Shown here piece after piece: positions 1-64,000 of a stretch of DNA of 64,000 nucleotides. A model generated the notes under the pieces. The model was given only the letters and a program-made list of their open reading frames with translations. It did not search any database and had not been told where the DNA came from. Location of the stretch: NCBI RefSeq assembly GCF_048593235.1, contig NC_133618.1, positions 48,022,478 through 48,086,477 of the forward strand, in the 5' to 3' direction. The position numbers and the translations under genes are program-made. How positions within the stretch are numbered: position 1 is the stretch's first letter; every line of letters starts with the position of its first letter. Origin of the DNA: Sminthopsis crassicaudata. Taxonomy: Eukaryota.

Positions 1-3000
1 AAAGGGAGAAGGTTCAGTGAAGAACAAATGCGATACAGTGTATAAAGGCATTTTTTGAGACCTTAAGAAGCTATATAAAAGTGAACCATTGCTATTAATG
101 CCCAAGGCAAGTTTGGAGAAGATATGTGCCGTACACAGTTCAGTCCTTCTGTGCTCAGGACCCCAGACATCCCCCTTGGAAGTCTGGACTGCAGCTGCTT
201 TCCCTGTCCTTAGGGTTGGACGTGGTGTAAGTGGGGCTTGTGTTAGTTATGATCTCTCTGCTGATGGGTCTCAGATCTCTGCCTGCAGCCCTCACCTCTC
301 CTGAGCTGTGTGTCACTAACTGCCTCTGGGACATCTCACACTTAGCCATCTAAAACACAACTCATTACTTTTTCCCCAAAACCCTCCTCTCTTTGCCTTT
401 TATTGTCAAGGGTGCCCACCTGGGCACCCAGTATCTGTGGCAGCCTCAGTTCCTCACTGGAACTACATATCTAATTTGTGACCAAGCTTTCTTGGATCTT
501 CCCTCACCCTGGCGCAGGCCCTCAAAACCCCAGTCACTCTCCATGCCAGTCCTTGCTCCCCTCGGCCACTTTGCTAAAGTGAAGATCTGCCCACATCACC
601 CCCACCCCCAGCTACCAAGCTCCAGAAGCAGATATAAAATGCCAGATTTCTCTGAAATCGTCCCCTCCTTCTCTCCTGAGTATAGCTGTACTCCCTCACA
701 TTCACGCTCTGTCCCTGATTCCAACGTTCCCAGGCTGGGCGCCCCTAGGGCTCTGCCTCTGAGACATCTCGAAAGGAGCCACTGGCAGTAGTTTGGTCAT
801 ACAGGCCCTTTCTCTTTCCTCAGACTTTTTTTGAGGAATAGTCCAAGTAGTGGAATGGACCAAAGGGTATGTACAAGCGAGTAATTGGGGGGCACAGCTG
901 TACCCTACCTCCCAGAATGGCTCTTTTCCAACCTTCTTAAATATTCCCCTCTCTAAAGTCTCACAGTCCAGTTCTGCCAACCTTGTTTCATTTCCCGACC
1001 GCACCCCTCCCTCTTGGCTGCGATCTGTACCTGGGATGTTCTCCGTCCTTACTTCTATCTCCCAGTTTCCCTGGATTCTTTTAAGACTGCTCAAACCTTC
1101 CCCCCCCCCTTTTTTTTTTGCAAGGCAATTAGAGTTGAGTGACTTGTTCAGGATCACACAGCTAATAAGTGCTGAGTGTCTGAGGCCAGATTTAACTACA
1201 GGGCCCCTTACTCTCCCCACTGCCCCAAACCTCTCCTTGAAGAGCCTTTCCAGGTCTCTCCTCACTAAACTGTCTTCTCTCAGAGATTGCCTTCCATTTC
1301 TACTGCATACATCTTGTTTGTGCAATATTTTGTAGATTGTCTTCCCAATTAGAATGTAAAGTCCTTGAGGGTAAGGACCATACTTCTATCTCTATATCCC
1401 CAGAACTTGTTCCAGCACTTAGTGAAGTAGATACTTCACTCAGCAATTGAGTGACCCGAGCCAATTCCAATCAACTTGGGATGGAAAATACCATCTGCAT
1501 CAAAGAAACCAAATTCTTGTTTTCTACTGCAAAAGACTCATAAAGAGGAGACAGAGGAAAGGGGAAGGGTGGCAGTAAGCAAGAGGCAAAACTATTGACT
1601 GACAACTTTGTGTTGGGCACTTGGCTAAGTGCTGGGTAAGTGAAGGAAAAAAAAAAAAATTAATCCCAAACAGCACACATTCTATTGGGAGATATACACA
1701 CAAGAGTAAATATAAATATATATGTGCGTGTGTCTATATAAAAAAAGACACAGAATAAATATAAATAAATGTGTATGTGTGTCTATATACACATACAGCA
1801 AAAATGTATATGTGTATATATATATATTACACATATATGTATATATATTACATAGAAATGCACATACCCATTAGATACATAAGTATAATTTTGGTTGGGA
1901 GAATCCAGTTTTATAGAATATCAGAAAAAGCCTCATGTGAAAGGTGATGCCTGACCTGAGCTGTGAAAAAACTGGGGCTTCCAAGAGCTAGGGTTGAAAA
2001 GTCATTCCAGGCTCTGGGCACAGCCTGTTCAAAGGAGTGGGAGATGAGGGCATCATATTGGAGGAACAAGAAAGCTTTCTGGGGGAACATAGAAAGCAAA
2101 TAACCCATAAATAGGGAGAAGCTTGGGGTTGGTCATCTGCAGAATGACGTGCAGAATGATGGGTTCGAGAGTACTCGTGGAAGGGTTGGTAAACTAGAAA
2201 ACAGCTGGGTGAAGATCTCTACACCAGAGCTCAGTTCACATGGGAATCTTACAAATGGACAGACTCAGAGGCCAGCTGTGACTGGCTACAAGTAAGACAC
2301 ACAATCCAGTGGGGAAAAGGCTAGAGAGGCTTCCTTTAAGGTCTGCTCTGTTTGTGCTAAGGGTCATGCTAATCCAGAAGGCACTTGGACATCTGCCAAG
2401 TTTTCCCTCCTATGTGCAGCTAGCCAGTCCACCTTAGCCACAGAGGGGGGAGATGGCCACTTCTATTTTTCTTTCCAGTTGTGTGCCATCTGAAACTGAG
2501 GTTTCAGAGCACCCTAAATTTTGCATTTTAATTGATTTATTGATAGAACCTAATGTCTACACAACCAACTTGTTTTGTAACAATTTCAATTTAAATGAAG
2601 TTTATTGCATGAAATTTCATCTTCACAACCTTTATCCCTTCCTTTTCATTCACTTTTCCTTTTGTGTGTTCAGGTTGGTTGGACTTTGTCCTATACTGAT
2701 TGCAATTCCTAAAGACATCCCCTAATTTATATTCCTCATATGTGTTCCATTGTCAGTATGCCACAATTTATATAAACATTTCCTGTTTTGGGACATGTAT
2801 TCTCACTGTTTTGCAATTACAAATAAGGCTGATAGGAAAACTTTTAACAAATTCCTCCTTTTTTTTTGTTTTTGATAACATCTTTAGAGTAGAGACCTCT
2901 ATCTGCCTCAGTTTCCTAAGTTGTAACATAATAACAGCGCCTTCCTCCTAAAGTAATTGTGAGGCTCAAATGAGAGAATGTATGTGAAGAGCTAGCACGG

Positions 3001-3051
3001 TGTCTGACACACAATAGCTGCTCAGTAAATCGCTTTTCGGTTTCTCTGCAG

Positions 3052-3156
3052 TGGTGCCGATGATCTGTTACCCATCCTGTCTTATGTGGTGTTGAAGAGT
3101 AACCTCCCCCAGCTGGTGTCTGAGTGTGCAGCCCTGGAGGAATTCATCCACGAGGG
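3052..3156 (+). CDS. VPS9D1: VPS9 domain-containing protein 1, penultimate coding exon
   Basis: Acceptor tttctctgcag, donor GG|gtag. Translates (x)[34 protein letters not shown](G), the VPS9-domain GADDLLP motif as in human VPS9D1. Upstream exons were not found and probably lie left of the window. Confidence 0.95.
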
Positions 3157-4419
3157 GTAGGGGTGAGATCAATGCTGAAAGGGCCAGGGAGGCTGGAAGA
3201 GATAAGGGTGGGCTCCTGTGAATCTTTCAGGAAGGGCTTGCTCCTCTTTGAACTGAAATTTGGCTGCTGGAAGGAGATTTGGAGAAAGGGCTAGAATTGG
3301 TCCCAGAAGTCCGGGAACTCTTGGCTGGGTCACTGATCGGGTCAGTCAACATCCTGGGTCGTGATTCAGAAATACTCTATAATTAGCAGTCATTACACAG
3401 ATAGTTACATGGAGTGGGTGCTTTCCTTGCCATGGCCCTGTTTATCTTAAAATTGTTTAGTCTCTCTCTTTCCCATACATACCCTGCTGACTTTGTTCAA
3501 CCTGGAGTCTCTCCTTAAATCCTCTCCTCTTTCTAGGAAGTTAATAAGAGCATTGACTCCTTAGGCCTTTTTTTTTTTTTTTTTTTTTTTAAGCTGAAAT
3601 CATTAGAAGACAAACAGAAAAGAAAGATATAATTATGTCATCCCCACTCTCCCTTCCATTGTGTCCTCCCTTTGCCCTCATCACCATGGATGTGGGAAGA
3701 AAAGGCAGGAAGTCACCCCTCTCTGGGGTCAGAGCCATTTGCTCACTAGCTGACAGTTCTGCTTATGAAACTGGACATCTTGGCAGCCTCCCTGGGGTAT
3801 GACTTGGGAAGCAAGCTGAACCACTGGACCTTGGAGTCATCTGAACCTTAATGTGATAGGACAGGAAAGGGAGGGAGACCGAAGGTAAAGGTGGAGCTTG
3901 AATGTTATGGAAAGCAATATCTCTGGGAGCATAGGCACCTGCCAGAGAGACCTCGGAGCTGTTTGGACCCCTGCCTTCCAGTCACTTAGCCATTTCTTGG
4001 AGCTGTCTTCCTCAGTCTCTTGGGGTATACACAGACAGAGCTCCTCTCATTCTCAGCAAGGCCACATTTTTTATTTACAAGGGCAAGAGTTGCTAAGATC
4101 CATAACCCTTTGGCCCATCAAATGTCCTCCAGGTTGGATAAAAACTGGAGTGTCAGTTTGTAGAGTTGAGTATATCTCTAACTTCACCATGAGCTCCCTA
4201 TTCCATTGGAGCCTTTGGGTCTCCAGGGCACTGCACCCAATAGGTGCTCAGTAAATGCTTATTGAGGTTCCTTCCAGCTTCTTGGTCTGCTGCGGGCAGA
4301 AGCAAATGAAGCAGCTGCATGTGCCCGACATTGGAGGGACTTCAGCCCAGGTGTGACGCAGAGACCGATGGCACAGGGTTGCCACCCTGACAGTGGCTTC
4401 TGTATGACTTTTGTGCCAG

Positions 4420-4513
4420 GTATCTGATTGGAGAAGAAGGCTACTGTCTGACCTCGCTACAGAGTGCCCTGAGCTATGTGGAACTGCTGCCACGGGGGGC
4501 TTTGGTGAAGTAG
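4420..4513 (+). CDS. VPS9D1: VPS9D1 last coding exon
   Basis: Acceptor gtgccag; phase 2 matches the previous exon. (G)[30 protein letters not shown], near-identical to the human C-terminus. Confidence 0.95.
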
Positions 4514-6724
4514 CGGGAAGGAAGGCGCTACCTTAGTCCCACCGGTCCGTGGAGGAGGATGGATCAGCCATCCCTGGGAGATCCCTGAAGACCTTCAGCC
4601 ATCTATTCCTCCCCTTCTTCCTGGAGGAAGCCCCACCATCCTTAGAGACAGAGCTGAGAGACCTCCACCTCCAAAGCTGAGCTTGCCCATAGCAGGCAGT
4701 TGGAGAATGCTCTCCTAGCTTTATTTATCTTCAAGTTCTTCTAACCTCTGTGTACCAGAGGCAGCAGAACATTTGGGAAATGGGCACAAACCTTTAAAAA
4801 TGTGGTTTCTGCCCTTCATCTCCTAGGCTTTTTTAACTCCTCCTTGAATCAGCTCCCAACACAGGCAGCTAGTGACAGGACTGGTGTCCCCAAACCAGCT
4901 TTCCCCAGAGCCCTGGGCATCTGCTTTCCGTTCTATAAGACTAGGGATGGGGAAAAGGCCTTCAACAGTCGGGATACTCCTGAACCTTCCGAGATGAGCC
5001 CCTGGCTGCTTGCACTTGCTTCTGTGAATGCAGCTGTAGGCATTAAATGAGGCAGCTAGGAAGTCTTATTATCAATCCTGGGGCTGGTTCCCTTAGTCAT
5101 TGCTGTGACCCTCTCTCCTCTGTCAAGGCTGCCTCCCTAGCTCCCCGCTGTCTGGCTTGTCCTGAAAGAGTGGCTCTGTTCTTAATTGCTAACATGGAGG
5201 CCAAAAGCCTTGAAGTTGGTGTGACAAGCTCCATGCCCCGTCCCCTCGAGCAGGGCCCTGGGGGACGTTCCGTCCATTCCCCAATGTGGCTCCATCAGAG
5301 CCTAAGAGGTTGTGTGTCCTCAAAGAGGGAGAACAAGTGCTGAAGGGGAACAGAAGAAAGGGTAAGGGGCCCAGCTAAGAAAACTGAAGGAAGAAATTGA
5401 ATTTTGCTCCTACTCAAGTCAGCAAGCTAGAGGGAAGACTGTACCCTGCACCTGACCGGGAGGGGCTTTCAGCCCCCTGGACCAGGATGAGCTCCAGGTG
5501 TGGAGGATGGGCTCCAAAGCAAGCAGTGGAGCCGGCACTGGCAAAGAGGCTGCCCAACCTGCAGCCTGTGCCCATATCCATCTCGCCAACAGCTCTAAGC
5601 CCTGGATGCCCGACTAGGGCAGTGGTGACCCTCCAAACTCAGGCTGTGAGGTGGTTTTCCAACCCCTTCCCGATAGAAGAATCCCGAGGTCCTAGCCTGG
5701 GAAGTCCCAGCCTGAGCTGCTTTAGAGACCGCACTCAGAAAAGAGCAGGCCCAGAATCAAATGTCTGATTATAGTCAGTGGACAGGAGCTGCCATGTCCC
5801 TTAGAATCGTCTCCTCCTGCCCCTCTCCACAAAGCCTGAATGCAAAGGGAAGGGAGTTCTCTGCAGACCCCCAAACTTTGGTGCTAGACAGGGAGAACCC
5901 TGCTGTGGGGAGGGGGGGCAGGCTTGGGAACTTAGGGGGCTGCACTTTCCAGGCTGAGCACAACAGGATCACTGTTTGAGCTTAACATTCACTGAGGACT
6001 CCTCGGTATGATCTCTGTTGAGGGGCTGGGGCCTTCCTTGGAGATGGATTTCTTCTAAGAAACCAAGTTGCAGAGGGATGTAGGCTTCTGGGCTTTGTTT
6101 TTTTCTTCCCCCTGTGACTGGTTATACTAACACTGTATTGTAGTTCTTTATGGGGCCAGACTGTCCTAGAGATCCCCCTAGAAAGGCCCAGGATTCTTAA
6201 GCTATTTTGAGATAGAAACAATTGTACTATATTTATTTATTTATTTGTTCGGTGTGCCTTGCTATACCCTAGAATTCATCTGGGAGAGCCTGGGATGATT
6301 GCTCTCCCTGTCTTAGGGATGCTGAGGCTTATCTTAGGCTGCTCGCTCCCCTCCCTGGCCTCCCTCCTGTTTGTTCCCTGCAGCCCAGGCGTTCTTTGTC
6401 CCTTCCCCCTCACGAGGGAAGCTCTTCAGGACCTCTGGTTCTCAGAGAGCCCCTTCTTGCACTCGTGGCCCTTGCCCATAGTGGAGCTGATTTGGCTCTC
6501 TCCTGGACCCAGGCTTTTCACTTCAAATTAGGATTTTCCCCTTGACTTTCCTTGTGTTCTCTCCTAAGTCAGTGTGAGTCCTTTGATATCCTATGGGCAA
6601 AAGCTAATTCGCCCTCCCATTATCTTTGGAAAGGGCCCTGGGTGGGACAGACTTCACCTTGACTTTGGCCCCATGCACCTGGACTGTGATAGTGTGTGTG
6701 AAAGACAGGCCGGGAGGCTTGGGA

Positions 6725-6730
6725 AATAAA
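6725..6730 (+). terminator. Candidate VPS9D1 poly(A) signal AATAAA
   Basis: First canonical AATAAA I found after the stop (an ATTAAA lies at 5042-5047), followed by GT/T-rich sequence. Usage is inferred. Confidence 0.4.
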
Positions 6731-7092
6731 CAGGTCACTACTAGCCTTGTTCCTGCCTGGTTGCTTTCACACATTGATAGCCTTAGGGGTTTGCGTTTCT
6801 CCTACAGCCACCCCGCTTCCTTTGCATGTAGATATGGTAAAAGGCCTCCATAGGCCCCTGGGAGGAGGGCTCTGCAGGAGGATGGGCAGAAGAATGCTTC
6901 ATGTTGCACAGTTCTCACTGGGAAACTCCAAGAAAATGTCCAGGGCTACCTGAACAAATTTTGAGGGCCCTTAAGGAACAGGGAGAGAGGCCATTTTGAA
7001 GGGATGGATACCCCCTATCCTAGCTCAATCCAGGAAGAGATTTAATATTAGAGATGGATAAGCAGTCTTGGGTTGGGAAATGGGTTATAAAT

Positions 7093-7315
7093 CAGAGGTT
7101 CTTAGTCTGGAGTTCATGGAGAAATTTCAGGGATTTTGTGAATTTGGAGGGAAAATAATTGCATCTTTATTTTCAATAACATTTTGTTTGCTTTATAATG
7201 TTATTTACTTTATGCATTTGAAGGCATTGTTTTGAAAAAGGGTACTTAGGTTTCACATAGGCTTTGTAGAGCCAAAGATGGCTACAACGTTAAAAAAAAT
7301 AAATTAAGAACCTTG
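7093..7315. mobile_element. hAT-like MITE (DNA transposon remnant)
   Basis: Imperfect terminal inverted repeats cagaggttctta ... ttaagaaccttg around an AT-rich core. Similar remnants occur near 18030-18485, 19730-19900 and 24900-25010. Confidence 0.55.
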
Positions 7316-10014
7316 AAAAGCTGAGGTAGAAGGCATCATGAACACATGAAGAGTTAGGAGACAAGGAGAAAATCTGGTTCATCATGCCAAAGGGAGAGAA
7401 ATGTGCCTTTTTTTCAGGAACATTAAAAATTAATTGTGATTTGATTATTCTCTCAAGTCTCTTCCCCCAGACCAGCTGCAGAGGGGCTCCTGCCTCCCTT
7501 TATAAGGGGTAACAACTCTTGTTTTCAGGAATGACAGCTGGGAAAGGGCCAGTCCTTAACTCTCCAAACCAAAATCAGACCCTGGTCTTTCCTCCAAGCA
7601 GTTCCTTCTTGAGCCCTAACCCTACGATCCAGCCCTTGGGGGTCTGCATACTTTCATTTTTAGGAACCAGCCTCAGGGCAGGAGAAGTATTCTGAAATAT
7701 TACATGCAGGGGCCTTTCAGCTCTTTGTGTGAGGTATAAGAAGAAAAAAAGTGTTCAGGATTGGACTGGGGCTAGGATTCCAGCAGCTGTCTAAAATCAT
7801 ATCCTCAGCTAACCACGTGATCTGTGCTACCTGAGCTATACCTGAATCTCCCGAGGCCCCTAAGAATAGGGAGACCACTTTAGGGAGATGTGGGTGGGGT
7901 GTGGAAGAGGAGGAAAAAGTGAGTCTGGGGTTGCAAGTGTGATTTTGGAGGGTTGGGGAGAAGCCATGGAGAATACAAATATGGAGACATGATGCCCCTG
8001 CTTGTTTGTTAAATACTACACGGGATCACAAGTTAGCCATGGTCAAGCTTCTGAGAGTAGCAGGCCATAGGAGAGTTAATCAGAAACCATGGGAAGCATA
8101 AGCAGCCATCTCATAAAAGGGGAAACGGGCCATATCCAGGTCATCACCCCCTAGGTGCCTAGGACTCCTGTCCAGAGTCAAGAAGGCCCATCTCCTCCTG
8201 AGACTAGCTCCTTCTCCCCAGCAGCTGCTATCAGCCCCGAGGGTTTAAGAGTCCTAGATTTTAGAGCTTGAGTCTAGCAGTTAAAAAAATATATATTAAT
8301 CTCCAGATGTCCCTTTAAACCTTAGAGCCATCCCTAAGGAGGAAAGACACATGTCAAGCTGTATCAGCCACACCCCACTGCACCCCTGCTTCCCCACTGA
8401 GCCAAGTGCAACAGGGAATTAGGAAGAAAGAGACCTGATTTCCAGCCTATTTGCACCCCCAGAGCTGGGGGAAGGGGGAGTGGGGCAGCAAAAAACAGCC
8501 AGGTGCTTTGAGACTGGGAAGAAAAAGCCCTGAAAATGTGACCCAGAAAGAGAGGGGGGGAATGGGCAGTTTGAAATTTCCCACTGGAGAAGTGACTTTT
8601 GCCACCAAGAAGACAGTGTCCTGCTCCACCAGAATGAGGTGAGTGCCAAAAGGTAGAAAAATGGTCCTTGGGGAGCCAAGGGGAGGAGGGTGAGCAGCAA
8701 GATTCTGAATCCTTGAAGTTAGTTAAGCTTCCTGCCTGACCTCCTCTGGGAAGAGTCCTTTCTGAACCTGATCACCCAAGTCAGGAAGGGTGGGCCCTTG
8801 TTACTCCTTCCTTTGCCTTTCCCAAGTTTGGATCCCAAATCACAGAGTGACAGCTAGAAAGATCTTGGAGGTTATATCTGATTTTGCCCAGTCATACAGC
8901 AAGTTACTGGAACTTGTATCCAGTTCTCCTGAAATCTTTGTTCTTTCCACTGTGCTATGGTGCTTCCAAGGGTCCTGTCTGAGGCTTGTGAGCACATAAG
9001 AAGGGAAAAATACTTCGTCCCCAGTTCCTTTCTTGTGATATTCTACCGGTACATTTTCCATTCTGCTCTAAAACAGGCTGCAAAGTATCTGTTGGGTCAA
9101 GCAAATCTTCATGAGATAAAAATGGCTCTACTTCTTCCCTTCACTACAACAGTCCACTGGTATTCACTGTATTATTATATAATGACTAATCTTGGCCAGA
9201 CAAGCGATAGAGACCCACACTTGCCTCATTTCAATGGAGAGGTGAAGGACTAGAGTGAAATGTTGCATTTGCTGTCACTGGGCCAATCAACAAGTGTTTA
9301 CCAGGTGCTTATGGTGTGCCAGGCCTGGTCTGAATTTTAATTTCTGCTCCAAATGAAGGCTCACCAGAGCCACATCCAGAAATGGTGGTGACATAGAAAT
9401 AAAAGGCACCCACAAAACTTCCAAAGGAAAGGAAGTAGAGATTCCCCCCTAGAAAGTCACTGGGCAGATGCCCTTACTGCCTCTCCCTCCCTCCCCTACA
9501 GCGTGCTTTGAATTAGGACACGGGCATAGGAAAGGTAAGTGAATTTTCAGTGTCTGGAAGAGTCAAGTCATAGGTCCCTGATTGAACCCAATTGTCTTTT
9601 CCCTTCTAGAGTGTGGTGTAAGCAAGTCTTCCTGGCAAGGGCCCATGGGTTGGGCCCAGAGTTCTGCCACTTGAGTCACTGCCCCATCATCTCCAGGCTG
9701 AGGCTTGGTCTGATGATCTAACCTGGCCCTTTGTGGGACTGCCAAGTTCCTGTAGTTCCACCAGACCTGGAGGGCCATCAAGAGGTGTGGAAACCACCAG
9801 AGAACAATGGCTTTTGTTCCCATTTCCCTCTCGTCCCACAACTAGCTGGACACTCCAATCGGGAGGGTAAATTCAGTGTGTGGAATCTGTATGGAGGGGA
9901 AGTGAAAAAGAAGGAAACAGATAACCCCTGTATCTGAGGAGTGAAGTCTTATGAGGAAACAGGACCAAAATACTCCTCCAATACTTAAGCTGGCAACTAG
10001 GAAAATCAAATCAA

Positions 10015-10293
10015 GCCTGATGTGGTAGCATACACTTGTAGTCCCTACCACTGGGGCTAGTGGATTGCTTGAGCACTGGAGTTCTGAGCTCCAGTACTGG
10101 ATCGTTGGGGTGTCCACACTAAATTACACATTAATGAGGTAAGCTCCCGGAAACCGGGCATCACCAGGCTCTCTAAGGAAGGTTGGGGGAATAGAACCAA
10201 GATGGGATTGAGGCAATTCAGGAAGGGATAGCTCCTGCACTTCCAGCCTGAGCAAGACAGAGAGGCTCAGCCTTAAAAATAAAACAAAATAAA
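10015..10293 (+). pseudogene. 7SL (SRP RNA) retrocopy
   Basis: Colinear with 7SL RNA: Alu-like left arm (cttgtagtccc...gattgcttgagc...ggagttctgagct), S domain (gggtgtccacactaa...ctcccgga...caccagg...ctaaggaagg), right end (gcacttccagcctgagcaagacagagag) and an A-rich tail. Confidence 0.85.
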
Positions 10294-10451
10294 GTGGTAA
10301 GTAGGGGCAGCTCATTTGGGCCAAGTTTCTGAACGGCTCCACTTCTTCCCTTCACCACAACAGTCCATTGGTATTTCACTGTATTATTATATAATGACTA
10401 ATCTTGGCCCCAGACAAGTGATGGAGACCCACACTTGCCTCATTTCACTAG

Positions 10452-10583
10452 AGGGGCAAAGAACTAGTGTACTGGCCCTGAAGTCAAAAGGACCCGAGTT
10501 CTAAATCTGGAATCAGACACTTAGCACTTCCTGGCTGTGTGACCCTGGGCAAGTCACTTAACCCCAATTGTCTCAGCAAAAAA
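10452..10583 (+). mobile_element. WSINE1-type CORE-SINE
   Basis: B-box-like ggacccgagttctaaatc, cagacacttagcacttcctggctgtgtgaccctgggcaagtcacttaacccc and an A tail. Confidence 0.8.
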
Positions 10584-11184
10584 TAATTGCTAAGTATTTA
10601 TTGAATATCTACTATGTGCAGGCACATGGAAGAGGAGTGTTGAAGGAATGATAATAATAGCACTTGGGTCATACTCTGATGTTTTCCAAAACCCTTTCTT
10701 ATCACAGCCCTTTCAATAAGGAATCCAAAGAAAGGCAAATAAAACCAAACCAGTCATTACCCCGAAGAAGCTCCCGGCTAACAGGGGAGGATGATATGGA
10801 AATGGCTATATACAAAGAAGATTCATATAAGATAGACTGAGAATAATCTTGAAGGGAATTCCAAGAGGTAGCACACAGTCTGGCCCCAGCCACACCGCTC
10901 TGGGTAGAGCTCTGATGTGGTTATCTAGATTAGACTTCAGGCCTTCTCACTCAAGCTGGATTAGATTATTCTTATCTCAGACTTGGCATTTCCCAACTTT
11001 ATTCCCAGCTGTCCACACTCATTTCACATGCTTTCCCTCACTTGGCAACCTTCTGCAGTCTAGTTTTCAGCTAAAACTGCTCTGGGTTAAAGCCAGTGGA
11101 CTCTTCTAAGTCATTTTTCTTGACCTCAGCAGCATTTAGGTAATTAACCCGTGCCCGGTTAATTCTGTTTTCCAAAACATTCCT

Positions 11185-11643
11185 TGTTATTGTTCTATAA
11201 GAAATGACCAGCAGGATGATTTCAGAGAGGCCTGATGCTAAGCGAAATGAGCAAAACCAGGAGATCGTTGTACTCGGCAATAACAAGACTACGATGATCA
11301 ATTCTGATGGACACGGCTCTCTTCAACAATCAGTTCCAATTGTGATGAAGAGAATCAGAGGAGGACTGTGGGAACAGATTGTGGGCCCAACATAGCATTC
11401 TCACTCTTTTTGCTGTTGTTCGCTTGCATTTTGTTTTCCTTCTCTTTTTTTCTTTTTTTAATCTGATTTTTCTTGTGCAGCATGACAATTGTGGAAATAT
11501 GTATAGAAGAATTATACATGCTTAACATAATTTGGATTACTTGCTATCTAGCAGAGGAGATGGAGGGGAGGGAAGGAGAAAAAAATTGGAACACAAGATT
11601 TTGCAACAGTTAATATTGAAAACTATCTATGCATGTGTTTTGA
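11185..11643 (+). mobile_element. Marsupial L1 3' end
   Basis: Typical marsupial L1 3'UTR segments (aagaaatgaccagcaggatgatttcagagaggcc...tctgatttttcttgtgcagcatgac...ggaacacaagattttgcaa). Similar pieces lie at ~19160-19560 and ~21170-21490. Confidence 0.75.
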
Positions 11644-11719
11644 AGTATTCCTTGGTTTTCCTGACTGCCTTTCTGGTCTTTTTTCTACTTGCACCCACCA
11701 TCCAAGCTTGGGTTTGTCC

Positions 11720-12700
11720 TTGGCCCTCTTCTTTTCTGCCTCTACACACCCTGTGATCCTATTAGTTTCCATGGGCTCCATTGCCATCTCTATGCAGAAG
11801 AGTCCTAGATCTTTTTTAATCCAGCCCTAATTTCTCTCCTGAAATTCAGTCCCATGTGACTAGCCTGATGGACACCTTCACTTGGTCCCAAGAGATATCT
11901 CAAACTCAGCATACCAAAAATGGAACTCATTGCTTTCTCTCTAAATCTGCCACTTCTCCACTTCCTATTTTTATCGAGGGGACAGACTTCCAGGTTCACA
12001 GCTTAGAAATTATTCTTCACTTTCCATTTTCACTTTTATATTCATTCATTTACAAAGGTTGTTTTCAATTCTACCTTTCTAGTGTCTGCTTGATCAATCC
12101 ACAACCATTTATTAAATGCCTGCTATTTAACAAGCACTGTACTAGACCTTGGAGATACAAATTGCAAAGAATGAAACCATCCCCACTCAATAAGCTTATC
12201 TAGTCACTGGCCCTGGAGCCTTAATCACCTCTTATCTGGACCATATTACATCAGCCTCCTTATGGAGATCCTGGCATCTGGTCTCTCCTCCCAATCCACC
12301 ATTCCCATAGCTGACAAAATAATCTTCCTACTGCACTGATCATGTCACTGGACAGTTTCAGGAACTTCCAATGACTCCCCAGTGTCTCCCAGATAAAATA
12401 CAGACTTCCTAATTTGGTACTGAAAGCACTTCACAATCTGACTCCAGCCAACCTTTCTAGACGTTGCACTTCATGTACTCTATGGTCCAGTCAAGTTGGC
12501 CTATCAGCTGTTCTCTCAATTCAGCAATCCTAGCTCCATTTCTGGAATGCCCTCCCTACTTACTGTCCCCCTTATTATTCTGAGTTTCCTTTAAAGCACA
12601 GCTCACATACTATCTCCTACAGAAATCTTTCCTATCCCCCAAAATTGTTAAAGGGCTCTCTCCTTCCTCAAATTATCTATTATATATGTCAACATACCTA
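11720..12700 (+). mobile_element. L2 LINE remnant
   Basis: Contains L2 hallmarks (gatatctcaaactcagcataccaaaaatggaactcatt; gccttaatcacctcttatctggaccatattac). Boundaries are approximate. Confidence 0.65.
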
Positions 12701-14133
12701 TAGATATACCTATATATTGATATGTTTCACTCCTTGGTTAGAATATATTATTATACCCTTTTGTGGATGAGAAGCTGACAGTCATGAGCAGAAGTGGAAC
12801 TTGACTTTTGACTCTACTAAAACCAATGCTAGCTCTTTTTAAAATTAAATTTTAGTTTTGAAAACAACAAAAATCCATTTTTTCTCCCTCCCACATCCCT
12901 CTTGACAACTGAAAAAAAAAAGAAAAAAAAAAAGAAAACCCTTGTAACAAATATACCTTGCAAAGCAAAACAAATTATGGTATTGGCCATGTCCAGAAAA
13001 AATCTGTCTCAGTCAGCACCAAATGCAGATTGCAGACTCTGTCTCTGTCAGGAATGGGGTCCCATGTTTCATCATGTAGCCTTCTAGAATCATTATCGGT
13101 GAATTTGAGAAGGAGGAAGACAGAAATTCCAGCAAAAAAGATCATTGATGATTTTAGAAAAGGCTATTTCAGTTGAGTGACAAGGTCAGAAGCTAGACCT
13201 AAAAGGGTTGGAAATGGGAGAAGAAAAACTGGAGGTAACAAATGAGTTGAGAAGCAATTAGAGGAGAGAAAATAGGAACAATGAAAAGCACAAATTGCAA
13301 GGAATTTGGCAGAGAGATATCGGACAGTGACTCGAGGGGATGGGAGAGCCTAGTGATGACTCCTCCTAAGGATGGGGAGAGGGGAGTGCATGTTGGCAGC
13401 AGAGACTGCTAGATCAGAGAGCAATGATTGTTTGGGTTACTACTGGAAAGGAAAAGAAAGAACGAGGTACAGAATGCATGTAAATGAGTCAGTCTTGGAT
13501 TTCTTCATCAGAGGCTGGAGTAAGAGGGGAGAAATGGGAGAGGGGTGATGTCCAGGGATTATGAGATATAGAAAAGGGAAGAAGAAGCTCAAGGCAAAGG
13601 GCCTTTATTTTCTCAATAAAGCAAGAGGCCAGGTGTTCAGTTGTGAGTGTTAGAAGGAGGAAAAGAGAAAGTATGAGATGGTTACTATAAGGGACAATCA
13701 GGGAGAAGTAGGATGTAGCTGAGAGTTGAGATCTAAAAAAGAAATGTGCAGTGGATCTGGTCACCATGGTTACACGTGGCTTATCCATCTCTGTTCTTGA
13801 GCATTTCAGGGGACAGGAAAATATTAGAAAGTTCCATTGTGACCTTGGCAAATTCAAGGTCATCATTTTTGAAAACTGTGATTTGTTGTGAGAATCAAAT
13901 GAGCTAACATGTGACACTAAACGCATCACGCTAAAGTAATTACTATTATCATGTCTCCTATTCCTTCTGTTAAGCTATCCCATGTATCTGTCAAGTTAGG
14001 TTTATTCTGTGTTCATTTATGTAGGTTTCCCCCAAATGTAAGCTCCTTGAGTACTGATTCACGTTTTTTTATTTGTATTCTCAGCACCTAGGACAGTGCC
14101 CCAGTACATACTATGTGCCTGATAAATGTTCGT

Positions 14134-14139
14134 TTTATT
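14134..14139 (-). terminator. Candidate poly(A) signal of the SDR-like gene
   Basis: tttatt on + (AATAAA on -), about 670 nt past the stop codon at 14806. Confidence 0.5.
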
Positions 14140-14805
14140 GTATTTCCTTTTTTGTGCCGTATCCAGAGGTAAGATTCAGGAGCATCTGCCCCCAAAGAAC
14201 CCTCAGTCAAGGATCAGAAGCAACTTGGAATCCGTACAAATTTTATTAAAAGAGAACAAAGTGATTGGGAGAAATATTGGACAGCTAGAAGGTGAGGAGA
14301 TAGGTTGGTGATATTATCTATCCCTAGCCGGGGGAAATACATCAGAGAAGTTGTCACTGGAAATGGCCCAGCCAAGAATCAGACCAGGCCAGTTAAGTAT
14401 TCTAGGACATAGAAGGCATTGAGAGTAGAAGAGGGGAGGATGGTGGGATGGGGGATGGGAAGACCATTGTTTCTAGATAAGGATGTTTTTCCAGGGGCTG
14501 ATGGTGTGGGGAATCATTCTCTGTGTTTCTCATCTTTTCAATTGCTCTTACCCTGTCTCCCTGATCTCTGGTCCCCTGGGATAGCAGTCAGGGAGAGGGG
14601 CTAATACTCAGATGGCTACAGATGCTACTTCTTAGGAAATGCTCTGGTACGTGACACAGAAATCAGGAGGTTCACTACAGGACGACCTAGGCTAAGGGAG
14701 CTTTTTCAACCCTTGGAATCCTCCATTGAGAGGAGGAGGAATGGCGAGGGGTGTTGATAGTGGCCAGCTGGAGAGGGGTGCATGCTTCCTGGGAGGAGGT
14801 AGGGG

Positions 14806-14982
14806 TCACAGCTTCCCATCTGAGGTCAAGACCTGAAGATCAGCAGGGGAGTTTACACACAGCACAGTGTGTGAGACAGCAAGCTTATCCACCAGGGAGG
14901 CCACAGCCTGGCCCACCTCCAGGTGGCTGACATAGCCAGGAGCCAGTGCTTCGGGGAGTGCAACCCCCATATTGATCTTCAC
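14806..14982 (-). CDS. SDR-like Rossmann-fold protein, exon 6 (last)
   Basis: Acceptor ctgcccaccatccag, phase 0. VKINMGVALPEALAPGYVSHLEVGQAVASLVDKLAVSHTVLCVNSPADLQVLTSDGKL*. Confidence 0.88.
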   Translation of the reverse strand: MKINMGVALPEALAPGYVSHLEVGQAVASLVDKLAVSHTVLCVNSPADLQVLTSDGKL

Positions 14983-15117
14983 CTGGATGGTGGGCAGAAA
15001 AAGACATCATCGGCCTCTCTCTTCCCCATTTAGAACACAGTTCAATGGAAGATGGGGGGGTTGGCCCATTTAAGGCTCAACTCAAGTATATCCTCCTATA
15101 AAAAGCTCCTCTCCAGT

Positions 15118-15523
15118 NNNNNNNNNNNNNNNNNNNNNNNNNNNNNNNNNNNNNNNNNNNNNNNNNNNNNNNNNNNNNNNNNNNNNNNNNNNNNNNNNNN
15201 NNNNNNNNNNNNNNNNNNNNNNNNNNNNNNNNNNNNNNNNNNNNNNNNNNNNNNNNNNNNNNNNNNNNNNNNNNNNNNNNNNNNNNNNNNNNNNNNNNNN
15301 NNNNNNNNNNNNNNNNNNNNNNNNNNNNNNNNNNNNNNNNNNNNNNNNNNNNNNNNNNNNNNNNNNNNNNNNNNNNNNNNNNNNNNNNNNNNNNNNNNNN
15401 NNNNNNNNNNNNNNNNNNNNNNNNNNNNNNNNNNNNNNNNNNNNNNNNNNNNNNNNNNNNNNNNNNNNNNNNNNNNNNNNNNNNNNNNNNNNNNNNNNNN
15501 NNNNNNNNNNNNNNNNNNNNNNN
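15118..15523. other. Assembly gap (406 N) in intron 5 of the SDR-like gene
   Basis: Run of N; the exons on either side join in frame without it. Confidence 0.99.
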
Positions 15524-16295
15524 TATCAGTTAACAAGCAACTATTAAATATCTACTCTATGACAGGCACTGCTTCCATGCTACCCACTATGTTTACACCT
15601 TCCCTTCTTCAAATGCCATGTTTGCCTCAGTTTCCTCACAGTAAAATGAGTTGGAGAAGGGAATGGCAAACCATCCCAGAACATTAATACACTACAATAG
15701 AGCCATCAAGCCATTTGCCCCAAGGTAGGAAATGTAGAGAGCACAGGCAATAATATTATCATACCATCCATACTTCCTGGTGTCTTGAATGAATTCTTAC
15801 CCCCCCACCCCTGCCATATACACACACACTGGGCCTCCATAACACATATACTGATGATTGCCTCAGGCACAAAAATCACTCATAGCTCTGCAAATTCATC
15901 CTAATTTTACAAAATCCAACCCAAATGCCACTTTCTCTATGAAGTATTCCCTGATCCCTCAGCCAGTAAAGACCTTTTCCTCCTTAGATCTTACATAACA
16001 GCTCACACCTCTCTTCTGTGCTCATCAGATATTGTTTGTATTACAGCCAGCTGCATCCCTCTTCTAGACCCTGAGTCCAGGGGAGCAGGGGCCGTGTCTT
16101 TCCTAAAATCTTCCTGTCTCTTCCAGAACTAGCCCAGGGGGGCTGACTTGAATACTGATATCTTCTGCTTCCTTTTTTTGTGCCCTATCCAGAGGTAAGA
16201 TTCAGGAGCATCCACCCCCAAAGAACCCTCAGTTCTTTCCCTCCCTGCTCTCCACCTCAGATGCCTGATACAGACATTTCCCTAGGGCCCCTTAC

Positions 16296-16420
16296 CTCAT
16301 TCAGCTTACAGGGTACATCAGGGTATTCCTCACGAACCACCTTGCTGAAGGATAGAGCCCCTGCGGCCCCCAGGGTGAGGAAGCCTGTGCCCGGCCTGAG
16401 CAAATGATCTCCTGCCCCCC
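16296..16420 (-). CDS. SDR-like protein, exon 5
   Basis: Acceptor ccactctcttctag (phase 1), donor GAG|gtaagg (phase 0). (G)GAGDHLLRPGTGFLTLGAAGALSFSKVVREEYPDVPCKLNE. Confidence 0.88.
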
Positions 16421-16560
16421 CTAGAAGAGAGTGGAAAGGTGGGATAGAAGCTGGGCAAATGATCTCCTGCCCCCCCTAGAAGAGAGTGGAAAGGTGGGAT
16501 AGAAGCTGGGCAAATGATCTCCTGTCCCCCCCAGAAGAGAGTGGAAAGGTGGGATAGAAG
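16400..16560. repeat. 55-bp tandem repeat x3 spanning the exon-5 splice acceptor
   Basis: Unit gcaaatgatctcctgccccccctagaagagagtggaaaggtgggatagaagctgg starts at 16400, 16455 and 16510; the third copy has 2 substitutions. Confidence 0.97.
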
Positions 16561-16693
16561 TAGGGCATCCAGTTGTGAGGTGAGACAGAAGGGGATCACT
16601 CTGCTGGGGCTCCCCCACCCCCAGGGGACTCTAGAATGGCACCGACCTGTTGGTCACCTTGCTTATTGCTCAGTTCCAGGGGCAGAGCCTCAC

Positions 16694-16790
16694 CTGTGAT
16701 AAAAGTGTATGAGCCCCTCGGGTTCTCCCAGACCAGGGGAAAGAAGGCTTTCCAAGCAGTGAAGGTACTCAGGAGCAAGGTCTCCAGGAC
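16694..16790 (-). CDS. SDR-like protein, exon 4
   Basis: Acceptor ctcctgcttag (phase 0), donor ACAG|gtgagg (phase 1). VLETLLLSTFTAWKAFFPLVWENPRGSYTFIT(G). Confidence 0.9.
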
Positions 16791-16902
16791 CTAAGCAGGA
16801 GGGAGCTTTTTCTTAGCTACAATTCTCCTTGCCTTTCCTTCTCGCCCTCCCCCACTGCTATCCTCTTCCCTTGTTCCTCCCTCTCCTCACAGCCCCTCTT
16901 AC

Positions 16903-17042
16903 CCACTGTAGTTCCTTCAGGCTCTGAGTGTGGGGTGCTCCCCCTTGCCACCAGCTGAAGCCCAAAGAGGAGACCACATCAGTGACCTTCCTGCCTCCTT
17001 CCAGCAAGGACACCTTCGCTGCTTCTGCTCCATCCTCAGTGC
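16903..17042 (-). CDS. SDR-like protein, exon 3
   Basis: Acceptor ttccctctgcag (phase 1), donor TGG|gtaaga (phase 0). (S)TEDGAEAAKVSLLEGGRKVTDVVSSLGFSWWQGGAPHTQSLKELQW. Confidence 0.9.
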
Positions 17043-18152
17043 CTGCAGAGGGAAAGGGAGCCAAGGGGGTGGGTAAGAGACTGGAGCTCTCCCTTCCCTC
17101 TGTCCTGTCTTGGAGAAAGCTACTGAGAAGTTCTCTGAAGACAGCCACATTTCTCTAGGAGAGAGCGTGTCAGGGTACCTAAGGGAAGGAGTATTCTTCA
17201 TTTGTCATTCCTAGATCATCCTAGCCCCAGATCGCTCTTAGGAGCTGCCCAAAATTGGGGAGCCCCAGAGCAGCCTCTTGCTGTGCCATAGTGTTTGCCC
17301 TCTGGAGTCAGAGGACCAGGATTCAAATCCCATTTCCAACACTTACTATCCCTGTGATTTGGGCCAAATGTTTAATCTCTATGGGCCTCGATTTCTTCAA
17401 TCATCTACGAATGGAAAGAGTTCTGGACCTGTCCTCAGGGGCCTGGATCCTTTTCAGATGGGAGCAGGATAAGATGGCCACTGAAAGCCCTTTCGGTTCT
17501 GAAATTCAGGCCTGTGATGTGAATTCAAATCCGGCTCTTCTCTGAACAAGCTGCTGGTTAAACAGCTCTGGGGTTGTTTTCTTATCTGTAAACTGAAGAG
17601 GTGTATTAACTCACAGATTTAGAGCTGGATATGATTCCCTTCTGGATACTTTATACTCTTTACAAACTGAATGACTTTTCTCTTTGTCAGCCAACAGGTA
17701 TTTATTAAACACTTACTGTTTGCAGGGCCCTGTGTTCTCCTGCCTCTATGCCTTTGCTTATGTTATTCCCTATGTTTATGATGTCCCCCACTTCCCAACT
17801 TCAAATGCTATAAATGTAACAAGATGGGATCATCAGGGCTTTGTCCCAAAGGAGACAATGTAGAGAACACAGACAGTAATATCATCAGTACTTCCTAGTG
17901 TCTCAAAGTACCACCCCCCCTTTCAGTGATTGCTCATGGCTACGCAGGTAATGTCAGAAATGGAATATGAACTCAAGTCTTCTGATACCAAATCCAACAC
18001 TCTTTCCACTGCTCTGCCTCCAGAGCAAAAGTTCTTAATTTTCAGTCTGTGAACTTTTTAAAAATTTTAAAATAATATTTTATTTTTCCCCAATTAAATA
18101 TTAAAACAATCTTCCTTTTTCACATTTAAATTTTACTTTTTTTAGGTTTCAC

Positions 18153-18301
18153 TTTCTTTTTTTCTTTTTTCTGAGGCTGGGGTTAGTGACTTGCCCAGGG
18201 TCACACAGCTAAGAAGTGTTAAGTGTCTGAGACCAGATTTGAACTCGGGTCCTCCTGAATTAAAGGCTGATGCTCTATCCACTGCGCCCCCTAGTTGCCC
18301 C
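18153..18301 (-). mobile_element. WSINE1-type CORE-SINE nested in a MITE remnant
   Basis: Reverse complement begins ggggcaactagggggcgcagtggatagagc, has B-box gagttcaaatc and a T-tract tail on +. Confidence 0.9.
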
Positions 18302-18756
18302 TCAGTTTCAATTTCTATCCCTCCAACAGTTTGGCAGAAAAAAAAAATTGACAATTGTATTTTAATAGAATTTATTTCCTTTATAAAACTATGCATTTTA
18401 ATTTGTGCATTTAAAAACATTATTTTGAGGAAGGGGACAGGCTTTACCAGCCTGATTAAAGAGTCCAGCAAAGATTAAAAGCCCTGCTTTAGGGTACTAT
18501 TCCTTTCAGTATTCATGTATGAATCTCTGACTGAAGGTGCTGGATTAAATTCAGGAAGCTCAGAGGCAAGTTCTCACCTTTCTTTCCCCTCAGCCTTCAG
18601 CTTTGGTCCCTGCTGGCTCCTCCCTGTACATTTCTCCCCAGAACACATGAAGAGTTCACATTAGCTCTTGGTGCAAGACCAAGACCCAGCCCCACTGGCA
18701 GGGGCACTCCCAGAACCCCTGTCGCACCCCACCCTAGAGCAGAGGTAGTGACTCAC

Positions 18757-18864
18757 TGACATCCCCGACCACAGTAAACAGGCGATTGTGGGCTTCTGCA
18801 GGTAGGAAGTTCCGAAGCTTCTCCAGGCGTGTGGCATCCCGGGAAATGACAGCAACTTGGAACC
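18757..18864 (-). CDS. SDR-like protein, exon 2
   Basis: Acceptor cctccacctccatag, donor GTCA|gtgagt, phase 1/1. (G)FQVAVISRDATRLEKLRNFLPAEAHNRLFTVVGDV(S). Confidence 0.9.
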
Positions 18865-20596
18865 CTATGGAGGTGGAGGAAGGTCAGGAGGTAGAATCAA
18901 GAATCTACAGGGTGGGATCCCACTGGCCAAAAGTGTGGCCAGGAGAATCTCTGTCAAAGCTGGCCCTATACACAAATGAATCCCAGAAATTTAGAATTAG
19001 AAGCCCCAGAAACCATCTGATCCAAATAACATGAGAAAGTAAAATTAGAGGAGACGAGAATTCAAATCTCAATTGTCACTTCCTTTAATTTTAGGCAAGG
19101 CTTCCTTACTTGGGCTTTGATTTTCTCATCTCTAAAATGAGAGAGCTGATAGATGAAGATTATGGAATAATATTATTCTTCTGTAAAAATTGATGAACAA
19201 GCTGATTTTAGAAAGGCCTGGAAAGATTTACACAAAGTGACACTGAGTGAAACAAGCAGAACCAGTAATGCATTGTACACAATGATAGCAAATATATTTG
19301 ATGATCAACTATGAAAGACTTGGTTATTCTTAGTGGTTCAGTGATCCAAAGCAATCCCAATAGACTTTGGACAGAAAATGCCATCTGTAGCCAGAAAAAG
19401 AACTGTGGAGACTGAATATAAATCAACACATTTCACTTCTTTTTTTTTTTCCTCTCCCATGGTTTTTCTTTTTTGGTTTGCTTTTCCTCTCTCAATATGG
19501 TTCATAAAGCAATGTGTATTAAAAATAAATAAATTTTCAAAAATTTAAAACAAAAAAAATGAGCTGGGAGATATCAAAGTCAAAGGAGACCAGGGTTCAA
19601 GTATCAGCTCTGCTAGTTCCTTTAACATTAGACAAAGCTTCTCCGACTTGGGCTTCCATTTCCTCATCTCTAAAAGGAGAAAGCTTGAAGACTCAGAGTC
19701 ACTTCATCTTTGTTTTGTCTGTTTGTTTCATTGGGGCTTAGGAAGCCCATAGAATTCTCAGAATGATTAATATTTCTAAAATTCATAATTGTTAAATTGC
19801 TGGATTTCACTAAAATATTAGTGAAAATGAAGACTTTTTTTTTCACCCAAGTTCATGGAGCCCCTGAAATATATATGCATGGACTCCAGGTTAAGAATCC
19901 CTGGATTGAATACTTTCTATTTGAATTTTCTAGGACTATAACCATTTCATTTTATGGGCTAAATGATGTCCAGATTTAAATAGTCTGGCCCAGGGTGACC
20001 CAGATAAGGAGTGTGGGAGATGGGGATTGGGAGGATCGGAACCCTGGATCCAGTCCTGCCTGTCCTGGGATCTACAACTGGGATGTTCTCCTTAGGGTTC
20101 TGGCCATTTCTCATCCCATCTCTGCACATCCTTCCCTTTCCAAGTGCACTGGAAAAGAAAGAGCTTTAGAAAAAAAAAAAGCAGCACTTAATCAGCCTCT
20201 ACGGAAATCCCGGGGCTGGATTGGAATGAAAAATATGGGTTTAACTCCTTCCCAGGTGCTGGGAGAGTATCCTTCCAGGATCTTGGGGAGTGAGACTGGA
20301 TTTACATCCCCAGCAAGGTCAAGTGGAAAGCACATCGGATTTGGATTTATAGTCAAAGGACTTCTGTTCAGAATTCGACCTTGCTACTTTCCACCTGTGT
20401 GACCTCTTTGGGTCTCGTATCCCCTTTTGTAAAATGGCAACTTGGACTCAAGTTCCTTCTAGTTCTAAATCCTATGACCCAGGCTTGCTCAATCTGGGAT
20501 TTCCTAATACTCCCACCCTGTATCCACCTGTGGCTTCGAGCTCCCCCCCCCCGGGGGCCATGATCCCCCCCATCACCCTCTCCCCGAATCCCTCAC

Positions 20597-20681
20597 CCTT
20601 CTCCAGGAGCGACTTCACAATCCCAGAGCCCACGGTCCCAGCTCCTCCCAGCACGAGGACCAGGCGCTCAGAAGGGGACAT
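20597..20681 (-). CDS. Short-chain dehydrogenase/reductase-like (NAD(P)-binding Rossmann fold) protein, exon 1; gene = join of 20681-20597, 18864-18757, 17042-16903, 16790-16694, 16420-16296, 14982-14806 (732 nt, 243 aa)
   Basis: ATG with A at -3, donor AAGG|gtgagg. MSPSERLVLVLGGAGTVGSGIVKSLLEK(G) carries the Gly-rich GxxGxxG dinucleotide-binding motif. The six exons join with matching phases and no internal stop. Confidence 0.9.
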
Positions 20682-21589
20682 ACTGCCCGGGAGGATGCCC
20701 TGCAGACCAAGCGAAGGCTGGACGGGGAGGGGATATTAAGTAGAGAAGGTTCCTTAGCCGTCTCGCCCTTGGAGGCCGTCGCTGGCCAATCCCTCAGCAC
20801 TCTGTAGGGAGTGGCTCCGCCCCCCGGGCTGTCAGCCAACTCCCGAATCTCGCCTTCTGATTTCCTAGATCTCCTAAGTAGTCGGTCTGGGACGTGGAAC
20901 TGCAAAGCAGTTTGCAAATTATAGGCTCGAACTCTCAGCTTACGGAGAGGGCAAGAAAATTGCCCGGAATCCTAGGTCAACTCTTCCAATCCGTCCCACA
21001 ACAATTATTTCCCTCTCCAACAACAGCTGGCATCTATGTAATGCTTGAAAAAGCTTTGCAAAGCACTTTCTATGATGTTTCACTTGATTCTCACAACCAT
21101 CTTGTAGGTATTTTTATTATCTCCATTTTACAAATGAAGAAACTGAGATTTAAAGGGACCGAATTTCAGGCCAGTCTTGTGATGGAGAGAGCCATCTGCA
21201 CCCAGAGAAAGGATTGTGGGAACTGGGTGTGGATCACAACACAGCATTCTCACTCTTCTTGTTTGCTTGTATTTTGTTTTCCTTCTCATTTTTCCCCTTT
21301 TTGATCTGATTTTCTTGTGCTGCATGATAATTGTGGAAATACATATAGAAGAATTGCACATGTTTGACATCTAGGGCAGAGGGTGGGGAGAAAGGGAGGG
21401 AAAAAATTTGGAACACAAAGTTTTGTAAAGGGTGAATGTTGAAAATTATCCACGAATATATTTTGAAAATAAAAAGCTTTAGTTAAAAAGGGGAGGGGGA
21501 CCAAATTTGAACTCAGGTCTTAGTGGCTTTCAGGTCTTTTCCATGCACCTACTTGTCTCACCAAACTTCTTCAACAAGTGGTCATCCAT

Positions 21590-21770
21590 CAAATAATAGT
21601 TGTCGTTTTTCAGCCGTGTTCAACTCCTTGTTTTCTTGGCAAAAATGCTGGGAGCGATTTGCCATTTCCTTCTCCAACCCGTTTTACAGATAAGAAAACT
21701 GAGGCAAACAGGGTTAAGTGACTTGCCCAGCGTCACACAGCCAATGCCTGAGACTGTATCTGAACTACTG
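21590..21770 (-). mobile_element. Mar1-type marsupial SINE
   Basis: gcgatttgccatttccttctcc...ttttacagataagaaaactgaggcaaacagggttaagtgacttgcccag. A MIR-like element follows at ~21800-22060. Confidence 0.7.
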
Positions 21771-22399
21771 AAGAGCACTCTGTCCAGTGAGTCTTCTAGT
21801 AGCTAATAATAACAACAATAGTAACGGTAGCTAGCATTTATAAAGGGATTATTATATGCAGGTACTGTGCTAAACACTTTACAAACATTCTATCATTTGA
21901 TCCTCACAACAACCCTGGAAGGTAGATACTATCATTATCACCCCTGTTTTACATTTGAGGAAACTGAGGCAGAAAGAGATTAAATGACTTGCTCCGAGTC
22001 ACCCACGTAAGACACCCAAGGGTGTGAGGCAGAATCTGAATTCAGGTCTTGCTGCCTTTGGTGGCAAAGGGATGGCATCCGGGGCCTGGAGTCTGAGCGC
22101 GGCGACTTGCGGCTTGTGGTCCTCGGCTCTATCCGCTGACCGGCCTCGCTGTCTCGGAGTCCTTGGGAATTCACTCCACATTTGGAGAGCGCTTTCTGCA
22201 CACTAAGCCCAAAATAACCTTTCTCCAGTTTCTGCCCTGGATTTTGCCGTTCTTCGGAGACTGGCATCAGGCCCGATGGTTTGGCCTCCAAACTCCGGTG
22301 CTTTCTATGTCCCAATGGCTTTCCTTTTTCCCAGAGCGCACTGTAGAACAGCATCAAAAAGCTGAGGTTTCTATGGCCACGACCCACCTCCAAGCCCTG

Positions 22400-24500
22400 C
22401 TTACACCTCCGCGAGCCTTCCAAGGGTTGGCAGTGCCCTCTGCGGGGCCAGCTTTGTGTCCCTGGGTTGGGGGCTGTGTTTGTGGCACGACCCTCCTCGG
22501 TCTGGGCCTTGAGGTCTCCCGCGGGTCTGAGCTCTGGGCCGCGGGCGGGATGGGCAGGCCCGAGGCCAGCTTCTACCGCCTGGGAGCCAGCTCGGGCCTC
22601 CGTGGCCCGGTGTTGCCCCTGGCGTCCCAGGGAGACTGTGGCAGCGGGAGGGAGGTGGGCAGAGGAGGGAAGGGCCGGACGGCCCCGGCTCCGTCGCTGC
22701 CACAGGGAACACTCGTGGTTAGAACTGGGAAGAGTCCGGGGCTGTTGTCCCCGCCCAGGCTCTCAGAAGGGCTCGCGGCAAAGCGGGGCCAGGCTGGGAC
22801 GGGAGCCCAGACCTGGTCTCAGTGCGAGTCTTCGGTGCCCCGACGCCTGGGGAGGAAACGTCGCTTCCCCAAGAGCGAGGCGCCTCGGGCAGAGCGCGCG
22901 ATTTTCCCGGCGCTCTCGGGCCGCTGCCGGACCGAGGGGAGCCCCCCCCCCCACTTGAGTCGTGAGTTTTGGATCACAGAACTTCCAAACCCTCTGACTC
23001 CAGAGCGCAGCGGCGCCGTGAGCCCGCGAGCCGGGGGGCACGACCCTCTCCTCCTGCACAGGAGGAAACTGTCCCGGAGGACAGGGCTTGGCTACTGCCA
23101 CACAGCTACCCCGACCTCCGGAGCCCGAATCTGATGAGGTGAAGAATCGAAGCGCTCCTGATCCCCGGTGCGGGCCCTCCCCTTTTCACCAGCGCCCCTC
23201 ACCCACACCCCTCCCTTCTCTGGAGAAACCCCTCATCTCCTTCGGTCCGGCGAGGACACAGTTAAACTTCCAAATTGGGCGGGGACGGGGGGGCGGAACC
23301 CCAAACCCCGCCCCACATGCGTCAGCCCTCGTGTCTGACCAATGGGGGGGCGAGACCCCCGCGAAGCCGGAAGGGCCCTGTGGGTCCATTGGGCTCCGGG
23401 CTGTGCGGCGGGCGTTGGAGGCGACTCCTGGAACCTGGACAGGTAAAGACGCCTCCCCGGCTTCCCGCCTCCCCTTCCCTTTCCCGTCCTCACCCCAGGC
23501 TGCCATCTGGGGGCGGCCTGAGCCCGGGTCTCCGGGGGAGCACATCTGGCTTGGCTTGGCAGTCTGGGGTGGGGAGGAGTGCTGCGCTGGGGAGGGGGTC
23601 CTGGAGGAGGCCGGGGGGGGGAACTTCGCACCTAACCCCCCACCTCCCCCACCCCCAGGATGGGCGCCAGCTCCCTGTCGGAGGATTACCGTCTGTGCTT
23701 GGAGCGGGAGCGGCGGAGGGGCGGCTCGGGCGTCTGTGCAGACCCCACTCTGCGGGCCGTGCTCTGGCAGATCCTCGTGGAGGACTTCGACCTCCACGGG
23801 CTGCTCCAGGACGACGCCCTGGCCCTCTTCACCGATGGGCTGTGGGGCCGAGGCGATCTGGCCCCTGCCCTGCGCAACCTGGCGCGGGCGTTCGAGCTGC
23901 TGGAGCTGGCCGCCGTCCACCTCTACCTCTTTCCCTGGAGGAAGGAGTTCACCACCATCAAGGTAGAAGCGGGCGGGATGTCCCAGCTCTGCGTGGCCGA
24001 GGGCCCGGGATCTGCCGGGAGCTCCTGGGGCTGGGCCCGAGTGGTGTGCGGCTACGGGATGGGGGCGGGGAGCGGGGAGAAGCACGACACGCGGGGGGAG
24101 GGGGGGAGAAGGGGGAAGGGGCCCTGCCTGCCCTTTCTGGGGCTTCCGAACTTCTCCGCCCGGCCGCCAGCGCCCAGGAAGGTGCCCGCGCTCCCCAAGC
24201 CTCCTTTCCCCCCGGCGCCTCTCAGGCACCGGCAGCTTTGTTGGAGCGGGACTAAGTAGCTTTGCAGGGTAGCGGAACGTGGGCAGGCTTTGGGGTCAGG
24301 TTCAAGTCCCTTTCCGTGCCTCGGTGTCCCCACGTGTAAAACGCCCATGTGGGACCCGAGCGACTCCTCCAATCCTGCGAGCAGATGGGTGACCCCCGAA
24401 GTCACGCAGCATGAGGACGGATTAGGGGGCGGGCCCGGGTCCCGAGCGGGTGAACATCCTGCACCTGCCCTCATTTCACCCTCTCGCCTCCTGTTTATTC
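22400..24500. promoter_or_regulatory. CpG island / SPATA2L promoter, with likely non-coding exon 1 ending at donor 23443 (GGACAG|gtaaag)
   Basis: Visibly CpG-dense, with GC boxes and a CCAAT box (gaccaatgg at ~23338). A strong donor lies upstream of the acceptor (ccccag) at 23657-23658, just before the ATG. Confidence 0.75.
23660..23962 (+). CDS. SPATA2L: Spermatogenesis-associated protein 2-like, first coding exon (PUB domain)
   Basis: MGASSLSEDYRLCLERE...LELAAVHLYLFPWRKEFTTIK, donor AAG|gtag; matches the human SPATA2L N-terminus. Confidence 0.96.
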
Positions 24501-25223
24501 CGTGCCCAGAAGCAATAGGGAGCAGGGAACTGTCATGTCAGTCAGAGTGCCAGCCGAGCAGCTGGAAAAAGATCGCCCCAGCAACTTTGTGAATTCTGAG
24601 TGATGTCACCTTGGGCAGCGTGGGAGAGTAACACCTCCACTCCGTTACTGTGGCAACCCCAGCCTCCCCAGGAACACGGGGCGCAACTCCGAAAACCAGG
24701 TTGCTCGGCAGCGCCACCTGCTGGCCTGCTGAGCCTCGAGAGGGCCACGGACCCCTTTGCAGTGTGGTGGAGCCTGGGGACCCCCTTCAGAGCAATCTTC
24801 CTAGTTGTGTCACCCTGGGCAAGTCACTTAATTCTATTTCTCAAAAAAAAAAATTCCAAAACAATCTTTTTAAATAATGGGAGGAAAAGCTCTTTAAGTT
24901 AGATTAGTGAAAATAAAGATAAATTTATTTTCTCCAACCTAGATCACGGATCCAATGAATTCTACTTAAGAACCCCTTAATTAAGATTCCAGATTAAGAA
25001 CCTCTGACCTATAGAAGTAAGTAGGAGATCGGGGTTCGAATGTAACCCCAGGGAAGGCAGCCTGACTGATTCCCCATCTGTAATAACACTTGACTCCCAA
25101 CTTCACAGCAGTACTGAGAGGAAATCCTTTGGGACTCAATAGAAATCGGTTATTAACAGACGGGGAGAAAGGGCGACAGACTGAGCACCCCTAAGTCGGT
25201 AACGTGGTTCTTCTTGGTTCCAG

Positions 25224-26228
25224 ACATTTTCGGGGGGCTACGTCCACTTCCTGAAGGGCGTGCTCTCGGAGGACCTCATCACCAAGTGCTTCCAGAAGAT
25301 GGGCTACACGAGGAAGGACCAGCACCACTTGGTCGTGGCCACGCCACCGCCGGGCTACGAGCTCATTCAGGTGGCTCTAGGCTGCTTTGCTCTGAGGTTG
25401 GAGTGCGAGATCCTCGGGGAGATCCTGACCAAGCTGGGGACCAGCCTGCTGTCTGCCGAGGAGCTGATCGAGGAGCGAAGAGCCAGTGGGGATGTGGACA
25501 CGTGCGTGGACCGGCTGAGGCGGCGGCTGGCTGGAACCGGAACGCCGCCCACCAGACCTCTGCTTAGTTACCCCGCTGGCATTGATTTGTACAGTGACAT
25601 GCTGGAAGAAGGGCCCGAGGATGGTTCTTTGTATGGTGAGCCCCTTACTGGGCCAGAGTCGCCCTCTCCAGAGTTAGCCTACCAACCCCCCATCTGGGAA
25701 CAGAGTGCCAAACTGTGGGGCACCAGCCAGATGGCCTCCAGCGCCAGGGAGCTTCGGGACAACGGGAGCAGCTGGGAGTCTCCAAGCGTGGAGGAGCCGG
25801 TGGAGGAGAGCCTGTCCTATGAAGCTTTTGAGGAACCCACGGAAGAGAGAACCACCTTCTCCTTCATCGCCCTGCGGAGGGAGCTGACCACAGAAGTTGC
25901 CGGGGGCAAGAGCCCCATCCGTTCCCCTCGGCACCTCAGGGCCACCGGGCACCTTGAGGCCGCTGAAGGGGCCCCTGCTTCTCCCTCTGCCTCTGGTGGG
26001 GAGCCCCAACGCTACCAGCTTCACGGTTGCCTGCCAGTAGGCACTCTGCCCGCTTACTGCTGCGATACGTGCTGCCAGCTCCATGCCAGCCACTGCCAGG
26101 CCCTCTATAACTGCCGCCTGGATCACACACTGCATGAGCTGCTGAGCGAGAAGCAGCGACGTCTCTGGCTGCAGAGGACCCAGCTGGACTCCCTGCTTTA
26201 TGAGAGTCCCCCTAGAGCCAGGCCCTAG
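25224..26228 (+). CDS. SPATA2L: SPATA2L last coding exon (total 435 aa)
   Basis: Acceptor ttcttggttccag. TFSGGYVHFLKGVLSEDLI...CCDTCCQLHASHC...RRLWLQRTQLDSLLYESPPRARP*. Confidence 0.96.
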   Translation, partial: TFSGGYVHFLKGVLSEDLITKCFQKMGYTRKDQHHLVVATPPPGYELIQVALGCFALRLECEILGEILTKLGTSLLSAEELIEERRASGDVDTCVDRLRRRLAGTGTPPTRPLLSYPAGIDLYSDMLEEGPEDGSLYGEPLTGPESPSPELAYQPPIWEQSAKLWGTSQMASSARELRDNGSSWESPSVEEPVEESLSYEAFEEPTEERTTFSFIALRRELTTEVAGGKSPIRSPRHLRATGHLEAAEGAPASPSASGGEPQRYQLHGCLPVGTLPAYCCDTCCQLHASHCQALYNCRLDHTLHELLSEKQRRLWLQRTQLDSLLYESPPRARP

Positions 26229-26882
26229 GTTGAGGTGGGCCAAGGGTGAATTCCCCCAATTACATGGCTTTCTCCCCCCTGGCTTCTCTCCCGGTTGATA
26301 GAGAGGGCAGGAGCCCTCTAGCTCAGAGGAGGGCCTGTAATCCTGATCCCCTGACCTGTCCCCTCAGCCCCTCCTCTAAATCAATGGCCAGAGGTAGCGT
26401 TACGTGGGGCTGGGAGTTTGGGAGATCTAGTTCCCTTTGCCACCGACTAATTGTACAAGCTTTAAGTCACTCACTGTCCCCATTTGTCACTGAGGAAACA
26501 AGTCCTGGGGGACCAACAAGCTCATGATAGAGCTGAAAACACTTTGAAAAAGCTTCAAGTGTCACAATAGTGTCAGCCGGAATTTCTCTTTAAGGGAATT
26601 TCTGTCTTGAAAATGGAGGGTAAAGTAAGTGAGACGATGAGAAAGCCAGCTGGGTTATAAAGGCAGCCCCTGTCCCTACCACCTTCACCACCTAGTGTGA
26701 GCCTTTCTGCCAGCGAGGGCCCACGGAATGGCAGCGTGGGCACTTCGTGAGCAAGGGCCGGCCCACCCCTTTGCACCACCCACACATCCCTGTCCCCCAG
26801 GACCCTTCTGTCCTGCAGGGCTGTGATCAGGGAGGAAGGGCCTGGGTGCGAGGGGGTCTGTCCTGTATGGGTGGCTGTCTGT

Positions 26883-26888
26883 ATTAAA
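26883..26888 (+). terminator. Candidate SPATA2L poly(A) signal ATTAAA
   Basis: ATTAAA followed by GT-rich gtgtgtgaggtgattcagtgttcgtg, about 655 nt after the stop. Confidence 0.55.
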
Positions 26889-27530
26889 GTGTGTGAGGTG
26901 ATTCAGTGTTCGTGGAGGACCTTGCCTGTTCTTGGTTAGTTCTTCAGGCGTTCAGTTCCAAAGCCGGCTGCCCCAGGGTTCCAACCCTGCATCATCTCCC
27001 CTCTCCCCCTTGAAACATGTTGTGTGAAATACCCAGGACAACCGGCCTACCTGGGCCTTCCCCTAAGCTGGCTCAACACATTTGATCCGGCTCTCTTCCT
27101 TTTCTAGACCCTTCCATCCTCTCAGGTATGGCCAACTTGGAGAGAAGGGTAGGTGGACGATCTTTGTCCTCTCCCTGTTATGTCCCCCTTAGGATCAAAG
27201 GGTAAAGTATGAGCAACTGGAAGTTTCCCTCTTTGCTGGGTATCAAGATATGGTGCACCACGTAAATGGAAGCCGTTCCGGAGGGCCTGGGCACTTAACT
27301 TAAGCCTTCCCAAGGCAGGGTTGGAAGGGAGAATGTGGCTCATCCTCCCAGAGACTTGGCTGGCCAGAACAGACTACCACAGCCGCCAGCAACTTGCTTG
27401 CAATAGCTTTTTCCTAGCCACTTACCCTGAACCCAGTTTTCCCATTACATTGATTGAGTAAATGTTCCTTTTGGTTTCTTCCAGTGAATTTGGCCTGCAA
27501 CCAGTGTTTTAAAAAAAAAAAAAATCTTGT

Positions 27531-27536
27531 TTTATT
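27531..27536 (-). terminator. Candidate CDK10 poly(A) signal AATAAA
   Basis: Nearest AATAAA/ATTAAA I found on - after the CDK10 stop; a U-rich tract follows downstream on -. Confidence 0.45.
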
Positions 27537-30513
27537 GATAAATTTGCATTAAAAGCAGGGTGTGGGAGGTAAGAAAATGGGGAATTTTACAGGTAAGAGT
27601 CAGCAAAAAGGGGACATTACCAAGAAAGTTTACAGGGTGGCTTGCTGAAAAAAGATCCAATTTAGAAACTGTCTCTTCCAAGTGGCCATGAGAAATGTAT
27701 TTGCAAAAACACCTCCCCGGTTAAGGCCAGCCTCCCACTACACCAAGAAAAAAAGTCATCTGTGAAGGAGCAGATTTGGGGACTGGGTGAGCCATCCTCA
27801 CAAATGTACTTTTTAAAATACTTGAGTGAATGCCTTCACTTACTATCAATAGTCTTTTCTGAGAAAGGGCGGCCCCCGGGAACTGCTGGATCCTGGGGCA
27901 GAGGTGGGAGGGAGAGCAAAGAACACTTATTTTTCCGCTCTCTGCAGAGAAATGCTGAGGGTTAATCACAAGCCTGGGAGGTGAAGCCTCCCATGCTTCC
28001 CGCTTGGGCAGTGAGAAGAATACTAGAAAGCATGGAAGAACCCCAGTGACCTAAGGGAGAGTTCTGTCCAGAGGCGAGTCCTCATCCAGAGCACTTACTG
28101 TCAGGCCTTAACACTGGTGTACCAATGGTGGTCCTTCCCTCTCTCCCCAGGAAGGGGGAGGGATGATTTCCAGAATGGATCCAAAGCCAATACTGGGCCT
28201 GGATGGGGGATGGAACAGCCCGCTTCCCTCCTCCCTGGATGACCTCGGTAAAGCAGGCCCGAGCTCCTCAGGGAGCAGCAGGAGCTGGAGGTGGATGGAG
28301 TGGGAAGTGGGACTGAGGAGCCTGGCTCACCACCCACAAGGCTTCCCCTTTTAAATCAGGAGGCGCAAGGACAGGAAGACCCCAAAGCCATGAAAAGGGA
28401 AGCGCGATGCCTGAAAGCTGGGGCCCCGCTCTGCAGCTACCCCGGCTAGTCACCAGTGCCTCGGCCTTTGGTCTCCGCAGTGAGGGCTGAGTTTACATGA
28501 CTTCAGGTCATGGGGCTCAGCACAAAATAGGCGCTGAATACATTGCTGAGAAGTTTGTTCCAACCCTAAAATCCCATGACCCTAAAGGGAGAAAGTGGAG
28601 GGGACTCGATCCTTACCCCCTGCAGAATCCTTTAAAAGGTGGGGGCTGGCTAGGGGAGTGATGCTTGGAGTTGGGGGGGGAGAGGAGGATTTCCCTCCAG
28701 GCCCTGCCTTGTGAGCAAGGGGTATCACAGGATGGTCTCCGGCCCTCCTCTCTCCCTGGACATCCCATTTTAGACTCTGGGCAGAGTGCCTTCATTGAAA
28801 GACAAAAGCCAAATGGCAGTTTTTTCCCCTTTCTCCTCCTTTGCACCCTGGTGTTTCCTGCCCCTTCCCCTCGACTCCCACTTTCCCCGCTATTCTCCCA
28901 AACAAAACATTTCACAAAGCCAAATGCCAGGAGTAGCATTCAAAGATAAAATTTCAAAACGTTTTTCAAAAGCAGCATTTGAACAACCTGGTCTGCCCAG
29001 TGCCCTCATCCAGAGGGTATAATTTTGGCTCCTCTGGGACGGGAGGCTGTCTCTAGCCACCATCAGTCCCCAGGTCACATTTGTGAAAGTCCGGCAAGGT
29101 CCTCCACATGGGGTTATGAAGGAAGTATTCACACAAGGAGACAACCAGGTCCCTGTTCCCTTAAGCTCTTCGCAAACATCAGGACCTCCAGCACCATCCC
29201 TTCCCTTGAAGCGCTCTCAGCAACAGGGCCGATCCAACCTGTCCCCGTCCTTATGGTTTTTTCTCTGGCCCATCGGGCAGCTGAATCAGGGGGGACCTGT
29301 GCTAGAGGACAGAACCCCACTGGTCTTCATCTCCAGGGAAGAAGGGAGCAGGTCAGAGCGAGACAGAGCCTGGAGCGTGGAACTCTCCAGCCATCCTTCC
29401 TTCCCTCCCCAAACCTTGTGTCTGTCTTCCAGGCGGGGAAAACCTCTCTCCTCTCCAGTCCCATAATCCCGCAGGTGGAGAGCCGGGGCAGAAGGCCAGA
29501 GGAAGTATGGGAGGTGTCCGTGGAGGTACCTGAGCGGCCCGAAGCACTGCGGCTGTCTCAGTGGGACAGCGGCCGGCCCCTCTCACCAGTCTTCGCCCAA
29601 CTGTGCATGCCTCAGTCTCCCTGATCTGCCTGAAAAATGGGGGCGATTGTTACTGAGTGAGAAGCTAAGGAGGGCAAAGGATAGAGGAAGCCATACAACA
29701 ATGGCCTGCCCCAGGGCCACAACTGAGAGCATGACCTGCAGGAGAGGGAGAATGAGGGGGACATCCAGAGCCAGCCCTTCGATCCAAACGTCACGGCCCA
29801 GGACCCCGCAGAAGCCCCTGGGAGTGCCCAGCTAATGTGGACATCTCAGGAGCCCATAGCAGAAGCTGACCCATTCCAGGGGCTGCTGATGGCCCCCAAC
29901 TGCAGGCCAGCCACACTGGCTCCAGTGCCTGGCAGCTCTATTCGTGTCTGAGACCATGCTGGTGTGACGGCAGAGGCTGTGAGAGCTCCGATGTCATCAG
30001 TGTGGGCACAGACCGGGTGGTCCCACTGCCCTTCAGCAGAAAGTCTTCCCCAGTTAACATGACTGACAATGCTTGGCAATGGCTGGCCGGCCCAGCTCTC
30101 AGACTGCTGTCCGGTCCAGTCTGGCTTTTGGGGACTGGCTGTAGGGATCTAGGATTTCGATTCAGAATTTCAAACCTGGGCTGAGATGGGCTTCAGGGAG
30201 AGGAACAAAATCTGACCTGTCCCCTGATGGGAGAGAGGTAGAAAGGACCCTCCTAAAGAAGGATGGAGAGACCTTAACCCTGTGACCTCTTAGTGGATGC
30301 AGCATGTTTCTGGTCAATCCGGGGTTTGGGGCAAGGGACCCAGAAGCCAAAGATGAAGCATGGTGTTTTAAAGCCACAAGTTGGCGTCTGCCTGGGCCTG
30401 TGGTTCTGGAAGGGGATGGAGCCTGGCACCGACTCTGGTTGTCCCAAGCTAGCCCAGCTCACCGCCTCCCTGGGCTGCCTCCCCCCCACGTAGGACAAGG
30501 GCCCCTTACCGCC

Positions 30514-30623
30514 TCAGGGCTTGCTGCGCTTGCTCTGGCTCTCGGCCCCCGTGTTGGCGGCACTTGTGGCAGCCCGCTTGTTCCGATGGTGAGGGAAGGT
30601 GGGCATAAGCTCCGGCTCACAAG
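30514..30623 (-). CDS. CDK10: Cyclin-dependent kinase 10, exon 13 (last)
   Basis: (P)[35 protein letters not shown]; acceptor ttcccacag. Confidence 0.97.
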
Positions 30624-30774
30624 CTGTGGGAAGAGACGAGCGCTTTCACCTGCACCCTGCCTCCCAAACCCCAGGGACTCCCACCCTAAGACCTGGCCTT
30701 CCTGGGCCTCACAGAACTCCATCTTGACTCATGGCTTGTTCCCATCCCCCACGGCCTTAGATGAGAACACTCAC

Positions 30775-30827
30775 GCAGCGGCTTTTCTTTGAAGTAGGAG
30801 CTTTCCAAGCAGTCCCCAGCAGTGGCC
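30775..30827 (-). CDS. CDK10: CDK10 exon 12
   Basis: (R)ATAGDCLESSYFKEKPL(P); AG/GT flanks. Confidence 0.97.
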
Positions 30828-31336
30828 CTGAAGAGAACCCACCAGCTTGTCAAGGAGAAGCAGTGCCATTGCAAGTAGGAGAAACCTATGTTACGTGCCT
30901 ACTGTGTGCAGGGACCCATACTGGGCCCCACCATGGTTCCTGCCCCCACGTGGCCAACAAGAAGGACCTCAGCCCATTTCCTCACAACAGGAAAACAAGG
31001 AATGAGGGGCTGCTGACAACAAAAATGGGGCCATTAGGGCTCTGCAGGCACATAAAGAGCCGCAGGAGGCCCAAGAACCAAGGAAGGTGCCCGCCGGCCC
31101 AAACCTTCCAGGGGTAGCTTGGCCCAGATGTGCTGCTTAGGGGCTGAGGGCTACGAGAACACTTATTGGGAGAACAAAATGGGGGCAAGTGCACTTTTGT
31201 ACACAAGGCCCTGCCCTTCCCACGGGGTGGAGGCCTGCGCTCTCCCCCAGATTCTGACGGGAACAGATCCCCAGGGCTCATCTCTCAGGGGAGACCACCT
31301 GCCGGCCTGCTTCCCTCGCCCCGCCACCGCTGGTCA

Positions 31337-31504
<168 letters not shown>

Positions 31505-31566
31505 TCAGGGAGTGAGGAGAGGCCCGGGAGCCCCAGGGATCGGGCACCGGGCCCCAAGGCACTCAC

Positions 31567-31690
31567 CGGCCAGATGTTCTCGTTGGGCGTCCCAAGCAGC
31601 TGCACGATCAGGTCAATCTGGTGGATCTCAGAGCTGCCCGGGAGGAGGGGCTTATGAGCCAACAACTCAGCCAAGATGCAGCCCACGGCC
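31567..31690 (-). CDS. CDK10: CDK10 exon 10
   Basis: (W)[41 protein letters not shown]. Confidence 0.97.
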
Positions 31691-31919
31691 CTTGGGGAAA
31701 AGAGGGGCAGTAAGCAGGCGGGCCCTGTGCGCCCCAATGTGCCCAGGGCACGAGGGCGCCATTTCTGGAGTTTCTCAGCACCCACCCCGTGGGGAAAGGA
31801 GTGGGAGAGCCCGGCCTCAACTTCAGAATCGTCAGGGGGAAGGAAGGGGCGTCGGCCTCTCATCCTACCCTCACCTGAGCAGGAATCCTCTGCCTCTCTG
31901 TTCCCTCCCCTAACCACAA

Positions 31920-33560
31920 TCTGTTGTCATTCCTCCTCTCTGCCTTGCTGACTCCAGCCTCAGAGGCTCCCTGGTCATCTCCTGGGCACTGCCTACATTC
32001 GTCTCCCTTTCCATCCAAACACTGTGAACCAGTCCAACCCTACAACCCTGCCCCGTTCCCGCGTCCCCTGTGCCCTACATCGCCAATCCTGCCCAGCCTC
32101 TTCAGTTCTGGATCGGTCCCACCATCTGCTGCCTTTACTCCTGCTCACATTCTGAACAAAGCTGGAGGAAGTCACACAACGTGCTGCCTGGGGGTGGGGG
32201 GAGGGGGAGGGCACTGCAAATCTGTTCAATGATCCCAACTCATTGCAAACAGGATTGTCACACCTCCCTGACTCGCCCACCAGTGTCTTCATCCTTCTTC
32301 AAGCCTTCCATAGCTCCCTTCCCCCCTTCTTCTCATCTAAGAATTGTGTTTCATATTTCACTGAAAACTTCAGGGCCATTTATCCAGAGCTCGCTCTTCT
32401 CCCTGCCCGATCCCTCAGCCTCCTTCTGCCCCTGCCTCCGTCTCATGGGAAGATGGCGGCCTCTTCCCTCCCTCTACACCTGACGTGTTCCTGGGGTCCT
32501 TCAGGGGCCTGCTCTTCCATCTTCTCCGCGTTTACTGGCTGCTTCCCCTGCTGCCTGGAGACATCCTCAAAATCTCCTCTAGAGCACACAGCAATTAAGT
32601 CTCTGTGGCCACATGTGAGCTCAAGACCTCCCGACTCCAGGGATGGTACTCCATCCACGGCCCCTTCTCCTACTGGACATCTTTTTTTTTTCCCCCTGGG
32701 GCTGGGGTTAAGTGACTTGCCCAGGGTCACACAGCTAGGAAGTGTTCAGTGTCTGAGACCAGATTTGAACTCGAGTCCTCCTGACTTCAGGGCTGGTGCT
32801 CTATCCACTGCGCCACCTAGCTGCCCCTCCTACTGGATATCTTCAGCTGGATGCCCCAGTTCTCAAACTGAACTCGGCTCTCCAGCAAGCCCCCCTTTTT
32901 CTCTCCCCACGAGGCCCTCACCAGCCTCCTTGCCTCTCAATTTGTGGTCTGGCCACTTTACCTTGCCAGCCTCTATCACGTGAGCCCTCTTCTCTACATT
33001 GTTACCGCTGCTGCTGTCCCTCATCACCCCAAATCTGGACGACAGCAGTAGCTTCTAGGGTCCCTAAGGAGGGGGACACCCCTTTCTCCCATTCACTTGT
33101 CCAAGTGAACTATGTACTCCCCCTTCAACAAACCCTACTGACTCTTAATCCACTCCAGAATCAAAGAGAAAATCCTTTCAAAAAAATTTCAAGCCCTTCT
33201 TTAACAGGCCTCTCTGGAGGCTGTGCTTCAGGGCTGCTGGCTCCCCATCTCCCTTCTCTGGCGCTCCCATGTGTCTCATACCTACAATCTCTCTGTCACC
33301 TTTGACTTCCTTCAGACCCGGCTGAGCTCTTGCCTCCTACAAAAGCCCTTCCGGACTCCCATTAATTTGAGGGCCTTCCTTCTGAAATTATCTCCAATTT
33401 TTTGACCTTGTTAGTCCACAGTTATTTCCATGTTGTCTCCCTTTTAGAACGTGGGTTCCCTGTAGACGGGCCCCAATTTTTGCCTTTCTTGGGGTGCTGA
33501 GTGCCTGGCCTAGTGCCTGGCATGGAGTGGGGGTTTAATAAAGCTTGTTGACTAAGTGAC
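31920..33560 (+). mobile_element. L2 LINE remnant in CDK10 intron 9
   Basis: L2 internal motif (ccctcatcaccccaaatctggacgacagcagtagc) and L2 3' end (gtgcctggcctagtgcctggca...ttaataaagcttgttgact). Interrupted by a WSINE1. Confidence 0.7.
32682..32826 (-). mobile_element. WSINE1-type SINE with target-site duplication
   Basis: Full head-to-tail copy flanked by ctcctactggacatct / ctcctactggatatct. Confidence 0.92.
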
Positions 33561-34374
33561 TGCTGGAAGATCTCTGAAGAGGGAAAACTTGCTACCCCCT
33601 CCAGAGGCAGTCCGCTCCATTCTGAGATGTCTTTGACCTTACATCCCAAGCTCAACTTTTCCTTCCTGTAAAAACAAAGCTCTTTTGGGGCCACCCAGTG
33701 GCCAAGGAAGCACCATTTTCCCTCCAAATGGGTTAAAATCATTTTGGTCTTTTTCTAGCTTTTTACTCACTGCTCTATTAATGCCTAAAATAGTCTCTGC
33801 TCTCGAGAGGCATCCATTCTACCGGAGGGGCCCACCCATACAGAGAGAGATCACCTCAAAGACATCCACACATTCTCAATGTCTCCAAAGTAAAGCTTCA
33901 AACTGCGCCGAGGCTTCTGGGATACCCCGCATATTAAATGGATTAATTTGGAAGTGGAGAACATTAACTGAAGGAATCAGGATGGGCTTCTTGTAGGAGG
34001 TGGATGTGAGCTAAAGAGGCTGGGGTCCAAATGCCAAAGGTGAGGAGGGGACGCCTTCCAGGCAGGAGGCTCCCAGCCTAGTAAAGGCCTGGAGCGTGGA
34101 GGGCTGGGCCCCAGCCAGAGCAAAGGTGTTTTCTAGAAGCATCTCCGGCATATTCCCTTCCTCCTTCTCAACACTGAGACAAGATCCTGCCATTTTTTGC
34201 CCACATTTTCATCCTGAAGTCTTATCTCTCTGGATCGTACCCCAACACAGCATGCACAGGATGACTTCTTAAATCCCTGTAAAGTGGGGGGGGGGAAGGG
34301 CCAGCTCCTCCCCCAGCCAGGCCTTGACAATTCTCTCCCACTCCAAGACCCCGGGGAAGGGGGCTATCACTTAC

Positions 34375-34434
34375 CACATGTCAATGCTGGTGGTCTGGGT
34401 TGCTGTTCCCAAGAGGAGTTCAGGAGCTCGGTAC
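34375..34434 (-). CDS. CDK10: CDK10 exon 9
   Basis: (W)YRAPELLLGTATQTTSIDM(W); acceptor ttgtgcag, donor gtaagt. Confidence 0.97.
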
Positions 34435-34479
34435 CTGCACAAGATGGGAATCGCACTCACTCAGGTCACTTCTTGGTTG

Positions 34480-36335
34480 TCTGTTTACAAGTCCACCATT
34501 TTCCTCTCCCCCCCACCTCATCCTCACACAGAGACTTCAACATCCATACTGATTCCCCCTCCACCTACTCAGCTCCGAGGAGCATCCCTCAGCTACACAC
34601 ACAGATGCCCGTGTCCTTGGTCTTGCCATCATCCACAACGTTCGGGAATTCTGAAATCCCCTCATCTGACCACAATTTATTGGCTTTTCACCTCTCCTGC
34701 TGCCTTCCCTTAGGTAACCTTTACCCTCACCATGACCTGCAATCCCATGACACCCCAATTCTCTCTCAGGTATTCCCCCTCCAATGGTCACTCTTTTCTC
34801 CCTCTTGGCTCCTTGGCCAATTAATTCAGCTCTTCACCGTGCTCCTTTCTCTCATACCCAGCCAAGCCTCAGCCTTGGACCTCTCCCACCATTCACTTCC
34901 TTGCCCCCTATACATGCTGAATGGAGGTGGAAAAGATCACTCGACCATTCTAAGGGTCCACTATGAACCTCAACGGGGCCTTCACTGCCACCAGTCCTAT
35001 AATGTCCTACCCTCACTCTCAGGCTCTGCTAGACCTCCTCCTCCCTCCTCAAGCTTCCCGTGCTCCCACCCCCCCAGAACCGTAGCTCACGTTTTACAGA
35101 AAGAACTGCGACTACTTGCTGTGAATTCCTTCTTCTCACCTCCTGTCACCCCTGTGCCTTTGGACACTCACTCCTCCTCCCACAGCCATCTCACTCGAAG
35201 TGCTTCTGGCCCTCTGCCTGTTCCGTGACCCCATCTCATCTCCTCTGCCGCTCCATCCTCCCTACTCCACCACTTACTTTCAGTGTCGCCCGCTTCCCTG
35301 CCCCCTGCCTACCCATGTCTGCTCTATCCCCATGCAACCCTTCCGTCCTCGTCTCTCCTGCCCCCTCAGGAGCCAAACTCTTCTGGAAGCTCACCTCCCC
35401 GTTCTCTCCCCTCGCTGCTTCACCTGGGGTCCTGACCTTTCCATTGCACTGAAAAGTCACTCAGTTACCCATGGTCCATTAGTGGCCAGTTCTCAATGCT
35501 GGCTCTCCTTGACCTGTCGGTCACTTTCCCTTGACACTCTCTTCCTTTTAGGTTTCCAAGACAGTCTCCTCCTCTCCCCCCTCCTGGCTCTCCTCCTCTC
35601 TCTCTGAGGGCTCCTTCTCTGGGCCCTCCTCCAGGTCTCATCGACCCTAACATGGACTCCCACAGACCCTCTCTACTCCGCTTCTCATTAACTGCTTCAA
35701 TTGGTGACCTTATTAGCTCCCTCAGCCATCTCGGCCCTGCTGAGGCACACATTTACCTCCTGCCCCAACCTCTCTGCCACCTCCAATCTCACATCCAGCT
35801 GCTTCCAAACACCTCAAGCTCCACGTCTAATCAACATCTTAAGCTCAACAGTCCAAATGGAACCCTCCCCCAATCTCCCCTCCCTCAAAATGCTGAGTCT
35901 GACATTTAGAGCCCTTCATGCCTCAGCCTCCTCCTCCTTTCCCATCTTCTTACCCCTTACTCCCCGTCAGTCAGGGACTCTTCCACCTACTAATGCTGGC
36001 CCCCTGGCCATTCCATGAACAAGCTCCTCCTCCCCTGTGCTTTGGACATTCTCCCTGGCTGTCCCCCCTACCTGGAATGCTCCTCCTTCTCTGCTCTAAC
36101 CACTGACCTCCCTGGCTTACTTTAAGCCCCACCTCCTGCAAGAAGCCTTCTCCAACTTTCCTTTTTCCAGTATCTCCTGCTTCTCTGGCATCTCACTTGC
36201 TTTGTATGTGCGTGTGTGCAGGACTCCCCTACCAGACTGCAAGCTCCTCGAGGGCAGGGGTCATCTTTTGCCTCTATTTGCAGAGCTTAGCGCAGTGCCT
36301 AGCACGTAATAAACATTTACTACTTGACTGACTGA
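34480..36335 (+). mobile_element. Long L2 LINE remnant (EN, RT and 3' end) in CDK10 intron 8
   Basis: Endonuclease-like DFNIH and SDHNLL (in ORF 34284-35228), RT-like LLDLS region near 35500, and L2 tail (agactgcaagctcctcgagggcaggg...gcagtgcctagcacgtaataaacatttac). Confidence 0.8.
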
Positions 36336-37168
36336 TCTGCTTCAACCGGCTTTTCCACAAGAGAATGTCCATGGAGGGTCTCTTCTCTGGCACTAGGAGC
36401 AAGGCCCTGGCCACTCCCAGGAGGAAGAAGGGTGATCATGGCTGCTGGAAGACCCTCCTCATCTTCTGCTTAATGGCCCCCCTGCACCGGCCCCTCTCAG
36501 AGCCAAGCAGTACTTTCCATGCAAAGATGGAGTGGCTCTGGCTAAGCTCACCTCAAGGCCCCCAAGAGCCCGTGAAGGGGCGCTCCGTTGGCCCACCTCA
36601 CGCAGATTCTTTCTGAGGGTAGTGGGCACAAATCTTGAATAAAATTTTACTAGAAGATCCACTGCCCAGGGCTGTTCATGAGTCCAAATCTTTGGTCTGC
36701 TGCCATGATGTTTTCCCTGCCAAGGCTATTGTCTAGGTGACACACCCAGGCTTTGAGCTGGCTCAGCACAGACCAGTCAGTGACCTCCGCCTTGATGGCA
36801 GCTCTCCCATCTGGGTTTGCACGCCCTGCCAGGTCCTCAGACATCTCTTGCCCTAGAACAGTCTGTCTTAAGGACCTTTACCACCAACCCAGTCAGATCC
36901 AGGCCTGCAGAAAAGTCCATAAGGCAACCCCCTGTATGCCCTGGCAAGGCCCCTTGCCTCGGTTTCCCCAACTGTAAAATGAGGATCATAATAATACCCG
37001 TCTCAAAGTTTGTGTGAGTATCAAGTGAGATAATCTTTGTGAAGTGCTTAGCACAGTGCCAGGCACACAGCAGGCACCACATCAATGCTTATTTCCTTGC
37101 CTTCCTCTTCCTCCCTTTGCCCTTCTCTCCTAGAATCTGGGGTATGAAACATCTTCGAGGCTGACTCA

Positions 37169-37363
<195 letters not shown>

Positions 37364-37419
37364 TTACATGTGGGAGTAGCGTGTGCAAGGGGTTGTGCCG
37401 GCGCGTGTGCATTCGAACA

Positions 37420-37455
37420 CACAGACACACACAGACACACACACACACACACACA
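37420..37455. repeat. (CA)n / (CAGACACA)n microsatellite
   Basis: Seen directly, 30 nt from the exon 7 donor. Confidence 0.9.
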
Positions 37456-37484
37456 GAGGTCCAGGTAATCACACAGACACTCAC

Positions 37485-37537
37485 CTGTTTTAACGCAGCC
37501 CTTGTCAGTCATAAGCAAATTGGAAACCTTTAAATCC
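37485..37537 (-). CDS. CDK10: CDK10 exon 7
   Basis: (R)DLKVSNLLMTDKGCVKT(A): catalytic loop. Confidence 0.98.
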
Positions 37538-37749
37538 CTGTCATTGTAAGAAGAGACACTGTCAGTCACCTCTGGAGAAGCCGATTTCCACGATGGGACC
37601 AGAGTCCCTTTTAAGCCTCTGGGCTGGACAGGTGAAGGCTTGGAGTGGTCTATTTTGGGGAGTTGATCCACTATTTATCTATTCCCTGAATAAAAGGTGC
37701 TTAACTTGAAGTCTGTGAACTTGTTTTTCAAAATATTTTGATTACTTTC

Positions 37750-37880
37750 TTTTTTGGGGAGAGAACAATTGGGGTTAGGTGACTTGACCAGGGTTACACA
37801 GCTGGTGAGGGGCCCGATTTGAACTCAGATCCTCTTGAGTCCAGGGCTGCTGCTCTATCTCTTGTGTCGCCTAGCTGCCC
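37750..37880 (-). mobile_element. CORE-SINE (WSINE1/Mar-like)
   Basis: ggggttaggtgacttgaccagggttacacagct...gatttgaactcag...gcctagctgccc. Confidence 0.8.
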
Positions 37881-38059
37881 TGTTAATGGCCCATTCGGTT
37901 TCCTTTGCAGTCTTATGTCTGGAAGGAGGCAGAGGAGGGCTCGGTAATCGCCGCCCAAACAGCCCTGTCTCCGGTGCCCATCTCTGAGCAGCAGAACCTC
38001 CCCGAGTTTGTCCTTGCTGTGCTCCCAGGTCTAGCTCTCCCCAGGCTTTCCCTCCTCAC

Positions 38060-38127
38060 CTGTGGATGATGAAGTTCTTGTGAAGGTACTGAAGGCCCTT
38101 GAGTACTTGCAGAATGATGCACTTCAC
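38060..38127 (-). CDS. CDK10: CDK10 exon 6
   Basis: [22 protein letters not shown](R). Confidence 0.98.
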
Positions 38128-38859
38128 CTGTAAGGGGAAGAGGGGGAAGAGAGCCCACAAATGACCCAGGTCCATCTCGGAGCGGGCGGCTCAGCCACCC
38201 GGGAGCCTGAGGAAGGGCTCCCAGTCACAGTGAGAGGAAAGACCCTCCTGCCCGCCCCGACTCTGGATCCTAATGGTTCCCATGGTGCCCAGCTGCAGAA
38301 GCACATGTGATGTCAGATGGGCCGGGCGCCAGAGGAGGAGGAAGGAGAAACTGGGAAAGGAACAAGAATTAAGAGAGAAGGGTAGTGGTGCAGCGAACAT
38401 CTCTACAGCCTTTGGAAGGAAAGTTCTTTTAAGTAGGGACCGTTTCCCCTTTGCCTCTGAACCTTCCCAACTCCCTGTAAGATCCCATGCAAGAATCGTA
38501 AATTCCTAGTGCACTTCTAAGGCACGAGTCCCATCAGTCAGCTGCCTTGAGAATCCTTCTCCTGCCAGCCTTAGGCCAAGGGCTACTTCTTCCACGAAGC
38601 CTAGCCTGGTTTCCCCAGTTACTACTTACGTCTCCCCTTAAGTTGTAAATACCTTATACTGGCTTCTCTGCCTTCCTATCTGCTTTCTGTTGATGAGGCT
38701 GGGACTTTGTGGGGAGGCTTTTTGGTATCTCCAGGGCCACAAGCACTTAATGCTCGCTGACTTCCTGAAGTATATGAACTCTCCAGGGAGTCCTGAGCTT
38801 CCCCAAGGCTCTTCACTGGTCACTAAAAGAAGGCTTAACCCCAAAACCAAAGGTGATTG

Positions 38860-39166
<307 letters not shown>

Positions 39167-39300
39167 CTAGCCTGGAGAGGGAAGCCAATGAAGGGAGGTG
39201 CCTGGTCGGAGAAAGGCGAAGTCTCAAGCTCTCAGTGTAGAAAGCAGAAAGCAGGGCTGGTCAGGGAGTGGGAGGGCAGGAGAAGGCCCAGCGGCGGTTA

Positions 39301-39633
<333 letters not shown>

Positions 39634-40083
39634 TTAGGGAAACAGGATCCCGGGTTCTGCCATAACTTGGCTTGTGGAGGGACAAAGATGGGGTTTCTGG
39701 AGCCCCCCACCTGGGGTGGGGCTGTAATCTAAAGTCCGCGGGCACCCAAAGCCCACTTAAGGCTGTCAGCCTTCTCTCCCAGGCCCGCCTCGCCACGCAT
39801 CCAGATCGGTGTGATAATGGACACAGCTTAGGGAAGTCCGGAGGTGGAATCCAGGCTTCCCAGCGTCGGGATCTGAGTCTCACAGCGGCAGATGTGGCCC
39901 TGCCTCGGCCGGGGGCTGGGCTCCCAGGGCCCGCCCTCCCCCTGCAGCCTCCCTCTGGCCAGGATTTCCCAGGCCCCTCAGCGGCTGGGTCCCAGGAGAA
40001 GTAGAGACTGCGCACTTCTGAAATGCCTCGGTCCAACCTGCAGGGCCCTGACTAGGTCCCCGGCAGCCAGCCTCCCACCTCAC

Positions 40084-40155
40084 CATCCTTCTCCTTGTCC
40101 ATCCGAACCTTCTTCAGGGCCACGATCTCATCGGTCTGGGTATCTCGCGCGCGAT
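40084..40155 (-). CDS. CDK10: CDK10 exon 3
   Basis: (Y)RARDTQTDEIVALKKVRMDKEKD(G). Confidence 0.98.
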
Positions 40156-40721
40156 CTGAAACAGCAACAGAGCGGAGGAAGACCCCAAGCCAGAGCCCCG
40201 CCCCCTGCCTTGCCATTCCTGGGGGCAAGGGTCCTGTTTGCTCCAGGCTAGGGATTCAAAGACAGGCTTTAAACAACCCCTGCCCTGGGGCCGTGAGTCC
40301 TCTTACTGGGCTCTCAAATAGATGTAAAGTCCTGGGGGAAGAGGCTCCCACTTGGAGCACTAGGATTTCCAAGGAGAGCACAGGCCCCTGCCCACAGTTA
40401 CGGAAATAGGCGACTGTTCCAGAAGGGGAAAGCACGTGCAGCAGTTTGGCCAAATGCCAAAGGAGAGGAAATGCGGGCGGGAGAGGGTGAAGGCCTCCAA
40501 AGGGAGCCCGATCCCGGGGGAAGCGGCGAAGCTTCTGGGGCACTTAGGCGGCCGATTAGCGGCGTGGTAATCAGACCAGAGATGGTGAGAGCGCAATCGG
40601 GGTGTGGGGGGAGAAGGTCGGGATGGCCTCTTTCTCCCACACAAGCTCCTCTTGGAACAGCCCGCCCCCCCCCTCCCCCAGCGCCGAGGTAACTGACATC
40701 TCCCGGCCGGCCCACACTCAC

Positions 40722-40794
40722 ACACGATGCCGTACGTGCCTTCCCCGATCCGGTTCAGTTTTTCGAACTCCTTCACGCTCCGGCACTGCCCCAG
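40722..40794 (-). CDS. CDK10: CDK10 exon 2
   Basis: LGQCRSVKEFEKLNRIGEGTYGIV(Y): Gly-rich loop. Confidence 0.98.
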
Positions 40795-40999
40795 CTGCAG
40801 GGGGAGGGAGACACGGCGCTCCTCTGAGCATCCCCCAGGGGGCCGGTGACAGCGCGACACCCGGAGGAGCTAAAGGAGCCTAGTTACACGTGAGGCCCGA
40901 GGGCAGGTCGGAACCTGAATCCACAGCACCCACGCAGGCCCGCCGACAGTCTCCTCCATAAATGTGCGCGTGCATGTGAATCTCGCTAAATTATATGCA

Positions 41000-41000
<1 letters not shown>

Positions 41001-41036
<36 letters not shown>
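41001..41036. repeat. (CA)n microsatellite in CDK10 intron 1
   Basis: Seen directly. Confidence 0.95.
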
Positions 41037-41042
<6 letters not shown>

Positions 41043-41447
41043 AAGTAATATGTACCTATATTTTAACATTGATAAAAATTTCGAATTCTCAGCTCTCTCC
41101 CTCCGCCCCTCCCCCACCGACTGAGAAGACAATATATCGAACAACGCGCCCTTTTACGAGGAGTAACAGCGCGGGGAAAACAGGGATTACAAACCGGGGA
41201 CTCGGGTTCTAATCCTGCCTCCCCCCAGGGCGATCTTCTCTCGGGGACTCAGTTTCCCCATATGTAAAATGTGGAAAATTGGCCTAGATGGTCAAAAAAG
41301 GTTAAAGAAAAAATTGTTTTTATTAAATCTAAAATTTATTTCCAGCAGCAAAGAAAAAAGCTTTCCAGGGAAAGGGCGGTCAGTTTCCGCGGGAAAATGA
41401 CGCGACGTCCCCACACCCTCGACTCCCCGCGCCCGCCCAAAGGAACT

Positions 41448-41461
41448 CTGGGAGTTGTAGT
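41448..41461 (-). promoter_or_regulatory. ZNF143/THAP11-type ACTACAnnTCCCAG motif in CDK10 intron 1
   Basis: ACTACAACTCCCAG on -, about 90 nt into intron 1, inside the CpG island (~39300-41780). Confidence 0.6.
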
Positions 41462-41550
41462 TCTATCAAGGCAGCACAGGCCAATACCCCACAGAGTGGC
41501 GGGCCGCGGAAAAGCAGCGCCGGCCCTCGTGATATCCCGCACACACGCAC

Positions 41551-41637
41551 CCTATCTTCCGGGGGCACCGTGAAGAAACCGTCCCGCCGTATGCACTTCA
41601 GGCGAATCTGCTCCGATTCCGGCTCCGGATCTCCCAT
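41551..41637 (-). CDS. CDK10: CDK10 exon 1 (gene total 1095 nt, 364 aa)
   Basis: Strong Kozak gcaacATGG; MGDPEPESEQIRLKCIRRDGFFTVPPEDR; donor gtgcgt. Confidence 0.97.
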
Positions 41638-42299
41638 GTTGCAGCCCGCGTCTTCCGCCCCCCCAAGCATGCGCGGGCGCCTGGGGGAGTGGGGAGGTGA
41701 AAGAAGGAACTGCGCAGGCGTAAAATCGACTTCCGCAGAGGGCCACACCTTCCCTTAGCAACGGTTACCAGGGAAGACCTGGACGTAGCTGAGTTCCCAG
41801 TTAAGACAGACTAGACTGGGTGATGGAGGAAGTTCCTCCATCTGGTGACCTATTTATGTATGGGAAAGCAGAACTTACTCTCTCCACACCGGGCTGTTAG
41901 AATAATCAATCAACAATCCCTAAAAATCTACTGTGTTCCAGGCACTGAGAATAAACATAATAATCATCAATCATTCAGTCAACATTTATTAAGCACCTAC
42001 TAGACTTTATGCCCTCTACATCGGACTATTAGAGTAGTCAATCAACAATTATTAAAAGTCTACTGTGTTCCAGGCCCTGGGAATAAACATAAAACATTTA
42101 TTAATCAACAATCAATAAAAATTTATTAAGCACCTATTATGTTCCATGCATTGAGAAAACAAGTAGAAAAAAGGAAACAGTTCTTGCTCACAGTGAGGCA
42201 TGGATGGAGTGAAGTACCTCATGTGTGGTGACCAGCACCACAAAAATGGGCCAGTGGCCACTGAAAATAAGGAGACGGGGTTGCTGATAATTCAACAGA

Positions 42300-43330
42300 G
42301 CTGTTTATTAAGAGAAGTCATTCTGCTTATATATTTTAAAAAAATATGTTATTATGAAGAGCATTGTTCTGTGACCAACCCTGGTTTCTGTTTCTGATCT
42401 AACTTTCTGAAGCACATGGTTAGTTTCTAGAGATTTCTAGAAAACAGCCTATAAGAGTAGGTCCACAGGTACATATAAGCAAAATTACAGCAAATGCAAT
42501 GAGTATAATTTCACGTCCAATGGCACTGAATGTCCCTGGTACTCTCTTAGTCTAATCAGCAATTGTTTGGGCAGTCTGGTCAGGTTCTAGATTTCCATAT
42601 GATTCTTTAACATATCAGCAATTTTTCTGAAGATCTTCAATATCCAATGTAACATTTGAATTTCCCCATAATCCATTAAGGTGATTTCTAATTTTATCCC
42701 ATTCCCACTCTGACTCATTGTATTCCTTATTAATCATACAGAAACTGGTGAATCTGTAGTCACATACTAATCTTCATCTAATCAATCCTCAATATTTCCA
42801 CTTCTTGCCCTATTTCAAGACCATCCTCTCTTAACTGATTTATAGCTTGATAAAACATTAATTTTATTCTGCATTACAAACCCTTTAGAGATATTTTGTT
42901 CATGTAAATAGAGATATTTAAGTTCATGCAAATTATTAGCTTGAACCACTTGCTTTTTTTAGACAGTGATAAAGCAATTGAGGCACTGGAAGCTAAAATA
43001 GAAACTAATGCAATTATATCAAAAACAATACATGAAATACATCTTTTCTTTCTACTTTTGCTGAGTAAATGTTCAATGTTCTCCAAAGAAGGGTATGCTC
43101 AAGTGTGATGCTAGTATCACAAGTGTAACATATTAAATGAAAGCTTCATGATAACAAACACAATACTGGTATTAACCTTACTTCCTAGGCATTCAGAAAC
43201 TTTGCATTCCCTGCAAGTAACATTATAACCTGCTTCTACCTCTCCTATTTTTCCTCACATGAAAGCATAATCATTCCCCAAATAAGCTTATATTATAGCA
43301 TTTTATGGTACATTCTTATCTCTATATACT
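42300..43330 (-). mobile_element. Betaretrovirus-like env remnant (SU C-terminus and TM), decayed
   Basis: Furin site RKKR (43042-43053), hydrophobic fusion peptide, then CDYRFTSFC (CX7C, 42738-42764) followed by MINKEYNESEWEWDKIRNHLNGLWGNSNVTLDIEDLQ, resembling HERV-K/MMTV-type TM. Contains frameshifts and stops. Confidence 0.85.
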
Positions 43331-43639
43331 GTTAATATCATTCTATAGGAGTGAACAGTAATGTTGAAGAAGGTACCCCGAAACTCTAAAAATCCTTGAA
43401 GGAGAAAAACTCCTTCAACTCTGCCTTAAGGAGGGACCCTGCCCAAGGGAAAGCAGACTTTGAAATAGTGTACAATTAGCCTGTGAATGAAATCAGAAAT
43501 GCAGAAAGACAAAAATAGAGGGGTTGGGAATTCTATGTAATGGTTCATAGTCATCTCCCAGAGTTCTTTCGCTGGGTGTAGCTGGTTCAGTTCATTAATG
43601 CTCTATTGGAACTGATTTGGTTCATCTCATTGTTGAAGA

Positions 43640-46600
43640 TGGCCACGTCCATCAGAATTGATCATACTTATATATTATTATGTAATTATTATATAAAACA
43701 AACAAATCAGAATTTGGATTCTATACTATTTGGTGCATATATGTTTAGTATTGATATAACTTTATTGTCTATGGTACCTTTTAGCAAAATGTAGTTTCTC
43801 TGCATCTTCCTTTTTTTTATTATAGCTTTTTATTTACCAGATATATGCATGGGTAACTTTACAGCTTTAACAATTGCCAAACCTTTTGTTCCAATTTTTC
43901 CCCTCCTTTCCCCCATCCCCTCCCCCAGATGGCAGGTTGACCAATACCTATTAAATATGTTAAAGTATAAATTAAATACAATATACGTATACATGTCCAA
44001 ACAGTTATTTTGCTGTACAAAAAGATCAGACTTTGAAATAGTGTACAATTAGCCTGTGAAGGAAATAAAAAATCTGCAACTTTCTTTTAAATTTTTGCTT
44101 TTGTTTTGTCTGAGATCATGATTGCTACTCCTGCTTTTGTTGTTGTTGTTAATTTTAGTTGAAGCACAATATATTCTCCAGTTCTTTAGGTTTACTCTGT
44201 GTGTGTCTCTCTGCTTCAAATGTATTTCTTATAAACATATTGTAAGATTTTGGTTTTTCATTTACTCTATTATCTGCTTCTGTTTTATGGTTGCGTTAAT
44301 ACCATTCTCATTCATTCACAGTTATGAATACTATTTCCTTCCATCATGCTTCCCCTCCCCTCTACATTTATCCTTTCTTTGTGTCTGCATTGTGTCTTTG
44401 TGTCTATCAGCATTCTCCCTTTTTTCCCCCACTTCCCTTGCCTATAGGGCAAGATAGATTTCTATACCTAATAATTTATATGTTATACTCTCTTTGACCT
44501 AATTCAGATGAGAGTAAAGTTCAGGTGTTGCCTGTTGCCTTTCCCCCATCTTATCATCTCCTCCACGATAAAAGCTCTACCTTTTGTGAGATAATTTACT
44601 CCATTTTCTTTGTCTCTTCCCTCTTCTCCCAGTGCATCCCTTTTTCTCTTAATTTTATTTTGGGATATCATCTCATCATAGTCAGCTCATACCTTTATAC
44701 TCTGTGTTGTTCTGCTTTAATAAAGAAAACTTTTTTAGGAGTTAAAAATATCTCCCCATGGGGGCAGCTAGGTGGCGCAGTGGATAGAGCACCAGACCCT
44801 GAATTTAGGAGGACCAGAGTTCAAATTCGATCTCAGATATTTAACACTTCCTAGTATATATACATATACATAGATATAGATATATAGATATAGATATCTC
44901 CCCATGTAGGATTGTAAATAGCTTAAACTTAATCCCTTATGATTTCTTTTTCCTGATTACCCTTTTTGTTTCTTGAGTCTTCTGTTTGAATATATTTTCT
45001 ATTAAGTTTTGGACTTTTCATTAGGAATGCTTGGAAGTCTTCTATTTCATTGAATATCCATTCCTTTTAAAGAATTATCCTTGATTTTGTTGGTTGATTC
45101 TTGATTGTAGTCCTAGATTCTTTGCCTTACGAAGTATTATATTTCAAGTCCTCTGATCATTTAATGTAGAAACTGCTAAATCTTGTGTTATTCTAACTGT
45201 GGCTCCATGATATTTGAATTGTTTCTTTCTGGATGCTTGCAATGTTTTCTCCTTGACCAGAGAGCTCTAGAATTTAGCCATAATACTCCTGGAATATTTT
45301 ATTTTGGGAGATCTCTTTTAGGATATGATCAGTGGATTATTTTAATTTCTATTTTACCCTCTGATTTTAAGATATCAGGGCAGTTTTCCTTGATAATTTC
45401 TTGAAATATCTGAGATATAAGAGTAGTTTTCCTTGATACTTTATTGAAATATGATGTCTAGGCTCTTTTTCTCATCATGATGTTTACATAATCCAGTGAT
45501 TCTTAAATTATTTTTCTCTCAATCTATTTTCCATGTCAATTTTTTTCTGGTGAGATTTCAGATTTTCTTCTATTTTTTCATTCTTTTGATTTTGTTTTAT
45601 TGTTTCTTTTTTTTTTTTCACCTTTTTATTTATTTATTGCTGAGGCAATTGGGGGTAAGTGATTTGCCCAGCGCTGCAAAGCTAGGAAGTATCTGAGATC
45701 ACATTTGAACTCAGGTCCTCCTGACTTCAGGGCTGGTGCGCCATATAGTTGCCCCTAGTTTTATTGTTTCTTGATGTCTCATGGAGTCAGTTTCCACTTG
45801 CCCAATTCTAATTTTTAAGGAATTATTTTTTCAGTGAGTTTTTACGTCTTTTTTTCCATTTGGCCAATTCTGCTTGTTTCAGGAATTCTTTTCAGTGGAT
45901 TTTTGTGCCTCTTTTAACATTTTGCCTATTCTATTTTTTGTTTATTTTGCCAAGGTAAGCTGATTTATTTCATAGACTAGCAAGTGATTTATCAGATATA
46001 AGTGTTACAGGGTCACATATCTATATCCTATTTTTAACATGGGTTTTTAAAATAATTTTTTGGGCCTCCTTATTAAGTTGTCGACTATTTCTTGCACCAC
46101 TTTCTTTCCACCATTTTTCCTCTGCCTCTCTTATTTGATTTTTTGAAATATTTTTTGGAGTACTTTCAAAGCTTGAGAACAATTCACATTTTTCTTTAAG
46201 GCTTTGCATGTAGCTGCTTTGATCTCATTATTTTCTTTTGAGTTTATGTTTTGATCTTCATTGACACTATAATAACTTTCTGCAGTTAAGATTTTTTTTT
46301 ATATTTGCTCACTTTTTAAACCTTTATTTTTCCTTTCAACTTAAGTTCTGTTTCTGGGATAAAGGGGATACTCTCCCAAGCTTCAGGTCTTTAATGTTTC
46401 AGTGTTCAGAACTAGTTCTGGGGGTCCGTAAGTTTTTAATTTTTCCAAAATGGCAAGTGGTTAAGAAGAGTCAATGCTCTCCTGGCTTATGTTCTGCACT
46501 GTGAGTGATCATGGGCATTTTTTTCAACCTGGATTTGTGACTAGGGTCTCTCCTCCTTGCCCTGGGATTGTGACTTAGAACCAAGTATAGGTAATGCAAC

Positions 46601-46930
46601 AGAGTCCTGCATTCAGTGCCAGCAAAAGATCTCCTATAACTTCCTTCTGACCAATTGTCTGACCCCATTATTATCTGTGGGCTGAAAGCTCTGGAACCCA
46701 CTGATGCCAATTCAGTTGTTCCTAAGACCTACTGCTGTCTTATCAGGGACAGCCTGCCCGAGACTACATTTCACTCCCCAGTGAGACAAATCTTTCCTGC
46801 CAACCTTCTAAGTTATTGTGGGCTGGAAAATAGTTTCACCCCTCCTTTTGTTGGTTCTGCCATTCTAGAATTATTTTGATGTATTATTTTAATGTTTTCG
46901 AAAGGAAATTTGGGAGAGTGCAAGCAATTC
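43640..46930 (-). mobile_element. 5' portion of an old L1 (5'UTR, ORF1, start of ORF2) with nested insertions
   Basis: T-rich antisense L1 signature; ORF 46021-46209 reads like ORF1p coiled coil. Nested younger L1 3' end (~43810-44075) and SINEs at 44761 and ~45640-45757. Confidence 0.7.
44761..44893 (+). mobile_element. 3'-truncated WSINE1 with (GATATA)n tail and 13-bp TSD
   Basis: atatctccccatg at 44748-44760 and 44894-44906. Confidence 0.88.
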
Positions 46931-47707
46931 CCTGCCTTTATACTATCTTCTTGACGCTTTTTCCTTTAGCCATTTTTCACAGGATCTCAAAGCTGGAAGA
47001 TATTCTAGAAGTATCTGATCCAATCTCCATGTTTAACAATAAAGAACCAGAAGCCCAGAGAAGGAAAACAATTCCTGATTCCAGGCCTGGCACTTTATTT
47101 AGATGACAAGAAAAGAGAAAAGTATGGATGACGGGAAAGAGAATATTGCTTGGCTACAATAAAGGGACAAATCTTTGTAAGCTCACATGGGGAATTTAGA
47201 AGGGAGAGATTGTCTTCTGTATTTTTGTCTGTGCCCTCCTTTGGGAATGTTCCTTCTCTAATGAGAGAAAACTGTTAAAAATGTGTCATTGTTCATTTTA
47301 TATTTGGGAATTTGCTGACATAGTGCTTTGCAAGTTAGTAATGTTCTCCTTAGGCGCTGATAGCTTGGGATATGAGTGCCATGTTTAAGACTTTCTGCTT
47401 ATTTTCATAATTGAATTAAAATTAATACTTAATTTGGTCATATTCCCCCCTCTTTTTATGCTAAAATAAAAGTATTAACATTTAACCAACTATGACTAGC
47501 TCACATCATTCTAAAAGACACTTTATTATAGCCAAGAGAGTCAAAATAACTTTTAAGAGTTGAGACACCCTTCAAGTTTCCCTTGAGGTCCCACAACTGA
47601 AACCAATTCTCATTACTTGGAACTATACAGATTAGGTGTCTCCACAATGGGTCAACACATTTACACAGAGCCATTAAAAGAAGTTTTATGATGGCTTCTT
47701 CAAACTA

Positions 47708-47864
47708 ATTTTTTTTTTTTTTTTTGGTTAAGGCAATTGGGTTTAAGTGACTTACTTAAAAGTCACACAGCTAGGAAGTTTTAAATGTCTGAGGTAAGAT
47801 TTGGACTTGGGTTCTCTTGACTTTAGGGCTGTTGTTCTATCCATTGTGCCACTTAGCTGCCCCC
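47708..47864 (-). mobile_element. WSINE1-type SINE with TSD
   Basis: Flanked by caaactaa on both sides; T-tract tail. Confidence 0.88.
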
Positions 47865-48261
47865 AAACTAAATTTTTTTTAAAATTCAAAATACATCCCC
47901 ATTTCTCCAACCAGAATAATGACTACATTACTCCTAAATCAGGAATCTGGTTACAGGTATATTTATCATTGTGATTTTTTTCCCTTAAAAAGTATAATGA
48001 AAGACTTTTTACTTTATTAGATATAAGTTTGGGCATCTCTCATTTCTATATTGCCTCATTACCAATTCACCAACTTTCAAAATTCATTTATTTATTTGAG
48101 TTTATTTAAACAAACCTTCCCAGTTCATTTTCTAAGGAGTCATTCCTGGTCTCTTCCAAACTGCCTGTGGCACTGGGAGAAGTGAGGCGGAGGTTACTTG
48201 CCAGAGAAGAGGCAGAAAAGCTTCAGCTAGTTTCTGAAGAAGGCATCTCAGAGGATCACTA

Positions 48262-48500
48262 CTACAGGAGTGATTTATGTTTTGGACCATCAGGCTTACT
48301 TTTAGTGTACGCCTCCACAGTGCTGGGGCTCCTGTGCCGGTAGTAGGGACCGTAGTCTGTCTGGTCCTTTATGGTCTTTTGCACTTCTTCGTCTGGTGAT
48401 ATAGTATGAATTGTCTCGGTGGAAGCTCGAGTCACAACAATTTTGGGAATAAGAAATGTTTTCGACTCACCCCTTCTATCCCTTGGATCAGAAACCCGAG
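48262..48500 (-). CDS. SPATA33: Spermatogenesis-associated protein 33, last exon
   Basis: Acceptor ccctcttctctttag. (A)RVSDPRDRRGESKTFLIPKIVVTRASTETIH...QKTIKDQTDYGPYYRHRSPSTVEAYTKSKPDGPKHKSLL*, matching human PQIIITRASNET...WGPYRRHRNPST. AATAAA on - at ~48090-48110. Confidence 0.9.
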
Positions 48501-49085
48501 CTAAAGAGAAGAGGGTGGGGGAGAGAATTCAAGCTTTACTCAAACAGAAAGCATCCAGTCATGTTCTCAATGATTCCAATGACTAATGGTATTGACAGGT
48601 ACTCTGTTAGTTGTGCTTTCCCTCTTCCAGGCCTTTGGTCACTCTGTTCCTCTCCTACCTCTCTTCATCTCCTAAACTTTTCCTTATTCTTAAAAATGAA
48701 AGCTACCACTTCCAAGAAGATTTCCTGGAGGCAATCTTAAACCTCCCCTTACACAGAACTTTGCTTTGTTCCTTCCTAATCCCTGGTAAGGCAGATAGCC
48801 CTGACTCTATAGTCAAAGGAATAATTAAAATCTTGCCTCCTTCAGTGACTTGGGTCATTTAACCTCCCTGCAGCCCATTTCCTCAACTATAACATGGAGG
48901 GTGTCAGGGGCTGAACTAATGGTTTCTGAGATATCTACCAGCTCCAAATCTAGGAAACTATCTAGGGAATATTGTGTGGAATAAGAGTGAGCTACATCAC
49001 TATCTATAGGGTTTTCCAGGGCTATTTCTTCTTTGTCTTATTATTAAACACTTCATTCTTTCCTGACTCAGTGGACATTGAAATG

Positions 49086-49643
49086 AGCAGACAGGGAGGG
49101 CGTGATTCACCTCTTTTTATGGTGGTTTCACCCCTTTTTTGAGTAGTCAGAGAAGGCATGATCACCTTCTTTTTTGGAAGGTTCTCACCTCCTTGAAAAG
49201 TCAGAGAGGTCATGACCACTTATGTTCTAGAATCAAAAGAAAGGGGGAGATGTTAGGATTCTTACAAGGTGCTAACTAAGTGGAATTGAGGAGATAATGG
49301 TTAAATCTAGTTTAGCATTGATTTAATCCTACAACAAATAATGGTTTCCTAGTGATATAATGATTGGTGTAAACTCAGTGTGGGTCGTGGGCCTAGAGGC
49401 AGAAGCTGGCAGAGGCAAAGGACTAGCAGCAGGAACTTTTGTAACCAAGGAGAGAGATAAGCCTCTAAGAAAGCTAACTGGGCCCAAGGAAGGAGACAAG
49501 ACTTTGAAGGAAACAATAAAGGATTTGGACTTTAATCCCTGGTGGCACTTGTGATTACAGTGAATTGAAACTAAGGCTGCTCCCAGAAGCCCCCCAAGAA
49601 AACTGCTCCTAGAGAACATTACATTTTAGAGAAGAATATTACA
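49086..49643 (+). mobile_element. ERV 3' fragment: 3' internal region, PPT and LTR (49251-49643)
   Basis: aaaagaaagggggaga PPT, then tgttaggattcttacaagg...atattaca; homologous to the ERV at 57762-61524. Confidence 0.88.
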
Positions 49644-52369
49644 CCAGGGTATTCTGCATTACTTTAAGGATGACTTGTTTCTTTTCATTTTGTACATTTA
49701 TGCAAATATTGATGAAACACCTGCTATGCATGTGTGCAGCACAGTACAGATGTGAAACTAGACACTTTGTCCCCATCAAGTGATCACAAAGGCAATCTCC
49801 TGAATTCAGTTGTTGGGCATGGGTGTGCAAGATCCTAGGACAGCAGTGAGCTCCCTCACTGAGCTGCTTTCAGGGACTTTGCCAACCAAGGATAGGGAGT
49901 TAGGGAGAGCAGTAGGAATTCTCCAAGCCTGGAAGCACTCATGGGAAGAAGCTGTCCCTGGAAAGGTCTAATCCTTGCTAGGTTGAAACTAAGTCCAGTT
50001 TTTTCTATGCTACTGAAGGACTGAAAGTGCTGTGAGTGACTCTAACTTTGGATGTTCTGGACAAAAGCATGGAGGACCTGTCAAGTTTAAACATTGTTAA
50101 ATGAATGGTTAATAAATGAAAGAGGCTCTCCTACAAACAAAAATAACATGTGAACATCACAAACTTAATCTAAGAAATTGTGAGTTTCTATTACATTGCT
50201 TTTAAAAAAGAAAGATGTCTATGGGTAACTACTTCTTTATTTTCCCTTTTCTTCTATTCATTTAAAAATGTATAATTGTTGCCCTTTTATATGTCTCTCA
50301 CTACCCATATACTAGCCAACCTTGAAAAGGTGGTTTCATTCTGCACCCTGACCAGAAATGTTCTTTCCCTTCTACTATGTTGTCCCTTTCAGACTCTGGA
50401 TTTGTTTGTCCATCCTCATATAAGCACATATATTTCTGTTTTTAAAGCTCTGGTCAGAACATACTGATTGGTCTTACGTTCTTTACTTTCAATTCACTCA
50501 TCTGTTTTTCTCCTTATTTCTTTGTATTCCCCACATTTATCATTTTGAATTATATTATACTATTCCACAGATTATACTAATCAATTACATTGTTACAACA
50601 TATTTTGTTTAGCCACTATGTGGTCATTAAATGATTAAGTTCTTTCAGTTTTTCAAAATTATAATAATAATGATTTGTTTAAATATTTATAGCAAGCATT
50701 ATGCTATAAATATTTGAGCTATTTTTTCCTTTTGCTAATATTCTCAGGCTATATTCCCAATAATGGAATTATTCATTCAGAAGATAAGATTATATTTTAA
50801 AACTCCTCTAATGTACTGCTGGATTGTTCTCCAAAATAATTCTACCAATTTGCAATTCTACCAGAAAATTATGAGTGTAACTATTTCTCCAAATACCTTT
50901 TCCTCAAGAAAGACAACATTTAAGATATAGACTTAACATAGTTACAGGACAACAGGTACAGAGAAGAAAGAAAATGAGAAAGAGATACTATATATTTTCC
51001 CCAGTTTGCACCACAGGCTTAATACCCAAGTGCACAGAGCAAATTTCTGATTGGGTCATTTAAACTCCTTGAATTCCATTTCCTCAACTATAAGGTGGAG
51101 AGTCAGGGGCTGAACTAAATGATTCCTGAGATACCTATCAGCTCCAGATCTAGGAAACTATCTAGGGAATACTATGTGGAGTAACAGAGTGAATTTCATC
51201 TTTATCTGTAGGGGTTTTCCAGGGATATTTCTTCTTCTTATTATTATTATTTAACTTCATTGTCTCCTGACTCAGTGGACATTGAAATGCCTTGGGCTCT
51301 CCATCAGCAAGGCTCCTTTGGTCCTATTACCATTCTTTCAAGTTGTCATCCTGCATCCTTTCTCCTTTTCACAGCCAAATTCTAGAAGCTGAATTCTGAA
51401 CACTGAAGGAGGCAAGATTTTAATTATTCCTCTGATTATAGAGTCAGGGCTCTATCTGCCTTACCAGGCATTAGGAAGGAACAAAGCAAAGTTCTGTGTA
51501 AGGAAAGGATTAAAGATTGCCTACAGGAAATCTTCACTGAAGAGATAGCTTTCATTTTCAAGAATAAGGAAAAGATTAAGAAATGAAGAAAGGTTAGGAG
51601 AGGAACAGAGTGATTAAAGGCCTGGAAGAGGGAAACTAGAGGAGCAGAAGTCATGGTTCTTATTTCCCTGGTATACTGTCATATTCTTGCCATTTTGGAG
51701 TCATTCAATTATCCTTTGGGGCTTTTACTCTTATAAGATTTTCTTATCGTCCTACAATCTCCAGTCTTGCCACACTTTATCCCTCCCCTTTCTGGAGTCC
51801 CTTTTCTCAGCCTTATCAGGATCTTTGATCTCTTGATTTGTCCATTTCCCCAGCTTGTTAATGCTGTTCTGGACTCACTTGTCTCACTGCCTGGAGTTAT
51901 TAATATTGACCATTCAGTGATCAGACAGTTTAGGAATGTTCTCTTCTCCCTTAAAATTTTGGACCTTCCTAGATTCCTAACTTGCAGTTCTGAATAACTC
52001 TTAACATCTGCCCCTTAACTCCTTAAGAAACCAAACACGGCTAAAATCATGAAATCATGAAAATGTACTGATGAGATCCTTTTTGAATTTATGTGCCAGC
52101 TAATCTCACCAGGACACTACCATTCCATGGCAATCTTTTTTTCTTTTTCTTCTTTTAACTAGTACTCTCCATGCAATGTCTATAATAAAATGTCTTCTCA
52201 AGTCCCCAACTTTCTCTCTCACCTTCTTCTGACTTGCTTCTAATTTCTTGAAAAGACAAAGCATGTCAACCCTGGTCAATCCCTTCCTCTAGGCTTCTAA
52301 ATCTCTCAATGTCATCATCTGTTCCAATCTCTGAGGAAGTCCTCCTCCTTGCCTAACAGGCTTCTTACA

Positions 52370-52670
52370 CTTAAACTTTATTTTATTTTATTTTTTTATT
52401 AAAGCTTTTTATTTATAAAAATAGGCATGGGTGATTTTTCAAACATTAACCCTTGCAAAACCTTCTGTTCCAAATTTCCCCCTCTTTCCCCCTCACCCTC
52501 TTCCCCTAGATGGCAGGTAGTCCAATATATGTTAAATATATTAAAGTATATGTTAAATCCAATATATGTATACATGTTTATATAGTTATATCTTGCTGTA
52601 CAAGAAAAATTGGATCTAGGAAAAAAATCTGAGAAGAAAAACAAAATGCAAGCAAACATCAACAGAAAGC
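52370..52670 (-). mobile_element. Marsupial L1 3' end
   Basis: ttttattaaagcttttt...aaaaccttctgttccaaattt...ccctagatggcaggtagtcc. A similar fragment lies at ~57570-57715. Confidence 0.8.
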
Positions 52671-53834
52671 TACACTTAAACTTTAAATCCTTTCCTCTCC
52701 CAGCTTCTCCATGAATTTGCTTTATCTATCACTCCTTTTCTCATGTGCATCTTGAACATCTCTCTCTCTCTCTTTTTCTCTCTATCCTGGCTCTTTCTCT
52801 TCATCTACAAAAAGCATGTAATCAGCATGTGTCAAGCGTGATTCTGAGGTTAAGAATCAGAATGATTGAACAGATGGGATGCTCTCAACAGAACAGGAAT
52901 ATTTAATGGAGAATTTGACTTAGGAAGGGAGAGAGTAACATCTGTTTTTGACATAGTGAGATAAGATCATATCTAGATGGAGGGGAACAATCCTCCAAAA
53001 AAGAAGTTTGGGCTGGATAAATAGATTTGGCAATCTTCTGTACTAAGGTGATCACTGAACCTAGGGGAGTTGAGATTGACAAGAAAAGGGGTAAGAGAGG
53101 AGAAAAGGAATCAGGACAAAGCTCTGAGGTATCCCCCCCACACAGTTAGAAGGCAAGGCTTGGTTAACAATTCAATAAAGACGACAAAGGAGGAGGGCTT
53201 AGAGAAATAGGAGAACTGAGTGAAGCAGTATCCCAGAAGGCAAGAGAAGGGAGGATCCGGGAGGAGAATAACAGCATCAAATGTTTGAAAGCAGTCAAAG
53301 AAAATGAAGACTGAGAAAATACTACTGTTCTTGAATTTAAGAGATCATTGATGACCTTAAAGAAACAATTTCAAAGTAGTAGTAAGGTCAGAAGTCAGAT
53401 TGCGATTGGGGAGTGAATGGAAGCTAAGGAAGTGAGGGTATATGGCTGCTTCTAGAATTTGGCTATGAAAAGGAGAAGAGATACAGGAGGACAACTTGAG
53501 AGGATAGTAATAGGATCAAAGAAGCCTTGCTGATGGAAAGCCTGAGGCATGTTTGTAGGCAGTGGAGAAGGTGCCCACAAATAAGGAGTCACTGAGCTGA
53601 AGAATAGTGAAGGGATGACTCTTTGAAGAGACAGTATGATGTAAAATAAAATAGAAAGCACAGGGAGGTGTGCTGGCCAAGAAAGGAGGACCACACACAC
53701 TTCAGAGACTGGAACAGATGAGAAGAGAATCAGGATTTTGAAGATGATTAGAAGAGTTTGGAGTGGGAGAAAAAAGGGAGTTCATGATGGAGGACATCAG
53801 TCTTCCCTAGCCAACTCAGAGATAAGGTTCTCTG

Positions 53835-54305
53835 GGAAGGGAAAGATAAAGGGGAAGGGGAGAATGAAGGGTGGGGAAGAGACAGACAGAGAAACAGACA
53901 GACACACAGAGAAATAGAGAGAGGGGGGAGAAGGAGGGGAAAAAAGGAAAGAGAAAGAGGGAAAGGGTAAGGGAGAGACAGAGAAAGAGGAAGGGAAGGA
54001 GGAAGGGAGAGAGAAAGAGAGGAAGGGAGGGAGGAAAAGAGGATAGGGGAAGGGAAGGACAGAGAGAGGGGGAGAGACAAGGAAGGAGGGAGAGAGAAAG
54101 GGATGAAGGGAGGAAAGAAGGGAAGGGAAGAAGGGAGAGAAAAAGGGAGGAGGAAGAAGGGAAGGGAGGAATGAAGGGAAGAGAGGGAAAGAGGGATGGA
54201 AGGAGAGAGGAAAGGAAGGAAGAAAATAGGCAGGGAAGGAGAGAGGGAGAAAGGAAAGAAGGGAGGAAAGAAAGGAAGAAGGGAGGGGTGAGGGGGAGAA
54301 GGATG
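53835..54305. repeat. ~470-bp polypurine (GA-rich) low-complexity tract
   Basis: Nearly pure A/G on + (GGAA/GAGA/GGGA mix). Confidence 0.95.
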
Positions 54306-54603
54306 TGAGGATTGTTTGAGTCTAGTGGGGAAGAAGAAAAGGATTACTTCAAAGCAATAGTGAACGCACAGTTGATATCATGAAGGATGGATTTCTCATG
54401 AAACCAATCTGCCTGGTAGGGGAACAGAGAAGTCAGACGTTGGGAACAACCCAGGCTCAGGGGATCTGCGTGGGCATGGCTGACACCAGCCAAGGGATTT
54501 GGGGTGGTGGGGAGAGTCTAGTTGGTTCCCTAGATGAAGCAGAAAGCAGGATGAAAGGAGAAGAGTGGAGTCAGAAAAGGCAGTGAGGGAAAGACAGGAA
54601 CTA

Positions 54604-54802
54604 GAGTTCTCAATGAGGATAAAGAACAGACACAGGAGGGAGAGGTGATGATGAGAGAGAAAAATTTCAGAGTTCTCAATGAGGATAAACAACAGACACA
54701 GGAGGGAGAGGTGATGATGAGAGAGAAAAATTTCAGAGTTCTCAATGAGGATAAACAACAGACACAGGAGGGAGAGGTGATGATGAGAGAGAAAAATTTC
54801 AG
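54604..54802. repeat. 66-bp tandem repeat x3 within an antisense L2 remnant
   Basis: Units start at 54604, 54670 and 54736 (gagttctcaatgaggataaa.aacagacacaggagggagaggtgatgatgagagagaaaaatttca). Confidence 0.97.
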
Positions 54803-55057
54803 TGTTGGCTGGGAAGTAGTTAAGGTACATTCAGGATATTGGTGAACTGGAAGGCCAGGGAACATCCACTAAGAACACAGGGGATGGATGGGATGGGGAG
54901 GGAGACTGTGTATTAGCTACCTAACACCTTGGGAAAGGAGTGAATATGACTGAGGGGGACAGGAGATTAATACCAGAAGGGTCTAGATAGAGTGGTATAA
55001 ATGGAAGAAGGGAATCTCAAAGAAGAGAGGTTGCTAAGTAATGGAGACTAAGGGAGA

Positions 55058-55331
55058 GCCTGATTGTGCAGCAGCACATACTGTGTTCCCAACTACTGGG
55101 TGAGGCTGGTTAGTGAATTGCTTGAGCTTAGGAGTTCAGGCTGATTGGGTGTCCCTACTAACTAAGCATGTGGTGAGAGAGGAGAGGGGGTCCCAAGCTT
55201 CTGAAGAAGGGGCAGGTCAGCCCATATTAGAAACACAGTGGGTCAAAGTTTCTATGCTGATTAGTGGTAACAGCTTCACTTGTAGCCTGAGCGAGATGGG
55301 GAGACTCGGTGTCAAAAAAAAAAAAAAAAAA
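55058..55331 (+). pseudogene. 7SL (SRP RNA) retrocopy
   Basis: gttcccaactactgggtgaggctgg...attgcttgagcttaggagttc...gattgggtgtcc...gaaacacagtgggtcaaagtttctatgctgattagt...agcctgagcgagatggggagactcggtgtc plus a poly(A) tail. Confidence 0.85.
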
Positions 55332-56566
55332 GTAGAGGAGCGAAGAATTAGAAGTGCAAAGAAAAAGCTGTCACTTCCTCCTCCTCTTGACCCAAGGAAC
55401 AGAGGTACAAGAGAAGGCTCCCCCAGTCTCAGAGATGAGTCTTCTATTAGGAGTACAAGAAGGATGAGAGAGAAAAGCCTAAGATGAAGGGACATTTGGC
55501 TTGGTAAATGGGTTCCATGGGGCCCAATGACCATTTCCAACCATGTACAATCTCTCCTTTCTCTGTCCTTTCTGTTCTCTTAGGAACCTCCCTAGTTTAG
55601 GACCTCCTCATTTATCTCTTCTGCCTCCAGGCTGCTTCTTCACATGTTGCCTAAATCATTTCCTAAGGACCCTCTGACCACGTTGCTCTTCTCCTGAGAA
55701 AGCCCCCAGAAAGTCCACACCATTTACTGAATTCAAGACAAATTGTTCTTCTGGCAGACAAGTCCTAATGTCATCTGATCCTCTTAAAGTTTTCAATTCT
55801 CATCATAACCTACTTCTTATTTAAAGACACCAGAACAACTATATTTCCCTGTCTCCTTTCCACCTGCTGAAGTCTCTTCTTTCAGGGGCAGCTAGTCAGC
55901 AAAGTAGATGAAGTCTGGAGTCAGGAAATCTGAGGTCAAATTCTGCCTTAAATAACTGTGTGACCATGGGCAAGTCACTTTAACTATTTGTATTGGTTTT
56001 CTCTTCTGTAAAATAAGATGCTAATAATAGCTCCTATCTCCCAAGGATACTAGGATGATCAAATGAGATAATATTTCTAAAAATGCTTACTTAGCGCAGT
56101 ACCTTACACATTATTTGTGCTATGTAAATGTTTACTCTCCTCTTCCCTTTCAAGATTCTATTCTAATTAGCTACTCTTTAGTAAGTTCTTCCCAAATCCT
56201 GACAATAAGTGAACTAGATGTTTCGTCAAAATGCTTTTTAAAGCACACTGAAAATCTCATTTGCATTTTTCACCACAGTCCTCTTGTATGATGATAATTT
56301 GAATATATATATATTTGTCCTCTCCTACCATCCCACAAACTACTTCGATTGTATGGTCCTTGCAAATAGGTTCAGTCTCATATGTGTTTGGGGATTCCCC
56401 AAAGCCTTCCATCTTAGTAGCTTTATCAATATTTGTTGAAATGAAACCCAAAAGGCATGCCTTCCAGACCCTAGCCATATCCTTTCTGATTCGAATAGAT
56501 CCCATTAGATGTTTCCTATCAAAAAAAAAAAAAAAAAAAAAAGATGTTTCCTATCAGATTTATTAC

Positions 56567-56728
56567 CATGGCGTGAAGATTTCACACTTGTTTTCACATG
56601 TCCACCATAACTGCTGGAAGCAGTGGAAATTGTGCTAGGGCGGTTGCTTGTTTTACTTGTTGATTGTCTCTCCCCACGTCTATCCTGACTCTTATTCTTG
56701 GATTTATGAACTGAAGCACTGGATGCAT
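56567..56728 (-). CDS. SPATA33: SPATA33 exon 2
   Basis: Acceptor ttgtttatttctag, donor CATG|gtaata, phase 1/1. (D)ASSASVHKSKNKSQDRRGERQSTSKTSNRPSTISTASSSYGGHVKTSVKSSRH(A). Low complexity and weak similarity, but phase-compatible with both neighbours. Confidence 0.72.
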
Positions 56729-57761
56729 CTAGAAATAAACAAATAAGTAACAGGAAGATAAATAACTGGATGAAGTCAATGAATAATTTGCCTCTTATGT
56801 TCCCCAATGAGATCCACAATGGAGTGGCTAATCAAAGAGGAAATGGTTATTTCTTTAGAAATACATGGCTATTTGCATGGAAATAGTGTAAGAAAAAAAT
56901 TGTCCAGTTTGTTACTATCAGTGATGACAATTAATGAGAGAGGCTTAATATAAGGAAATCCTTTCAACAACTAAAACCAATTACATCAAATGAATTGAGT
57001 ATTTTAGAAGATTGACCTGCCACTGGAGGTCTTTAACTACCTACCAGTACATTGTAGGGGGATTTTTATTTATGTGGAGGTCAGATTAGCTGACTTTCCA
57101 ACTCTGACTTATTGCTTTCTTCAGGAAAAAGCATAGTTTTGTCCACTGGTCTGACAGCTAGATCCTATGAACTCATTTACATTTTATTCATTTGCACAGA
57201 GACCTATAATATTTGGTAGTCATTTCCTCTCCTAACCCTAACTTTTGTTAGCAAAAAAGTTTTTTTTCCTTATTTTTCATCATATCCCACACTTTAAAAA
57301 TATAAATTGTACATGTACTTTGTAAGTCTAAAGAGGTTACATAAATAGAATTATTACTTTCTGTTTGGGAACTTCTGTGTGACAATTTCCTCTACCAAAG
57401 TAGAGAAGTAATTTTTCTCTAACAGTCTCTTATGGAATAGCTTGGGCTGTGCAAGGTTAAGGGAATTGACCATGGACATATAAAATGAGTCAAGGGGTAC
57501 TTGAACCCAACATCTCCCAATAGCAAAGCCAGTGTCTAAAGCACTTTGCCACATATCGGATTAAAAAAACAATAATAATAGCAGCTTTTAATTTTTTCCA
57601 AATATATGCAAAGATAGTTTTCAGCATTCACCTTTGTAAAATCTTGTGTTCCAAATTTTTCTCCCTCCTTCCTCCAACTCCCCTAGATAGCAAATAATCC
57701 AATATAGGTTAAATATCACACTGTTCTTATTACTATTTTAATATTGCCATGCTTCTCAGAG

Positions 57762-60700
57762 TGTTAGGATTCTTACAAGGTGCTAAGTCACTGGAATGGA
57801 TAGAGACAATAATTATCTAATTTAACATGGTTCAGTATGAGTGATCTGATTCTACAAGGAGATGTTATGGGCCAGAACTTGAAACAAGGTACTGAGTGGA
57901 ATTGAGGAGACAATGGTTAAATCTAATTTAGCATTGATTTAATTCTACAACAAATAATGGTTTCCTAGTAATGAAATGATTGGTGTGTACTCAGTGGGCA
58001 GCATATAAGCAAGAAGCTCTCAGGGCCAAAGAGTACTTTGAGAGAACTTCGGGAGATTCAGAGTCAGGATTCAGTCAAGGAGATTCACAAGTCAGGCAGA
58101 ATGAAGGAAGACAGAGAAGTGGTGGCAGGCTGTCCTGTGGAGAACACTGACACCAAGATCTGGAAGGCCTCCAGAAAAGCTAGCCGAGTCTCAAATGAAG
58201 GAAATAAGATTTGGAAAGAGACAGTAAAGGACTTGGACTCCTGGCTGCATTTGGGATTATTGAACTGAACTGAAACTAAGGCTGCCTCCAGAAGCTCCCC
58301 AAGAAACCTGCTCCAAAAGAATGGTTATATCTTTAGAGAAGAGAACATTACATTTTGGCATCTGAACGTGGGATAGACATGATCCTGATTTCAGTGGAAA
58401 AGACTCTGATCCTGATTTCAGTGGAAAAGTCTCCCTGACCCAGAAATTAGGGTGAGTACAACAAGGAAACTTTGTTAAAGAGTTGAAGTAATATTTCAGC
58501 TGAAATGGGGCAGATGTTTAGAAAACAGCCTTCTTATTTCTCTTCAAGGAAAATGTGTAGAGAGCGTTGTCAGGGTTATGAAAAGCCAAGGTTTGATTAT
58601 AATTTTGGAGCACATCACTGAACTTTTAGAAACTGTGCAGTACATATCTGCTTGATTCTCTAAGGAAAAAAAGAATTGGATCTAGAGGAATGAAAATCAG
58701 TAGGAGAGCAATTTTGTCAATACTACAACAAAAATGGACCTGACTCAATTTCCAAAGACACACTTTATACATATAATGTAATACAACTGGCTTTAGGAAA
58801 TTATATAAGTTATAGAATAAGGAAAAACAAGAAAGAGCAGGAGGGGGAGGTACCAAATAAACTAGGTGAAAAAGACGAAGAATCAGATAAGAATTCACAG
58901 CAGGAGAAATTAGATCATTTCCAATCCCTTGACTTACCTCCCTCAATTAACCCTTCAAGGGTGGAGGGAGGAGGAGGAGGGGGAGAGGCAGTAACACAAT
59001 CAGAACCACCTGTTAAGCAGTCTATGACAAGATTAGAAAAAGCATTAGTTAAGGCAAAAAATGAAGGAGAGGATATATCTAATTTTATAGATGCATACCC
59101 TGTGATTGAAGAGCTTGGCTTTTCAGGTCAAAAAAGCATAAGATACACTCCTTTTGATTTGGATAAAATTAAGGATTTGAAAAAAAGTTGCACTCTTTAT
59201 GGGGCTACATCATCTTATGTTAAGATGTTACTAGATAGTTTGGTTTATGAAATCCTAACCCCCAGTGACTGGTAATCCATAGCAAGGACATGTTTAGAAT
59301 CTGGACAAAACTTGTTGTGGCTTCTGGAATATCATGAACTATGTAGGATTCAAGCCAGATGCAATAGGCAAATAGGAGTTAATGTATAAGTCACTTATGA
59401 CCAACTAGCTGGTGAAGGCCAGTATGGAGAGAGTTCAGAATAGATTAATTCATAAACAACAGTTTATGAACAGATTGCAACAGCTGCAATAAAGCTTGGG
59501 GGTTCTCTCGCCAGACAAAAAGATGGAGGGAAAGTCTTCACAAAAAACAGAGCAAGGTGCCAATGAACCTTTTGCAGATTTTGTGGGATGTCTGCAAACA
59601 GCTGTCACAAGAACCATTGGAGAAAATGCAGCTACAGAAATAATGACCAGACATCTGGCTAAGGAAAATGCCAATGAGGTTTGCAAAAGAATTATATGGG
59701 AATTACACAAAGATGCTCCTTTAGAGGAGATCATAAGTGCCACAGTGGGCACAAATGCTTATTACACCCAGACTACGATGAACATGGAAAGATAGGGTCC
59801 CTTTTGGCAAAGGACTTCTAGAGAAACTCATCAATGTTTTCAATGTGAAAAAGTTGGACATTTAAGAACTCAGTGTAGATATGGAAATAGTGTGAGAAGA
59901 CAAGCTGAGAGAAGACCTAAAACTCTATGTCCAAAATGCCACAAGGACTAAGACCTCAATCAAAAGATAGGTGGGGCATGATGGCAGCTGAGTTTATACC
60001 CAGAGAGTCTTTAGAAGGTTAGCATTCTGATGTGATCAATCAGCCGAAAAATAATCACATGGCAGAGAGGGATTACATAATCAACCAACAGAAAAGCAAT
60101 CAGATAGCAGAAATAGATGCAACTGGGGATAATACAGGCCTTTTAAACCAACAGGGCAGTGTCCAGTGCAAACAGCTCCAATGTAATTGCCAGATGATGA
60201 GGAGAGATTTAGAAAGTGGTAAATGGAAGGGAATTAGATAGGTTAACTGCTTGAGAGAAAGGGTTTCCAGACAGAGAAGGAAACAGATGGGTGGCAATGA
60301 ACACCTGGAGAGAGACAGAAAAGGAGAAAAACCTTAAAACCAAGCAGAAGATCTAAGAAACATCTGAAACTGAAAGAGCATGGCTGATAATAAAGACTGT
60401 TGCAGGACTTGAAAACCAGCAGGAAACATTGGATTCACTAATACAAGATGAGACTGTTGAAGGACTTGAAAACCAGCAGGGATCATTGGATTCCTTGAGA
60501 TGAAAAAATTGTTGATGAGAGTATTGCAGGACTTCAAAACTTGCAGGAATTATTGGATTCCTGACACATGAACTAATGGAAAATGGATTCCTTTTGGAAT
60601 ATTTCTAGGACTTATGGATATGTATAATTCCTCATGTGTTATGTTACTATGTGCTTATGTAATTATGCGTAATATCTCCCACACTGATGGATTTATGTAT

Positions 60701-61524
60701 ACCTGTTTCAAGTGAGCCCCTTCAGAAACCTGCTAATCTGATTTGATTTCCCACTTTCTTTGATGTTTCCATCTCCCTGAGAAGTCAGGGAGGTTGTGAC
60801 CACCTCTTTTTTATGATGTTTTCACTTTTTTGAACAGTCAGGAAAGGAGTGATCACCTTCTTTTTTTGGGTTCTCACCTCCTTGAGAAGTCAGGGAGGTC
60901 ATGACCACCCTATGTTCTAAATAAAAAGAAAGGGGGATATGTTAGGATTCTTACAAGGTGCTAAGTCACTGGATAGAGACAATAATTATCTAATTTAACA
61001 TGGTTCAGTATGAGTGATCTGATCCTACAAGGAGATGTTATGGGCCAGAACTTGAAACAAGGTACTGAGTGGAATTGAGGAGACAATGGTTAAATCTAAT
61101 TTAGCATAGATTTAATCCTACAACAAATAATGGTTTCCTAGTAATGAAATGATTGGTGTGTACTCAGTGGGCAGCATATAAGCAAGAAGCTCTCAGGGCC
61201 AAAGAGTACTTTGAGAGAACTTCGGGAGATTCAGAGTCAGGATTCAGTCAAGGAGATTCACAAGTCAGGCAGAATGAAGGAAGACAGAGAAGTGGTGGCA
61301 GGCTGTCCTGTGGAGAACACTGACACCAAGATCTGGAAGGCCTCCAGAAAAGCTAGCCGAGTCTCAAATGAAGGAAATAAGATTTGGAAAGAGACAGTAA
61401 AGGACTTGGACTCCTGGCTGCATTTGGGATTATTGAACTGAACTGAAACTAAGGCTGCCTCCAGAAGCTCCCCAAGAAATCTGCTCCCAGAGAACAATTA
61501 CAATTTAGAGAAAAGAACATTACA
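57762..61524 (+). mobile_element. Non-autonomous betaretrovirus-like (ERVK-class) provirus: 5'LTR 57762-58352, PBS 58356-58373, decayed gag ~58505-59950, PPT, 3'LTR 60940-61524
   Basis: TG...CA LTRs; 6-bp TSD TCAGAG (57756-57761 and 61525-61530); tRNA-Lys-like PBS tggcatctgaacgtggga. Gag remnants: MGQ start, CA (LKKSCTLYGATSSY...LTPSDW), MHR (QGANEPFADFV), CCHC knuckle (CFQCEKVGHLRTQC). No pro/pol/env recognised. Confidence 0.93.
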
Positions 61525-63421
61525 TCAGAGAATGAGTTGTCTTATCCCCAGCACTTAGGACAGCTCCCTACCTGTGACAAGTAAACGTCTGTTGAATTTA
61601 GGTGATGTTGATTTTGTGATTCACACAGCATGTCCAGTAATTCTCTGTTCACATATTGCTAAAGCCTGGACTGCAAAATCTTAAGCATAACCTTGAGCCA
61701 AAAAACAAAGCAAAGAAACCACCACCACCACAAAACAAAACAAAACAAAAACAAACAAAAAACCCAAAAAACAAAAAACCAACCCATGGACAGTTTTTAA
61801 ATGACAAAAGATATGACAGGAAGATGAGCCTGTTGGGTCAGAAGGTGTCTAATATGCCACTGGATGACAACTATAAGCTCCCATCTTCTACAGGAAGCCC
61901 TTCCTACTTAGTACCTTCTCTCCATTGTTTTTCTATTTATTCTGTTGTAGTTTTTTTTTGCATATTGGTTTGCTTTTGGTCTCCCCCATTAGATTTGTGA
62001 GTTCCTTCAGGGAAATAACTGTATTTTTACTTTTCTTTGTTTCCCCAGTGCTTAGCACAGTGCCTGGAATGTGGCAGACACTAAATAGACACTTAGATTA
62101 AATTACCCAAATGATCACTTAATTACCAAATTACTGGCCTTCTCTCAATTTTCATCCTTCTTGAATTCTCTGGAGCTTCTGACATGGTAGATCCTGGATG
62201 CTCTCCTCTCTGTTTAAGAGATAGTACCTTCTTCCTCTTCCTGGTTTTTCCTTGTACCTACTTGCTCTTCCTCAGCCTCCTTGGTTGCATCTTCCTCTAG
62301 GTCCGTCTCACTAACTGGTGTTTTCCAAGGGTTTGACTCTTGTCACTTTCCTCTTCCATGCAATCTTGCGAAGTGATCTTGACTCCCATTGGTTCAGTCT
62401 CAATATAGATGACTCCCAGATTTACAGTATCCAGCTCTCATCTCTCTCTGGAGCTCCAGGCCCAAATCACCAGCTTTGTTTTAGACAACTCCAGGTGAAT
62501 GTCTAGTAGGTATTTTAAACTCAAAATATAAAATAGAACCACTATCTTTCTCACAGAATTAAAAATCCTCCATTCTTTTCAACTCTGCTATTACTGTTGA
62601 GCGCTCTTACTGTCATCTTGGATTTCACTCATCCTAAATATCCAATTTGTTGTCGTCTTATTTTTTTGGCCTTCAAAGCCTCTTGTATGTTTCCTCGAGT
62701 TTTGGCCAAACTGTCTCATGTCTACACTGTTGCCATGACCACCTGCTTAGCATTCTTACCCACAATCTTTTCTCAGTCTCAGCTGAATCCAATTCAATCA
62801 TTAAAGTGATCACCCCACCCCCACTCAATCAACTCCAGGGGCTCCCTATTCCAGAATCAAGTCGACGAGCATTTATTAAGTACTAACTGTATGTAAAACA
62901 CGCTTTGGTATTTAAAGCCAGTCTTTTTACCTAACTCCTTTTAATATACTGTAGTTGCAATAGCCCACCTCTCGTTAAACAACTCTCTATCTGCTTACTC
63001 TTTTAATTTAATTTAATCTTTTTAAATTTTTTTCGTTAATTCCTTTTTCTTTTAAATTTAATTTTTTTTTCCCTTCCCACTTCCCCACACTGGAAGAAAA
63101 ATAGACTTTGTGACAAATATGTGGTCAGGCAAAACAAATCCACCCCCTTCACCAAATCCCGAATCTGGAGGGTCTCTTCAATATCCTGTTTTATCTTCTG
63201 GGGGAGGGCTTCCCGAGACCCCGCCCCCACCCCCAGTTCTTTTCCTCTGCCCGGATTCCGTGTATACTTATAACACACGGTGTGCGCCCAAGGTCTCTTT
63301 TAAAACAGACCCTTTGTTCTTGTTTTTTTTTTTTTGCCCAGCGCACAGTATACAGTCAACGCCTAATAAGAGGGCTGGAGGGGGTGGGAACCGCGGGGTG
63401 GGGGCGGGGAATCCTTTTTAC

Positions 63422-63452
63422 CTGGGGAGTCTTTGCTTTTGTTAAGTCCCAT
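63422..63452 (-). CDS. SPATA33: SPATA33 exon 1 (gene total 432 nt, 143 aa)
   Basis: MGLNKSKDSP(D), donor CCAG|gtaaaa; resembles the MG(L/Q)SKSK start of eutherian SPATA33; head-to-head with CHMP1A as in human. Confidence 0.8.
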
Positions 63453-63499
63453 AAGTGGGCTCATCCATTCCCCTCACCATGCGCTCGGTCTGCATCCCC

Positions 63500-63922
63500 G
63501 TCCTCACACCCAGCCCCGGCCCATCTCCTCTCCCCGAGCTCAGTCCAGTGTGACTCACAAATAAATCCCGGCATCATCACTACTCGGGACTGCGTGCGGG
63601 ACCCGCCCACCCGCGGGGCACGCTCCTCCCCTTGCCTCCGCCCTGTGGAGGTGGGCGGAGCGTACCCTCCTCACGTGGCTCTGAATGGTCCTCTGGAGAT
63701 GGGCGGGGGGCGGACGAAGGAAAGGGGCGGGACGAGTCCCGCGCCGTTCTCTCGCGAGAAGAGAGGAGAGGCACCAGGAAGGGCATTCCCGGAAGTGCCG
63801 TCTGAGGCGCCGAGGGTCGGCGGGGTCGCCGACGTTGGTCTGACTGCAGCCTCACCTCCCGGTTCCCCGCCTCTGCTCCAGCCCCGCGGTTTCTGAGGCG
63901 CCGCCGCTTCGGCACGTTCGCC
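63500..63922. promoter_or_regulatory. Bidirectional CpG-island promoter, SPATA33 / CHMP1A
   Basis: CpG-dense; E-box tcacgtg (~63671), GC box ggggcggg (63723-63730), palindrome TCTCGCGAGA (63750-63759), ETS motif CCGGAAGTG (63789-63797). Confidence 0.8.
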
Positions 63923-63929
63923 ATGGACG
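63923..63929 (+). CDS. CHMP1A: Charged multivesicular body protein 1A, first coding exon (ATGGACG, MD+G); remainder lies beyond the window
   Basis: Strong Kozak tcgccATGG, then ACG|gtaaga. CHMP1A starts MDD with a 7-nt coding exon 1, and the synteny with SPATA33/CDK10 fits. Only 7 nt are visible. Confidence 0.8.
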
Positions 63930-64000
63930 GTAAGAGGCCGTGCTTAGTTGGAGCCCGCGGCTGAGGAAATGAGACGTTGAGGGGCGGGGAGCGGCCTCCG

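What the first reader, a model, noticed from the sequence alone, without database searches (positions are those of the whole stretch)
14806..20681. Intact 6-exon SDR/Rossmann-fold gene between VPS9D1 and SPATA2L with no known human counterpart at this locus
Seen in sequence: six exons with canonical AG/GT sites and matching phases give an uninterrupted 243-aa ORF, with an A at -3 Kozak, a GC-rich 5' region and a downstream AATAAA. Protein: MSPSERLVLVLGGAGTVGSGIVKSLLEKGFQVAVISRD...VVGDVS...DVVSSLGFSWWQGG...SYTFITGGAG...PCKLNEVKIN...DGKL*. Established knowledge: the human order CHMP1A-SPATA33-CDK10-SPATA2L-VPS9D1 is conserved here, but I know of no SDR gene between SPATA2L and VPS9D1 in human. 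Inference: this is an ancestral vertebrate enzyme-like gene retained in marsupials and lost in eutherians. It resembles, from unverified memory, uncharacterised fish SDRs such as zebrafish si:dkey-238o13.4. Its substrate would point to a metabolic step placentals dropped.
Basis: partly seen in the sequence, partly recalled or inferred. Interest (0 to 1): 0.9.

Follow-up and report, generated by a model that had tools for sequence, protein, structure and literature searches.

The report
Annotated marsupial SDR-like gene lacking catalytic residues
The six-exon gene is real, intact and under selection, but it is already annotated (dunnart LOC141554360, the counterpart of zebrafish si:dkey-238o13.4); it is an old vertebrate gene with no placental protein found here, and its product lacks all the residues a normal short-chain dehydrogenase needs for catalysis.

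Summary
**Observation: confirmed.**
- Six minus-strand exons, all with AG/GT splice sites and matching phases, give 243 aa plus a stop.
- The N gap (15118-15523) lies inside intron 5. Its flanks are collinear with intron 5 of devil and Antechinus, and relatives show no extra coding sequence there.

**Already annotated.**
- The protein is 243/243 identical to NCBI XP_074142262.1, 'uncharacterized protein LOC141554360' of Sminthopsis crassicaudata.
- 243-aa orthologues are annotated in nine other marsupials, platypus and echidna, and in reptiles, amphibians, lungfish, ray-finned fishes and sharks. Coelacanth has a partial entry.

**Ancestral and functional.**
- The SPATA2L / gene / VPS9D1 order holds from teleost to marsupial.
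- Exon sizes are identical from platypus to dunnart.
- dN/dS is 0.09-0.21.

**Absent elsewhere.** No eutherian and no bird protein appeared among the listed hits of three searches.

**Not a canonical enzyme.**
- The fold is a classical SDR Rossmann fold with an NADP-type dinucleotide site.
- The Asn-Ser-Tyr-Lys catalytic tetrad is replaced by invariant non-polar residues in all 65 aligned vertebrate sequences.
- It is more likely a non-catalytic NADP(H)-binding protein than the enzyme of a metabolic step that placentals dropped.

**Scan history.** The scan noted the missing YxxxK and the repeated exon-5 acceptor before, on this same stretch.

**Verdict:** known gene, uncharacterised family, moderate interest.

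The parts
20597..20681 (-). Exon 1: ATG at 20681, codons 1-28 plus 1 nt. Encodes strand beta-1 and the Gly-rich dinucleotide motif GGAGTVGSG.
   Evidence: donor GTGAGG, A at -3. Faint Epimerase/Rossmann N-terminus match for the exon alone. Same 85-nt exon in devil, Antechinus, Gracilinanus and platypus.
18757..18864 (-). Exon 2 (108 nt): beta-2 with the invariant Ser36-Arg37 (NADP-type position), helix C and beta-3.
   Evidence: AG/GT, phase 1. Invariant S36 and R37 in alignment A1.
16903..17042 (-). Exon 3 (140 nt): helix D, beta-4 and the family-specific loop SSLGFSWWQGG(A/P)PHTQ, which stands in place of the SDR NNAG motif.
16694..16790 (-). Exon 4 (97 nt): helix E, carrying Leu116 at the tetrad-Asn position, and beta-5.
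   Evidence: hhalign pairs FabG Asn110 with Leu116.
16296..16420 (-). Exon 5 (125 nt): the GGAG...PGTGFLTLGAA segment where the SDR Ser, Tyr and Lys should be, and helix F.
   Evidence: Alignments to 3l77, 1vl8 and FabG. Invariant G144, A146, F157, L158, G161 and A162.
14806..14982 (-). Exon 6 (177 nt including the TGA stop at 14808-14806): beta-6, a short substrate loop, helix G and beta-7.
   Evidence: Exon-6 search hits. Reads on directly from exon 5 in all relatives.
14234..14805 (-). Probable 3' UTR, ending just past the AATAAA at 14247-14242.
   Evidence: AATAAA position. The stretch is homologous to sequence that directly follows the ORF in the intronless koala retrocopy, and that homology ends 572 nt after the stop.
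15118..15523 (.). Assembly gap (406 N) inside intron 5. It does not touch coding sequence.
16396..16567 (-). 55-bp x 3.1 minisatellite in intron 4, made of copies of the exon-5 acceptor plus the first ~24 nt of exon 5. The middle copy keeps an intact AG at 16475 (a frame-shifting decoy); the upstream copy has AG changed to GG.
   Evidence: The same array has about 6 copies in devil and about 10 in Antechinus, and is absent in Gracilinanus and platypus.

Best explanation
This is the fat-tailed dunnart orthologue (LOC141554360, XP_074142262.1) of the vertebrate single-copy gene that ZFIN calls si:dkey-238o13.4. It is a real six-exon protein-coding gene, kept under purifying selection. It sits in its ancestral place, head-to-head with SPATA2L and tail-to-tail with VPS9D1.

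Shown: the 243-aa product has a classical SDR Rossmann fold. It has an intact Gly-rich dinucleotide-binding motif and an invariant Arg right after beta-2, the position that marks NADP(H)-preferring classical SDRs.

Shown: the four residues that carry out SDR catalysis (Asn, Ser, Tyr, Lys) are all replaced by invariant non-polar residues in every vertebrate sequence examined. They read Leu116, Gly144/Ala146, Phe157/Leu158 and Gly161/Ala162, depending on alignment register. The canonical Tyr-Lys proton relay is therefore impossible.

Inferred: the protein binds NADP(H) but does not catalyse a standard SDR reaction. It would act as a nucleotide-dependent binding, regulatory or scaffold subunit, probably as an oligomer through the strongly conserved helices E and F.

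Supported only by absence of proteins: the gene was lost on the eutherian stem.

Confidence differs by part: about 0.97 for identity, orthology and selection, and about 0.45 for the non-catalytic mechanism.
For: - Exon model and ORF.
- 243/243 identity to P0171, named LOC141554360 [Sminthopsis crassicaudata].
- 243-aa orthologues in 9 other marsupials and 2 monotremes, and across jawed vertebrates.
- Identical exon sizes 85/108/140/97/125/177 from platypus to dunnart.
- dN/dS 0.09-0.21 in all ten pairs.
- Gene tree with mammals 98/94 and marsupials 100/99.
- Synteny (in the window).
- An intronless koala retrocopy carries exactly these five exon junctions plus the 3' UTR, so the spliced mRNA existed in a marsupial germline.
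- Pfam adh_short scores 42.8 bits against a 26.6 cutoff, but only over residues 7-148.
- AF2 model pLDDT 86.4, pTM 0.89. Foldseek TM 0.72-0.80 to HSD17B14, PECR, CBR4 and 3l77 at 16-22% identity.
- Tetrad positions are non-polar in three independent alignments (3l77; 1vl8 and 3l77 by profile; E. coli FabG by hhalign), and those columns are invariant in 65 sequences with 80% mean column identity.
- Fish transcripts exist: roughly 1-kb Logan contigs encode full-length proteins, and the gene appears in differential-expression tables for trout liver and zebrafish brain.
Against: - No RNA data for the dunnart itself were available.
- NADP(H) binding is inferred from motifs only. The Tyr and Lys that normally hold the nicotinamide ribose are missing, so even cofactor binding could be altered.
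- The loops around the would-be active site (SWWQGGPPHTQ, GGAGExLLMPGTGFLT) are extremely conserved. That would also fit an enzyme with an unconventional active site.
- Model confidence is lowest (pLDDT about 61-65) in exactly those loops.
- Model coordinates could not be inspected, so no pocket analysis was done.
- Only 120 of about 210-230 hits per search were visible, and no eutherian or bird genomic DNA was searched.
Confidence: 0.6

Rival explanations
1. It is a genuine oxidoreductase, using a non-canonical catalytic set in place of Asn-Ser-Tyr-Lys. Candidates are the invariant or near-invariant Thr143, Thr155, Thr159, His102, Cys181, Lys182 or Tyr176. Its loss removed a metabolic step in placentals.
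For: - The loops lining the expected active site are very strongly conserved, including invariant polar residues.
- The ADP-binding half of the cofactor site is retained.
- Purifying selection is strong.
- From general knowledge, divergent SDRs such as enoyl reductases place their catalytic residues differently from classical ones.
Against: - No Ser, Tyr or Lys lies within about 3 residues of any tetrad position in any of three alignment registers.
- The Pfam adh_short match ends before the active-site half.
- The substrate loop between beta-6 and helix G is short, about 16 residues.
- No residue geometry could be checked.
Confidence: 0.3
2. The apparent eutherian (and bird) absence is an artefact. 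Under this reading an orthologue exists but is unannotated, relocated or too diverged, or was hidden beyond the 120 rows shown per search.
For: - Only the best 120 of 208-227 hits were visible.
- The representative library clusters at 50% identity, so a eutherian member could sit inside another cluster.
- Bird GC-rich regions are often poorly assembled (general knowledge).
Against: - With a marsupial query the ranking runs marsupials 85-100%, platypus 79%, then reptiles 74-79%. An intact eutherian orthologue should rank near the top, given the very large number of eutherian proteomes in the sources.
- The best human structural neighbours (HSD17B14, PECR, CBR4) are only 17-22% identical.
- Fragments P0001 and P0002 from the exon-6 search are closest to lizard, not mammal.
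Confidence: 0.07
3. The dunnart copy is non-functional. Either the duplicated exon-5 acceptors divert splicing into a frame-shifted product, or the assembly gap hides a disruption.
For: The decoy acceptor at 16475 matches the authentic acceptor over the last 24 intron bases and the first 21 exon bases, and using it would add 55 nt, shifting the frame. The gap's true content is unknown.
Against: - The minisatellite is shared by devil (about 6 copies) and Antechinus (about 10 copies), several with AG-bearing decoys. Yet the coding sequence among the three dasyurids has dN/dS 0.09-0.125.
- The gap is intronic and its flanks are collinear with relatives.
- The ORF is complete and identical to the RefSeq model.
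Confidence: 0.03

Closest known systems
si:dkey-238o13.4 orthologue group (zebrafish name). Annotated as 'uncharacterized protein LOC...' in marsupials, monotremes, reptiles and amphibians.
   Same: Same length (243 aa). 62-79% identity to the non-mammalian members listed, and 93% and 90% to wombat and Gracilinanus. Same six exons, same flanking genes, same family motifs.
   Different: Nothing essential: it is a member. Marsupials share a few replacements at otherwise >=90%-conserved columns: P100A, M152R, E217D and G82R/K.
Classical short-chain dehydrogenases/reductases (Pfam adh_short PF00106), e.g. E. coli FabG, human HSD17B14, T. sibiricus ADH 3l77.
   Same: Rossmann fold with 7 strands, about 240-250 residues, Gly-rich N-terminal motif, Arg after beta-2 as in NADP(H)-preferring members, TM 0.72-0.80.
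   Different: NNAG is replaced by SSLG. The Asn, Ser, Tyr and Lys tetrad positions hold Leu, Gly/Ala, Phe/Leu and Gly/Ala, all invariant. Identity is only 16-22%.
Peroxisomal trans-2-enoyl-CoA reductase (PECR, PDB 1yxm), the automatic name given to many family members.
   Same: Best profile hit in the PDB (E 6.6e-11). Similar Gly-motif context, 'GGa.GiG..iv..Ll..G'.
   Different: The alignment covers only the N-terminal half (residues 6-136) at about 22% identity. The C-terminal tripeptide varies across the family (GKL, GNL, GKI, GKV and others), unlike a conserved PTS1 signal; PECR's own -AKL ending is from my own knowledge. The name is a similarity-transfer label, not orthology.
SDR-fold proteins without catalytic residues that act as nucleotide sensors or subunits: NmrA/HSCARG (NMRAL1), HSDL1 (Tyr replaced by Phe), complex I subunit NDUFA9, MAT2B. 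All from general knowledge, not tested here.
   Same: Rossmann dinucleotide site retained while the catalytic Tyr is lost. Conserved despite the absence of the canonical mechanism.
   Different: Most of those belong to the extended or NmrA-like branch. Here the NmrA Pfam match is sub-threshold and covers the N-terminus only (20.8 bits against a 27 cutoff). This protein is of classical length and topology.

Membership tests
si:dkey-238o13.4 orthologue group | High full-length identity to named members, and the same length | tested here: met
   243 aa. 100% to the Sminthopsis RefSeq protein, 79% to platypus, 73-78% to reptiles and Xenopus, about 70% to sharks and Polypterus, 62-67% to the teleosts listed.
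si:dkey-238o13.4 orthologue group | Conserved genomic position between SPATA2L (divergent) and VPS9D1 (convergent) | tested here: met
   In the window. Other species: Gracilinanus, devil, Antechinus, possum, platypus (SPATA2L side only), turtle, Xenopus and teleost.
si:dkey-238o13.4 orthologue group | Same exon-intron structure | tested here: met
   Exons of 85/108/140/97/125/177 nt in dunnart, devil, Antechinus, Gracilinanus and platypus.
Classical SDR (PF00106 adh_short) | Rossmann fold with an N-terminal Gly-rich dinucleotide motif (TGxxxGxG-like) | tested here: met
   GGAGTVGSG. adh_short 42.8 bits against a 26.6 cutoff. AF2 model with Foldseek TM 0.72-0.80.
Classical SDR (PF00106 adh_short) | Catalytic tetrad Asn-Ser-Tyr-Lys, including the YxxxK motif | tested here: not met
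   FabG N110/S138/Y151/K155 pair with L116/A146/L158/A162. The 3l77 Ser/Tyr/Lys pair with G144/F157/G161. All of these columns are invariant in 65 sequences. There is no Tyr or Lys between residues 140 and 169.
Classical SDR (PF00106 adh_short) | NNAG motif after beta-4 | tested here: not met
   SSLG at residues 89-92. S89, S90 and L91 are nearly invariant and G92 is invariant.
PECR (peroxisomal trans-2-enoyl-CoA reductase) | Orthology-level similarity over the full length | tested here: not met
   Sequence match covers residues 6-136 only. About 21-22% identity in the structural alignment.
PECR (peroxisomal trans-2-enoyl-CoA reductase) | Conserved C-terminal peroxisomal targeting signal | tested here: inconclusive
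   The dunnart protein ends -GKL. Across 65 members the last three residues vary: GKL 16, GNL 9, GKI 7, GKV 5, RNL 4 and others. This is not a conserved canonical [SAC]-[KRH]-[LM], and targeting was not tested.
NmrA-like / HSCARG atypical SDR sensors | Match to the NmrA family profile | tested here: not met
   PF05368 scores 20.8 bits against a 27 cutoff, over residues 6-46 only.
NmrA-like / HSCARG atypical SDR sensors | Binds NADP(H) without turning it over | not testable with these tools
   Needs a binding assay. Only motif-level inference is available (invariant Gly motif and Ser36-Arg37).

The most novel reading that the evidence does not exclude
The family is a roughly 450-million-year-old catalytically dead classical SDR. 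It kept its NADP(H) site and an invariant, remodelled 'active-site' surface (WWQGGPPH and PGTGFLT loops) because it works as a redox-state sensor, or as an obligate partner or scaffold of another protein. It was then discarded independently on the eutherian stem and in birds. It would be an undescribed vertebrate pseudoenzyme whose loss marks a regulatory rather than a metabolic change in placentals.
Probability: 0.35. Interest if true: 0.55.

Novelty: already known. Interest (0 to 1): 0.33.

Why it matters
As a gene call it adds nothing new: RefSeq already holds this exact protein.

What is worth keeping is the characterisation. This is a strongly conserved vertebrate SDR-fold family (80% mean column identity from sharks to marsupials) with no human counterpart and no functional literature beyond two expression tables. 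Every canonical catalytic residue is replaced by an invariant non-polar one.

That makes the automatic names attached to it misleading ('peroxisomal trans-2-enoyl-CoA reductase', 'L-fucose dehydrogenase-like', 'HSD17B14'). It also makes the family a clean candidate pseudoenzyme or NADP(H) sensor that can be studied in zebrafish, Xenopus or opossum.

It also adds a case to the known over-representation of SDR genes among those lost on the way to eutherians (Kuraku and Kuratani 2011, PMC3296468). That chicken-anchored screen would have missed this gene if birds also lack it.

Tried and rejected
- **Exon-by-exon Pfam and NCBIfam scans:** the pieces were too short. Only exon 1 gave a faint Rossmann N-terminus match.
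- **Full spliced protein as a query:** it could not be submitted at first because it had no single reference. This was solved by finding the identical database protein P0171 through an exon-6 search.
- **Exact look-ups:** wombat P0159 and Monodelphis P0188 were not on record. Trichosurus and the shark returned gene tables but no DNA.
- **Literature searches:** the LOC identifiers returned nothing, and 'atypical SDR / NADPH sensor / catalytic tyrosine' returned nothing. Supplements of PMC3296468 are not held, so I could not check whether this gene is in their list.
- **AFDB fold-cluster search and Atlas search:** these gave only generic SDR neighbours and the family's own cluster.
- **Sigma-70 promoter and terminator scan:** irrelevant for a eukaryotic gene and disregarded.
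- **Considered and rejected:**
  - A hidden exon in the N gap.
  - A pseudogene in the dunnart.
  - PECR orthology.
  - A eutherian origin for fragments P0001 and P0002; they are closest to lizard.


Full report
**1. The observation**

I rebuilt the model on the minus strand.
- The six exons are 20681-20597, 18864-18757, 17042-16903, 16790-16694, 16420-16296 and 14982-14806.
- Each is bounded by AG and GT, with compatible phases. They sum to 732 nt, giving 243 aa plus TGA.
- The ATG has an A at -3.
- The start region is moderately GC-rich (0.585).
- The first AATAAA lies 559 nt past the stop.

**2. The assembly gap**

The 406-N gap (15118-15523) sits inside intron 5.
- Full-length relatives read straight through the exon 5/6 junction ('PCKLNxVKINxGV') with nothing inserted.
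- Both flanks of the gap align collinearly, in the same orientation, with intron 5 of Tasmanian devil and Antechinus. There the matching stretch is about 480-500 intronic bases.
- So the gap does not affect the reading frame.

**3. Identity of the gene**

The spliced protein had no single reference, so I searched exon 6 alone against the 1.84-billion representative library.
- That search returned full-length relatives.
- Word-index searches seeded with those relatives showed a large family.
- One hit, P0171, is 243/243 identical to my model. It is NCBI XP_074142262.1, 'uncharacterized protein LOC141554360 [Sminthopsis crassicaudata]'.
- So the window is fat-tailed dunnart, and the gene is already annotated with this exact structure.

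Annotated 243-aa orthologues also exist in:
- Sarcophilus, Antechinus, Trichosurus, Phascolarctos and Notamacropus
- Vombatus, Dromiciops, Gracilinanus and Monodelphis
- platypus and echidna

Beyond mammals the family covers turtles, alligator, lizards, geckos, tuatara, frogs, salamanders, lungfish, coelacanth, Polypterus, gar, bowfin, teleosts, sharks, rays and chimaera.

**4. Orthology, synteny and selection**

- Exon sizes are identical (85/108/140/97/125/177 nt) in dunnart, devil, Antechinus, Gracilinanus and platypus.
- The gene is flanked by SPATA2L (divergent) and VPS9D1 (convergent) in the window.
- The same arrangement holds in Gracilinanus, devil, Antechinus, possum, turtle, Xenopus laevis and a teleost. 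Platypus shows the SPATA2L side.
- A maximum-likelihood tree recovers mammals (98/94), marsupials (100/99), frogs and cartilaginous fishes as clades. This fits a single-copy gene inherited vertically.
- Pairwise dN/dS (NG86) is 0.09-0.125 among the three dasyurids, 0.13-0.14 between dasyurids and the didelphid, and 0.17-0.21 against platypus. That is clear purifying selection.

**5. Evidence for a spliced transcript**

No dunnart RNA data were available, so the evidence is indirect.
- A second koala 'gene' (P0178) is an intronless copy lying inside a Staufen-family gene.
- It carries all five exon junctions of this model. It is followed by sequence homologous to the 572 nt downstream of the dunnart stop codon, ending next to the AATAAA.
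- It is therefore a processed retrocopy of the mature mRNA. That shows the six-exon transcript was made in a marsupial germline, and it suggests the 3' UTR end is near window position 14234.
- In fishes, roughly 1-kb Logan contigs encode the complete protein.
- The gene appears in differential-expression tables for trout liver (down 4.5-fold with oestradiol, PMC4556936) and for zebrafish brain after mild injury (PMC5752677).
- Those two tables were the only literature mentions found.

**6. What the protein is**

- Pfam places it in adh_short (42.8 bits, cutoff 26.6), but the match covers only residues 7-148.
- A 65-sequence alignment has 80% mean column identity.
- The AlphaFold2 model (pLDDT 86.4, pTM 0.89) is a seven-stranded classical SDR Rossmann fold.
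- Foldseek gives TM 0.72-0.80 to HSD17B14, PECR, CBR4, FabG and the T. sibiricus ADH 3l77, at 16-22% identity. It is a separate family with no close solved relative.
- The Gly-rich motif (GGAGTVGSG) and Ser36-Arg37 after beta-2 are invariant. From established SDR coenzyme rules, a basic residue at that position marks NADP(H) preference (general knowledge).

**7. The catalytic residues are missing**

Three independent alignments agree.

| Reference | Reference residues | Residues opposite in this protein |
|---|---|---|
| 3l77 (HMMER) | Ser, Tyr, Lys | Gly144, Phe157, Gly161 |
| 1vl8 (family profile) | Tyr, Lys | Thr159, Ala163 |
| E. coli FabG (hhalign), locus | Asn110, Ser138, Tyr151, Lys155 | Leu116, Ala146, Leu158, Ala162 |

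- The FabG active-site numbering is from my own knowledge.
- The registers differ by one or two residues, but there is no Ser, Tyr or Lys at a catalytic position in any of them.
- The columns named in the 3l77 and FabG rows are invariant across jawed vertebrates.
- NNAG is SSLG, followed by a family-specific invariant loop, SWWQGG(P)PHTQ.
- This agrees with an earlier scan note on the same stretch (s1-153408).

The canonical SDR mechanism is therefore excluded. Because the changes are invariant rather than scattered, the site is constrained for something else.

My preferred reading (about 0.45) is a non-catalytic NADP(H)-binding protein acting as a sensor, regulator or scaffold. The main rival (about 0.3) is an enzyme with an unconventional active site.

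The automatic names are similarity transfers:
- PECR aligns only over the N-terminal half.
- The family's C-terminal tripeptide is variable.

**8. Eutherian absence**

- With a marsupial query the ranking is marsupials (85-100%), platypus (79%), then reptiles and amphibians (73-79%). No eutherian and no bird appears in the 120 rows shown. The same is true for the turtle- and salmon-seeded searches.
- Short genomic-ORF hits from the exon-6 search are closest to lizard or fish.
- This supports loss, or at least the lack of an intact annotated gene, in eutherians, and it hints at an independent loss in birds.
- It remains absence of evidence, for two reasons. Only 120 of about 210-230 rows were visible, and no eutherian or avian genomic DNA could be searched for remnants.
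- Kuraku and Kuratani (PMC3296468) found SDR domains over-represented among genes lost before the eutherian radiation. Their screen started from chicken genes, so it would miss this gene if birds lack it.

**9. The repeated exon-5 acceptor**

- A 55-bp x 3.1 array (16396-16567) copies the exon-5 acceptor and the first ~24 nt of exon 5. One copy keeps an AG (16475) whose use would shift the frame.
- The array is not private to this assembly. Devil has about 6 copies and Antechinus about 10, some with AG. Gracilinanus and platypus have none.
- All three dasyurids keep the coding sequence under strong constraint, so the array is an old, tolerated intronic minisatellite and not a sign of decay.

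**10. Verdict**

- The evolutionary interpretation is largely right.
- The claim of an unknown gene is wrong, because it is annotated.
- The 'lost metabolic enzyme' inference is doubtful.
- Novelty: already known as a gene, with the family functionally uncharacterised.
- Interest is moderate to low (0.33). It would rise if the pseudoenzyme or sensor reading and the double loss in eutherians and birds were demonstrated.

Noticed in passing
window 16396-16567 (intron 4); L004 about 13635-14096; L005 about 13647-14357: An intronic minisatellite is built from copies of the exon-5 acceptor plus the start of exon 5. It has 3 copies in dunnart, about 6 in devil and about 10 in Antechinus, and none in Gracilinanus or platypus. 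Several copies keep AG decoy acceptors, yet the gene stays under strong purifying selection.
   Followed up: yes
L003:12525-13313 (koala, GCF_003287225.1), with 3' UTR homology to about 14335: LOC144457191 (P0178, 268 aa) is an intronless processed retrocopy of this gene, inside a Staufen-family gene. It has no stop codon yet. It has lost the start Met and has R37Q, R173C and a 3-aa deletion of Phe157-Thr159. Of its 28 differences from the koala parent protein, 22 map to the retrocopy branch. It looks like a decaying retrocopy annotated as a protein.
   Followed up: partly
protein positions 82, 100, 152 and 217 (window exons 3, 5 and 6): Marsupials share replacements at columns that are >=90% conserved elsewhere (G82R/K, P100A, M152R, E217D). 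They show 6-7 such deviations against a family median of 2, and the marsupial stem branch is long (0.17). This may reflect altered constraint in early therians, around the time the eutherian line lost the gene.
   Followed up: partly
hit lists: No bird protein appears in any list, although alligator, turtles, lizards and tuatara do. This may be a second, independent loss in birds, or an assembly or annotation gap in GC-rich avian regions.
   Followed up: no
window 22000-24300: A strong CpG-island-like block (GC 0.68-0.70) lies between the SDR gene start (20681) and the SPATA2L coding exon (25260-26228). It contains long ORFs in several frames that have no Pfam match. It is probably the SPATA2L promoter and 5' exon region, about 1.3 kb or more from the SDR start.
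   Followed up: no
window 3050-3157 and 4409-4510 (+ strand): VPS9-domain exons of VPS9D1 (PF02204, E 5e-9 and 4e-5). The 3' coding end of VPS9D1 lies about 10 kb from the SDR gene's stop, in convergent orientation.
   Followed up: yes
cluster members: Alternative RefSeq isoforms are annotated in wombat (252 aa), Monodelphis (249 aa, plus a 206-aa UniRef entry) and tammar wallaby (200 aa), suggesting alternative splicing at this locus in marsupials.
   Followed up: no

Follow-up and report, generated by a model that had tools for sequence, protein, structure and literature searches.

An SDR-fold protein lacking the catalytic tetrad in the marsupial Sminthopsis crassicaudata and its orthologues in jawed vertebrates

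Gene structure

What does an SDR-like protein do when it keeps the glycine motif of a dinucleotide-binding fold and has no YxxxK motif? The question is raised by positions 16296-20681 of a 64,000-nucleotide stretch of the dunnart (Sminthopsis crassicaudata) genome, referred to here as the window. The locus is an intact six-exon marsupial gene on the minus strand, coding for a protein of 243 residues. GT-AG borders are present at all six exons, and the phases are consistent for the five that lie within 16296-20681. By tblastn, all six exon translations are 100% identical, within the exon bounds, to P0189, the database entry for an uncharacterized dunnart protein (LOC141554360), exon 1 covering residues 1-29. 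The gene has the following features:

Exon 1, 20597..20681, minus strand: ATG at 20681; strand beta1 and the GxxGxxG glycine motif; phase-1 donor
Exon 2, 18757..18864, minus strand: strand beta2 ending in ISRD; beta3 with VGDV
Exon 3, 16903..17042, minus strand: strand beta4 and the SSLGFSWWQGG loop in place of NNAG
Exon 4, 16694..16790, minus strand: helix alphaE; strand beta5 ending in FIT
Exon 5, 16296..16420, minus strand: reads GAG...PGTGFLTLGAAGALSF; holds the Ser, Tyr and Lys positions of the tetrad
Exon 6, 14806..14982, minus strand, outside 16296-20681: continuation of beta6, short beta6-alphaG loop, alphaG and beta7
Stop codon in exon 6, 14808-14806, minus strand
55-bp unit in 3.1 copies, 16396..16567, no strand assigned: duplicates the exon 5 acceptor

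The second copy of the acceptor is exact; a putative exon 5 start at 16475 would add 55 nt and shift the frame. Queried singly, the exons yielded nothing usable from Pfam or NCBIfam, and exon 3 alone found no match among the PDB sequences.

Fold and superfamily membership

Pfam places the protein in adh_short (PF00106; 42.8 bits against a cut-off of 26.6), the match running over residues 7-148 and profile positions 2-140 of 195 and ending before the Tyr/Lys helix; adh_short_C2 scores 27.5 bits against a cut-off of 27. An AlphaFold2 model (pLDDT 86, pTM 0.89) gave classical-SDR matches with Foldseek (TM 0.72-0.79) and with VIA-align (Z 23-24, 207-230 residues aligned), the HSD17B8/CBR4 heterotetramer being among the close ones. 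The predicted fold is accordingly that of a one-domain classical SDR of Rossmann type; the protein, small and soluble, has no domain besides this one. Model confidence is lowest in the two loops of the cleft (residues 146-153, below 50; 91-100, about 69), so that loop geometry cannot be read from the model.

Three assignments were tried and rejected. The NmrA-like kinship suggested in the original prediction did not hold: NmrA (PF05368) scores 20.8 bits against a cut-off of 27, over residues 6-46 only, the best structural matches listed are all classical SDRs, and none of the best 50 has an NmrA-like structure. Identity with PECR was set aside on a match limited to residues 6-138 at about 21% identity and on a variable C-terminus without a peroxisomal signal. 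Peroxisomal or mitochondrial targeting was likewise discarded, the N-terminus opening straight into beta1 and the C-terminus varying among orthologues (GKL, GNL, NNM, GQL and others).

Motifs and the catalytic positions

All motifs quoted in the original prediction were found in the window on the minus strand, and are far beyond chance, since 173 orthologues carry them too. They are listed here together with the tetrad positions:

GGAGTVG, 20648-20628, minus strand, exon 1
ISRD, 18847-18836, minus strand, exon 2
VGDV, 18769-18758, minus strand, exon 2
SSLGFSWWQGG, 16971-16939, minus strand, exon 3
L116, 16778-16776, minus strand, exon 4: Asn position of the tetrad
FIT, 16703-16695, minus strand, exon 4: GGAG continues across the exon 4/exon 5 junction
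G144, codon split by the exon 4/5 junction, minus strand: Ser position of the tetrad
GTGFLTLGAAGALSF, 16391-16347, minus strand, exon 5: expected Tyr/Lys helix
F157, 16382-16380, minus strand, exon 5: Tyr position of the tetrad
G161, 16370-16368, minus strand, exon 5: Lys position of the tetrad

FITGGAG is formed by splicing only; the unspliced reading through the donor is FITGEA. P0189 contains exactly three Tyr residues (139, 176 and 202), and a scan of it revealed neither YxxxK nor Yx6K. An SDR-fold protein without the Tyr/Lys pair had been proposed and is borne out; the tetrad Asn and Ser are gone as well. The tetrad was mapped by sequence-profile alignments to 3l77 and 1vl8, which differ by one register: the Tyr place is taken by F157 or L158, and the Lys place by G161 or A162.

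The glycine motif, LGGAGTVGSG, is GxxGxxG, of the extended type, and not the classical TGxxxGxG; SSLG stands after beta4 instead of NNAG, and none of the four N-S-Y-K tetrad residues is retained. At the PG motif after beta6 the 3l77 sequence alignment has a gap opposite 'PG', with G191 conserved and no Pro before it. Directly after beta2, S36-R37 falls opposite 'SR' in PECR, 1vl8 and 3l77, the exon 2 segment being aligned with ASRKLERL of PECR. The earlier reading of this basic residue as a sign of NADP(H) preference is reasonable, because PECR is NADPH-dependent. The claim of a 'full cofactor site' stands in part. The hallmarks of the adenosine/pyrophosphate (2'-phosphate) half are kept; those of the nicotinamide half are not, the ribose-holding Lys and Tyr and NNAG being gone and PG absent by the 3l77 alignment.

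Conservation in jawed vertebrates

The residues at the catalytic positions (L116, G144, F157, L158 and G161) are the same in 173 of 173 jawed-vertebrate family members; A162 is found in 170, with Ser in the remaining three. YxxxK at the catalytic place occurs in none (0/173). Homologues mostly carrying it had been named beforehand as the sign of decay, and the count excludes lineage-specific decay at the level of the family. Judged from these alignments, the tetrad-less state is ancestral and conserved across the family. The Ser-Arg pair after beta2 is equally fixed (172/172), as are W95 and W96 (173/173) of the invariant WWQGG, whose conservation the original prediction had proposed to check; the SSLG positions are nearly so (S89 in 172, L91 in 171 and G92 in all 173).

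Orthologues with 61-93% identity span the range from chimaera and sharks to marsupials, and the alignment columns of 38 species average 80% identity. The shark and marsupial proteins are about 70% identical, which implies that the protein must have an important role. Conservation is highest in the beta4-alphaE loop (0.95), the beta5-alphaF loop (0.94) and alphaF (0.90), compared with 0.82 overall and 0.60-0.70 in beta7 and the C-terminus. The former active site is flanked by two loops, SLGFSWWQGG and GGAGE.LL.PGTGFLT, and no part of the molecule is more conserved than these. Extreme conservation of a cleft would be equally expected of an enzyme active site, an observation that runs against a binding-only reading. 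Positions conserved in at least 99% of members make up 10 of the 25 in helix alphaE and 8 of the 20 in alphaF, on essentially all faces.

Orthology and distribution

The dunnart gene is the orthologue of zebrafish si:dkey-238o13.4, as seen from its length of 243 residues, its SLGFSWWQGG and PGTGFLT signatures and its place adjoining CDK10. In sturgeon and knifefish, gene models of the orthologue are fused to CDK10. An ORF in the window (40360-40860, minus strand), reading VKEFEKLNRIGEGTYGIV, is taken by eye to be a CDK10 exon; Pfam gave no match to it. No placental-mammal or bird orthologue was among the top-ranked matches of the searches, and the gene may for that reason have escaped notice in work on human and mouse.

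Bacterial homologues, which the original prediction had envisaged, did not materialize with the signature motifs. When 185,579 bacterial and archaeal genomes were scanned for the two signature peptides, 39 pattern matches turned up, of which tblastn confirmed none, and tblastn against plasmids found only the generic N-terminal likeness of SDRs (28-31% identity, residues 21-147). Among ESM Atlas neighbours are actinobacterial SDR clusters of 244-247 residues (TM 0.83-0.85) and a chordate-rich cluster of 246 residues (TM 0.84), these being structure scores and not comparisons of motifs.

The gene is already annotated, and the function of the family is undescribed. In the accessible literature si:dkey-238o13.4 is named in two differential-expression tables only, with no function described, and a search with the LOC identifiers of orthologues found no mention. 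The automatic database names of orthologues (PECR, HSD17B14, L-fucose dehydrogenase-like) are misleading because identity is low, the Gly, NNAG and tetrad motifs are altered and no peroxisomal C-terminal signal is conserved. These borrowed enzyme names are contradicted by the sequence.

Proposed role and alternatives

The reading that we prefer, at a probability of roughly 0.45, is that of a non-canonical NADP(H)-binding pseudo-dehydrogenase which acts by binding and not by canonical catalysis. The hallmarks of a dinucleotide-binding beta-alpha-beta unit are kept (GxxGxxG, the invariant Ser-Arg after beta2 and D/N-V after beta3), and from these motifs the protein may still bind NADP(H) through its ADP-2'-phosphate moiety. 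A proton relay of the canonical Tyr/Lys kind would not be possible. The remodelled cleft, made of the Trp-Trp loop and the PGTGFLT loop, could hold a ligand or a partner, and the protein is probably an oligomer, assembled via the strongly conserved alphaE and alphaF helices. Its role would then be binding or regulation that depends on NADP(H). Conserved yet inactive SDRs have precedents in the PhBS beta subunit and BbsC (PMC13418739) and, according to Meier 2009 as cited in PMC9859523, in HSDL1.

It is possible, if rather doubtful, that the protein is a real oxidoreductase or other NADP(H)-using enzyme that binds NADPH productively, hydride transfer being helped by invariant residues of the cleft (e.g. 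T143, S94, Q97, H102, T155 and T159) or by solvent. Some SDR-fold enzymes, such as BLVRB and the dienoyl-CoA reductases related to PECR, are active without the Tyr/Lys pair, so loss of the tetrad is no proof of lost catalysis. In favour of an enzyme, conservation peaks in the loops of the cleft, neither the Gly motif nor S36-R37 varies, and the solved structure closest in sequence is that of an enoyl reductase (PECR); the protein is also a small soluble one without extra domains, and lineage-wise loss is probably commoner for metabolic enzymes. Against productive binding, every member is without the Lys and Tyr by which nicotinamide ribose and carboxamide are normally held, and by alignment without PG, and none of the evidence suggests a substrate.

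That the protein is a non-catalytic subunit of a hetero-oligomeric SDR appears unlikely. It would pair with an active SDR through an alphaE/alphaF four-helix bundle and shape or stabilise the site of its partner, like BbsC in BbsCD and the beta subunit in petunia benzaldehyde synthase, which serve as precedents (PMC13418739). Conservation of both helices on essentially all faces and the match to the HSD17B8/CBR4 heterotetramer agree with such a role; however, the helices would fit a homodimer equally well and there is no candidate partner. The invariant Gly motif and NADP-type Arg are not obviously needed by a purely structural subunit, and the petunia beta subunit itself is without a cofactor-contacting Arg (PMC13418739).

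That the gene is an ordinary SDR in decay, or a copy degenerate in its own lineage, its motifs lost by relaxed selection, is very improbable. In favour of this are a fairly long stem branch of the marsupials (0.18 changes per column), a few marsupial changes at otherwise near-invariant positions (e.g. P100A, M152R) and the second exon 5 acceptor, which could interfere with splicing. Against it, the six GT-AG exons keep an intact frame and match the RefSeq model exactly, the marsupial tip branches are short (0.02-0.07) and all of the jawed-vertebrate members (173/173) share the Tyr-less state.

On the wider meaning we are more tentative. This single-copy gene of jawed vertebrates, near-frozen for some 450 million years, might encode an NADP(H)-binding protein of a new type, in which the classical SDR site was rebuilt as a Trp-Trp/PGTGFLT cleft for sensing or for Tyr/Lys-free chemistry, and which was given up by placentals, our own species among them, and perhaps by birds; we hold this in full to be a speculative view. 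SDRs without catalytic residues are known; to our knowledge very few are so conserved, and none of those known is the si:dkey-238o13.4 family. Zebrafish, Xenopus and opossum offer routes to its role.

Comparison with known systems

Zebrafish si:dkey-238o13.4 is the same gene, with the same length, signature motifs and CDK10 neighbour. The nearest classical SDRs are PECR (1yxm), the Thermococcus sibiricus ADH (3l77) and HSD17B14 (1yde/5ics), which share fold (Z 23-24, TM 0.72-0.79) and length with the dunnart protein; the 'SR' after beta2 is held in common with NADPH-dependent PECR and the short beta6-alphaG loop with 3l77. They differ from it in identity, which is only 14-23%, in having TGxxxGxG where it has GxxGxxG and NNAG where it has SSLG, and in the tetrad, N-S-Y-K being replaced by L/G/F/G in the dunnart family.

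NmrA and HSCARG (NMRAL1) are atypical SDRs that serve as NADP(H) sensors, with a Rossmann fold, GxxGxxG and no catalytic Tyr. The dunnart protein resembles them in these features and in its proposed sensing role; unlike them, it has no larger C-terminal domain.

As far as we know, HSDL1, BbsC and PhBS beta have lost one or two tetrad residues, whereas in the si:dkey-238o13.4 family none of the four is left and, by alignment, PG is missing as well. Sequence kinship with these proteins does not go beyond the superfamily. The likeness lies in an SDR fold that has lost tetrad residues and is conserved regardless (PMC13418739; for HSDL1, Meier 2009 as cited in PMC9859523).

Gene structure

The gene lies on the minus strand, its limits set from six-frame translation and from the sequence at the junctions. 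It comprises six exons, all with GT-AG borders and consistent phases:

20681-20597, minus strand, exon 1, ATG at 20681
18864-18757, minus strand, exon 2
17042-16903, minus strand, exon 3
16790-16694, minus strand, exon 4
16420-16296, minus strand, exon 5
14982-14806, minus strand, exon 6, stop codon at 14808-14806

The original prediction took in exons 1-5, exon 6 lying outside its range, and each motif string it quoted was found again at exact window coordinates; FITGGAG is present only across the exon 4/exon 5 junction. In tblastn the uncharacterized 243 aa protein LOC141554360 (P0189) of S. crassicaudata matched all six exons at 100% within the exon bounds, so that it is the protein of the window and the RefSeq model is the same as that given here. 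This protein served in all further analyses. A Logan contig of 1890 nt from a public sequencing run, a teleost orthologue by protein, carries a 243-codon ORF without interruption, as would be expected if at least one species makes a spliced transcript.

A run of 406 N (15118-15523) lies within intron 5 and leaves the coding sequence untouched. A 55-bp unit repeated 3.1 times at 95% identity (16396-16567) carries a copy of the exon 5 splice acceptor; with this exact second copy the exon would begin at 16475, making it 55 nt longer and causing a frameshift. In the RefSeq-identical model the acceptor is the 3'-most copy, at 16420. The window is vertebrate DNA and was judged marsupial-like from MIR-type SINEs seen in ORF translations.

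Catalytic site and fold

Among PDB sequences, a profile built from 38 orthologues (mean column identity 80%) matched classical short-chain dehydrogenases/reductases (SDRs), the top one being PECR (1yxm; E 3.7e-11, residues 6-138). The catalytic tetrad was placed using the alignments that cross the active site, those with 3l77 (residues 7-216) and 1vl8 (residues 5-180):

Canonical Asn: L116
Canonical Ser: G144
Canonical Tyr: F157 (3l77 register) or L158 (1vl8 register)
Canonical Lys: G161 or A162

The residue counts cover 173 family members, 225-260 aa long. All of them have L116, G144, F157, L158 and G161, and likewise G92, S94, W95, W96, K125, Y176 and C181; A162 occurs in 170, the other three having Ser, and S36 and R37 in 172/172. 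Neither YxxxK nor Yx6K stands at the catalytic place in any of the 173, which confirms the prediction of an SDR-like protein lacking YxxxK and disposes of the converse case, homologues that mostly carry it. The only two matches to these patterns lie at Y176 and in a mis-predicted exon. The Tyr residues of the Sminthopsis protein are confined to 139, 176 and 202 and no Lys occurs between 126 and 169, making a canonical Tyr/Lys pair impossible in any register. The Pfam adh_short match is significant (42.8 bits, cut-off 26.6) and does not reach the Tyr/Lys helix, stopping at residue 148.

AlphaFold2 modelling with the 38-orthologue alignment gave pLDDT 86.2 and pTM 0.89, confidence being low only at 146-153 and around 91-105, the two cleft loops. 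The structure comparison proposed earlier as a check returned classical SDRs: Foldseek and VIA-align gave a flat plateau of these (TM 0.72-0.79, Z 23-24), with 207-230 residues aligned at 13-23% identity. The suggested likeness to NmrA-like proteins was not borne out, no such chain being among the best 50 structural matches and the Pfam NmrA score, confined to the first beta-alpha-beta unit, falling under the cut-off. The top ESM Atlas cluster, at TM 0.92, was that of the family itself; next came actinobacterial and Bacillota SDR clusters of 244-247 aa (TM 0.83-0.85).

Relatives and constraint

Single exons had no match in Pfam, NCBIfam or PDB sequences. Exon 3 alone, in an exhaustive HMMER search, gave 33 vertebrate matches (64-90% identity), and word searches with parts of two of these yielded 218-246 vertebrate proteins, typically 243 aa long and bearing the name of zebrafish si:dkey-238o13.4. 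Among the best 120 of 208 matches to the Sminthopsis protein, identity was 85-93% in other marsupials, 79% in platypus, 72-79% in turtles, squamates, tuatara, alligator and amphibians, 61-73% in lungfish, bichir, sharks, rays and chimaera, and 61-68% in teleosts. Cluster look-ups added members in Sarcophilus, Antechinus, Trichosurus, Notamacropus, Dromiciops, Monodelphis and echidna. These best 120 of 208 matches held no placental mammal or bird; as a placental orthologue would be expected near the rank of platypus, this suggests, and does not prove, that the gene has been lost or left unannotated in both groups, the more so as GC-rich regions are often missing from bird assemblies and weaken the case there. 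Bacterial searches found no relatives with the signature motifs.

In the koala (Phascolarctos cinereus) the protein has two differently numbered loci, LOC110210282 and LOC144457191, with proteins of 243 aa (P0204) and 268 aa (P0196); identity to the Sminthopsis protein is 85% for LOC144457191; they are either one gene in two assemblies or annotations, or a duplicate.

Branches of the maximum-likelihood tree are short throughout (marsupial stem 0.18 changes per column, tips 0.02-0.07). Conservation, as mean frequency of the commonest residue, was as follows:

Gly loop: 0.95
beta4-alphaE loop (SLGFSWWQGG...): 0.95
beta5: 0.94
beta5-alphaF loop (GAGE.LL.PGTG): 0.94
beta2 and SR: 0.91
alphaF: 0.90
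Whole protein: 0.82
C-terminus: 0.70
beta7: 0.60

Constraint is strongest where the nucleotide-binding hallmarks lie and in the two loops that surround the former active site; nearly all faces of alphaE and alphaF are conserved. Many orthologues bear automatic names (peroxisomal trans-2-enoyl-CoA reductase, 17-beta-hydroxysteroid dehydrogenase 14, L-fucose dehydrogenase-like, rhamnolipids biosynthesis 3-oxoacyl-ACP reductase) which, since the catalytic residues are missing, are very unlikely to be correct.

Neighbourhood and expression

The following features flank the gene:

3029-3157, plus strand, VPS9-domain exon (Pfam VPS9, 36.5 bits)
4391-4510, plus strand, VPS9-domain exon (Pfam VPS9, 25.2 bits)
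25260-26225, plus strand, SPATA2L-like ORF (SPATA2 PUB-like, 25.4 bits, below the curated cut-off of 27)
40360-40860, minus strand, ORF, putative CDK10 exon by eye, reading VKEFEKLNRIGEGTYGIV; no Pfam match

The VPS9 exons fit the 3' end of VPS9D1, which would then lie tail to tail with the SDR gene. The SDR gene starts at 20681 (minus strand) and faces GC-rich DNA (GC content 0.66 at 22-24 kb) that lies upstream of the SPATA2L-like ORF; 20681-23700 resembles a bidirectional CpG-island promoter shared by the two. Two CDK10-named models, P0221 (555 aa, the sturgeon Acipenser ruthenus) and P0214 (294 aa, the knifefish Brachyhypopomus), share a 90% cluster with sturgeon SDR orthologues and look like read-through fusions of adjoining genes; the neighbourhood is therefore old and conserved in ray-finned fish.

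Within the searchable literature the gene appears in expression tables only, and the LOC identifiers returned nothing. In trout liver it was down 4.5-fold after treatment with oestradiol (PMC4556936), and the zebrafish gene was lower after brain injury (PMC5752677).

Interpretation

The gene is intact and belongs to an old vertebrate family that evolves slowly and has a classical SDR fold. Its cofactor site, originally described as full, keeps the adenosine/2'-phosphate half; the Lys and Tyr that would hold the nicotinamide ribose are absent, and in a sequence-profile alignment the family has a gap opposite the PG motif of 3l77. The canonical catalytic residues are all absent and the remodelled cleft is invariant. 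Of the earlier reading, an atypical SDR serving as sensor or as non-canonical enzyme, the atypical character stands. Tentatively (probability about 0.45), the protein would bind NADP(H) and, probably in oligomeric form, act by binding a ligand or partner in the cleft.

An enzyme with non-canonical chemistry in the same invariant cleft is a less likely reading, for which SDR-fold enzymes without Tyr/Lys, such as BLVRB and the dienoyl-CoA reductases, offer examples. By analogy with BbsC and the beta subunit of petunia benzaldehyde synthase (PMC13418739), the protein might instead be the non-catalytic subunit of a heteromeric SDR, which we consider improbable. Decay of an ordinary SDR is all but excluded, the catalytic Tyr being absent from all 173 members.

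SDRs that are inactive yet conserved form a category already known, HSDL1 being described as one (Meier 2009, as cited in PMC9859523). The product of this gene joins the catalytically atypical SDRs, likewise a known category, as a new and uncharacterized member.
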